Source: Octopus vulgaris
Lineage: Eukaryota
Direction: 5' to 3'
DNA: 64,000 bases
Assembly (NCBI GenBank): GCA_951406725.2
Contig: OX597821.1
Location: 14,384,001 to 14,448,000, forward strand
Positions 1-64,000 of this stretch are shown piece after piece; the first letter of the stretch is position 1; each line of letters begins with the position of its first letter. The notes below the pieces were generated by a model. It ran no database searches. It had not been told where the DNA came from and was given only the letters and a program-made list of their open reading frames with translations. A program made the translations under genes and the position numbers.

Positions 1-1502
1 ATGTTCCAGTACTAGTAACTAATGGCTTCTTGCAAAATTGAAATATGCTAGACTATGGAATACCACACATACATATCTAAAATGACTTGCATTCTTCATT
101 ATATTCAGAAAAATGTAATCTGACTAATCAATGAGGTTTCACTGTAATCTCAGAGCCACCTCATTCCTTCTGTCACTATTGTAATGGAATCTAATTTATA
201 TAAAATGCAAGGAACATGTAAGCACCTTTTAAATATTTTTGTTGCACCTAAATCTTTGCTTGTTACTATTATGGTCGACTATGTTCTCTATAAGAGAAAA
301 CTGCATGAGACACATGCATTTCTTAATTCCTGAAAATTAGGGAACATACTTATGTCTAAGACTTGTGCATTCTTTAATTCCAAGAACTCATTTTCTTCTC
401 CTCTGTTCTAGAAATGTTTTAACTCTCACTTCTCACTCTCAATATTAATACTAAAAATTTCAGCTACTTTTCCAAGTGGTCTATATATAATCTTTGAAGA
501 GGATGCAAAACAATATGAGTTGAATTTTGGATAATTTTGAATCTTAGCTCAAGTGTAATTTGTGTCTTATCAGTGTGTTATAAATTTCATTCAATGATCC
601 AGACTAAATTTTGCAGTCCAAAACATAAATTGTAAAGCACAAATACATTATCTTAAAATGATGTAAGTAAAGAAGAATCATCAATCAGTGTTGAATGATA
701 AGGAAGAGGTTTTTGAATTTATTGCAGTGAAAATCCTATCAAAATATACAGACTCACTGCTGCTTCAGTAACACTATCATCCTTATCTTGACTATTCAAT
801 GGTACTTTGAACACATAGTTAAGGTCACACACTCTAGGGAAGACCTAATTGATTAAGGGCAACTCCATGGTTTGACTGGTACTTAATTTTATAGACCCTT
901 GGAAGGATGAAAGACAAAACTGATTGTAGCAGAATTTGAAATCTAGAATGTAAAGCACCCCAACTAAATATGACGATCAACAAGTTTTGGCCAAATGAAC
1001 ATCTTAGAACCTGAATAGAATTCTTAAAACATGCTGCATCACAGGATGTTTCATGGACAGGGCTTCTTTCATAGCAAATTGCAAGTCATTGCTAGTGATG
1101 TTTTATGAGATTGGAGTGGCCAGCAGATTAGAAGGGTGTCACCTTAGTGGTACAAAGGTGTCAGCCGCCAGGAGTATGGTACCACCAACAAATGGTAGAT
1201 GCAATTATGCACTGTTACAGCACATGCTCCATACTATTATTACTATTACATAACGATTAATAAAATGACTGTGATGAAATTATGTCAGCATGAGCCCATC
1301 TTTTGATTACTAGTTGTAAGCATTTTACTTCGTTTACATAAATAACTGTTGCTGAATTAAGCAAAAATGTCACAGTTTCTATCACCTACGTGCCACACAA
1401 ATCCCAGACTCCATGCCTACCTGAAAAAAGCAATATGAAGCCATCATAGTGTATCTTTCTGCTAATACAAAACAAAGCCATAGGAAACTACTTTAAATAA
1501 GA

Positions 1503-2118
1503 TTACTCTTTTACTCTTTTACTTGTTTCAGTCATTTGACTGTGGCCATGCTGGAGCACCGCCTTTAGTTGAGCAAATCGACCCCAGGATTTATTATTTG
1601 TAAGCCCAGAACTTATTCTATCAGTCCCTTTTGCTGAACCGCTAAGTTACTGAGATGTAAACACAGCAGCATCGGTTGTCAAGCGATGTTGGGGGGGACA
1701 AACACAAACTAACACACACACATACATATATACTCTTTTACTTGTTTCAGTCATTTGACTGCGGCCATGCTGGAGCACCGCCTTTAATCGAGCAACTCGA
1801 TCCCAGGACTTAATCTTTGTAAGCCCAGTACTTATTCTATCGGTCTCTTTTGCCGAACCGCTAAGTAACGGGGACATAAACACACCAGCATCGGTTGTCA
1901 AGCAATGCTAGGGGACAAACACAGACACACAAACACACACACGCATATATATATATATACATATATACGATGGGCTTCTTTCAGTTTCCGTCTGCTGAAT
2001 CCACTCACAAGGCTTTAGTCGGCCCGAGGCTATAGTAGAAGATAATTGCCCAAGGTGCCACGCAGTGGGAATGAACCCGGAACCATGTGGTTGGTAAGCA
2101 GGCTACTTAACACACAGC
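1503..2118 (-). mobile_element. tRNA-derived SINE family A: a full copy (1732-2118) plus an extra 3' half (1503-1730)
   Basis: A/B-box head, internal (TA)/(CA) tract and (AAGAGTA)n tail; many copies in the window. Confidence 0.85.
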
Positions 2119-2529
2119 CCACAAGCATGGAACATTTACATGTACAGGAGTTTTGCACTGAAGTTCCACCAAATTGTAATACATGTTCATGCTTATGTAT
2201 AAGATAACAGATCAGCCTATTACTATATTTTCAAAGAACTAGTTATTCATAGTATTTTAAAACTTAAATTTCATGAATTCTGTTGAAACAAATCATTTCC
2301 AAATACCAACAGATCTTGAAATTTCTGGCATACAATAATTTTGTAATCCAAACAAAGTATATAGACAAAGATATATTTTCATACTTAAGTATTTATATTG
2401 ATTAGGTATAGTATAAGGCCTGGGATTCAAAGTTTAAAAGTGGTTGAAAGGAACACAGAGATATGCTGCATTGCTACATTATATATCAATATAAAAAGAA
2501 AATGAAAATCATGATTATAATAATTATAC

Positions 2530-2591
<62 letters not shown>

Positions 2592-3088
2592 ATACATACA
2601 CACACACATGGTTACATAAGTATATATATATGTGTGTGTGTGTATATATATGTATGTATACATACATATATGCATATGGTGTATGTGTGTGTGTGTGTGT
2701 ATCACAATGGTTAAAAATGAATTTGGTTTAACAGGCTTCTACTTGATTGGAAGCATTCAGATATTGTTCATAACAAATTGGATATCAGATAGCAACCAAA
2801 AGCTGAATACCTCCTTAATAAGACACCCAATGCAATGTAGCCTTGGATGTCTATTTTTATTTGCCATTATGAATAGAGGATTATTAGAATTTCAGAAAAC
2901 TGATCATTAAACTTTTAATAAGATATTGGATCATTATCATTTTGATACTGCATTTGCTAAAGGAAATTTAGAGAAGAAAATTCATACAAATTTTATCTTT
3001 GAAAAAATTCACTAATCAACAGAAACATTAAGCTGGTACAATTCAGTTTGCATGATATTACTACTGCTATATATAATTATATGTAAGA

Positions 3089-3249
<161 letters not shown>

Positions 3250-4530
3250 TGTGTGCATTTTTGTGTCAACTTGTCTTGACATTGCATGATTGTTGTAAAT
3301 GAATGCCATTCATTTCCAATATTCCGTGCAAACATGTCTGGCTTTGGGGAAATATTGAAATATTACTTTGCTTGGAAACATGTAAGGTTTGGTAACATGA
3401 AGGGCATCTGAGTGTCGAAAATCTGCCTCAGTAAGCTTTGTCTGACTCATACAAGCATTGGAAAATGGACATTAAAACGATGATGATAATGATGCTGATG
3501 ATTACATGAAGAATTGATAAACATTGAATAATTGTGTAATTATTGAGAATTGATAATATTTATTTGAGAGTTACTTGAAGAATTATGTTAAATAAAGCAA
3601 AAGCTGGAGAATTAACTATAATATTCATTATCAGCAAGTCAAATACTGCAGTTTATAAGGCTTTCAATGATGCATCTGCTTTAGGTATGATACATATATT
3701 GCTATTTTGAACAACAATATATCACAATGTTTAAATTATAATGTTGCTTAATCCTAAGTCTGTCCTGAATTGAGCTGACTTATGATGAAAGTAATTTCAA
3801 CTAAGGCATAGAGTTTCTACTACAATACTATTCAATGTGTCCTTTTATTTGAAGATAATAAGAATGATGTAAGGAAAACTGAAAGTTCTTGCAATTTCTA
3901 CCAAGTGAAGTGACCATGTAAATGACTCCTTATTGGCTTGAATATCGAAACATCTTTCTGGACAAAGCTCTTGAGAGTCGCACCAAATTCAGATCTTAGA
4001 GCAAGCCAGAGTATTTTACACTTTTCACCAAGCAAAAGTAAACCTTCATCAGCAACACTGAAGTTTAAGAGAATGATTACATTCTTCTTTATTCACCGAT
4101 GAATGAAGCCTTGACAAGGAGGAATTAACGTCAGCAGACATCAAACAATAAATGAGAGAAAAAGATTAATTTTTGATACCATTTTAACCTTGACTGTTAT
4201 AGATTTGAATACTGTTTTATGCTTATATATACATCCATATATATACCCACATTCAAGAATACATAGGCTTAGACATGTTTAGTAAAGAAGCTTGTTTTGT
4301 AATCATTGCATGGCACCTTGGACAAGTGTCATCTACAGCCATGGGTTAACTAATGCCTTGTGAGTAAAGCTGATAAAAAGAAACTGCATGGAGGCCCATC
4401 GCGTTTGTGTTTATATAGATGTGTGTGTGTGTGTGTGTGTGAGCATGAAAGTCTCCATTTCTCATATGAGATCATCTGAGTGAAAAATATAGTTGCCATA
4501 TTTTCATATCTAGAGAACATTATAAACTTT

Positions 4531-5052
4531 AACGTAAAGTATACTAGCCATCTCAATATGGCTAACCACTGAGGGTGGGTGTTACTGTAGCTTTTAGCCC
4601 CAGGAGATCATCGTCTCCAGCTGGCTTTAGGCACACTTTCTGTGCCCTTATGGTATTTGCAAAGGGAGGTCATCCCTCTCGTAAACCTAAGTGATACGCA
4701 CGGACTGCAGGTTCTAGGTATTGACCTGTCATCAGTGTACAACAATCACCAGTTTTCGATGAAGGGAGACCTGTTTGCAAATATTTATTTATTGCCGTAC
4801 GCCGAAGACAGGCAAATACCTAGAACCTGCAGTCCGTGCGTATCACTTAGGTTTACGAGAGAGGGATGACCTCCCTTTGCAAATACCATAAGGGCACAGA
4901 AAGTGTGCCTAAAGCCAGCTGGAGACGATGATCTCCTGGGGCTAAAAGCTACAGTAACACCCACCCCTAGTGGTTAGCCATATTGAGATGGCTAGTATAC
5001 TTTACGTTGTCGAGCAGTAACTGTTTACATCTCATTCAGAGATTTATTATTG
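4531..5052. mobile_element. Fold-back HHR element related to the 359-bp unit, with a 12-bp TSD
   Basis: Inverted arms at ~4531-4725 and ~4815-5010 plus a ~40-nt tail ending GAGATTTATTATTG. TSD ATTATAAACTTT at 4519-4530 and 5053-5064. HHR-like cores at 4796-4840 (+) and ~4697-4740 (-). Confidence 0.8.
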
Positions 5053-5809
5053 ATTATAAACTTTGTACTGTTGAATGTGTGGGATAAATTTCCCTCACTT
5101 ACAAAACAGTAAAATGCTGACAGTAGAAAAAGCATCTGGTTGTAAAAATACTGCTTCAAACAAGTACCTACCTAACCTAAACTAACATAATAAATTAACA
5201 TAAATCAAACAAAAATAAACACAACTAAACTAATTACTAGCCATATGTTTACTAGTTTTATTATTCAATTTACTTATAATCCATCTCTCCAATAATTGCA
5301 ATAATAATTTAACCCATCCATAAAGAAATGCTTTAATATATACATCTCTACTGACTTGAGCTATACACACCATTTGGTGCCATGAGCAAAACTATCATAA
5401 CACACTGGATGCCAAAAGCATCGATGATGGTTGGTACTTCATTTATAATACATTTAGTAAATAAGATTCTGTACAGGTCATTGATTATTATCTGTGAGCG
5501 GTATTTATAGAATGGTAAAGTTTTAAACTATAAACTTTCAAACCATGAGAAAGTGAGAAAAAGTAGGAAATGGTTAATAATAATCAAGTATTTTCACAAT
5601 TGGTTTGAAAAATCTTTTGATTCAGATAAAAGATTAGGGACTAATACTAAATATAGAAATCATTAAGGCATCACTGAGTCTTTACAAAACAAAATATCTA
5701 ACCCTTACAGTACATTAAGGTCTCATAGTACTGATAATATGAAACAGTTTAAGTTTGAGTTTGTTGTTTCAAGTATGCTGCTGAAACACATAAAAAAAGG
5801 TACAAGCAC

Positions 5810-6065
5810 ATCATCATCATCATCATCATCATCATTTAACGTCCGCTTTCCATGCTAGCATGGGTTGGACGGTTCAACTGGTGTCTGGGGAGCCCGAAGG
5901 CTGCACCAGGCCAGTCAGATCTGGCAGTGTTTCTACAGCTGGATGCCCTTCCTAACGTCAACCACTCCGAGAGTGTAGTGGGTGATTTTATGTGCCACCG
6001 ACATAGGTGCCAGACGAGGCTGGCGAACGGCCACGCTCGGATGGTGTTTTTATGTGCCACCGACA
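5810..6065 (-). mobile_element. Repeat family D with an (ATG)n tail (RTE-type 3' end, inferred)
   Basis: ...CCAACCCATGCTAGCATGGAAAGCGGACGTTAAATGATGATG. Copies at ~3300-3500, 10500-10685, 14675-14985, 25087-25250, 30200-30380, 33810-33990 and 58943-58982. Confidence 0.7.
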
Positions 6066-6165
6066 TCAGTCTTTTAATTTCCTTATTTTTAAGATAACAC
6101 TCCCAATATTTTATTAAACAGATAGAAAGGCCTAAAATATTTTGAGTTATAACTACAAACATTTT

Positions 6166-6663
6166 CAGGTATACTAGCCATCTCAATATGGCTAATCACT
6201 AGGGGTGGGTGTTACTGTAGCTTTTTAGTGAGATGTAAACAGTAAGCGCTCGACAACGTAAAGTATACTAGCCATCTCAATATGGCTAACCACAGAGATT
6301 TATTATTGCTTTCAGATCGTTTTTCGAAATCAGTGACAGTGGTTACTGGGAAAAACATTAAATAGATATTCACAAACAGGTCTCTCTCTTATCGAAAACC
6401 TGTGATTACCATGTGTTGACAAGAGACAATAATCTCAAAACTGCAGTCCATGCGCATCACTTAGGTTTACGAGAGGGGTGACCTCTCTTTGCAAATATCA
6501 TAAGGGCACAGAAATTGTTTCTAAAGCCAGCTGGAGACGATGATCTCCTGGGGCTAAAAAGCTACAGTAACACCCACCCCTAGTGGTTAGCCATATTGAG
6601 ATGGCTAGTATACTTTACGTTGTCAAGCGCTTACTGTTTACATCTCGCTCAGAGATTTATTAT
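6166..6663. mobile_element. Same family: two short inverted pieces plus one full ~357-bp unit, 12-bp TSD
   Basis: AGAGATTTATTATT recurs at 6294 and 6651. TSD TACAAACATTTT at 6154-6165 and 6664-6675. Decayed HHR at ~6412-6455. Confidence 0.78.
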
Positions 6664-7685
6664 TACAAACATTTTATTAAATAGATAAACATTTTTATAT
6701 GCTTTTCTTTGCTAAACTAGAAAGCTATTATAATGAATATCATAACCTTCTGCATGGGTTTTCATGCTGATTTATCATTTTCAGAATATTTGATGCTCAT
6801 AATACTTTAAAACTTTTCTTAGACTTGAGCATACAGATAACTAGTGCTATAAGTGTTTCGTCTGATATATTGTCAGTCAGTGATTTGCAGGTAGAGAAGT
6901 GTGGGTGTGGTTCTAGAAAGATCAGTTCAAAGAATGAAGTATTAGAGTAGGGGGAAACATATTTAATGTATAGAATATGAAAATGTTAGAATAAAATCAG
7001 ATATGAAACACACTAGTATTAGTTGCTGACTAATATTAATATTTTGAATCAGCAACTATGGGAGACAACTCCAGATATGTTTCACTTTTACTGAACTTCT
7101 TCAGTGTAAGCAGAAACTTCTAATCTGCTGAAGAATTAGCAATCAAACAGCTAAATAAATATGTATAAACCTAAATATTCTTAGTATAGAATTAGTGAAT
7201 CACTGAAAAATTAAACTAAATTGAGATGTTATGTAAGGCAGTTGAAATGAACAAGAAAAACAAAGAGATGTACATCGAATAAGTGGAGGTGGGGAGGATA
7301 TAATCAGTAAGTTTAAGGAAGAGACTGCTGTAATTGCAATGGAAGAAATGAAGTGAATTGAGTTACTGTTCGATAGACCAAGTGATTTGAAACTATTGGT
7401 GATTGGCACCTAGTCTATAGGGAAAGAGAAATTTTTTCATGAGAAAACATGAACAAAAATTTCCCAAAGAATTTGTTTAAACAATTTCTAGATAGTTTTT
7501 AAGTAATATTCTAAATGATTCCCAGGTGACAGAAATGTGTATTTAAATTCATTTTTCCAGAGATATATATTTTGATGTATCGTTTCATTCATGTTACTTA
7601 ATTCACATGTAAGTTTTCAGAAAATGTGATTAGTGGTACTATGGACAGTTTTAAAAGAGTAGATCTCTTTCTTAATAATTTAAAA

Positions 7686-7769
7686 CGAGATGTAAACAGT
7701 AACCGCTCGACAACGTAAAGTGTACTAGCCATCTGAATGTGGCTAGCCACTGGGGGTGGGTGTTACTGA
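7686..7769 (-). mobile_element. Fragment of the same HHR element family
   Basis: GAGATGTAAACAGTAACCGCTCGACAACGTAAAG...AGCCATCTGAATGTGGCT...GGGTGTTACTG closely matches the minus-orientation pieces at ~6170-6293. Confidence 0.7.
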
Positions 7770-7879
7770 CGCTTTTCTTAAAGTTGTTTAATGCAAAATA
7801 TGCATTAAAAATAATCAAAATAAAATCCAAATATAAATAGCACATTCAACTGGATATTAACAAAAAAAAAAAAAAAATT

Positions 7880-9900
7880 CCTGTAACTTTAGTTTGAAGT
7901 CCCTGTCTACTACCTTTCTAAGTATAACTGTTTTCTCTACTACACAGAACTCTTAATAACCACTCAAGGACTCTGCCTTACTTCATCCTCCTCTGAAGTC
8001 ACTCCAATATTTTCAGTTCCCTCTGGCTTTGAAAATATTTCCATTAATGATCATTGGGGAAGAAACCTTGCACACTTCTCAAATTTTTGCATCAATTAGT
8101 TTCATCCCTATACATATTCCTCACAGACACACTCAGACACTTCAAACACCCTTTGAAGTCTTTCTCACCTCTAGACTAAAACTAAACTTTACCAGACCAT
8201 TACAGTCTCTATGGCCATTCATGTCACCTATCCCTGCTTTATTACAAGTACCCAACACATATTCACATTACAATACAATGTCTTTCTTACCTCTCTGATC
8301 CTATGGCATTTCATGGGAGGTGACTTATCAAAACTCACCAAGCTGTATATTTACTACCCCACGAAATATGTGCACCACCCTCTCATCTGTCTGAAACAGC
8401 TAAGCAGGTGATCTAAACAATCTATTTAAGCATGTCCCTCTATAATCCATACACAATCAAAACACAGTTCCAAGTCATCCAAATAGTTAATTCATAGCAG
8501 TGTTGCAGTAGTTTGAGTAAAAACATAACCTGCACACTTGGAATAATTTGCCCCAACAAGTTAAATGGCTTTTACCCAGTAAATCCTATATGATCATCAT
8601 ATGAAACTTGAAAGATGTTCCTTGCATTGCACAGCCTGCAAGCTTTGCATCTCTCAAACTGCATCTCCTTTCAGTCTCTTACCAAAGTGACTACCAATTC
8701 TGATGAATCTTTTTTCACTCCATTTCCCAAACATGATGCTTCTAAAAGTTACTGTCCACATTACATCCCACTCCACATGGCACACACCAGGTAAATCTCT
8801 GAATTAACTTCTTTCTCTCTACTCTGTTCTTCATCATATGAAGATACATGGTTAATTACCAAAGCCTCTCCAATCATTTCAAACCAACAATATCACACTC
8901 TGACAACATCTCTTCCATTGTGATCAAATAATGTATAGAAGAGTCATCTCCTAAATTTTCCAAACTTTTTAATTGCTTTTTATCTTCAGAAATATGTCTC
9001 AATCTTTAGAAAGATGCTGTAATGTGTCACATGCACAAGAAAAAGCCCTTTGATCTCTCTAACTGTCACCCTATCACACTCACTTTCAATATCTCAAAGA
9101 TAATGGAGATAGCTATTAACAACATTCCTCAATATCTTGGATATTTCTTCTTTCTTCATGGTTACTAGTATGGTTTTCATGAAGCCAAATCTATAGGAGT
9201 CCTTCTCTTCTATGTCATTCTCCAGTGGGTTCTCGCTTTAAGAGAATTTGTTGAAAACAATGTTTATACACAAAATATTAGAAAAACACTTATGTGTGTG
9301 GTATACATATCTCCTCACAAAACTGATCACCTATGGGCTCCATATATCTGTCATCTTTTATATAGATGGCTTCCAATAAGATCACACCATTGTGAGGCAT
9401 GTTGATGTATTTCCTTCATCCTATCTCACTCACTTTCAGCATCTCAAAAGTAACGGTAGTTAACCAATAACAACAACCTTCTCCAACACTTTCAATATCT
9501 CTTCCTTCTTCATGACCACCAATATGGCTTTTATGAAGCCAGATCCAGAGAGCTATGTTAAAAGTAAGTTGACTGGTACAAACCATTCATCAACACACTC
9601 TAACATCGAAAGTACACATCTGTTGTCTCCTCTCTCCCTGACTCTTCTACTACAGTGGTTCTGATCCTCTTTACCCACTCCGCTTGTGTCTCATTCACTC
9701 AAGTATACTCGATTCATCTATATTCTCCCATCATCCACATTGTGTCCACCCCTACAGACTTTGCATTAATCATTAAACCCAATTCTTTCTCTCTAGAACA
9801 TCCTTTATCAAGTATTATTTTTCAGCTCAGTATTTTCCTATGACCATTGACTTGCAACTGTTTAAGAGGAACAGTAACTGTGTCAATCTTAATAGTCTCA
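7880..9900 (+). mobile_element. Old decayed L2/CR1-like LINE
   Basis: Pyrimidine-rich, with RT remnants such as HPITLT and LHDHQYGFYEARS (~9510). Confidence 0.45.
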
Positions 9901-10801
9901 GTAGAGTTGTAAATCACTTTGTCTAGACAAATACATTAAATGAAAAAGTGATTTAACAACTCAAAAGAGAAAATGTTAACAAATGTGAAAACAAACACAA
10001 TAAAAATTTTATTATTAAAGACATGGGTGTAAGGGGGTGAGGCGGCAGAATCATTAGCACACTAGGTAAAATGCTTAATGGCATTTTGTTTGTCATTATG
10101 TTCTGAGTTCAAATTCCACTATGGTTGACTTTAACTTTTGGGGTCAGTAAAATAAGTGTCAGCCAAGTAAAGGGGTCAATATAATCAACTTCCCTCTCTC
10201 CTCAAAAACTACTAGTCCTTTGCCAAAATTTGAAATCTTTATCAAGGACACCAGCATGCCCTTAATAATAAAGAATATGATCCTAAACTTGATATTTTCT
10301 AGAAAAATATTTTGAGTTTTAGAAAGTGATTGAGAACTTTGGTGATAAGTGGTGTTTGAAAAGACTCTTCAGGCCAAATGCAATCATAGCCATGACCACT
10401 GTCTGGTAAACGACACTGGAAAAATCGTAGTTGTCTGGTAAACGACACTGGAAAAATCATAGTTGTGGCCATGGCCATGGCCGACATCATGTAAATGGTG
10501 TCCATGTTGGTGGCACATGAAAAGCATTCATTACATTCTTAGAATGGTTGGCATTAGGAAGGATGTCCAGCCATAAAAACCATGCCAAATCAGACTGGAA
10601 AGTGGTGCAGCTTCCCGGCTTACCAGTTCCAGCCAAACAGCCTAACCCATGCTAGCATGGAAAACGGATGTTAATGATGATGATGAAATAACTTTTATTT
10701 AACATTCTAAACTGAATGAAATGGACAGATAACCACAAGTTTGATTTCATTCATTATCTTTGTTTGCAAAATTGCAAAAGTAAATAAATAAAATAATCAA
10801 A

Positions 10802-10966
10802 GGCGCAGGAGTGGCTGTGTGGTAAGTAGCTTGCTAACCAACCACATGGTTCCGAGTTCAGCCCCACTGCGTGGCATCTTGGGCAAGTGTCTTCTGCTAT
10901 AGCCCCAGGCCGACCAATGCCTTGTGAGTGGATTTGGTAGACGGAAACTGAAAGAAGCACGGCGTA

Positions 10967-11007
<41 letters not shown>

Positions 11008-11225
11008 ATGTGTTTGTGTGTCTGTGTTTGTTCCCCTAGCATTGCTTGACAACCGATGCTTGTGTGTTTACGTCCCCGTCACTTAGCGGTTCGGCAAAAG
11101 AGTCCAATAGAATAAGTACTGGGCTTACAAAGAATAAATCCTGGGGTCGATTTGCTCGACTAAAGGCGGTGCTCCAGCATGGCCGCAGTCAAATGACTGA
11201 AACAAGTAAAAGAGTAAAAGAGTAA
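10802..11225 (+). mobile_element. SINE family A, full length
   Basis: GGCGCAGGAGTGGCTGTGTGG (A box), GAGTTCAGCCC (B box), tail GAAACAAGTAAAAGAGTAAAAGAG. Confidence 0.9.
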
Positions 11226-11953
11226 AGGGAAATAATACAAGTGGACTAATGACTTGAACCTAGGTAAGTTAATGGGTAATGTACTTAATGAAACACAGCA
11301 AATGTTTTCGATTAAAATTTCCCTTTAATTTGAAGGAAAGCAACAAAAGCTGGCTGCAAATATTGGCAGCTCTATAAGTGTAGAAAAAACTAAAATTTTA
11401 TTACTCAAAATGAATTTACATCCTAAAACAAAATTCTGATGTTTGTTTACTGGCAAAAGGATAACTATTGACATGTGTTGCCCTTAATGAACCTCATCAC
11501 GACAGCATAATTTATTCATGCCTAATTTGATCAATTGGCTAAAAGGGGGTCCTGCAAAGAGACAGCATTATCGTAACTGGAATGCATTACATCAGTGGTC
11601 TACTCATTCATGGTTGGTCTGGGGCTAAATGAGAATAACAATAGTAAAGTAAACGAACATACACAAATCCACAATAGTGGCGGCATACATGCAAGCATAT
11701 CCACATTCACACACTCTTTCACTTGTTTCAGTTATTTGACTGTGGCCATGCTGGAGCACTGCCTTCAGTTGAACAAATCGACCCCAGGACTTATTCTTTG
11801 TAAGCCCAGTACTTATTCTGTCAGTCTGTTCTGCCGAACCGCTAAGATAAGGGGAAGTAAACACACCAGCATCGGTTGTCAAGCAATGTTGGGGGGGGGG
11901 GGGGACAGACACAGACAAACATATACACACACATACATACATATATACATACA

Positions 11954-11990
<37 letters not shown>

Positions 11991-11993
<3 letters not shown>

Positions 11994-12807
11994 ATGAAAT
12001 GGATAAATGAATTATCTTGTTACGGATTATTCAAACTTTAACCGATACCTGTGTAGCAAAAATCACACCAGAAAAGACACGGTTGAGGTTACGACCATGG
12101 GGTTTCGCACCTGTGCTTTAGCGCGGATAATTGAAGTTTTATATATTTAGTGAAGGGAAGAAATGGAGCCGAACGAAGATTCTACAAAATTCCTTTTTAT
12201 TATTTTCTACACATGTTTCAAAGGCTGCAAATTCCCAAATTCGGATTGAATAAGGAGACCATTCTGCAGCTTTCTCTTCAGGAAAATCCAGGAATTTAAA
12301 ATCTCAAAACAAATGTGCAGCAAGCTTTTCGAACAAAATGCTCCCTAGGAGCCCATGGCGCATACACACACATACATGTAGGTAGTTCCTCACACCCAAA
12401 TAAGATAACTGTCATTCTTAAGACAATTTGAACATTAACACTAGTTATACAGAATATATTCACACTCTTTGGGTTTTCTGTGATTCTTCCCCTACCTGAT
12501 TTGACCGTGGTTTGACCTAGGTTTATTCCAATGGATTTTTTCGTCGGCCTTCACCCACTCTGACGTCAGCGCATATTGAGAGACAGTTTTGTGCCATTTT
12601 TACCATGGGCTCCTAGGGAGCGTTTTGTTCGAAAAGCTTGCTGCGCATTTGTTTTGAGATTTTAAATTCCTGGATTTTCCTGAAGAGAAAGCTGCAGAAT
12701 GGTCTCCTTATTCAATCCGAATTTGGGAATTAGCAGCCTTTGAAACATGTGTAGAAAATAATAAAAAGGAATTTTGTAGAATCTTCGTTCGGCTCCATTT
12801 CTTCTCT

Positions 12808-12812
<5 letters not shown>
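11991..12812. mobile_element. Penelope-type fold-back element with an HHR in each arm, inserted in the (TA)n of a SINE
   Basis: Arms at ~12148-12358 and ~12603-12812 are inverted copies. HHRs at 12674-12759 (+) and ~12201-12286 (-). Confidence 0.75.
12674..12759 (+). ncRNA. Type I hammerhead with a long stem II
   Basis: ATTTTC-CTGAAGA-gAAAGCTGC...GCAGCCTTT-GAAA-CATGTG-TA^GAAAAT. Confidence 0.75.
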
Positions 12813-12867
<55 letters not shown>

Positions 12868-13987
12868 TATGATGGGCTTCTTTCAGTTTCTGTCTACCAA
12901 ATCCACTCACAAGGCTGTGGTCGGCCCGAGGCTATAGTAGAAGACACTTGCCCAAGGTGCCATGCAGTGGGGCTGAACCCAGAACCATGTGGTTGGTAAG
13001 CAAGCTACTTACCACACAGCCACTCCTGTGCCTAATCACATTTATAACAGAACTACACACACACGCACATACATATACACACACCCAAACACACACATGT
13101 ACACATAATCACTTACACCCTAAGACAAGAGTGAACTCAAATATGCAAATAGCACAAGCATGGCCGTGTGGTAAGAAATTTGCTTCCCAAACAAGACCAA
13201 TCCTACTTAGGCAAGTGTCGTCTACTATAGCCTTGGGCTGACCTTGTGAGTGGATTTGGTAGACAGAAGCTGAAAAAGCCTGTCAGATATGTGTGTGTGT
13301 GTATGTGGCAGTGTTTATGTCCCCATAACTTAATGGTTCGGCAAAAGGGACCAATAGAATAAGTACCAGGCTTTAAAGAATAAGTACTGGGGTCAATTCT
13401 TCAAGAAGGCACTCCAGCATGGCCACAATTTAATGATTGAAACAAGCAAAAGATACCTATGAGATGGTAACAAACATTCATAAGCACATAACCACAGAAA
13501 GCAGATAATTCAACAAGAGTTGGTTGACATCAAACACAGATACAAGAATATAATAACACTAACATAAAGATGCATATCTGGGATGTAAGCACACACACAC
13601 AAACACACGCAAGGAAAATGATGATTACAAGGTACGGAGGATACATGGACAATTAGACTGATATACAAATATATTGATATACATATTGAATGATTTTCGT
13701 CATTTTTTCCCCTTTTGCCTACGTGGTTTGTTTTCAAGTGCTTTGGTTTTTCTGGGAACTCCCTTTAAAGTAGAAAGAATAGCTAGGATTTTGACTGCTA
13801 TTTCTAAACTTTGGTGTGTGGTGAATTTAATCGTGGCTGAACCCTAATTATATAGTATTACTTAAACTTACCATAAAATGGTCTTTTTTCATGCCGAATT
13901 CTACTTGGTGAAATTACTAATTACTTCTTAATTAATTAATTTCACCCTTTGTTATTACATATTGAATGATAGATATTGTTATACATA

Positions 13988-14221
13988 TTTATTTCTTTAT
14001 TGCCCACAGGGGGATAAACATAGAGGAGACAAACAAGGTCAGACAAAGGGATTAAGTCGAATACATCAACCCCAGTGCACAACTGGTACTTAATTTACCG
14101 ACCCCGAAAGGATGAAAGGCAAAGTCGACCTCAGCGAAATTTGAACTCAGAATGTAACAGCAGACAAAATACCACTAAGCATTTTGCCCTGCGTGCTAAC
14201 GATTCTGCCAGTTCACTGCCC
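13988..14221 (-). mobile_element. tRNA-derived SINE family B
   Basis: Head TGGCAGAATCG..GAGTTCAAAT and core GCCTTTCATCCTTTCGGGGTCG. Other copies at ~850-960, 10035-10235, 34148-34350, 35272-35470 and 40450-40670. Confidence 0.8.
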
Positions 14222-15029
14222 TGTTGTTTACACACATTGAATGATAGGTTATCAGAGATAAACATGCTAATAGACTGACATACATGTAGAAGGGTTATAA
14301 GCTTACTGATGTATAAACTGGCCAAAGGGTATAGACAGGTGTTTCATGATTTGATAGACTGATGTATAGGCAGAGAGAATGTCTTATATAATTATACATG
14401 TGTATGTCTGTGAGTGTAGGTATATATGTGTATGCATATACATGTATAAATATAAATATGTATGCAGCATCATTTTCATTTAATGTCCATCTCCAATATA
14501 TATATGTATCTATATGTATATCTATATTTATCAAAATAAAAACATGATGCAAAGGATTTAGCGGTACATATGTTTCGGGCCTTTATTAGACGGTTTATAA
14601 CCTACACCACTAAATGGTATATACAGGTGCTTACAATTATCAAGTATTCACCCTGAATTTTTTGTATATGTATATCATCATCATCATCATCTTCATTGTT
14701 TAGCATCAGTTTTCTATGCTGGCATAGGTTGGATGGTTTGACTGAGGACTGGGAAGCCAGGAGGCTGCACCAGGCTCCAATCTGTTCTGGCAAGGGTTTT
14801 TACAGCTGGATGCCCTTCCTAACACCAACCACTTCGAGAGTGTAGTGGGTGCTTTTTATGTGCCACTGGCACAGGAGCCAGTCAGGTGGCACTGACTTTA
14901 ACCATGCTCAAATGATGCTTTTTACATGCCAGTGGCACTGGCATCGGTCACGACAATGATTTCGCTTGACCCAACAGGTCTTCTCATATGTCAATATATA
15001 TGTATGTTCATATATATATATATATATTT

Positions 15030-15381
15030 GTTTTATGACCCCTTCAGTCATGACTGACCATGGGATTGCATCTAGAAAGTTACCCTCCCAGGCACAAGTC
15101 CAGGCAAGGTTGTTTATGGAAGACCAGCAGTCGCCCATGCATACCAGCCTCCCCTCTCCATGCCACCAGTGTTATCCAAGGGAAAGGTAAAGGGGCCGAT
15201 ACAGCTTGGCACCTGTGACGTCACAACTCATTTCTACAGCTGAGTGAACTGGCGCAACGTGAAATAAAGTGTCTTGCTCAAGAACACAACATGCAGCATC
15301 CGGGATTGAAACACAACATCCGGGATTGAAACTCACAATCTCACGATCATAAGCTTGACGCTCTAACTACCGAGCCATGCG

Positions 15382-15385
<4 letters not shown>
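15030..15385 (-). mobile_element. tRNA-headed SINE family E
   Basis: Minus-strand head GGCGCATGGCTCGGTAG...GAGTTTCAATCCC followed by CTTGAGCAAGACACTT. Confidence 0.65.
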
Positions 15386-15421
<36 letters not shown>

Positions 15422-15481
15422 TCAATAAATATATCTGTATATATGTATGTCCATGTGTGTATATATATATATAAATATATC

Positions 15482-15586
15482 CGTGAGGTATACTTGCCAT
15501 CTCAATATGGCTAACCACTAAGGGTGGGTGTTACTGTAGCTTGTAACCCCAGGATAACATCGTCTCGTTCAGAGATTTATTATTGC
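15482..15586. mobile_element. Minimal insertion of the same family (inverted arm plus tail), 12-bp TSD
   Basis: GCCATCTCAATATGGCT...CCCCAGG followed by CAGAGATTTATTATTG. TSD TATAAATATATC at 15470-15481 and 15587-15598. Confidence 0.72.
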
Positions 15587-16470
15587 TATAAATATATCTT
15601 TGCATACTTAACTGGGTTTATTGAATTACACAAGAATAATTGATACACAGAAGTTCAAACTATGTACCCTTTGATATATATGCTATTTAACACCTTCACA
15701 GATGACAACAATGCACTTTAACTAAACTATACACACATACATCAGCAATCACATACCCCAATCCCTTTTCTCTTCCTCTTTCTTCTCTCTCCTCTTTGTT
15801 TCTCTCTTGATTTTATCCTCTCTCTTCTCACCCGCATTCCTCTTCTCTCACACTCAATCACTCTCACTCTCTTTCTCCACTTAATCTCATTATGACTTAG
15901 ATTGTGTTTTCTCAGTCAGTTCAACTAACTCACTATTCAACTTCCTTTTTACATCAAGCCAGCAATGTAAACAGATGTTATAAATCTGGTTTCATTCCTA
16001 ATTCCTATTCTCCTCCATTTTTTTCAAATCACTTACCTTTCTTTGATTAAGGGTATTATCTGAAACATTAGATCCCCTTTTATTTTTTACTAGGGGAATT
16101 AATTACGTTTTACACAGTTATTGTTTGTTCAAATTTTCTATGCTTTTTCTCCATGTATTTTACATATCCAACTTCATAAATTACTTATTTTCTTGTCTTG
16201 GCTTTTTTGTAACCATCCTTTGTAGGGATATCAACTAATATCCTTACACTTGCACAGAACAAATCACTTCCATTTAGGGATTGACCTTACATACATTAAA
16301 CTATCTAGTAACTTGTTTGGAGTCACTGTGTGGTAAGAAGTTTGCATTCCAACCACGTGGTTCTGGGTTCAGTCCCACTGAGTGGCACCTTGGGCAAGTA
16401 TCTTCTACTATAGCCTCAGGCCAACCAAAGCTTTGTGAGTGGATTTGGTAGACAGAAACTGAAAGCTTGT

Positions 16471-16512
<42 letters not shown>

Positions 16513-16745
16513 TGTGTTTGTCCCCCCACCATCGCTTGACACCATGCTGTACCTGTAAGTTGACCAGGGTCAACTTACAGGTGTATAGCATGGAAGATAG
16601 GTTTATATGTACCAGTAAATAATGTAGCAAATACGTGACTGAGCAGACATCAAATACACACTCACATCTATGTACGAGCAGACACACTGACACACACATA
16701 CACTCATACAAACACATATATATACTTGTTTGTGCAAATATTATG

Positions 16746-17130
16746 TGGAAGCACTCCGTCGGTTATGACGATGAGGGTTCTGGTTGATCCGAATCAATGG
16801 AACATCCTGCTCGTGAAATTAACGTGTAAGTGGCTGAGCACTCCACAGACACGTGTACCCTTAATGTAGTTCTTGGGGATTTTCAGCGTGACACAGAGAG
16901 TGACAAGGCTGGCTTTTTGAAATACAGGTACAACAGAAACAGGAAGTAAGAGTGAGAGAAAGTTGTGGTGAAAGAGTACAGCAGGGATCACCACCATCCC
17001 CTGCCGGAGCCTCGTGGAGCTTTAGGTGTTTTCGCTCAATAAACACTCACAACACCCGGTCTGAGAATCGAAACCGCGATCCTACGACCGCGAGTCCGCT
17101 GCCCTAACCACTGGGCCATTGCGCCTCCAC
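16746..17130 (-). mobile_element. tRNA-derived SINE family C with a 12-bp TSD
   Basis: Head GTGGAGGCGCAATGGCCCAGTGG...GTTTCGATTC. TSD GCAAATATTATG at 16734-16745 and 17131-17142. Confidence 0.9.
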
Positions 17131-17185
17131 GCAAATATTATGCGATGGTACTAAATCAATAAACCAGAGTTAAATATCAGAATTG

Positions 17186-18955
17186 TTTCAAATTTTGGTA
17201 CAAGGCCAGCAATTTCGGAGGGGAAGGAGTAAGGTGATTATATCGATTCTAGTGTTCAACTGGTACTTATTTTATTGGTCCTGGTAAAGTCGACCTCAGT
17301 GAAATTTGAACTCAGAATGTAAAGATGGATGAAATACCATTAAGCATCTTGTTTGACATGCTAACAATTCTGCTAGCTCACCCAAGAGTTAAACATAATA
17401 ATCCTTTCTACTATAGGCACAAGGCCTGAAATTTTTTGTAGGGGAGGGCATAAATCAATTACCTTGACCCTGGTACATAGCTGTTAGTACTTTTATCCAC
17501 CCTGGAGGGATGAAAGGCAAAGTTGACCTTGACGGAATTTGAACTCAAAACATACGAAATGCTGTTAAGCATTTTACCTATTTCTTTACTACCCACAAGG
17601 GGCTAAATACAGAGAGGACAAACAAGGACAGACAAACGGGTTAAGTCGATAATTCGACCCCAGTGCATAACTGGTACTTAATTTATCGACCCCGAAAGGA
17701 TGAAAGGCAAAGTCGACCTCAGCAGAATTTGAACTACCGATTCTGCCAGCTCGCCGCCTTTAGCATTTACCTGTTAAGCATTTTACCTGCCATGCTAATG
17801 ATTCTGCCAGCTCACTGCCTTTAGAGTTAAATATAATAATAACAACAGTGGAAGCGACTTTTTTTAACAGGTGCAAGCATGGCTGTGTGCTGGGTAGTTT
17901 GCTTGCAGACCACATGGTTTCAGGTTCAGGTCCAGAACATGCACTTTGAGCAAGTGCCTTCTACTATAGTCCTAGGCCAACCAAATCCTTGTAAATGGAT
18001 TTGGTAAGTGACAAAATGCAAACTGAAAGAAGTTCACCACATATGTGTGCGTGTGTGCATATATGTGTTATTTGGGAGTGAGTGTATGTGTTGTGCGTGT
18101 GTGTGTGTGTATGTGTGTGTGAGTGAGTGTATGTGAGTCTTTGTTTATGTGTGTGCAAATGAATCTTACCATCATGAAAGTAGTATCCTTTGTTTCCAAG
18201 CTTCTTTTGTCTTTTGGCCTTTAGGGGAGTGTAGAGGGCACCAGTTCATGCAACAGGTCCAAAACCACTGAAGACAATTACAGTGGTTCTGAACCAGGCA
18301 ATATGGTATTTTTACCACCTTCCAAGAGAATGAAGGGATCTCTTTCATAACTGCTACCCAGACCCATACAACATATGTACATGCAACATATGTGTTAGCT
18401 AGCAGTATGTGGTTCAGTTTAAGGCAGCAAATTGGCAGAATCGTTAGCACATCAGGCAAAATGCTTAGCAGAATTTTGTCCATATTGAAGGTGGTGAGCA
18501 TCTGCCGTTATGTTCTGAGTTCAAATTCCGCCAAGGTCAACTTTGCCTTTCATCCTTTCAGGGTCGATAAATTAAGTACCAGTTACACACTGGTGTCAAT
18601 GTAATCGACTTAATCCTTTTGTCTGTCCTTGTTCAAATTCCGCCGAGGTCAACTTTGCCTTTCATCCTTTCAGGGTCGATAAATTAAGTACCAGTTACAC
18701 ACTGGTGTCAATGTAATCGACTTAATCCTTTTGTTTGTCCTTTTTTGTCCCCTCTATGTTTAGCCCCTTGTAGGTAATAAAGAAATAAGAATTTTGTCCA
18801 TATTCCTGTTCTGAGTTCAAATTCTACCAAGGTTGATTTCACCTTTTATTCTTTCGGGGTCAATAAAATTAGTAACAGTTGAGTATTGGGGTTGATGTAA
18901 TTGATTTATTCCATCCTCCTGAAATTGCTGGCTTTGTGCCAAAATTTGAAATCAG
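17186..18955. mobile_element. Cluster of nested SINE B copies (- at 17186-17820, + at 18422-18955 with a ~120-bp internal duplication)
   Basis: Repeated GAAAGGCAAAGTCGACC / GGTCAACTTTGCCTTTC cores. Confidence 0.75.
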
Positions 18956-19197
18956 TATATGGCTCTACTCTCTCTCTTTTACTCTTTTACTTGTTTCAGT
19001 TATTTGACTGTAGCCATGCTGGAGCACCGCCTTTTAGTCGAGCAAATCGACCTCAGGATTTATTCTTTGTAAGCTTAGTACTTATTCTACTGGTCTCTTT
19101 TGCTGAATGACTAAGTTACGGGGATGTAAACACACCAGCATTTGTTTTCAAGTGATGTTGGGGGAACAAACACAGACACATAAACAAATACATGCAC

Positions 19198-19232
<35 letters not shown>

Positions 19233-19263
19233 TATATGCATATATATATATATATATATATAT

Positions 19264-22293
<3,030 letters not shown>

Positions 22294-23835
22294 TGGAAAA
22301 CTGAAGGAAGGTAAAATATGCCCCATTCATAAAGGAGGTAGCAGAGCGGAAGCCAAGAACTATAGACCTATCTCTCTGACCTCACACATCAGCAAGGTCA
22401 TGGAACGAATAGTCAGAAGGAAGCTGATCACCTTCCTTGAAGAGAATGACTTGCTGCCCGACACCCAACATGGTTTCCGACCAGGGAGAAGCTGTTTAAC
22501 TCAGCTCCTACAACACTATGACTGGGTGCTGAAACGGCTGCTCAACCACTCAAATGTGGAAGTGATATATCTCGACTTTGCAAAGGCCTTTGATAAAGTC
22601 GATCATGGAATGATATGTCACAAACTGCGTGATCTCAACATAGTTGGAAAACTGGGAGAATGGCTTCATGACTTTCTGAAGGATAGAAGTCAGGTGGTAG
22701 TAGCCAATGGGGCCACCTCCATTAACACACAAATAGTGAGCGGTGTTCCGCAGGGCACTGTTCTGGGACCACTACTGTTCATAATGGCCCTCTCAGACAT
22801 GCCCTCAGCCACGCAGAGAGCCACGATCACAAGTTATGCAGATGATACAAAAGTTTCACAGGCAATACAGAACCCTGAGGACACTAAACACCTGCAATGT
22901 GAGCTGGACGAAATATACAAGTGGGCTGAAAAGAATAGCATGCAGTTCAATGCTGGAAAGTTTCAAGCTTTATACTATCAGCATGCAAAACTGAATGCAA
23001 TACCCAATGAATACACTGGACCCGGAGGGATTGCAATCCCAGAGGCACAATCAGTGCGTGACCTGGGTATTCACATGAGTGATGACGCGACCTTTCATGT
23101 ACATGTTGCTAAACTGACAATGAAATGTAGACGGCTGGCTTGATGGATTCTTAGAACCTTTAGAACAAGAGAACAAGAAACCATGATGGTCCTCTGGAAG
23201 ACACTTGTCCTAAGCCACTTTGACTATTGCTCTCAGCTATGGTCACCATCCAGTGTCAAGTTGATCACAGAACTTGAGGCGATCCAACGAAGCTACACAA
23301 AGAAGATAGCCTCTATGCAGAATGTAAGCTACTGGGAAAGACTCAAGAGATTAAAATTATATTCCCTGGAGCGTAGGCGGGAAAGATATGCCATAATATA
23401 CATCTGGAAGATCCTGGAGGGAAGTGTCCTGAACTTTGGCATCGAGAGTTATGCAAATGCCAGAACTGGGCGCCACTGCGTGGTGCCTAGGACTCCAAAC
23501 CTGCCATCAAGATGTAGGACAAGATTCTGTGATAGCCTGGGCTTCCGAGGCCCACAGCTCTTCAATATCCTCCCAAAGAACCTGAGAGACCTGCATGGGG
23601 TGGATACAGATGTCTTTAAAATGAAGCTGGATCTCTTCCTGTCAGGTGTCCCAGATGAACCAACTTCACAGCAGGAGGGGCAGATGAGGGCAGCTGCATC
23701 GAACTCTCTCATGCACCAAATAGCAGTTGCTAGAAAGCCTCCATGAAGTGAAACCAAGTAGCGACACCAAATGGCGGTGCCCCAGCATGGCCACAGTTCA
23801 TAAGCTGAAACTAGAATCAATCAATCAATCAATCA
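22294..23835 (+). mobile_element. 5'-truncated CR1/L2-group LINE, RT domain, one in-frame stop, (TCAA)n tail
   Basis: Motifs [40 protein letters not shown] and YSLERRR. ORFs 22400-23143 and 23183-23746 are in the same frame, separated by a TGA. Confidence 0.92.
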
Positions 23836-24604
23836 TATATAATCAAAATAAGCAACAAGGATATCCAAAGATAATGCAGTACGATTTCATGTGACTCCAT
23901 TTAATTAAACAATGCAAGTATTACATCAGTTTTAAAATGTAGAGTATATTTATATATACATACATATATATGACGGGCTTCTTTAAGTTTCTGGCTACCA
24001 AATCCACTCACAAGGCTTTGGTCAGCCCAAGGCTATAGTAGAAGACACTTGCCCAAGGTGCCACACAGTGGGACTGAACCCGGAACCATGTGGTTCATAA
24101 GCAAGCTGCTTACCACACAGCCTAAACCTGTTCTGTTGATTTACAATTTAACAAATGTAGACAAATCCCACACACACATGTACAGATCACACAGTGGGAC
24201 TGAACATGGGTCTACGTAGTAGCAAATTGAACTTCTAAACCATTTGGCTAGATTGGGCATGTATATCATCATCATCTAATGTCCACTTTTTCATGCTTGA
24301 TTGGAATAAACGGAATTTGTTGAAGCAGAATTTTATCCAGTTGGATGCACTCCCTGTCACAAACCCTCATCTGTTAAACAGATATGATCTCCATGGAAGA
24401 TTGAAAATGAATAACATTGCTTGTATGATTGGTGATACTCATTTAAAAATCATCACATTATATCAGGAAAATGGTATACACACACATACACATTATACAT
24501 ATTGCGCACACACACATACATACACACACACAAATATATACTATCCATCCATCTTTCAATCAATCTATCTATATAATATATATATGTATATATATATATA
24601 CATA

Positions 24605-25076
24605 CTAGCAGTATCGCCCGGCGTTGCTCGGGTTTGTAAGGGAAATAACTATACAAGCATTTTTAGAGAGTTACTTCCCTTATATAAACTGAGCAAAAAA
24701 TGCATTAAAAATCCGAAAAAATGATGGTAAATTTTTTTTTAAATCGTAGACTCATCGTAGATGCGTGCTAATACCCAGAAGGGCTCGATATCAATCACGA
24801 CTATAAGATACCCGCTTTTGGTTGAACTGCACCGCAAAATGTGGGAGTAGTTAGGAATCTAAATCGTAGGAGACAGACAGCACACAACCTCACTTTTATA
24901 CATAATGAATATCATAACCTTCTGCATGGGTTTTCATGCTGATTTATCATTTTCAGAATATTTGATGCTCATAATACTTTAAAACTTTTCTTAGACTTGA
25001 GCATACAGATAACTAGTGCTATAAGTGTTTCGTCTGATATACAACTCTCACACAACTTCAGTTTTATATATAAAGA
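24605..25076 (-). mobile_element. Non-autonomous Helitron carrying a 140-bp insert
   Basis: Minus strand runs 5'-TC(TTTATATATAAAA)...hairpin CCCGAGCAACGCCGGG...CTAG-3', inserted between A and T with no TSD. Confidence 0.75.
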
Positions 25077-26279
25077 TATATATATATCATCATCATCATC
25101 GTCATCTCATCATTTAATGCCTGTTTTCCATGTTGGCATGGGTTGGACAGTTTGACAGGAGCTGACTAGCTGAAGGGCTGTTCAAGCTCCATGTCTGTTT
25201 TGGTATGATTTCTATGGCTGGATGCACTTCCTAATGCCAATGCCCTTCCTACATTACATATATATGTCTATATATGTATGAATTCATTTTTGACCCTCTG
25301 CGTGTGTATGTGTGCCTTTTATTAGTATTACTATTATACATTAAGTTCTATTTGAATATTAGTTCACCACCCTGAATCAAGTTAATAATATCGATCCTAA
25401 TAAACCACAAACGTGCACACAGATATAAACATAAACACATTGGTTAATAAATTTACATGAGGGCGCTTGAAACTATATTCACCCTCTGCTTTTCTCCTGA
25501 ATGAGGGGAAGGGAGATAAGTGTAAACTAAAACAGGTTCCAGAATGAATACAAAAATTATTAAAAAAAAAATTTAGTTTAAAACATAGATTTATATATCA
25601 AAATAAACATTAAAATAATCTTTCTTGTGTATGTGTGTTGTGTGCATGTATCTATCTAGCTGTCTATCTGTTTGTCCGTCTATCTATCTATTTACACATA
25701 CACACTCACATACACACACACACACACACACGTATATATATCCTTTTCCATCTGTGCTGGAATAACAGCATCTTTCCAACTATTTAAGACAGTCTTAAAG
25801 GTAAACTGTGTCAGTTTCAGGATGGTCTCAATAAGCTGGTAGTCTATGCTACCTATACCTTGGAGGAAACACAAACTCTGAAAGCAGTAGAGATGGCAAA
25901 CCACCTCTTTTTTGCAGAACTGTCATCGTCATCATCATCATTATTGTTTAACGTTTACGATCCATGTTGGCATGGGTGGGGAATATCATTAATCACTGTT
26001 GAAACAATAAGAGAATGGTAACTCTAAATACAAATCTATAATGAAGGTTTATAATGAAGGTTTCCCTAGTGAATTCAAGCTGACTAAGAGAGTTGAAACT
26101 AATTTAAGCTGACAGAGGATAAAGGGTACACTTCAGATCACTCAGACAATCTCCTTGGTCTGAGGTGCACAATATAATGTGGTTTACAATAGGCAGGTCA
26201 TCAAGCTGTAAAAAAATCATGTCAAAAACATGACAATCAAATCAATAAAAAAACCTTACTTGTGTATACAGGGCTAACA

Positions 26280-29170
26280 CTTACCATGTTAGTGCTGTGC
26301 ACGGTAGTGTAGAGGACAGGTGGAAACATTTGGCCATGTGTGAGAACCCTTTCGTCCGTCATCAACTGATAGCACCAACTCTCTTTCTTTCAGATGCAGA
26401 ATATAGACACCAAACAACCAAAATACCACAAGAAACTTTCCTCTCCATGAAGGGTGCAAAAACTTCAGGGCTTCCACCATCAACACTGGCATGACAGAAG
26501 ATAAGTCTGGATAGATTGTAGAGATGCTAGAGCAAAGATGTGTGTAGATGTGTGCTGTGAACAAGTGGTAAGATGGAATGCAACCTCAGTCAAACTCTCC
26601 ACAGGCAAGGAACACAGGTAGAAAATTTTCTGGGTGGATAACAGTACCTGAGTGGATGACTAGGCATATTGTTGGCAGAAAATGGATAAGGGAAACTGAG
26701 GTAGTCAGAGTATGTGGCAAATTAGTTACAAACAACATGACAATATCAGTGATTTCAGATTATGTACCACTTTCAGAACTGAGCGATGAATAAAAGGATC
26801 ATTTCTGGGAGATCATCTTGTAGACTACCTTCATAACAGACTACACCAATCTCATTATTGATAGTGCTGACTTCATTGAAGATGTTGAGCAACACCATGA
26901 TAGCTATTCTGATGCCTGTGAAGGCTACGATGCACAGAATGAAGAGGAAGCAAGGCATTTGAAGTTCTGAGATATTTGCAACACTAACTTCAGAAAACCA
27001 GCCATCAACCAGGTCACCTACAACTCAGGTTAACATGTACCCCAGATGGACTTCATACAAAACAGGAAATGGGATAGAAAGATGGTTGTGAATACTAGGT
27101 ATTTCATGTATGACTCAACATAGGCTAGGAGTGAGTAAGATTAGTGTAAGATCCCCAGAGATCCAGAAGCAATCTAGATCAAAAAGATATGGGATCTGAA
27201 ATATTCCTCAGCCAAATGTAGGTTCAAAGTTGTAAGTGATACATATGTTGTGCAGAGGGAGGGAAGAGTTAGAGATCTATAACATAGAGGGCAACCAGGT
27301 GTTTCTATGACCCAACCTGCTGCAAGCTGCAGACCAGATCTCTACACGGAGTAAGATTACAGCCAGACAAAGGTAATAAAGTGGAATAATGAGGCAGATG
27401 GAGCCAGAGTATCTCAGAGCCAGACCTGGAAAGAATGGAAGAAAGACAGGAACAAAGAGTATTATCAGATAGGTAGACGAGATGTTAGATGACAATTTTG
27501 CTTAGCAAGGAGAGAAAAATTAAGTAAAGCTCTACCCAAATACTATTCAAGGGGGCTTTAGGGAGACAGCATTTCTACCTCAAGAAGAACTAACAGTGGG
27601 ACCACTACTGAAATTGCAAGCTATATGATTGAAAGCATGATTAAGGATATTAAGAGAGGTGAAGGGAAAGCAGCCGGTGAAGACGTGGGCTAGTTACTCA
27701 CATAGCAAATCAAATAGTACAGGAAAATGTGATACCCAATAGTTGGTGTTGTACTATCATCATCAGTTGTAACAGGGACATAAGAGATGCTCAACCATCA
27801 AGCAGTTATAGATCATCAAACTGATAAAGTAATAGAAAGCGTTATAGTACAACATTTTAAGAAGAAATTTAATTCAGATAAGATGCTGTCTGGGTTTGTA
27901 TTAGATGGTCCAGTGTTGATTCTCTCTTAATGAGACAACTTTGGAAGAAAATCTAAGCAAAGAGCAACATATATCTATATATAAAGACCTAGTATTCACT
28001 TATCTGGTGAAGGTTTTTGTCAGAGTGACAGGGTACCACACTCTGTAGTTTGATAGTTGCTAATGAAAGTAAATACACATAAATGGCTTGTGAGAGCCAT
28101 GCAAGCCATGTATAGAAATGCTGTCGTCAGGGTGAAAGAGTTAGCAACAAGTTCAATTTGGAATTTAGTGTGTAGGTAGGTGTCAATCAAGTTTCCATTT
28201 TCAACACAAATTCCTTTTTTAAAAACATTTCCAGCCCATAACATTGCAAGTTTAAAACTGGTTGTCCCTGTGAACTTCTGCATGATGATGACCTGGTCCC
28301 CAGAGCTGGATCTGTTGAAGAATTATAGAAGACATTCCAAAATTTGGAAGCAAAGCCTAGAATCAAGAAGTCTTTAAGAAAACCGAGCAGAGACAAAAGT
28401 TTTAGTTCACATGAAAAGAGGATAGGACTCAGATGCCACCAAGGAAGTGGCCATGCTCGATATGCAGAAGGAGGAAGAGGTAAGAATGTCAGAGAGCATA
28501 CCCAATGTAAAATATGGGGTGCACATGAGATGCAGTAGGAATATAGACATGCTGACAGAGAAGAAGGATCTTGCATGTAGCAGATGCACATGAGAGATTA
28601 GCAGTAAGAGCTCCCATAAAATAAATTCTTTTTAAATATTCAGAGGATTCTAGTTGATAACTTTTGTTACCCAGTTGGTAGAGGAAAAGAGTGTTCTGAT
28701 GGTACAGTAGCCAGACTAAAAATAAAAGTGGGATTCTCTCTGTGAGCAAAGGGCAAATTGTGTAATGCATGTGGAAGAAATAGAATGTTGAATGAAAGTG
28801 AAGCTTGGGCACTGAATGCAGATAGAGAAACGAGACAAGTTTGCTCTGCTGATTGTGTGTAATGTTGGTGTGTATGAATGAGGGAGAATGAATTAATTGA
28901 GAGAAAAAACAAACAGGTACAGTAGGAATCAAGACTGAGCCGGTACAGATATGTAATACACATGGTCGATAAGAGATGAGTAAAGAAGTACTAAGCAATT
29001 CAAGCTCGAAGAACCAAAGAGGAAGACCAAGGAAGGCAAGAAAGGAATTGGTGGAAGATGGTCTCAGGGAGGCTGAATCGCATGACAGAGTACCACAAGT
29101 GGTAAGGCACTATGCAGGAAAAGGCCGAGACAATCTGTGTCAGCAGTAAAAACAGACATAAAACGATAAT
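26280..29170 (+). mobile_element. Heavily decayed RTE-like LINE
   Basis: AP-endonuclease-like remnants (IVEMLEQRCV.., ISVISDYVP) and RT-region remnants broken by many stops and frameshifts. Confidence 0.6.
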
Positions 29171-30799
29171 TATGATGAGCACACACAACCACATTCATAC
29201 CATATTTGCAAGCATATAAGATACACTTTCACATATGATGCACCCTTATTTTACAAGTATATTTTATGGCAAAGCAAAGATAGAAAGTGCCATCCTACAC
29301 TTACTGAAAAATATTTTAAAGTGGTTTTATAAGGAAAAGTGTGATTGTGTTTATGTAAATAAAGAGAATCATATACTGTGACAGTATACTAGAATAGAAT
29401 ATGAAACCTCAAATTTATCATAAATTTAGTACTATATTTGAACTTTATCTTCCTTCAGAAGATTTTGTATTTATTTTGGCCAAGAAAATTGCCAGACAGG
29501 ATGTAAAACTTGTATTTTTGGTTATGATGTTTTGTGTTACTGCATTCAGCATCCAGGATGGTGCTACATTGCTATGGTTTTGTTGTCATCCACTCATTGA
29601 CAGGAAAATGAAAGTTTAAAATTCCTTTCATCTTTGTAGGAGAGTTTTCGTTCCGGTAATTAAAAATGTTTCTTAAAAGTAACATGGTTATTAAATGATG
29701 TAAGACATATATCAGTTGTGCATTATGTATGCTGGGGAAGTGGGTATAATGAGATGATGTGACCTCTCTACAAAACCGAACAAGCAATGTGATATTCCAG
29801 CTTGTTTTCAATACTTAATATTTATAACTAGTATTGTGTCTAGTAGACTTAGACTTATGTTAATTCAGCCCTCTAGCCTACAACACTTGGTCTCCCATTC
29901 GTAATATAGCTGCCTTACATGCAGGGCAATTTTTTGATAGATTTAAAATAAAAATCATTAATGAGAAAGAAATGAACCTCGTTATGTATGCATGTAAAAC
30001 ACTCTTATTTAAAAGCAGATCTATTTGGACCAAAACAGATAACACTTGTGACATATTCAATATTCCATTGGGTTTATATGATAGTGTGGATATATGTGAT
30101 CCAGTTGGTTTATATATATTAAACCATCTAAATTCAAAATAACTCACTACAGCATTGAGATAAAATTGAGAATTTAGAAATTTCATTTGACACCACCAAA
30201 TGTCATCATCATCATTTAACATCCATTTTTCATACTGGTATGAAGTGGGCAGTTTGACAGGAAGTAGCAGATCAGAAGACTACACCAAACTCTAGTGTCT
30301 GTTTCATCATAGTTTCTACAGTTGGATACCTTTCCTAATGCCAACCACTTTACAAAGTGTACGTTCTGGGTGCTTCTTACCAAATAATTTACCAGACCCC
30401 TCAACTGAGTGGGGGAGCGTGTATATATATATATATATATATATATACACTGGTAGTGCATTGCTTATCATAACGAGGGTTCCAGTTGATCCAAACAATG
30501 GAAAAAGCTGCTTATGAGATTAGCATGCAAGTGGCTGAGTACTCCACAGACATGTGTACCCTTCACATATTTCTCAGGGAGATTCAGTATGACACAGAGT
30601 GTGCTAAGGCTGACCTTTTGAAATACATGTACTACTCATTTTTGCCAGCTGAGTGGACTGGAGTAATGTGAAATAAAGTGTCTTGCTCAAGGATACAACT
30701 TGGTGCTGGGAATCAAACTCTCAACCTTATGATTGTGAGCCAAACAACCTAACCACTAAGCCATGCACCTTCACGTATATATATAGCTTCATGGCATAT

Positions 30800-31845
30800 T
30801 ATAATAATAATAATAATGAAATTATTGTATACAGTGCTTGGGTGCACCACAACTTGTCAGAAAGTGCGTATAAAGTATATGCAGTAATGTACAAATGTTT
30901 GGAAAGCGAACAATGTATGAGTCAGATACATTCTTGTGTGTGTATGGAGGGGAGAAAATCAGGTGTAGTGTTGGCGAATCTCAGAAAGCATGGAAGTTTT
31001 GAAGGATGCAGTGCTCCGACAACTAACAACTGATGCTGGCAGTTTGTTCCATGCTTCAGCAACTCTCAGCGTGAAAAAATGTTTCCAAAAGTCATGGGAG
31101 CTGTGCTGTTTTCTGACTTTGTAAATATGTCCACGGGTGTTAGACAGGTGGAGTTTGAAAAGGTGCTCAGAGTTAATGTTTGTAAGATGGTTAATAATTT
31201 AATAATTTTATGGGTGTCTGCCAGATGTCGGAGTTTCAATGTGTCCATGCCCAGGGAAGTAACGCGTTCAGAATATGGCAAATGCCTGATGGAGGGTATT
31301 CTTTTGGTTGCACGTCACTGAACAGCTTCCAGACGATTAATATCCTGGGCAAGATAGGGGTTCCAAACCGGTGATGCAAATTCCAGGTGAGGTCTTACCA
31401 TAGCTATATAAAGCCGCAGATAGATAGCTGGAGAGTGGCTCACAAAGGACTTGGTGAGGGATGCCAAGACACCCTCAGCCTTCTTGGCAATTTTAGCGAT
31501 GTGTTTTGTCCAACACAAATCGCTGTCGACAATAACACCCAGGTCACGTTCACACGAAGACTTTTTGACATTAGAGTTGTGGAGGGAGTAAGTAGACACT
31601 GGGTTTTTCCTCCCAAAATGCACGGTGTTACATTTGTCCACAGCCAGCTTGAGTTGCCAGTCCATGATCCACTTCTGCATTGTGTCCAGGTCTGATTGCA
31701 ATAAAGATCTATAGTGTACAGGATCTGACCTCTTTATTTCGAGGTACAGCTTGATGTCGTCTGCATATTTCAGCACTGTGGCATTCTTTAAGTTGGCATC
31801 TATGTCATTAACATATGCAACAAATAAAAGGGGGCCAAGAACAGA
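30800..31845 (-). mobile_element. CR1-like LINE 3' fragment
   Basis: Motifs LKYADDIKL, ERDLGVIVD and VRPHLEFASPVWNP; (TTA)n tail near 30800. Confidence 0.88.
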
Positions 31846-31953
31846 TCAGATATATATAGATATGAAAATATGCCATAAAGCTAGACCCTTTATGGGTGGG
31901 AAACCTAAGGTAATCCCATAAACTGGGCCTTCCCCATTTATAATATATATATA

Positions 31954-32153
31954 AGGTGCAGGAGTGGCTGTGTGGTAAGTAGCTTGCTAACCAACTACAT
32001 GGTTCCGGGTTCAGTCCCACTGCGTGGCATCTTGGGCAAGTGTCTTCTGCTATAACCCCGGGCCGACCAATGCCTTGTGAGTGATTTGGTGACAGAAACT
32101 AAAAGAAGCCTCGACCAATGCCTTGTGGTGATTTGGTAGACAGAAACTATGTC

Positions 32154-32202
<49 letters not shown>

Positions 32203-32443
32203 ATGTGTGCGTGTGTTTGTGTGTCTGTGTTTGTCACCCCTAGCATTGCTTGACAACCGATGCTGATGTGTTTACGTCCCTGTCAACTTAGCGGTTCCGT
32301 AAAAGAGACCGATAGAATAAGTACTGTAATTTACAAAGAATAAGTCCCGGGGTCGATTTGCTCGACTAAAGGCGGTGCTCCAGCATGGCTGCAGTCAAAT
32401 CAAGCCAACTGAAGCCCTCAGACAAGTAAAAGAGTAAAAGAGT
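31954..32443 (+). mobile_element. SINE family A with a short internal duplication
   Basis: Family consensus; CGACCAATGCCTTGTG..GAAACT occurs twice. Confidence 0.85.
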
Positions 32444-33256
32444 ATATACTAGTAATCTGACATAGATACTTATAACTTTATTAACCTAGAACCTAAGCCC
32501 TTGCTAAAACATTCAGCATAGATAGAACTGAATGCCTAGATAAGAGCAAATAAATCGTCGATTCCATTACGGAATTAACCAAAAAATTCATGCAGACAAA
32601 TTAATTTGGCGAAGATGTAATAACACTGTATAAGGTCTGTGGAATGAAAATCTGAATCCAGACACAACAACCATCTTTCTACCTCCAGACATCCTGAGAA
32701 GAGACACGCAACAATTCTCTTGGCATTAATCTGGAGCCTTAAGGGTAAGAGCATCAACAACAGCAAATGGAAGATTCTTTCTAAGATCAAACCTTATATT
32801 AACAGGTAAAAATGATGTTCCATATGCTGGCTTGAAACAATGTATTCTTTAAAAAAACTTAAGAACCTCCAGGGACTGTATAAATACCAAAAGCGAGATT
32901 CTTTCTTCATGCCCACATTTTAAAAATACATCTTAGCAGGAGTTAAGGATAAACCACCAGTCACCCCATAATACATTTCAGTGTTGGTTTACATAATTTT
33001 TGATGTGCATTAAACACTAGTTTTATTTCCTGTGCAGTTAAGCATCTCCTCTTGATTGCTCTTTGTCTTTTTCTAAATGAACTTGCTTATTCAAATCTTG
33101 ATTACATGAAATACAGTTACTATATTGTCTTCTTTGTTTTTACCAACATTATAAAGGGATTAATATTTTAGCCTGAGGAGCTAAATTCACAAAACTCCTT
33201 GTGGTTTTTAATAATAATACTAATATCTATCTATCTGTCTGTCTGTCTGTCTTTCT

Positions 33257-33763
33257 ACATTATTTACATTCAATAGATATTTGTCCTCATCTTGTTTGTT
33301 AACATAACATTTCGGCTGATATACCCTACAGCCTTCTTCAGATGTCTTGGGGAAATTTCGAAACTGGGTTCTCATTCCTAGGGTATTTTTCGATGTTATT
33401 ATTATTATTCAGGTCAGTGCCTGGAATCAAACTCGGAATCTTGGGGTTAGTAGCCCATGCTCTTAAACACTACACCATATGCCTGTGGCCACGGGCATAT
33501 GGTGTAGTGGTTAAGTGTGCGGGCTACTAACCCCAAGATTCCGAGTTTGATTCCAGGCACTGACCTGAATAATAATAATAACATCGAAAAATACCTTAGG
33601 AATGAGAACCCAGTTTCGAAATTTCCCCAAGACACCTGATGAAGGCTGGAGAGTATATAAGCCAAAATGTTGCATTTACAACAAACAAGATGAGGGCAAA
33701 TATCCGTCAAATGTAAATAATGTAAATAATGTACTTAATTCCTCATCTCTTAAATATAGAACT
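33257..33763. mobile_element. Head-to-head palindromic element: tRNA-like head, hammerhead and ~40-nt tail
   Basis: Arms 33257-33488 and 33489-33723 are inverted about GGCC. A box TGGTGTAGTGG and B-box-like GAGTTTGATTCC. HHR cores at ~33300-33348 (-) and 33631-33675 (+, GAAA mutated). Confidence 0.75.
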
Positions 33764-35479
33764 GTATCTATCTTTCTATCTATCTATCTGTGTGTGTGTG
33801 TGTATATTTATCATCATCATCATTATCATCATCATCATCATCATCATCATCACTCAATGTCAGCTTTCCCTGCTGGCCTGGGTTGGATGGTTTGACAGGA
33901 GCTGGCAAGCCAAAGAGCTGCACCAGGTTCCAATTGGCTATTTTGACAAGGTCTGTGACTGGATGCCCTTCCTAACACCAACCACTAAACAAAGCACCCA
34001 TAAGTCAGAAACAAAAGATAAAAGCCCAATATAGCAGGTGTATTTTTATATCATCAAGCATTGTATTATGCGTTGTGGCATAAAACTGTTGCCTTCAGTA
34101 TTTTAGGATTACCTTCAGAATGCTACATTCAGTTTCGTACTAAGTAATACCTATTTCTTTACTATAAACAAGGGGCTAAACACAGAGAGGACAAACAAGG
34201 ACAGACAAACGGATTAAGTCGATTATATCGACCCCAGTGCGTAACTAGTACTTATTTAATCGACCCCGAAAGGATGAAAGGCAAAGTCGACCTCGGCGGA
34301 ATTAGAACTCAGAACGTAGCGGCAGACGGAATACCGCTAAACATTTCGCCCACAAGGGCACAAAACCAATTGTAACATTCTGACTTTTAATACGACAAAA
34401 TTAATAATATTGCAGGACTATATAAATATAAATGTGTGTGTGTGTGTGCGTGTGTGTGTTTGTGTGTGTAATTAAATTTTCTTGATCGATTATTGACAGT
34501 TTCCGTAAGAGTACATTGCTGCAGTAGATTCTATGCTGATTTTGCCACGTGTTCTCTTCTAAATTCCTGTATTGTTTGTTGCTTACTCATTGTGTAAATC
34601 TCAACTTCCATTATGAAGCCAGGTAGAAGTGCAAAACCAAAGAACAATGTAAAAAAAACAAAAAAAAACACACAAAGGAAGATGGTTGAACATAACAAAA
34701 ACTCCAGGCTCATCTCTAATTCATGAATGTAACAGTATGGGCCTAATTTACAAATTAGGCATCAGATTTACATGTTAAACGAAGACATATGATGAATGAA
34801 AGGGTTGCTATAGTTTGCATCTATAGTTATTGTACATTGGGATATGTGAGCAATGCTCTTGGATATAATTTCCATCTCAGCTCAACTTAAGAACACAGAT
34901 GTCATAACGATTTTGGTATCAAGGTAAGTCATTGTGTACTAGTCTATTAATTAAGGAAAATGCCTCTAATTCCCAATATTAGCTCCAAAGCATATTACAA
35001 AGCCCAGTCAATTAAATGTTAGGTTTCCACAAATGAAGCAAGTTTACATAATCCAGATAAAGTTATCATAATGAAGAGATAGTGTGATAGCTTGAGCCAT
35101 AAATGTTGAGAGATAGGAAAATGAAAAGAAAAATGGAAGATAGGTGGGAGCAAAACAATATTAGATAAAGAAAATCTAGACCTTAGGTACATTTGGCAAG
35201 GAGGGAAGTGTAAAGTTAGGAGGTTTGTCAAAGTTCTGCAACATGTGGATCAGAAGAGCAAGGTATATTGGATTGCAGAACTGGCAAGATTGTTAGCATG
35301 CAATCCAAGATGTTTAGCAGCATTATATCTGTCTTTGCATTCCTAATTCAAATTCTACCAAGATGAATTTTGTCTTTTATCCTTTCAAGGTCAATGAACA
35401 CTGTGGGTCGATGTAATTGACTAACCCCCTCCTCTCAAAATTTCAGGACTTGTGCCTGTATTAGAAGGGGTTATAAGTC

Positions 35480-37590
35480 ATTGGTGAGAAGTGTTTATAA
35501 AATAATAGTGGCAGACCTGTTCTCACTGCCTCAGGCAAAAACGAAATATCAAAATATTATTGAAAGGGCTGCCAAACAAGGAGAGAACATGGAAGTTAGA
35601 AGGACTACCTTTACTAAACAAATCAGAGATCTGACTATTGAAATTGATAACTACATGGTAAAAAAAGCCATTAAAGATAAATGAGTCAGGAAAACAGCTG
35701 AATATCTAAGAATAGTGGTTATGATGCTGAACATATACTCAGAACTAGGATACACAATAATTATTCCCATTTTCTGTTAGGTTTGTGCAGGAAATGGTCA
35801 TTCCCAATGACTAGTACTCTTTACTCTCTTTTATTCTTTTACTTGTTTCAGTCATTTGACTGCGGCCATGCTGGAGCACCGCCTTTAATCGAGCAACTCG
35901 ACCCTGGGACTTATTCTTTTGTAAGCCCAGCACTTATTCTATCGGTCTCTTTTGCTGAACCACTAAGAGACGGGGACGTAAACACACCAGCATCGGTTGT
36001 CAAGCAATGCTAGGGGGACAAACACAGACACACAAACACACACACGCATATATATATATATACATATATACGAAGGGCTTCTTTCAGATTCCGTCTACCA
36101 AATCCACTCACAAGGCTTTGGTCGGCCCGAGGCTATAGTAGAAGACACTTGCCCAAGGTGCCACGCAGTGGGACTGAACCCGGGACCATGTGGTTGGTAA
36201 ACAAGCTACTTACCACACAGCCACTCCTGCGCCTAGTGTAGAAGTATCATTCTCAACTTCTACAGAAACAAATGTGGTACTCTAGCATAAGTAAATATCT
36301 CATCAAAACGATTGACCAATTCATGGAAGTAATAGAGAGAGAGTTATAGTACAACTAACAAGGAAGAAAATGGACATAAATGTGATACAGATCGTGTTTA
36401 TGCCAGAGCAGAGAACTATTGATGTTGAGACACCTTCAGAAGCTTTTAATAAAAACTAAGCTGATATAGCTAGCATTCATTGACTGCAAGTCATGTTCTG
36501 TTGGTTGGCAGTCACTAAGAAAATTAAGTGTGGATGAATGGTTGTAAGATCTATGCAAGCTCTGTATAGGAGTTCAGTCACCAAGGTAAGTGCCAGCAGC
36601 AAGTTTAGCAAAGAACTTTGTGTGAAGGTAGGTGACCATCAGGGTTTGGTCTACAGTTTTCTCTAGTTCATTAAAGTTCTACTGGTTATGGATGTGATTA
36701 AAACATTGTCCTGCCAAATTATGCATGTCAATGATCTAGTTCCATAGTTGAATCCATTAAAGAATTAGAGAAGAAATTATAAATGTAGAAGTAAAGCCAA
36801 GAACCAAAACGGCTCAAAGTAAACTGGGCACAAAAGGAAAAAAAGAACCTATTTCCTTCTAAGAAGTGATCAAGAAGAAAAAAACATAAAACATGTACAG
36901 TTTGCCCAATTTAAACTATGGGATGCAATGTAATCAGAAAAAAGACTAACAGGGGAAAAAACTTGGTAAAATGAATTCTTTTAAATGCTCTCAGTGTTAC
37001 CTAGAAGTAGATATTTTCTTCTATGTAGTTAATGCTAATCAGATAAGTAATAGATATAGGTATTCTGAAAACCTTGTGACCATAGTAAGATGGCATAGAA
37101 AAATTCTGGAGGATATTAATTTTCTGGTGACAACAAAGTGATTCTCTGTATGAGCGAAAAGAAAATTGAAGTTTATGATGCTTGTGTATGTGTGATTTTT
37201 GCATTGTAGTAAAGAGTAAGGAGCAATGGATCTGTAAAGGCTAAAGACAAAAGAGGCAAACATGCTTCAGTATATATGTAATGAGAGCATGCAAGAATGA
37301 AGTAGAAAATATCAGCTGAGAGAAAAGCTGTGTATAAGAAGAGATGTAGTGGAGACTGAAATACAGAGAAGACAGAGCTGTTAGGACATATGATGCAAAT
37401 GGACGATATCAGTTTAGTAAAGAGAAAGAGGAGCTATGCAATCCAAAGAGAAGGGGTCTGCAGAACTGGAAAGTCATGGAAAGGAGTTGTGAACCTCACA
37501 AAAGAAAATGTAGAAGAACGGCCACAGATGGGGAGACCACTGTGCTCGAAAAGACCTGGCAGAACCATGCAAGGCAGGATAATTGGATCT
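35480..37590 (+). mobile_element. Decayed RTE-like LINE interrupted by a SINE
   Basis: Resembles 27500-29170 (e.g. AGGTAGGTGACCATCAGGG RT-region remnant; purine-rich C-terminal remnant). Confidence 0.5.
35815..36233 (-). mobile_element. SINE family A
   Basis: Full family consensus. Confidence 0.9.
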
Positions 37591-37596
37591 GACAAG

Positions 37597-37597
37597 G

Positions 37598-37629
<32 letters not shown>

Positions 37630-37799
37630 TGTATGTATGTATGTATGTATGTATGTGTGTGTATGTGTGTATGTATGTATGTATGTATGTATGTATGTAT
37701 GTATGTATGTATGTGTGTGTGTGTATGTATGTGTGTGTGTATGTATGTATGTATGTATGTATGTATGTATGTATGTATGTGTGTGTGTGTATGTATGTA

Positions 37800-37830
<31 letters not shown>

Positions 37831-37878
37831 ATGTATGTATGTTAGTATGCATGTCTGTATATATATTTATATGTGTGC

Positions 37879-37934
<56 letters not shown>

Positions 37935-37940
37935 GTATAC
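37597..37940. repeat. (TATG)n/(TG)n/(TA)n simple repeat
   Basis: Direct reading. Confidence 0.95.
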
Positions 37941-39214
37941 ACACACTAGTGTATATATGCTTACATGGATCTCTTATTTACACACACACACACACACACA
38001 CATATGCAATATTTGTATGCAGCAAGATAGATAGTTAAATAAATAAATATCTGTGACTGCTATGTTAGCAGTGATAATTTTTGATGCTATGGTATGCAAA
38101 ACTAGTTAAATTCAACTGACACCCAGTTTATTCTGTAGAAATTCATAACATGTTCACATGTGCGACCAGGCACGAGGTGAAACTCGAGTAAATTATCACT
38201 TTTTGATAGAGGAAGCATCATATTTTTTACCCTCCCCTCCAAGTACTGAGTCTGTATCAGATAATATTCACACCTTATGTAACATATACCATCATTCTCA
38301 TCATACTTATCATGTAACATATTGGTATGGATATATATATATATATTTATATATATATATATGTATGTATGAATGTATATATATATATATATATACATAT
38401 ATTTGTGTGTGTGTGTGTGTGAGCATGCATGTAAATGGTTACATACTTGCTGTACTGCGTATTTGTGAGCAGATATTAGTGGGCCATAAATAGAAGATGA
38501 CCTAGTGTAGTATGATGTAATATGATGACAAATGCACTAAATTTTAATTAACATCATTCCTCTGTCTGATGTGTATCTACAGTATAAAAAAATTGGAAAG
38601 GTATGCCATACACATGGTATGAGCTACCAACCATAACAACCCAAAGATTGGCATCAGTTTTAATTTGACAAAGTTCTTCGTGCTCAGGGTTGGAAAAACT
38701 TTATGCCTAAGGCAGGGAGGTATCACCAATAGTCAAGTAGTAGTCAATTTTCAGTGGTCACAAGTTGTCGCTATGACCAAGCTTGTTCTGTAGGTCCAGG
38801 ATAGCAACAGTTAATATGTGGATCAATGATGGCCATCACAGAGCAGTTCAAGGTGGCCAAGTACATAATTAGACATGTAGTACATGTGGATATCATTTAT
38901 AAGTTCTGTGTGGCAAAGTAAATGTTGTCCATAAATAAGTACTCAGAGAAATGTATGAACTTTTCTGATTTGAATCCTCATCGAATTGCTGCTTCAGAAA
39001 TATGTTCAACAAGGATGACTAGCACCACCATGATACCAAGACCTCACTGAGAGGATGCCATTGTCAGTTTAGGAGATAGCAAGGGAAAAGCCACATGATT
39101 CTGGCATGTAGTCACTCTCATTCCTGAAAAAGTGCTGTCTCTGGGACTACAGAAGATTTTGTTGAAGGGGTTGTTTGTTGTATTGAGCTGTCATGTGTGT
39201 CAGCCTGGAGTTGC

Positions 39215-39441
39215 TTACTCTTTACTCTTTACTCTTTACTCTTTTACTTGTTTCAGTCATTTGACTGCAGCCATGCTGGAGCACCGCCTTTTTAGTCGGG
39301 CAAATCGACCCCAGGACTTATTCTTTGGAAGCCTAGTACTTATTCTATCGGTCTCTTTTGCCGAACCGCTAAGTTACGGGGACATAAACACACCAGCATC
39401 AGTTGTCATGCGATGTTGGGTGGACAAACACAGACACACAA

Positions 39442-39489
<48 letters not shown>

Positions 39490-39634
39490 GACAGGCTTCT
39501 TTCAGTTTCTGTCTACCAAATCCATTCTCAAGGCATTGGTCGGCCCGAGGCTATAGTAGAAGACACTTGCCCATGGTGCCACGCAGTGGGACTGAACCCG
39601 GAACCATGTGGTTGGTAAGCAAGCTACTTACCAC
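39215..39634 (-). mobile_element. SINE family A
   Basis: Near-full family consensus. Confidence 0.88.
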
Positions 39635-39686
39635 GTCATATTTTAGCAACATTTTTCCTCGTCTTTTGTTTTGTTCTAAGTTGCTA

Positions 39687-39727
<41 letters not shown>

Positions 39728-40194
39728 CACACATGCGCACACACATGCACACACCATATAATATGTATGTATGTATGTCATTATTCAATTTTATTTCAAG
39801 ATTTCCTGCTAATAAAGAGCCAGTTTCTAGCCTAGATCCAAGGCTCCGTCACTGGAATTTCAACAACATGAATAGGGTATTTAGCAGGGTCATATATTCC
39901 AGGTGTGCTAGGTGTGTACTGCACACCCATCAAAAATGGTTAATTCATTAATTTAATCACAAATCTTAATGGAAAACTTGTGTCATACACCTGCTTGAAA
40001 TTCGGTGGCATTGGGTGTGGCCGCACAACCAGTAAAACAATCACTATAACCATCATATGCCACTGGTATTTTGTATGTATGTATTACGTATGCATGCATT
40101 TATATATGTATGAATGTATATATGAAGATTGGTATATTTTGTTTCATGTATGTATTCTCATGCATATAGTTGCATGTCGAGACATGCTCATATA

Positions 40195-40400
40195 TAATTA
40201 AATGATAAACTTCTGAAAAGTTTTACAGATTTTTACAGTTCCAGTGATAGCTTAGATCTTTAGTCTTTGAATCAGCTTTCTCCTTTCTGGTTTTGAGAAG
40301 CTTAATTTCTCAAGATTGGTATTTAGGCAGTGTGTTACATATCCCAGTGCCCCAATAATTACAGGTGTAAACCTGAACTTGCAATCTGGATAGAATAATC
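40195..40400 (-). mobile_element. 3' end of a restriction-like-endonuclease LINE (R4/Dong-like)
   Basis: Translation FTPVIIGALGYV...RKLIQRL..AITGTVKICKTF resembles an RLE C-terminus. Adjacent to TA/CA microsatellite. Confidence 0.55.
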
Positions 40401-40994
40401 GTATATATGTATGTATGTATTTAAGTATTATTTTGCTATTAATGATATTGATTTCAAATTTTGGCACAAAGCTAGCAAGTTCAGGGGAGGGTTTAAATTG
40501 ATTACATTGACCCCAGTACTCAACTGGTACTTATTCTATCAACCTTGAAAGGATGAAAGGCAAAGGCAAAGTTTACTTTGGTGGTATTTGAACTTGGAAT
40601 GTAAAGGTGGAAAAAAATACTGTTATGCATTTTGCCTGGTATGCTTAACGATTCTACTAGCTTTCCACCTTTTTGCTATTATCAATATTAATAATAGTGA
40701 TGGCTTATGCAAAGTTCAGATGATAATGGCTTCTGAAATCAGTGTAAACAGTCAGTATTTATGAGAATTAATAATAAAAATTATTAATAATAAATACAAT
40801 AATGACTCCCAATCAATACTACTTTCAGTGCGTATTTTCTGTACAAACACAAACACACAAACATATATATATATATTCAACTTATGCAGCAGAAGCATCT
40901 CTTGAATAAAATCTTTATCTATATGACATACTTAACGATACATCATCATCATCATCATTTAGTGTCCGTTGTATAAATAAATCTATATGTACAT

Positions 40995-41379
40995 AGGCGT
41001 AGGAGTGGCTGTGTGGTAAGTAGCTTGCTAACCAACCACATGGTTCTGGGTTCAGTCCCACTGTGTGGCATCTCCGGCAAGTGTCTTCTGCTATAGCCCT
41101 GGGCCAACCAATGCCTTGTGAGTGGATTTGGTAGACGGAAACTGAAAGAAGCCTGTCGTATATATGTATATATGTGTGTATGCATTTGTATGTCTGTGTT
41201 TGTCTCCCTAGCATTGCTTGACAGCCGATGCTGGTGCGTTTATGTCCCCGTCACCTAGCGGTTTGGCAAAAGAGACAGATAGAATAAGTACTGGGCTTAC
41301 AAAGAATAAGTCCCGGGGTCATTATGCTCGACTAAAGGCGGTGCTCCAGCATGGCCACAGTCAAATGACTGAAACAAGT

Positions 41380-41383
<4 letters not shown>
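40995..41383 (+). mobile_element. SINE family A; a further 3' half lies at 41785-41946
   Basis: Family consensus. Confidence 0.88.
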
Positions 41384-41434
<51 letters not shown>

Positions 41435-41956
41435 TCTTTACTCTTAACTCTTTTACTCTTTTACTTATAAAAGCACCAAACTGTGTTACTATTGCTGTAT
41501 ATTTGAATTTTAAAATGTCCATTTTCATTGGTTGTGACATTTATGAGTTTTTCCCATCCGCGTAACAAATAAATGAGTGACTATCTATTCAAAAGTATGT
41601 ATAGATTTGTTGTGAAAGGTTTAACATACACACGTTTGCCAGTTGTTACTTGAAATTTAGGTATGCTTGTGCCTGTGTATATGTCAGTTTGTACAATTGA
41701 GATGTATAGTTGTGTGTCAGTTGAAATGGTGAAATGGCAGTGTTTATGTACCACTTTATTAAAAAGTGGGGAAAAGTTACGACTCCGTAACTTAGCGGTT
41801 CGGCAAAAGAGACTGATAGAATAAGTACTAAGCTTACAAAGACCAAGTCCTGGAGTCGATTTGCTCGACTAAAGGCAGTGCTCCAGCATGGCCACAGTCA
41901 AATGACTGAAACAAGTAAAAGAGTAAAAGAATTAAGAGTAAAGAGTATATATATAT

Positions 41957-41996
<40 letters not shown>

Positions 41997-42158
41997 CTTT
42001 ATGCTTGTATGTATGTGTCTGTTTACTTCCTTGTCTTGACATTGAGTGACAGGAAGGGTATATAACCATAGAAAATTTGCTCCAACAAATTCTGTCTGAC
42101 CCATGCAACAATGGAAAAGTGAATTCTAAAACAAAGCTACTGATGATGATGATATGCT

Positions 42159-42245
<87 letters not shown>

Positions 42246-44144
42246 TTTTCTATCAATATATAAATATATATATATATTTGAATATTCATACACACACTCA
42301 CACATTCATACAAACTGATGTCTGGTGTTTGTTGTACAGAAATTGAAGGAGACAGTTGTTTGTAATTGTGGCTTCTAGAAGGTTTCTGGTAATGGTTGCT
42401 GTTATAATATTAGAGGGATTGTATAAGTTCATTGTTCATATAGTAAGCTACAAAATTCTTGCATTCTCTTGGCTTCTTGTAATTCAGACTGTCTTGTTGT
42501 CCCATACATATCAATATATATACAGACATACATACAAGCATACACAAAGATATATTTCAAAGTTAACTTATATCTTTCATCATATTTATCCAGAAAACAT
42601 CAACGCTGTTTGGTGAATCATTGGGATGTTTTTGGATGTCTGAAATCTGATGAACCAAATCATCGAAGATTTCTTATGATTCTAGAATTATCTTTGCTCT
42701 TTTCTACATTAAAGTTGTAAATAAAATTTGAAATGTAAAATAGCAAACTCTGTCTCCAGTACATTAAGTCCCTTCTCTTTTTGTAATAATTATCTTTCTT
42801 TTATCTTTTATCGTTTACTTGCTTCAGTCACTGGACTGTGGCCATGCTGGGGCACTGCCTTGAATTGCTTTAGTCAAATGAATTAACTCCAGTTCTTATT
42901 TTTAAAACCTGGTACTTATTCTATTGGTCTCTTTTGGGGATGTAAACAAACCAACACTGGTTATCAAGTGATGGCAGACAAACAGATGCAAAGACTTACA
43001 CACACACACACATACACACACAGACAAACAAACACATACATATATGAGCAACAGGTTACCTTTAGTTTCTGTCTACCAAAGGATTTGGTTGGCCTACGGC
43101 TATAGCAGATTGCCTTAGGTGCCATGCAGTGGATCTGAATCTAGAACCATGAGGTTGGAAAGCAAACTTCTTATCACACAGTCATGCCTGTGCCTTTTCC
43201 TTTCTAATTTTTTACTTTTGAATGTGTGGAGTGTATTGAATTATTCTGTTGAAACTTTACTGTTTTTATTGACCTTTATTGATTATTTAAACTCTTCCAG
43301 AATGAAATATAATTTTTACACTTTTACATTGTAGTTGCCTCTCTTTATACAATATCTATTATATAAAATTCGTCCTGTCTGTCTGTGAGTGTGTCTTCTA
43401 GGATCTTGGGCATCCTCTATCCGACTGAGCTCAAATATTATATGTAGATACCAACAGTATCAGGGCATGTATAAGTCTTGAAAAAATTACAAAAATCAAT
43501 TCCAGGTGAGAATGTGATCGATAAAGTGAATAAAATCATTTTTCTTTGGAATAGAAAAAAGTCTATCTTTATTTCTTTTTTTGCTGGTGTCTCAAATTTA
43601 GGTTAAATCAGTGTTTCTCAAAGGGGAGGCCTATGGAACGGTCAAACAAGTTGTTTTGAGAAAATTTGGTTTAAATGTTTGACAACTCAGCACCGTCCAT
43701 TGGACGGGGGCGTGTTTTGCTCGTAACTACTAAAATCATATCTTTTATTTCTTATTTGTCTCAGTCTTTGGACTGTGGCCATGCTGGAACACCGCCTTGA
43801 AGGTTTTAGTCAAACAAACTGATCCTAGTAATTATTTTTAAGTCTAATGCTTATTCTGTTGGTTGCTAAGTGGTGATGGGGGTGGGGTACAAACACAAAA
43901 ACACACTCATATAAATGCATTTCTCTCTCATATATTGTTGTTTCTGGGGAGAGTCATTCTCTTTTAGTGCCTTCTTATTTAACACACTCACCAGTAAAAT
44001 TTCCATTCATATATTTCTTTATTTTTCCTGAATTTTTTGCAAACTTTTCAGTAGTCTTTTCAGACACAACAAAATATGCTTCAACACATGAACACACATA
44101 AAGAATCTTGCAAACCAAAATCCAAAAATAAAGTGTGTGTATAT

Positions 44145-44362
44145 TACTCTTTTTACTCTTTTACTTGTTTCAGTCATTTGACTGCGGCCATGCTGGAGCA
44201 CCGCCTTTAATCGAGGAACTCGACCCTGGGACTTATTCTTTTGTAAGCCCAGTACTTATCCTATCGGTCTCTTTTGCCGAACCGCTAAGTGACGGGGACA
44301 TGAACACACCAGCATCGGTTGTCAAGCAATGCTAGAGGGACAAACACAGACACACAAACACA

Positions 44363-44414
<52 letters not shown>

Positions 44415-45175
44415 CATATATATATATATGTTGTGGCATGCTGCTGGGAGTTGTGGCATGCTCTTATAATCCAGCTACTTGGATGTTTGTTTGATTGGCT
44501 GGTTTGAGGATGGGAATCCTGGTAGTCGGTCTTCTATGGTGATTGGATGTCCATGCTAAGCTTGGCCATGGTACCAGAGAGGGAGATCATCAGGACCCAG
44601 TTGCCTAAGGAGGGTCGCTTTGGCCCAGGGGCAGAAACACAGCAGGCAAAAGACACTGTGTTGAGCAGTAGTGAGATCTCACCTGTGAATAGTCATTGGA
44701 TGGCAGCCTGTTCAATACAACTGAACATCAATCTAATTAAAATAGGCGCAGGAGTGGCTGTGTAGTAAGGAGCTTGCTTCCCAACCACTTGGTTCCATGT
44801 TCAGCCAATGTGTGGAACCTTGGGCTAGTTTCTTTTACTATAGCCTCAGGCTGAGCAAAGCCCTGTGAGTGGATCTGGTAGATGGAAACTGAAAGAAGCC
44901 TGTCATATATATATATATATATATATATATATTGATTTCAAATTTTTGCACATATATATGTATGTATGTATGTATTTGTTTGTCCGTGTTTGTCCCCATC
45001 ATAGCTTGCCAACCAATGCTGGTGTGTTTACATTCTTGTAACTTAGCAGTTCAGCAAAAGAAACTGAAAGAATAAGTACTAGGCTTACAAAAAATAAGTC
45101 CTGGGGTTGATTTATTCGACTAAAGGTGGTGCTCCAGAATGGCAGTAGCTAAATGACTGAAACAAGTAAAAGAGT
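44145..45175. mobile_element. Two SINE A copies: a 3' half (-, 44145-44360) and a full copy (+, 44744-45175)
   Basis: Family consensus. Older copies lie at 13155-13452, 16318-16540, 17870-18035, 42810-43193 and 49320-49600. Confidence 0.8.
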
Positions 45176-46566
45176 GTGTGTGTGTATATATATATATATA
45201 TGTAAAATCAAGGACAAGGGAACAAGAAATTATGTAATGAACTTCATTAGCTAATAGCTGTTTCTGCTATACAATGAAATGCACTCATGGTTTGTTTCTG
45301 GTGGTTTTCTCAGACATGCTTTTAGTTATACAGCAAACACTCTCACCAGCCACACTGAAGAAACTAAATTATTACAGGCCGTCAATAGGTGTGATGATAA
45401 CTCAAAACTACAGAAACACCTGAATGCAATATACAAGTGAATTGAAGAAATAGTTCTGCTTTCAGCTCACAGACAATATGCAATCCAAATACACACAAAA
45501 TCAGAGGGCATCGCAATACTGGAATCACAGTTGGTGTATGATCTGAGAATCTATATAAATTATGATGTATCTTTATGTATGTATATTGCTAAGATGAAAA
45601 CAACATGAAGGTGAGGGGCTGATTGAATTCTGAGACCATTCAGAGCAAGGAAAGAGGAAATCATGTTGGTCCCATGGAAAACATTTGTTTTCTGTTGCTT
45701 GAGAAACTGCTCCCAATTATGGTTATCATATAATGTGTAAAACAGATGATCTTGAAGCAATCTGATGCTGTCACACCAAAAAAGACTGCCTCAGTGCAAC
45801 AGATGGACACCAAGGAGATGTTAAAAGAACTGATGCACTTTTCCTTAGAATGAAGACATGCAAGATGTGTGTGTGTGTGCATGTGTAATTGCAACTTGAC
45901 AACGCTTTGCGTATGCCAGCAAATTTATTTTTTGCTGCTTATATATAAAACAACAGTTCTTAGTGGGCTGTAAATGATGGATTCAGTGTGTGTAGCTGAT
46001 AGCATGTTACGACACAGAAACATTTACTCTATAAGTCCAATGATGTCATTCATATCCCAGCTTGATGTGTTTTTATGAACATTGTGGAAATGAAAAATTC
46101 CCTTCCAAAGCATTTACTGTTCCAGAATGGAATTCTCCTTATAGACAATATATATACATATATATATATGTGTGTACAATGTGCCACACAGTGTGAATTA
46201 GAGGGACTGAAGTCTAGTTAAATATTCAAAAACCTAACTGTGAGAGGGAATTATAAAAATCATAAATTATAAAAAAATTATTAAAATCTTTGCTTCCAAT
46301 GTTAAGTAATATCTGAACATTTTCAACTCCATGATTCTCAATGTGACAAAACTTCACAAATCTTTCAACTGTACCATTAAAAAGAAAAATAACCACGTCA
46401 AAGTCACATTAGACATATCTGATGCAGAATCTGATGAAACAGAATAATAATTATATTTCTTATCAAAGATACTGTCATATAGTGTGTTGGATTCAAACAG
46501 AATGAGGAATTTTCTATGTCTTATATAGGTATAGTTGTGCTTTCCATATTTGTTTATATAAACATG

Positions 46567-46670
<104 letters not shown>

Positions 46671-46852
46671 AATATATATATATATTTATAGATAAAAACG
46701 GTAAGATAAACAAAAGAAAGAAAGAGACCTCAATATTATGTAAATAGAGAAAATTTATCTATAAAATAATAGTCAAGATAAAACTCTGAGTTTTATCTTG
46801 ACTATTGAGTAATTGTAACATATTATTTTATATATATATGTATATATATATA

Positions 46853-47396
46853 GTGATGCATATTTGCCATTTGAATATGGCTAATCCATAAGGGTGGATG
46901 CTACTGTAGTTTGTAGCCCCAGGAAGATATCTCCTCCAGCTGGCTATAGACACACTATCTGTGTCCTGTCAGTATTTGTGAAGGGGAGTCATCCTGCCCG
47001 TCTTCAACACATGATACACATGTACCCGAGTTTCAAGGTGTTTACCTTTCATCAGCATGTGACAATCATGGTTGTCGATGAGAAGTCAGATCCCTTCACA
47101 AATACATATACTTTTTCCAGTGTCGATTTGACACTGATATTGAAAAAGTGAAATCAAACAATGATAAATCTCAGAGTGAGTTATAAACAGTAGCGGTAAC
47201 ACATCGTGATGCATATTTGCCATTTGAATATGGCTAACCCATATTCTATAGTCTATAGCCAGCTGGAGGAGATATCTTCCTGGGGCTACAAACTACAGTA
47301 GCATCCACCCTTATAGGTTAGCCATATTCAAATGGCAAATATGCATCACGATGTGTTACCGCTACTGTTTATAACTCGCTCTGAGATTTATCATTG
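46853..47396. mobile_element. Third subfamily: ~1.1 units of a 353-bp monomer (-) plus a short tailed arm (+)
   Basis: GTGATGCATATTTGCC recurs at 46853 and 47206. Inverted arm at ~47250-47396 ends GAGATTTATCATTG. Inserted in (TA)n. Confidence 0.8.
47017..47061 (-). ncRNA. Canonical type I hammerhead ribozyme
   Basis: Minus strand reads CACATG-CTGATGA-AAGGT aaac ACCTT-GAAA-C TCGG G-TA^CATGTG, with all core nucleotides canonical. Confidence 0.88.
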
Positions 47397-47457
<61 letters not shown>

Positions 47458-47967
47458 CTCTTACAGACAAGTCTTTGCTCTGTTAAAAATTTTACAACAA
47501 TATGCAAAATGATGCTTGCAATGACTATCTCAATTCATGAACCAAATTATGAATAGATTTTGAATTAGAGAAGCTGAATTTATTAGCTAACGAAATCTAA
47601 ATATTAATTTTTGCATGGAACTTCCCAAAATGAGAACTATTGCATGCTTACCAATATTACTGGGTTTTAGGGATAGTATAACAAAAAAACCAATCATACT
47701 TTGTTTTTGCCTGAACCAGCTTAAAATTATTTGTATGAATTAAACAGCTTATGTCTAAAAAACTATCAATTAATCTATAAAATTAATGATAATAACTTAA
47801 TCAAATAGTTTGGTTTTGGTTCAGGTAAAGATGAAGTTAATTTAGTCTTTTCATAGATGTGTCTGTGAAACACTGAAATTCTGACTAATTTATAGATAAC
47901 AGCTGATAACTATTGGTTTACTGCATAATTTAAGGATTTATATATTTGTATGTTATATATATATATA

Positions 47968-48098
47968 CAGGGTGTCCCAAAAAAATGTATACACATAGTG
48001 GTTCGGCAAAAGAGAACGATAGAATAAGTACTAGGCTTACAAAGAATAACAAATTTACAATTATTTAAGGTGTGTATACATTTTTTTGGGACACCCTG
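47968..48098. mobile_element. Tc1/mariner-type MITE
   Basis: 27-bp perfect TIRs CAGGGTGTCCCAAAAAAATGTATACAC flanked by TA. Confidence 0.75.
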
Positions 48099-48374
48099 TA
48101 TATATACATATGAGGGATGTATGTAATATAATTTTTCTGGTTTTAAATTGATGTCTTACAAACATCTTGCACATGCAAGTGCTACCAGTCAAAAGCTCCG
48201 TGTACTGGAAACCAGCACGTGTATGGGGTCATCAGGATAGAATGCGCGCTGTTTCGGGGCCTACCTCTCAACGGCATCAATGCACACTGCCCGCCCCCTC
48301 ACTGATATGAGGCCCCGCTTGCTAGATCAGCTGGTTATTAAATTAATATTCAATTTTTCACTCTTATTATTTAA

Positions 48375-48442
<68 letters not shown>

Positions 48443-48603
48443 ATATATAAGTCATAATTGACAGATAAAATAGCATGATGAAATTTTATTTAACAATATG
48501 AAAATTCTAATAACATACCATATATTTTATATGTTTTGTGAAATGATATGTTAAGGGGATTTTTTTATGGGTACTACTGGGTTACTTGAATCCATATATT
48601 GTG

Positions 48604-48634
<31 letters not shown>

Positions 48635-49619
48635 GAGTCATAGAGAGATAGGTAGGTTAATATGATGTGGTAATGAAAATGAATACAAAGATTCTTCTAT
48701 TCATTATTTTATCTCTACCTTGATATTTGCTTATTAGCTAATGTACACACCTGAGACATTTAGAAGGTTAACACTGGAGAATGACAACTCAGATGCAATG
48801 AACTATGTTTGGATTCTTTCCCCTTTTTCTCTCCTTCTAAATACGAATTCTACCCATTCTAACTCTTGAAAAAGTCCAGAAAAGTACTTATTTGAACAGG
48901 CAATTTGAAGTAGTGTGACCTTTATTAATGAACATCTAGTACTCACTAACATCCTTGATATACTAAAAACCTAGGCCAGCAATTTTTTTTAAGGGGTGGG
49001 AAATTAGTCAATTACTTCGACCCCAGTACTCAGCTGGTACTTATATTATCAGCCTCAATTTTCTAAATCTAAATATTGACAACATATTTCATTCATCAAA
49101 TTTGTTCTGAATGTTCTAAACATAAAGAACAACTACTTTATTTTCTTTGGAACTTGGTAAATACAAGAAGGACATTGATGCCTTATCTGAAACTGATTTT
49201 GCTGGGGATGGTCATTATATAGAAATAAATGCTGGTTACACTATTTTTCTCTTTTTGGTGGGGGATGAGATTGTAGTCTGAGAAGGGGGTTTGCACAAGA
49301 TTTTGCAGTTACTTTTTTTAATCTTGTTTCAGTCATTAGACTGCAGCCATGCTGAGGTACTGCCTTGAAGGATTTTAGCTGAACAACTTGACCCTGGTAC
49401 TTATGTTTCTTTGTTAAGCCTGGTACTTAAACAAACACCAGTCATCAGGCAGTGGGCTCTGTGTAACAAATACAGACACAAAGGCTCACACACACACACA
49501 CACACACACACAGGTATAATATGCACATGATGGGCTTCCACAGAGTTTCCATCACAGGGCATTTGTTGGTCTATGACTACAGTGGAGGACACTTGCCCAA
49601 AATGCGCTGCACCAGAAAC

Positions 49620-49935
49620 CCCGTTGCAAAGCAATCTTCTTATGCAAACTGCCAGACCACAACATTAGCCTCATATATTACTGAACTACCATCTGGTTTA
49701 AATGATAGACTTACGTCCATGTCTATGTCACTAAGCTATGGTCATTTAGTGATTTTTATCAATTCTTATGCACCAACAATGAATAACTCTAATGAAAACA
49801 AAAATCTATTTTATGAGCAACTAAAAGACATTTAGAAAGTTTCAGTCGGAAACATAGTAGCAATTCTTGGAGTTGTAAGCACGAGTTGGGGAAAATTTTG
49901 AAATATGGAACGACTTAGAATATTATGGGATGAAA
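49620..49935 (+). mobile_element. RTE-type AP endonuclease fragment
   Basis: Translation LPSGLNDRLTSM...INSYAPTM...KNLFYEQL. Confidence 0.65.
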
Positions 49936-50029
49936 CTGTTTCTTTTTGCAACACTAGTGCACAGAAATCAATTCCTCAGCTTGTAACACATTCTTTAAAT
50001 ATATAAAAAAAAAGAGAAAGATTAATAAA

Positions 50030-50440
50030 GGAAGTGGCTGTGTGGTAAGTAGCTTGCTAACCAACCACATGGTTCCGGGTTCAGTCCCACTGCATGGCAT
50101 CTTGGGCAAGTGTCTTCTACTATAGCCCCAGGCCGACCAATGCCTTGTGAGTGGATTTGGTAGACGGAAACTGAAAGAAGCCTGTCGTATATATGTATAT
50201 ATATATATGTATGTGTGTGTATATGTTTGTGTGTCTGTGTTTGTTCCCCTAGCATTGCTTGACAACCGATGCTGGTGTGTTTACGTCCCCGTAACTTAGC
50301 GGTTCGGCAAAAGAGACCGATAGAATAAGTACTGGGCTTACAAAGAATAAGTCCCGGGGTCAATTTGTTCGACTAAAGGCAGTGCTCCAGCATGGCCGCA
50401 GTCAAATGACTGAAACAAGTAAAAGAGTAAAGAGTAAAGA
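50030..50440 (+). mobile_element. SINE family A
   Basis: Full family consensus. Confidence 0.9.
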
Positions 50441-50823
50441 GAGAACTTGGATGCAGCAGTATACCAAGAATTGGTACATAATTGATTAAAAGCAGAAGAA
50501 AATATCTGAATGATGAGAGAGAGGTCCATGTTTTAAAACACACGGTATTTGACAATGAGTATAATCTTGTATGAACTAAAGTTTGAAATAAAACCGAAAT
50601 TAGCTTCATGGGGCAAAGTTAAAGGGAAGCTCTGCCAGGCAGGAGTTACAATAAGGCTTTAATTCTTTGGAGGATACAATTAAAATATGATGAATGCAAA
50701 ATCAAGGTTTACCAAATTTCAAAAATTTTAATGGGAGCTTTCAAAGCCCAAAATCAAGAATGGCTTCACAATAGTTAGGGGACATACAAAGCTTATTCCA
50801 CTTGCAAAGTAATTTATATAAAC

Positions 50824-51209
50824 TTGGACGCACTCCGTCGGTTACGACGACGAGGGTTCTGGTTGATTCGAATCAATGGAACAGCCTGCTCGTGAAATTA
50901 ACGTGTAAGTGGCTGAGCACTCCACAGACACGTGTACCCTTAACGTAGTTCTCGGGGATATTCAGCATGACACAGCGAGTGACAAGGCCGGCCCTTTGAA
51001 ATACAGGTACAACAGAATCAGGAAGTAAGAGTGAGAGAAAGTTGTGGTGAAAGAGTACAGCAGGGATCACCACCATCCCCTGCTGGAGCCTCGTGGAGCT
51101 TTAGGTGTTTTCGCTCAATAAACACTCACAACGCCCGGTCTGGGAATCAAAACCGCGATCCTACGACCGCGAGTCTGCTGCCCTAACCACTGGGCCATTG
51201 CGCCTCCAC
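50824..51209 (-). mobile_element. SINE family C with a 10-bp TSD
   Basis: Highly similar to 16746-17130; TSD TTATATAAAC. Confidence 0.9.
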
Positions 51210-51701
51210 TTATATAAACAATTCTGTCAAAACAAGAACTGTCTGCCCCAGTTTCAAACTGACAACTCAGAGATTCAGAAAAAACAAAACAAAAAACGTA
51301 TGAAAAGTAAGTGATGGAGTGAATGAGCCTAAGATCTCCAGAAGGTATACAACAAAAATGATACTAAGGAGCTTTACTTTGTTTTAAATCAGGCTTATTG
51401 TTCTCATGCAATTTCTTTTCTTCCCATTAGGACTAAGGATAGCAAAACATTTATTACAAGTTTGAGGAATATCCTTGAACAGCTGTAAAAATATTTTAGG
51501 GATATGCTAAATAGCTTATCAAGCATTCATTGGTCCTATATATGTCTGTGTGTAAGTGAGAGTGTGAGTGTAAGTTGTGTGTGCTTGTATTTGAGCATCG
51601 AGTATATATATATATATATATATATAACCATTCCCATATATAATATATATATATATATATATACAACCATTCCCATATATAATATATGTATATATATATA
51701 T

Positions 51702-51902
51702 ACTTTATTTAAAGCAGCAGAAAATTCAACAAAACCTGTTACTCTGAGTTTCACGTAGCAAAAATTGCCCGATGAACGGCAACGTGAAACTCAGAGTAAC
51801 AGGTTTTGTCGAATTTTCTGCTGCTTTAAATAAAGCATATTACTCTACCACTGGTATTTGAGTACTCTTTTTTCCACCTTGTTTCACATTTATGTGTTTA
51901 CT

Positions 51903-51904
<2 letters not shown>
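51702..51904. mobile_element. Short Penelope-type 3' end with an inverted arm and a truncated HHR
   Basis: 51702-51757 is the inverse of ~51782-51838. CCGATGA-ACG gcaa CGT-GAAA-CTCAGAG-TA-ACAGG lacks the 5' strand of stem I. Confidence 0.65.
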
Positions 51905-51950
<46 letters not shown>

Positions 51951-51956
51951 CCATTC

Positions 51957-51998
<42 letters not shown>

Positions 51999-53070
51999 TA
52001 TATTCACCTATCCACATCAAAATATCCAGATATTTTTATGTCTTCAGTATCATATGTGTAAAACACCCTCAAGAGAAGGAAAATGACTAATACAAATGAT
52101 GCTTTAGTATTAATAAATGGGTATGTTGAGTCCATTAAGTAGAGAATGAAATATTTTAACCAATCATTAGTTTGAAATTCTTCAAAAAATGTCCACAAAT
52201 ATTCACCAGTACATATATTTCACATGTTTTCCCATATACTCATACCTACTTACATACATACATTCACAGACCCATGTGTGTGTGTGTATATAAATATATA
52301 TACATATCGATACACACACACACATCTATATATATCCATATTCATATATATGCATACATAAAGATATATATATTTATATATATATATACGTTTGTATGTA
52401 TATATATATATTCATATACATGCATATGCATATACTCATACACGCATATATAAAACTACACACTCATACACATACACAGATGCATATGTGTATATTTTAT
52501 ATTATATAATATGAAGTGTACATATCTTTATTGGTGCATAAAAAAACAGTACTCAACAAAAGAAGTTACGACATAAATGGGATTCCAATACAAAGTAATT
52601 TACACAACATAGTATTTGAGTACGGGAAATGTAAACTAAGCGTTGGTAGTCCAGGAAAGATGTGAAGGCAACGTTTATTTACGTACCAATCCCATGTTCA
52701 CTAACGATAATCCGGTATTAAAGTTTTGAAATCCTTGTTGTCCCCTTTCATGTTTCTGTCTATATTATGTATAAATCGTCACACACACACACACACACAC
52801 ACACGCACGCACACACGCACGCACACACACACACACCGTTTTTTAGAAAAACATAAATTCGGAGAAGAAGCATACTCTAAGAAGTAGAGCAGTCTGTCAC
52901 TCTCTCTCTCTCTCTCTATCTATATATATATATATAGATATAAATATATATATATACATTGTGTGTGTGTGTATATATATATACATGTGTGTGTGTATAT
53001 ATATATACATATGGGTGTGTATATATATATATATACACACATTGTGTGTGTGTGTATATATATACATATA

Positions 53071-53108
<38 letters not shown>

Positions 53109-53133
53109 CATATATAGATATCATGGAGCAGTA

Positions 53134-53193
<60 letters not shown>

Positions 53194-53670
53194 CTACACA
53201 CATACACACTTACACACACAGATATATGTGGAAGTGTTGACAAAAGTAATATTGATATATTGAATACCTGAATGATTATACACGTGATTTACTTGCCAAT
53301 AATAATCCCATTAGTGGATGTTTGTGTTAATTGCTTCTCTAGGAAAATAGAATATACACAATACATTTTTGTTTCTTTTGTCTACACACATACCTCTGTG
53401 GGCATATGTGTGTATGTGTGTGTGTAGGCACAAACATGGCTGTATGGTTAAGAAGCTCGCTTCTCAGTCTTGTGGTTAGGGTTTCTGTCTTAATGGGTAG
53501 CACCTTTAGCAAGTGTACTGGACTACAGCAATGGGCCAAAAAGCCTTATAAGTGCAAAGGACTACACCAAGCTTGGAGCAGTGCACTGACTTGCCAACTC
53601 CATTTGAACTGCCCGACCAATCTCAATATATGCTTACACAAATCTCTCTCTCTCTCTCTCAGACACAGAT

Positions 53671-54060
53671 GGATGGAAGCACTCCATCGGTTACGACGAT
53701 GAGGGTTCCGGTTGATCCGAATCAACGGAACAGCCTGCTCGTGAAATTAACGTGTAAGTAGCTGAGCACTCCACAGACACATGCACCCTTAACGTAGTTC
53801 TCGGGGATATTCAGCATGACACAGAGAGTGACAAGGCCAGCCCCTTGAAATACAGGTACAACAGAAACAGGAAGTAAGAGTGAGAGAAAGCTGTGGTGAA
53901 AGAGTACAGCAGGGATCACCACCATCCCCTGCCGGAGCCTCGTGGAGCTTTTTAGGTTTTTTCGCTCAATAAACACTCACAACGCCCGGTCTGGGAATCG
54001 AAACCGCGATCCTATGACCGCGATTCCGCTGCTCTAACCACTGGGCCATTGCACCTCCAC
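53671..54060 (-). mobile_element. SINE family C
   Basis: Same family; TSD TCAGACACAGAT. An older relative lies at ~30460-30773. Confidence 0.88.
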
Positions 54061-54519
54061 TTCAGACACAGATATGATTGTAGTCTGTCATAGTCTGAGA
54101 AAGATGGTTCTGCAATTTCTTGTTGAACTACCACACAGATTATTCGTTTATAGTCATCAATTGTAATGTGCTGTACATTAGCTTAATCTCTCCATCAAAT
54201 CGACTCTGATTGATCAGGCACATGGTGTACCACATATCAGGTGTCAAAGTAATCATAGAATAACATGAGATGAAGCGTTTTGCACAAGAACACAGCACAT
54301 CACCTGGTGCAGGCATTGAAACCACGACCTTGTAATCATGGGTTAACATTCTAATCACTAAGCCATGTGCCCTTGACACGCACACATACACACACATGCA
54401 AACACACACAAACACGCACACACACATATGTACATGCATTATATATATGTGTGTGTGCGTATGCATACACATATATTTACATACATAATATAGATATATA
54501 TATGCATATGCAAACATGT

Positions 54520-54556
<37 letters not shown>

Positions 54557-55103
54557 ATATATATGTTTATCAATTTGAGCTGCAAGATCCCTGATTTAAA
54601 ATGGTATGTTGAAACAGATATTGTTGTATTTTGGGATGTTTTTTTTTTGTTTTTGCCAAATAAACACATGAACTCTAAGAAGAACAGAATAGAATAAGTG
54701 GAACAAGAGCACACACAAGAACGAAACGTGTTGCTGAAGAGGTCACAGATGAGTGACGAAAGATTTCCAGACAATGGACATGAGTTAAAAAGAAAAAAAA
54801 AAAGAACAGTAATAAATGAGTGAAGAACAAATATATGGATATATAGTGTGTGTGTTTATTTGGCAAAAAAAAAACAAAAAAACAAGACTGTCTTGAAATA
54901 CAATAATATGTATACATACATATTTAATTAATAAGAGAGATAGAAGATGGAAGATACGAGGAGAATGTTCATTGATCACTACAATTGTTTCAACCCATCT
55001 AACATCAGTCCCTCATGGATGAGATACTGAACATCTGGTTTAGGAGTATCCATTGGTGTAAATATATATATATATATAAATACACATACATATATATATT
55101 ACA

Positions 55104-55150
<47 letters not shown>

Positions 55151-55153
<3 letters not shown>

Positions 55154-55663
55154 TAGTTGAATGAATTATCTTGTTATGGATTAATTTTTTTTTTTTTTTT
55201 TTTCACTATGGGCTCCGTGTGGGCAGTCATCTAAAAGTTTTTTGTGCATCTTGATGTTGACATAAGTTCCTTGCTTTTCCTGATGAGAAAGTGGCATAAT
55301 GCACCCCTTATTCCTTCGCAATTAGGAATATGCAGCCTTCGAAACATATGTCGAAAATAAAGGAATTTTGTTAATTCGTCGTTCAACTCCATTCTTTCAT
55401 ATATTTATATATATATATATATATATGAATAAATGAAAGAATGGAGTTGAACGATGATTTAACAAAATTCCTTTATTTTCGACATATGTTTCGAAGGCTG
55501 CATATTTCTAATTTCGAAGGAATAAGGGGTGCATTATGCCGCTTTCTTATCAGGAAAAACAAGGAATTTATGTCAGCATCAACATGAACAAAAGCTCTTA
55601 GATGACTGCCCACACGGAGCCCATAGCGAATTATCCATACTAAGATAATTCATTCAACTACTT
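55151..55663. mobile_element. Inverted pair of compact HHR elements around a (TA)n spacer, related to 11991-12812
   Basis: Arms ~55151-55400 and ~55432-55663. HHR at 55275-55357: TTTTC-CTGATGA-...-GAAA-CATATG-TC^GAAAA. The mirror copy has CTGATAA. Confidence 0.75.
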
Positions 55664-55680
55664 AAATATATATATATATG

Positions 55681-55724
<44 letters not shown>

Positions 55725-55748
55725 TACATACATACATATATACATACA

Positions 55749-55784
<36 letters not shown>

Positions 55785-58577
55785 CATGCATACACACACA
55801 CACATAAATATTTATGTATATCTTTCTGAGTGTGCATATGCTTTTATTGATATGGACATGATGTGGTTGAATGGTTATAAAGCTCAATTCACAGTCATGT
55901 AGTAGCTTGTTGGGTGATTGTATCTCTATTCAAAAGTATACCCTTATCACACAGTATATCATGCTGATTCTACCTGAGAACTATGTCCAGGGTATACATG
56001 TCTGTGTTATACTCAGCTACTAACATGCATTCTATGCTACAATGAAACATATTAAGACACGTTTGTTGTACATATATTCTATAATAGTATATATGTTATA
56101 TGATATATCACTATATCATATGATATTTTCCTATTACATTATATTATATTTTACATCTTATACTGGAGTTTAAGTCCCTGACATAAATACAATTTCCTGT
56201 GAATGCATAAACAAAAGTCTTACCTATATCTACAACTAATACTTGAAACAATTAACTTAAATATATTGTGAATAAATAACTTTCCAAAGTTAACTTTACA
56301 TTCAAAATCCATTTGTCTATGCATCTTCTAATGTAAACCAACTTAACCATATATAATTTAAACTTAAATTCGATGCCAAAAACCAAGTGTAATTCATGAC
56401 ATCACCTAAAATCCAGTTTGAAGAATGAGAAAATAGCTTAATGTATCAAGTATCAATTGAATTAGATGACTATAAAATTTGCGAGTCTAAAAATTCAAAT
56501 GTTCATAGCATCAACTTAAAATTCATAAAATTCTTTATGATTTATTTTGTAGGTTCTGTTAAATCCTTTTCAGCTACAATACTAATAAAAAGACCTAACA
56601 TTATTCCATTACATTTAAAACTAAAATTAAAAATCTAACCTTAGAAAGCAAAATAAATACATATTAATCTTTACAGAGAAGAAAGTAGATTTCCAACATG
56701 TATAGCCATGTAGACAACAGAAAGATTGGGTGTTTTACCCTTAAAAAACAGGAAAAAGTTGCCAGTGAATGGCTGCAGGACTTGAACCCATACCCCTCAG
56801 ATACTGGCTGAGGGCTCTTATCACACATATTAATCTATTACACCTATTCATTCACATCAAGAATTTACCAGTCAATCGATATAATACCTTTTTCTTCCTT
56901 CTATTTAACACTCATACTTAGATTTCTCTAATTATTTACCTCTTAACACTTCTATTCTAAAAGTTCACTATTTTTTATTTTCTTACTTTTCTATTTTTAA
57001 CCTTCATGTTTTCTTTCTGCTATCCCCAGATGTTTCCATCAATTACCCTCATTGACATATCCTAATTTCATTTTAGGTTATTCTACCTGACTTTATTCTT
57101 TTCCTACTTATTCTTATGCTACTACTGCCCAAGGCCTTACAACCCTCTTGGAGTCAATATTCTGTCCAGCAGACCAAAAAAAATTCTTTTTTTCTTCTTC
57201 TTCCCTCTCCCTTCCCCTCTTTTTCTTTAGCACTCATCCCAGATACAAAAACACACACACACACGCACACACACATACACACGTTCTCTCTCTCACTTTC
57301 TCCTCATCCATCACCCTCTAGTACTGTCTTATATTCCACCCCACCACTACAAACTCTATAAAATGGTCAAAACTCCTGACACAGGAACTTAGTTTGATTT
57401 GAAAACCCCACTAAAATGGGAGAAAGCGCTAATGATCAAAGTGATATGATATATATATAAAAAATGTAATATACAAATAAATATCTGTAAGTATAAACCA
57501 TCCGATTCTCTGAGTACATCATTTCTTCTAATATATATATATATGCATACAAATATGTGTATGCATATGTATATATATCATTCTTGATAAATAATATGAA
57601 AATGTAAAAAATATATATAGCCTCAGAACAAAGATGTAGAGTAGTATACTTATATTTATAAAGTAATACAGGTTAACTCATTGTATAGGCTACCATTAGT
57701 TTCATGCTTTCAATTTTCAGGTTTTGTTTACCTCTACCAAAAAATATCTAAGTATTTAAATCATTTTTTGTTCATATTTATGCTTTCATCAAGGTGAATA
57801 ACTCACCCAAAGGAAATGTTAAGTTATTCTTTCTTATTTGTGGTATTGAAGCCTTTGGAGAGAAAAAGCGTTGAAGGTGAAAAGTAATTGAATGTAATTA
57901 AGAGAAGTTGACACCCATCATAAGTTATGGGATTTAATAGGAATGTGAAAAAGGGGGAAATAGATGCATGAAGGAATAATAATAATGATATGGCAAAGGA
58001 TAAAAGGAGAAATGCTGGAAGAGTAAAGAGCAAAGAAAGTTTCAGATAAAGCATTATCAGTTATCCATGAATATGTGTGGGTTTTTCAGATAAAAGTGAT
58101 TCTTTACAGTTGCACAATAGATACTTTTCAAAGTATCTGTATATCCCCAAGTCCACTAACACTTTCACAGTCTGACACATCTGGTAAAATGCAACCTTCA
58201 TCTGAGAGGTGGTTATTATTTTAAGGATTTTGAGGACCAGACACTTTCACAGTACCTATTACACATCTGGAAAATGCTACCTTCATCTGACAAGAACCCC
58301 ATAAAATGCATAGATGCAAGAAATTGCTATTCAGTCTTTCTTTACTCTTTCCTTTCCTAACTTCCCCTGTTTTCATTTATCAACATGGTTTTTCTTTCAT
58401 ACACCAATTTTCTTCTTTTCCATCCTTGTTATATTTCTCTCCTTGAAGAAAGATAACCACCATTTATCAAAGCTAACTATTTTGTTTCCCCTTTAAATTA
58501 AAAATTTATACAGAATTGTTTTGGTTTTTCAGCATTAATACTATAATTAATATGAAATAACCTAAGATGACTTATAT

Positions 58578-58855
58578 ATTGAAGACTGTAGATGTGTAAA
58601 GCCAGAACAATGTGAGAAGGTACAAAGAAAACTACAAAATGAAAAGTAAACAGAACTAAGTTGCAGTTTTATCTTGAATTTCTTCCTGAAGAAGGGCTTT
58701 TCACCTCGAAATATAGAAATTCAAGGTAAAACTGCAACTTTGTTCTGTTTTCTTTTCATTTTGTAGTTTATTTTGTACTTTCTTGCATTGTTCCAGCCTT
58801 ACATATCTACATTCTTTAAAGTTATACCACACAACGCTTCACCAAAACTACCTCA
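58578..58855. mobile_element. Fold-back element with a minimal HHR core at the hairpin tip
   Basis: Imperfect ~105-bp inverted arms flank TTC-CTGAAGA-AGGGcttttcaCCTC-GAAA-TA-TA^GAA (58683-58718). Confidence 0.6.
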
Positions 58856-58984
58856 TATAATATACACACACACAAGTACATATGTATATATATTTATCTA
58901 AATATACATATATATACATATATATATATATACATATATATACATCATCGTTTAGCGTCCGTTTTCCATGCTAGCATGGGTTGT

Positions 58985-61185
<2,201 letters not shown>

Positions 61186-61842
61186 CAACAAGTGTCTGTC
61201 TACGAGGGTGTCTGTGTGTTTTTGTGGTTTATGTAGTTAGGTGATTGGTCTATTTTTAGGTTAGTTGATTGGTGTATATCAGGATAGGTAGGCAGATAAA
61301 TAGAAAGATAAATAGGCAAAAAAAAAAAACAAGAACTGATACATAGAGAGAATAGAGAGAGAAACAGATAGTTTGCTAGACAGGCAGATCTACTGATTAG
61401 GCAGAGATAAACAGTTAGCTTCATATTTGGTATAGATAGAGAAAGAGGAAAGAAGGAGAAAGAAGTATATGCATGCATCATTGGTTTAGAAAAAATTGGA
61501 ATGTACTCAATCATTGTTGACAAAACTATATATGTAAGTATATTTAAATCAATTTTTAAAATAAATTAGTGTTAGTATATACATATTGAATTATCCTGAA
61601 AGCAATGCAAGTAATTTTTATGGAAAAGTTAAATAAGAAATGTTAATAAATCATTTTGCAAATTTGATCCATTTTTCAGTTTTCACAAATGCAGATATAA
61701 AGCATTATGAATTAGAAGAAATATTTTTAATTAGTTGATGGTGAATGAAAAACTGAAATGCTGAGAATGTAAGGAAGTGGAGGAAAATATTGTGAAAGGG
61801 AGCAAAAGATTGAAAAATTTTGAGTAAAAGAAGCAGAAGCAT

Positions 61843-61909
<67 letters not shown>

Positions 61910-62128
61910 TAGAATGAAAGATAGAGGGTAGAAGAGAAAGCTTGAAAGCAAAAGCAAATATAAAGATAAAAAGGAAATTAAAGAAAGAAATCCCAGTTTA
62001 AGTAACATAGAAAACATTTTATAACAATTTCTATAAATATATTTAGGTAAAAGTTTAAAGATTTTACATATTATACTGATTCTGTTAATTAAATGTCAAA
62101 TAAAATGAAACAGTTTGAAAGCACTCAC

Positions 62129-63205
62129 CTGCATTGAAGTATCAGTTGAAGCTTGGGTCGTCATCCGATGCAAAGACTCCTCATCTATATCCAACAGGTT
62201 GGTGTTGCTGGGATTTTCCTGATTCTCTTTGCAGTTGAAGTTTGTTGTTCCACCTTGCCCACTCAACTTGGGTGTATTGGGGTTTGAGCCCCGCATCACA
62301 CAAGGCGGTGGTGAACTCATGGATTTCGTCTCCACACTGTTTGTATCCCAGTCGTTTCTAGGAACCTCGGAGGCAACATCCATTAAGTCGACACTTTTGG
62401 CGAAGGCATCCCTCAGATTGACGGAGTGGAAGGAGACTATGCTTCCATTCCTCTTCGCCCGCTCGAGAGCCTCCTTACGTTTCAATGCTTTTTCTCTTCT
62501 CATCTGATCTTTATAAAATTCGGCGAAATTATTGACAATGATTGGAATTGGAAGCGCAATAACTAGCACACCACAAATACAACATACGCCACCAACAACT
62601 TTTCCCAGGATCGTCGTCGGGTAGATGTCACCATATCCTACCGTCGTCATAGTGATGGCAGCCCACCAGAATGTTTCGGGGATACTAACGTACTTAGTTC
62701 CTGGTTCGTCTTTTTCCGCAAAGTAGGCAAGGCTTGAGAATAAGAGTATTCCAATGGCCAAAAACATCATTAATAGACCTAGCTCTTTATAACTTCTCTG
62801 TAAAGTGTACCCTAAGGATTGCAGACCAGTTGAATGTCTTGCAAGTTTTAGAATTCGCAGAATTCTCATTATTCGAAAGATTTGCACCACTCTGCGGACA
62901 TTTTGGAACTGTTCCGTCGTACTCTTGTTGGTCTCAGTCAATCCTAGGGAAATGAAATAAGGCATGATTGCCAATAGGTCTATAATGTTCAAAGGTCCTT
63001 TGAAAAATTTCCACTTATTCGGGGAGGCCCAGAATCGTCCCAGATATTCCAAGGTAAACCATCCAATGCAAACAGCTTCTACAATTGCAAGCTGTGGGTT
63101 ATCAGCCCCTTCCTGCTCTCCTTCACCTTTGAGCCCAGGAATTGTGTTTAATGTTAGCGCCACGGTAGACAGGACAATGAAGAGAATGGACACAATGGCC
63201 AAGAC
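62129..63205 (-). CDS. Shab: Internal exon of a Kv2 (Shab-family) voltage-gated potassium channel: S1-S6, pore and proximal C-terminus
   Basis: The ORF has an S4 ([29 protein letters not shown]), a pore ([18 protein letters not shown]) and an S6 [13 protein letters not shown] typical of Kv2. Acceptor ttttcAG at 63207-63206, donor CAG/GTGAGT at 62128; 1077 nt, phase 0/0. The T1 domain lies outside the window. Confidence 0.95.
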
Positions 63206-63429
63206 CTGAAAAATGTTTTCAAATTCTGGTAACGCTGAAAAAATACACAGGTTAACGAATGGATCTCTTAAAAGATACTCCTAGATAGGGACTTAAATAA
63301 ATAATAGTAAGCTGTTACTCACACCAAAGCATGACTTTGACAAGATAAGGAGTGGGTAAGGAATTTAAAAAAAAAAAATTGGAAGAAAGACAGTTGAAAG
63401 CAAAGTAGCATATGTAAGATATGCTATGA

Positions 63430-63690
63430 ATAGTAGTAGTAGTAGTAATGGTAGTAGTAGTAGTAGTAGTAATAGTAGTTGTAGTAGTAGTAGTAGTAGT
63501 AGCAGTAGTAGTAGTAGTAGGTGGAGGTGGTGGTAGTAGTAGTAATGGAGGACGCGGAGATGGTAGTAGTATTAGTAGTAGTAGTGGTAGTAATAGTAGT
63601 TGTAGTAGTAGCAGTAGTAGTTGTAAAAGTAGTAGTAGTAATAGTAATGATTGTAATAGTAATAATAGTGGTGGTGGTAGTAGTAAATAA
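63430..63690. repeat. Degenerate (TAG)n trinucleotide repeat in the intron upstream of the Kv2 exon
   Basis: Direct reading. Confidence 0.9.
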
Positions 63691-63886
63691 TTGTGGGTCA
63701 TCCATAGGGACAGTAGGAGACGGCTTTGATATTTTTATAGCAGCCAGCTTTAGCCACTAAATTGGTAGTGGATGCTGTACATGAAGAGGTGTGCTAGCTG
63801 TTACGCTGACAATCCACAGAATAGCAGATAGTATGTATGGGAATATATAAATACATACATAAATATACATAAATATATACATATAC

Positions 63887-63929
<43 letters not shown>

Positions 63930-64000
63930 ATAAATGTATATATATACATATACTGTATAAGCATATTTATAAAGAAGTCTGAAAATTGGAAGTAATCACT

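Follow-up and report, generated by a model that had tools for sequence, protein, structure and literature searches.

The window analysed here, a stretch of 64,000 nt of Octopus vulgaris DNA, contains three short insertions, each built of one inverted and one direct arm of the same repeat and flanked by a target-site duplication (TSD), which raises the question of what these elements are and what inserted them. The first-pass annotation had read them as the product of a Penelope-like element (PLE) RT/GIY-YIG enzyme supplied in trans. We conclude that they are retrozyme fragments with a predicted type I hammerhead, likely inserted by a Penelope-like RT/GIY-YIG protein acting in trans, a reading to which we assign a probability of roughly 0.75.

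Repeat families and a predicted hammerhead

Inserts 1 to 3 are fragments of family A, a non-coding repeat of ~355 nt in which a type I hammerhead motif occurs, and the array at 19264-21736 consists of family B, which is related to A (~75% identity) but distinct from it. The units of families A, B and C measure 355 (locus L026), 359 and 353 nt, respectively, are arranged in tandem without LTRs and have a GC content of 43-47%. The longest open frame in the elements is 60-88 codons, so no protein is encoded. Copies are dispersed, with 1068 exact matches to a 33-mer probe.

In eight aligned copies, the core and three helices of one type I hammerhead per unit were found, helix III being palindromic, and a descriptor matches too. 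The helices show covariation, both sides having changed in 6 of 14 pairs across these copies, for example from C3-G8 to U3-A8. By this predicted motif, the elements are non-LTR retrozymes. The core is altered in the family A copies within the window. An Rfam scan of 4400-22000 gave microsatellite-driven matches only and did not detect the hammerhead, and MFE folding recovered neither the hammerhead fold nor a hairpin common to all tails. The motif had been overlooked in the first-pass annotation. The B unit is covered by contigs from four runs. A single one of these starts at sense-strand position 19703, preceded by 26 nt that probably represent a template-switch adapter; we base no conclusion on it.

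Table 1. Parts of the retrozyme insertions in the window. Element coordinates count the last T of TTATTATT as position 0.
Feature	Position	Strand	Detail
Insert 1, left TSD	4519..4530		ATTATAAACTTT, exact 12 bp
Insert 1, tail-less inverted arm	4531..4788	-	family A -43..-304
Insert 1, predicted hammerhead of inverted arm	about 4696-4740		CUGAUGA core, GAAA replaced by GAAC
Insert 1, tailed sense arm	4791..5052	+	family A -261..+1; tail about 5009-5052
Insert 1, predicted hammerhead of sense arm	about 4796-4840		CCGAAGA core, GAAC, palindrome CTGCAG
Insert 1, right TSD	5053..5064		ATTATAAACTTT, exact 12 bp
Insert 2, left TSD	6154..6165		TACAAACATTTT, exact 12 bp
Insert 2, inverted part, total	6166..6293	-	
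Insert 2, tail-less inverted arm	6166-6225	-	-107..about -49
Insert 2, second inverted fragment	6229-6293	-	-81..-17; overlooked at first reading
Insert 2, tailed sense arm	6293..6664	+	slightly more than 1 monomer; final T overlaps TSD
Insert 2, predicted hammerhead	about 6411-6452		UUGACAA core; A at the G12 position
Insert 2, right TSD	6664..6675		TACAAACATTTT, exact 12 bp
Insert 3, left TSD	15470..15481		TATAAATATATC, exact 12 bp, bordering a TA tract
Insert 3, tail-less inverted arm	15482..15566	-	-45..-129
Insert 3, tailed sense arm	15563..15586	+	about 24 nt (-21..+2); 4-nt overlap with inverted arm
Insert 3, right TSD	15587..15598		TATAAATATATC, exact 12 bp
Family B, tailed inverted arm	19264..19405	-	-141..0; target (TA)n
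Family B, tail-less arm	19404..21736	+	6.5 units of 359 nt
Family B array, predicted hammerheads			one per full unit, motif intact (CCGAUGA..GAAA, palindrome CCATGG)
Family B, first full hammerhead copy	about 19724-19769		predicted cut after 19763
Family C insertion, same geometry, in (TA)n	46850..47398		46850 is the tail-less end (-43), 47398 the tailed end (+3)

Cut spacing and two end sites

The 12-bp direct repeats noted at first reading around all three inserts are exact, exceed what chance would give and consist of 83-92% AT. At unique targets genome-wide, an exact TSD of 11-15 bp with a mode of 12 was found in 12 of 20 A insertions, while 380 mismatched flank pairs reached a maximum of 9 bp (0/380 reach 10 bp); no clean TSD of at least 11 bp was seen in the other 8 (5 none, 3 of 6-8 bp). 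The length of 12 bp is therefore the mode of a distribution and not a fixed value. From the overlap between TSD and element ends, the stagger can be placed at 11-12. This spacing can be measured in family A because its copies often land outside microsatellites; copies targeting (TA)n hide it, and the TSD of the B array is unmeasurable because the array lies inside (TA)n.

For the end survey, 73 family A insertions were taken in their order along the chromosomes, with an internal 33-mer as the probe. The 3′ ends of these insertions cluster at -4..+9 and at -40..-51, which places a tailed site at about +3 and a tail-less site at about -43, ~44 nt apart. The tabulation proposed in the first-pass annotation, carried out here on this sample, puts the endpoints at two sites rather than at random, but with a TSD length that varies. 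Within the window, the inverted arms of inserts 1 to 3 end at -43, about -49 and -45, in agreement with the earlier description of copies lacking their last ~40-50 nt; the ~40 nt once attributed to the tailed arm is the length of the tail, whereas the arm itself spans 24 to ~370 nt. The array end at 21736 scores -41 because 2 nt overlap the (TA)n target; in alignment A1 it coincides with the site used at 4531, so that the flipped geometry and shared end site described for the array were borne out, although in a different family.

Among inverted insertions having two canonical ends, 82 of 83 pair a tailed with a tail-less end (A 40/41, B 27/27, C 15/15) and none pairs two tailed ends; were the ends independent, the family A figure would have a P of about 2e-11. 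The sole exception is a family A insertion (L194) with both ends tail-less. Insertions with one non-canonical end (8 A, 1 B, 1 C) were left out of this count. Tail-less ends are also found alone, at 13/73 A loci and 8/40 B loci, which identifies -43 as a start site. Furthermore, the monomer sequence does not stop at the tail but runs on into the following unit, and arms reach up to 15 units; both start sites are therefore internal, contrary to the suggestion that priming takes place near the RNA 3′ end.

Template, enzyme and order of events

Of 40 A insertions, 20 have arms neither of which is contained in the other, which supports the earlier proposal that both target strands prime. Arms diverge by 3.2% within an insertion and by 5.7% between insertions (21 insertions), and private variants, each found at 1 of 40 B loci, are present in all covering units of both arms (L236, L227, L230). 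Since the arms overlap without containment and share variants, a single RNA, multimeric or circular, likely serves as the template primed by both strands. The variant patterns of two loci, one variant in 7/7 and 8/15 units at L211 and variants in 1/3 and 1/3 units at L220, contradict a single monomer circle.

Alternatively, the arms would be copied from two separate RNAs of the cell pool, one per protomer of a PLE dimer whose asymmetry yields one tailed and one tail-less end. The arms overlap in sequence, so a single linear monomer cannot template both without recopying; the anole PLE protein is predicted to be dimeric (PMC11167929). We consider this unlikely, as subfamily and locus-private variants are common to both arms and a mixed pool would need one precursor or locus. 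Somewhat less likely still is fold-back self-priming, in which the cDNA primed by one strand would turn back on itself and be copied into the inverted arm, the tail-less end marking the stop of this second synthesis. Suggested for rotifer PLEs from junction palindromes (PMC3846280), it accounts for the similarity of arms inside one insertion and fits the few symmetric junctions, in which both arms start at -175 or -116 (L191, L193, L247). It is at odds with the 20 of 40 A insertions that show no containment, with tail-less ends lacking any inverted partner and with family B, where either arm can be the long one (142 nt tailed versus 2333 nt tail-less in the window; 3863 versus 516 at L212). 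Fold-back is thus excluded as a general rule and may hold for the symmetric minority.

Mobilisation of the repeat in trans by a LINE, its inversions being L1-type twin priming, is very improbable: LINE reverse transcriptase frames are present in the window (22300-23746 and 31315-31845), and variable TSDs with junction microhomology are LINE-like, but neither of the two window LINE pieces shares the repeat 3′ end (best E 0.14), a poly(A) or simple-repeat tail is absent from the elements, L1 twin priming yields non-overlapping arms where those observed overlap, and the two fixed internal sites match the PLEs of this genome and published PLEs. A LINE sharing the 3′ end, named at first reading as the refuting case, is accordingly not found in the window. 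The description of metazoan retrozymes leaves LINEs open as partners (PMC7229834).

Returning to the PLE reading, uninterrupted 781-aa RT plus GIY-YIG frames are many elsewhere in the genome. This 781-aa family ends at 0 or -40, with both ends paired in three inverted copies (L126, L128, L043); against this reading, a second young autonomous family has a single 3′ end in 23/24 terminal matches. In searches that scored top candidates only, with the Penelope/Poseidon and Naiad clades outside the queries, families A, B and C showed no similarity to 30 GIY-YIG loci, to long autonomous loci (20 + 20) or to 30 second-family loci of shorter length; likewise, no retrozyme tail or hammerhead region was found in 88 upstream flanks. 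Candidate chimeras at L131, L139, L290, L109 and L080 were rejected, the A-like copies near autonomous ORFs being separate insertions. An ORF for RT plus GIY-YIG, as in an autonomous EN+ PLE, is absent from the elements. The autonomous PLE with the same tail that the first-pass annotation had anticipated was not found among the families examined, so we infer the source of the enzyme from geometry only.

The paired ends suggest a Penelope-type enzyme that uses both strands of a staggered DNA break to copy a single RNA. The identity of the enzyme, the form of the RNA and the order of the steps would be as follows. The enzyme would make one nick per strand, spaced by about 11-12 nt, in DNA that is AT-rich or (TA)n, so that 3′ overhangs remain. 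From both of these 3′ ends, reverse transcription would be primed on a shared template, a multimeric or circular RNA, with one internal start near +3 and a second near -43. The cDNAs may then grow over random distances, crossing hammerhead sites and unit borders, until their 3′ ends join, often via 1-5 nt of microhomology, and fill-in follows. Overlap at the junctions averages 1.4 nt where chance would give 0.68 (25 of 27 junctions, p about 0.001).

A stronger version, on which we are evenly divided, is that Penelope-type integration is obligately asymmetric and two-ended: one complex would cut with an 11-12-nt stagger and start both cDNAs at two fixed sites, separated by 44 nt, on a single retrozyme RNA that is continuous (circular or multimeric), neither site being usable twice per event, with the cDNAs serving as each other's second strand and the enzyme also using structured RNA unlike its own ends. 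Our results offer three numbers for in vitro testing, namely the 11-12-nt stagger, the start sites at +3 and -43, and the use of one each per event on a shared template.

Comparison with known retrozymes and PLEs

Earlier publications describe retrozymes, the tail signature and two start sites, so that neither the class of element nor the signature in its qualitative form is new; what is added here is the measured tailed/tail-less pairing and the cut spacing. In the open literature, with subscription papers, repeat databases and preprint supplements outside the scope, we found no count of this pairing and no retrozyme TSD length, and PMC9977147, in the parts available, gives no TSD length for PLEs.

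Metazoan non-LTR retrozymes have been described as tandem, non-coding units of 150-450 bp with a GC content below 50%, one type I hammerhead per unit and TSDs 'larger than 4 bp' (Cervera and de la Pena 2020, PMC7229834). Families A, B and C match these in unit size, GC and hammerhead, and family A also in its TSDs above 4 bp; in octopus, cleavage is predicted and RNA circles are one possible form of the template. The inverted arms, tail ends and TSD length are octopus features undescribed for those retrozymes, in a main text where the word 'inverted' occurs 0 times. Mobilisation of retrozymes by PLEs has been proposed, and not shown at junctions, in the accessible text of that study and of a preprint (bioRxiv 10.64898/2026.07.22.740005). 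The preprint regards retrozymes as non-autonomous PLE derivatives on the evidence of co-occurrence and pLTR homology in frogs; we reach the same conclusion on origin and mobiliser from insertion junctions, no homologous pLTR having been found in the octopus families sampled.

EN+ PLEs insert as units with partial tandems, an adjacent inverted 5′-truncated copy, a TSD and a (TA)n preference, and carry an optional tail of 30-40 bp, often at one end only (PMC8557442, PMC3846280). The Penelope-like signature recognised at first reading is thus the published geometry, and the octopus inserts share it in 82/83 two-ended insertions, but without an ORF. Their tail is longer (about 44-47 nt), as is their TSD (mode 12, against 8-10 bp in rotifer PLE examples). 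The origin of the tandem and inverted PLE units and of the one-sided tail is called unresolved in PMC8557442.

The protein of the anole Poseidon element PAc makes AT-rich cuts in vitro, with cutting and extension of both strands; the tail is defined by two internal sites of RT initiation, and hammerhead cleavage is unnecessary (PMC11167929). In line with the latter, we rejected a piling of octopus 5′ ends at the hammerhead cut (2/54 within 3 nt, about 1 expected). No strand difference in start site was seen in vitro (PMC11167929), which does not support strict pairing. PAc is an autonomous element for which that report describes no coupling of two sites per event, whereas in the octopus retrozymes the pairing of the two ends has been counted.

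Retrozyme insertions in the window

The insertion signature is real. The three family A retrozyme insertions (inserts 1-3) are flanked by exact 12-bp direct repeats at the positions claimed in the first-pass annotation, and each combines a sense arm terminating in TTATTATT plus 0-2 nt with an inverted arm that ends 43-49 nt before this terminus. The array has the flipped layout relative to the inserts, as also claimed. The "~40-nt tailed arm" of that description was corrected: ~40 nt is the length of the tail, the tailed arms spanning 24 to about 370 nt. In insert 2 an extra inverted fragment is present. The array belongs to a second family (B, about 75% identical) and sits in (TA)n, where its target-site duplication (TSD) is unreadable.

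Features located in the window
Feature	Position	Strand	Remark
Tandem duplication, two copies, 219 bp	1512-1951		inside common interspersed repeat
Insert 1, family A	4531-5052
Insert 2, family A	6166-6663
Decayed family A fragment (-107..-15)	7684-7776	-	no clear TSD
Insert 3, family A	15482-15586
Tandem duplication, two copies, 112 bp	18519-18742		inside common interspersed repeat
Array, family B	19264-21736
LINE-type RT frame	22300-23746	+	just past microsatellite following array
LINE-type RT frame	31315-31845	-
Family C insertion	46850-47398		tail-less and tailed ends, as in A and B; additional inverted tailed piece within, 47157-47243
394-aa open frame	62096-63280	-	pore motif TVGYGD

The 394-aa frame looks like an exon of a voltage-gated potassium channel, which we take to be Shab/Kv2-like.

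Genome searches gave a tandem monomer of 355 nt for family A (L025/L026); the B and C monomers measure 359 and 353 nt. The repeats are abundant: one family A 33-mer has 1068 exact genome matches, many B units are 99-100% identical between chromosomes, and C yielded 2316 first-look candidates genome-wide. An open-frame check found no protein-coding capacity in A, B or C elements. Each unit carries a type I hammerhead motif, not detected by Rfam, with the palindromic helix III described for animal hammerheads (PMC4209133). Across 8 aligned copies, 87.6% of cells are paired and 6/14 pairs are altered on both sides, including a core change from C3-G8 to U3-A8; descriptor matches, whose counts are not independent, comprise 427 C-G, 30 U-A and 7 mismatched. 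The core is intact in B units and altered in the window's family A copies, whose hammerheads are probably inactive because of these changes. Unit make-up and hammerhead fit the non-LTR retrozymes (PMC7229834). L107:1577-1802, L131:735-1041, L139:5777-6017 and L290:702-1105 hold relatives that are more diverged (68-80% identity) and share the tail end, so this retrozyme superfamily includes further subfamilies.

End pairing and target-site duplications

The family A sample comprises 73 insertions located with an internal 33-mer, whose 1068 matches were taken in chromosome order and used in their first part only; five loci that duplicated an insertion already sampled were removed. Counting from the last T of the terminal sequence (position 0), their 3′ ends form two clusters, -4..+9 (tailed) and -40..-51 (tail-less). 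Two such canonical ends were found in 41 insertions: 40 are mixed (tailed plus tail-less), one is tail-less twice (L194) and none is tailed twice. The remainder comprises 23 with a single 3′ end and 5′ truncation, and 9 with a non-canonical end. L245, which the script scored as single-ended, resembles by eye a further mixed case and was kept in the single-ended count. At L245:1001-1440, about 155 bp of unrelated sequence lie between the two family A arms, possibly another template captured between the two cDNAs, and a 13-bp repeat is seen by eye in the flanks. In family B, 28/40 loci are inverted (27 mixed, L086 with one irregular end); in family C, two canonical ends occur in 15/27 loci, all mixed. 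The B and C loci were chosen as best matches to the window copies and therefore represent young copies.

Exact TSDs of 11-15 bp flank 12 of the 20 two-ended A insertions whose flanks are not microsatellites (n = 3, 5, 1, 2 and 1 at 11, 12, 13, 14 and 15 bp); 3 others have 6-8 bp repeats and 5 have none, and 380 mismatched flank pairs never exceeded 9 bp. Adding two script-flagged low-complexity insertions gives 14 TSDs with mode 12 and 80% AT. Up to several bases of a repeat can also belong to the element end; the bounds that follow place the stagger at 11-12. Loci not sampled at random agree, with 12, 12, 13, 12 and 13 (L011, L019, L022, L023, L028) and 12 (L325). The 12-bp length hence holds genome-wide as the mode, not as a constant.

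The inverted arm, the one-sided tail and the TSD have all been described for Penelope-like elements (PLEs; PMC8557442, PMC3846280), two start sites have been demonstrated in vitro (PMC11167929), and the case for retrozymes as non-autonomous PLEs has been made in a 2026 preprint (bioRxiv 10.64898/2026.07.22.740005). Searches of the openly accessible literature yielded no end-pairing count and no retrozyme TSD length; our end-pairing, TSD and arm counts provide useful quantitative constraints on PLE integration.

Candidate sources of the enzyme

Young autonomous PLEs are present in the genome. The first family has a 781-aa frame with reverse transcriptase (RT) and C-terminal GIY-YIG, the second open frames of 900-1200 codons, and both carry a Cys motif ahead of the nuclease, as do Neptune/Nematis. 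Copies of the first family terminate at 0 or -40, and the two ends are paired in its three inverted copies; L139, from a third family, looks alike by eye, and in the second family one end only was seen. The autonomous families sampled gave no sequence shared with A, B or C, the tail included. The retrozymes likewise have no end in common with the two LINE frames of the window.

The two young families (L121-L138, L281-L300) contain many uninterrupted frames, are inserted in (TA)n, and by eye carry their own hammerhead-like motif in the pLTR. At L281:6018-6340, the 3′ pLTR runs on into a related terminal segment, after which comes that segment in an inverted copy.

Priming and template

Because two outward-facing 3′ ends lie between a TSD, we infer that priming would occur from both overhangs of one staggered cut. 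Fold-back copying of one cDNA, which would also produce an inverted arm, cannot be general, since tail-less ends are also found alone, and in 20 of the 40 mixed A insertions each arm has sequence that the other lacks.

Judging from their sequences, both arms of one insertion are from a common source. Arms diverge by 3.2% within an insertion and by 5.7% between insertions, where the pairs are not independent; the comparison uses the 21 insertions, of 28 eligible, that have the anchor in both arms. Locus-private variants recur in every covering unit of both arms at L236, L227 and L230. Arms cover as many as 15 units, and their 5′ ends scatter, with no peak at the hammerhead cut (2/54), which argues for a multimeric or circular template with both start sites internal. 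At L211 and L220 variants occur in some units only, which speaks against one monomer circle as the template at these two loci. Overlap at inversion junctions averages 1.4 nt vs 0.68 by chance (25/27 junctions, the two excluded ones carrying insertions of 17 and 26 bases).

The retrozyme insertion pattern agrees with the activities of the anole PLE protein, which cuts AT-rich DNA and extends both strands, with two internal start sites defining the tail and ribozyme cleavage not needed (PMC11167929).
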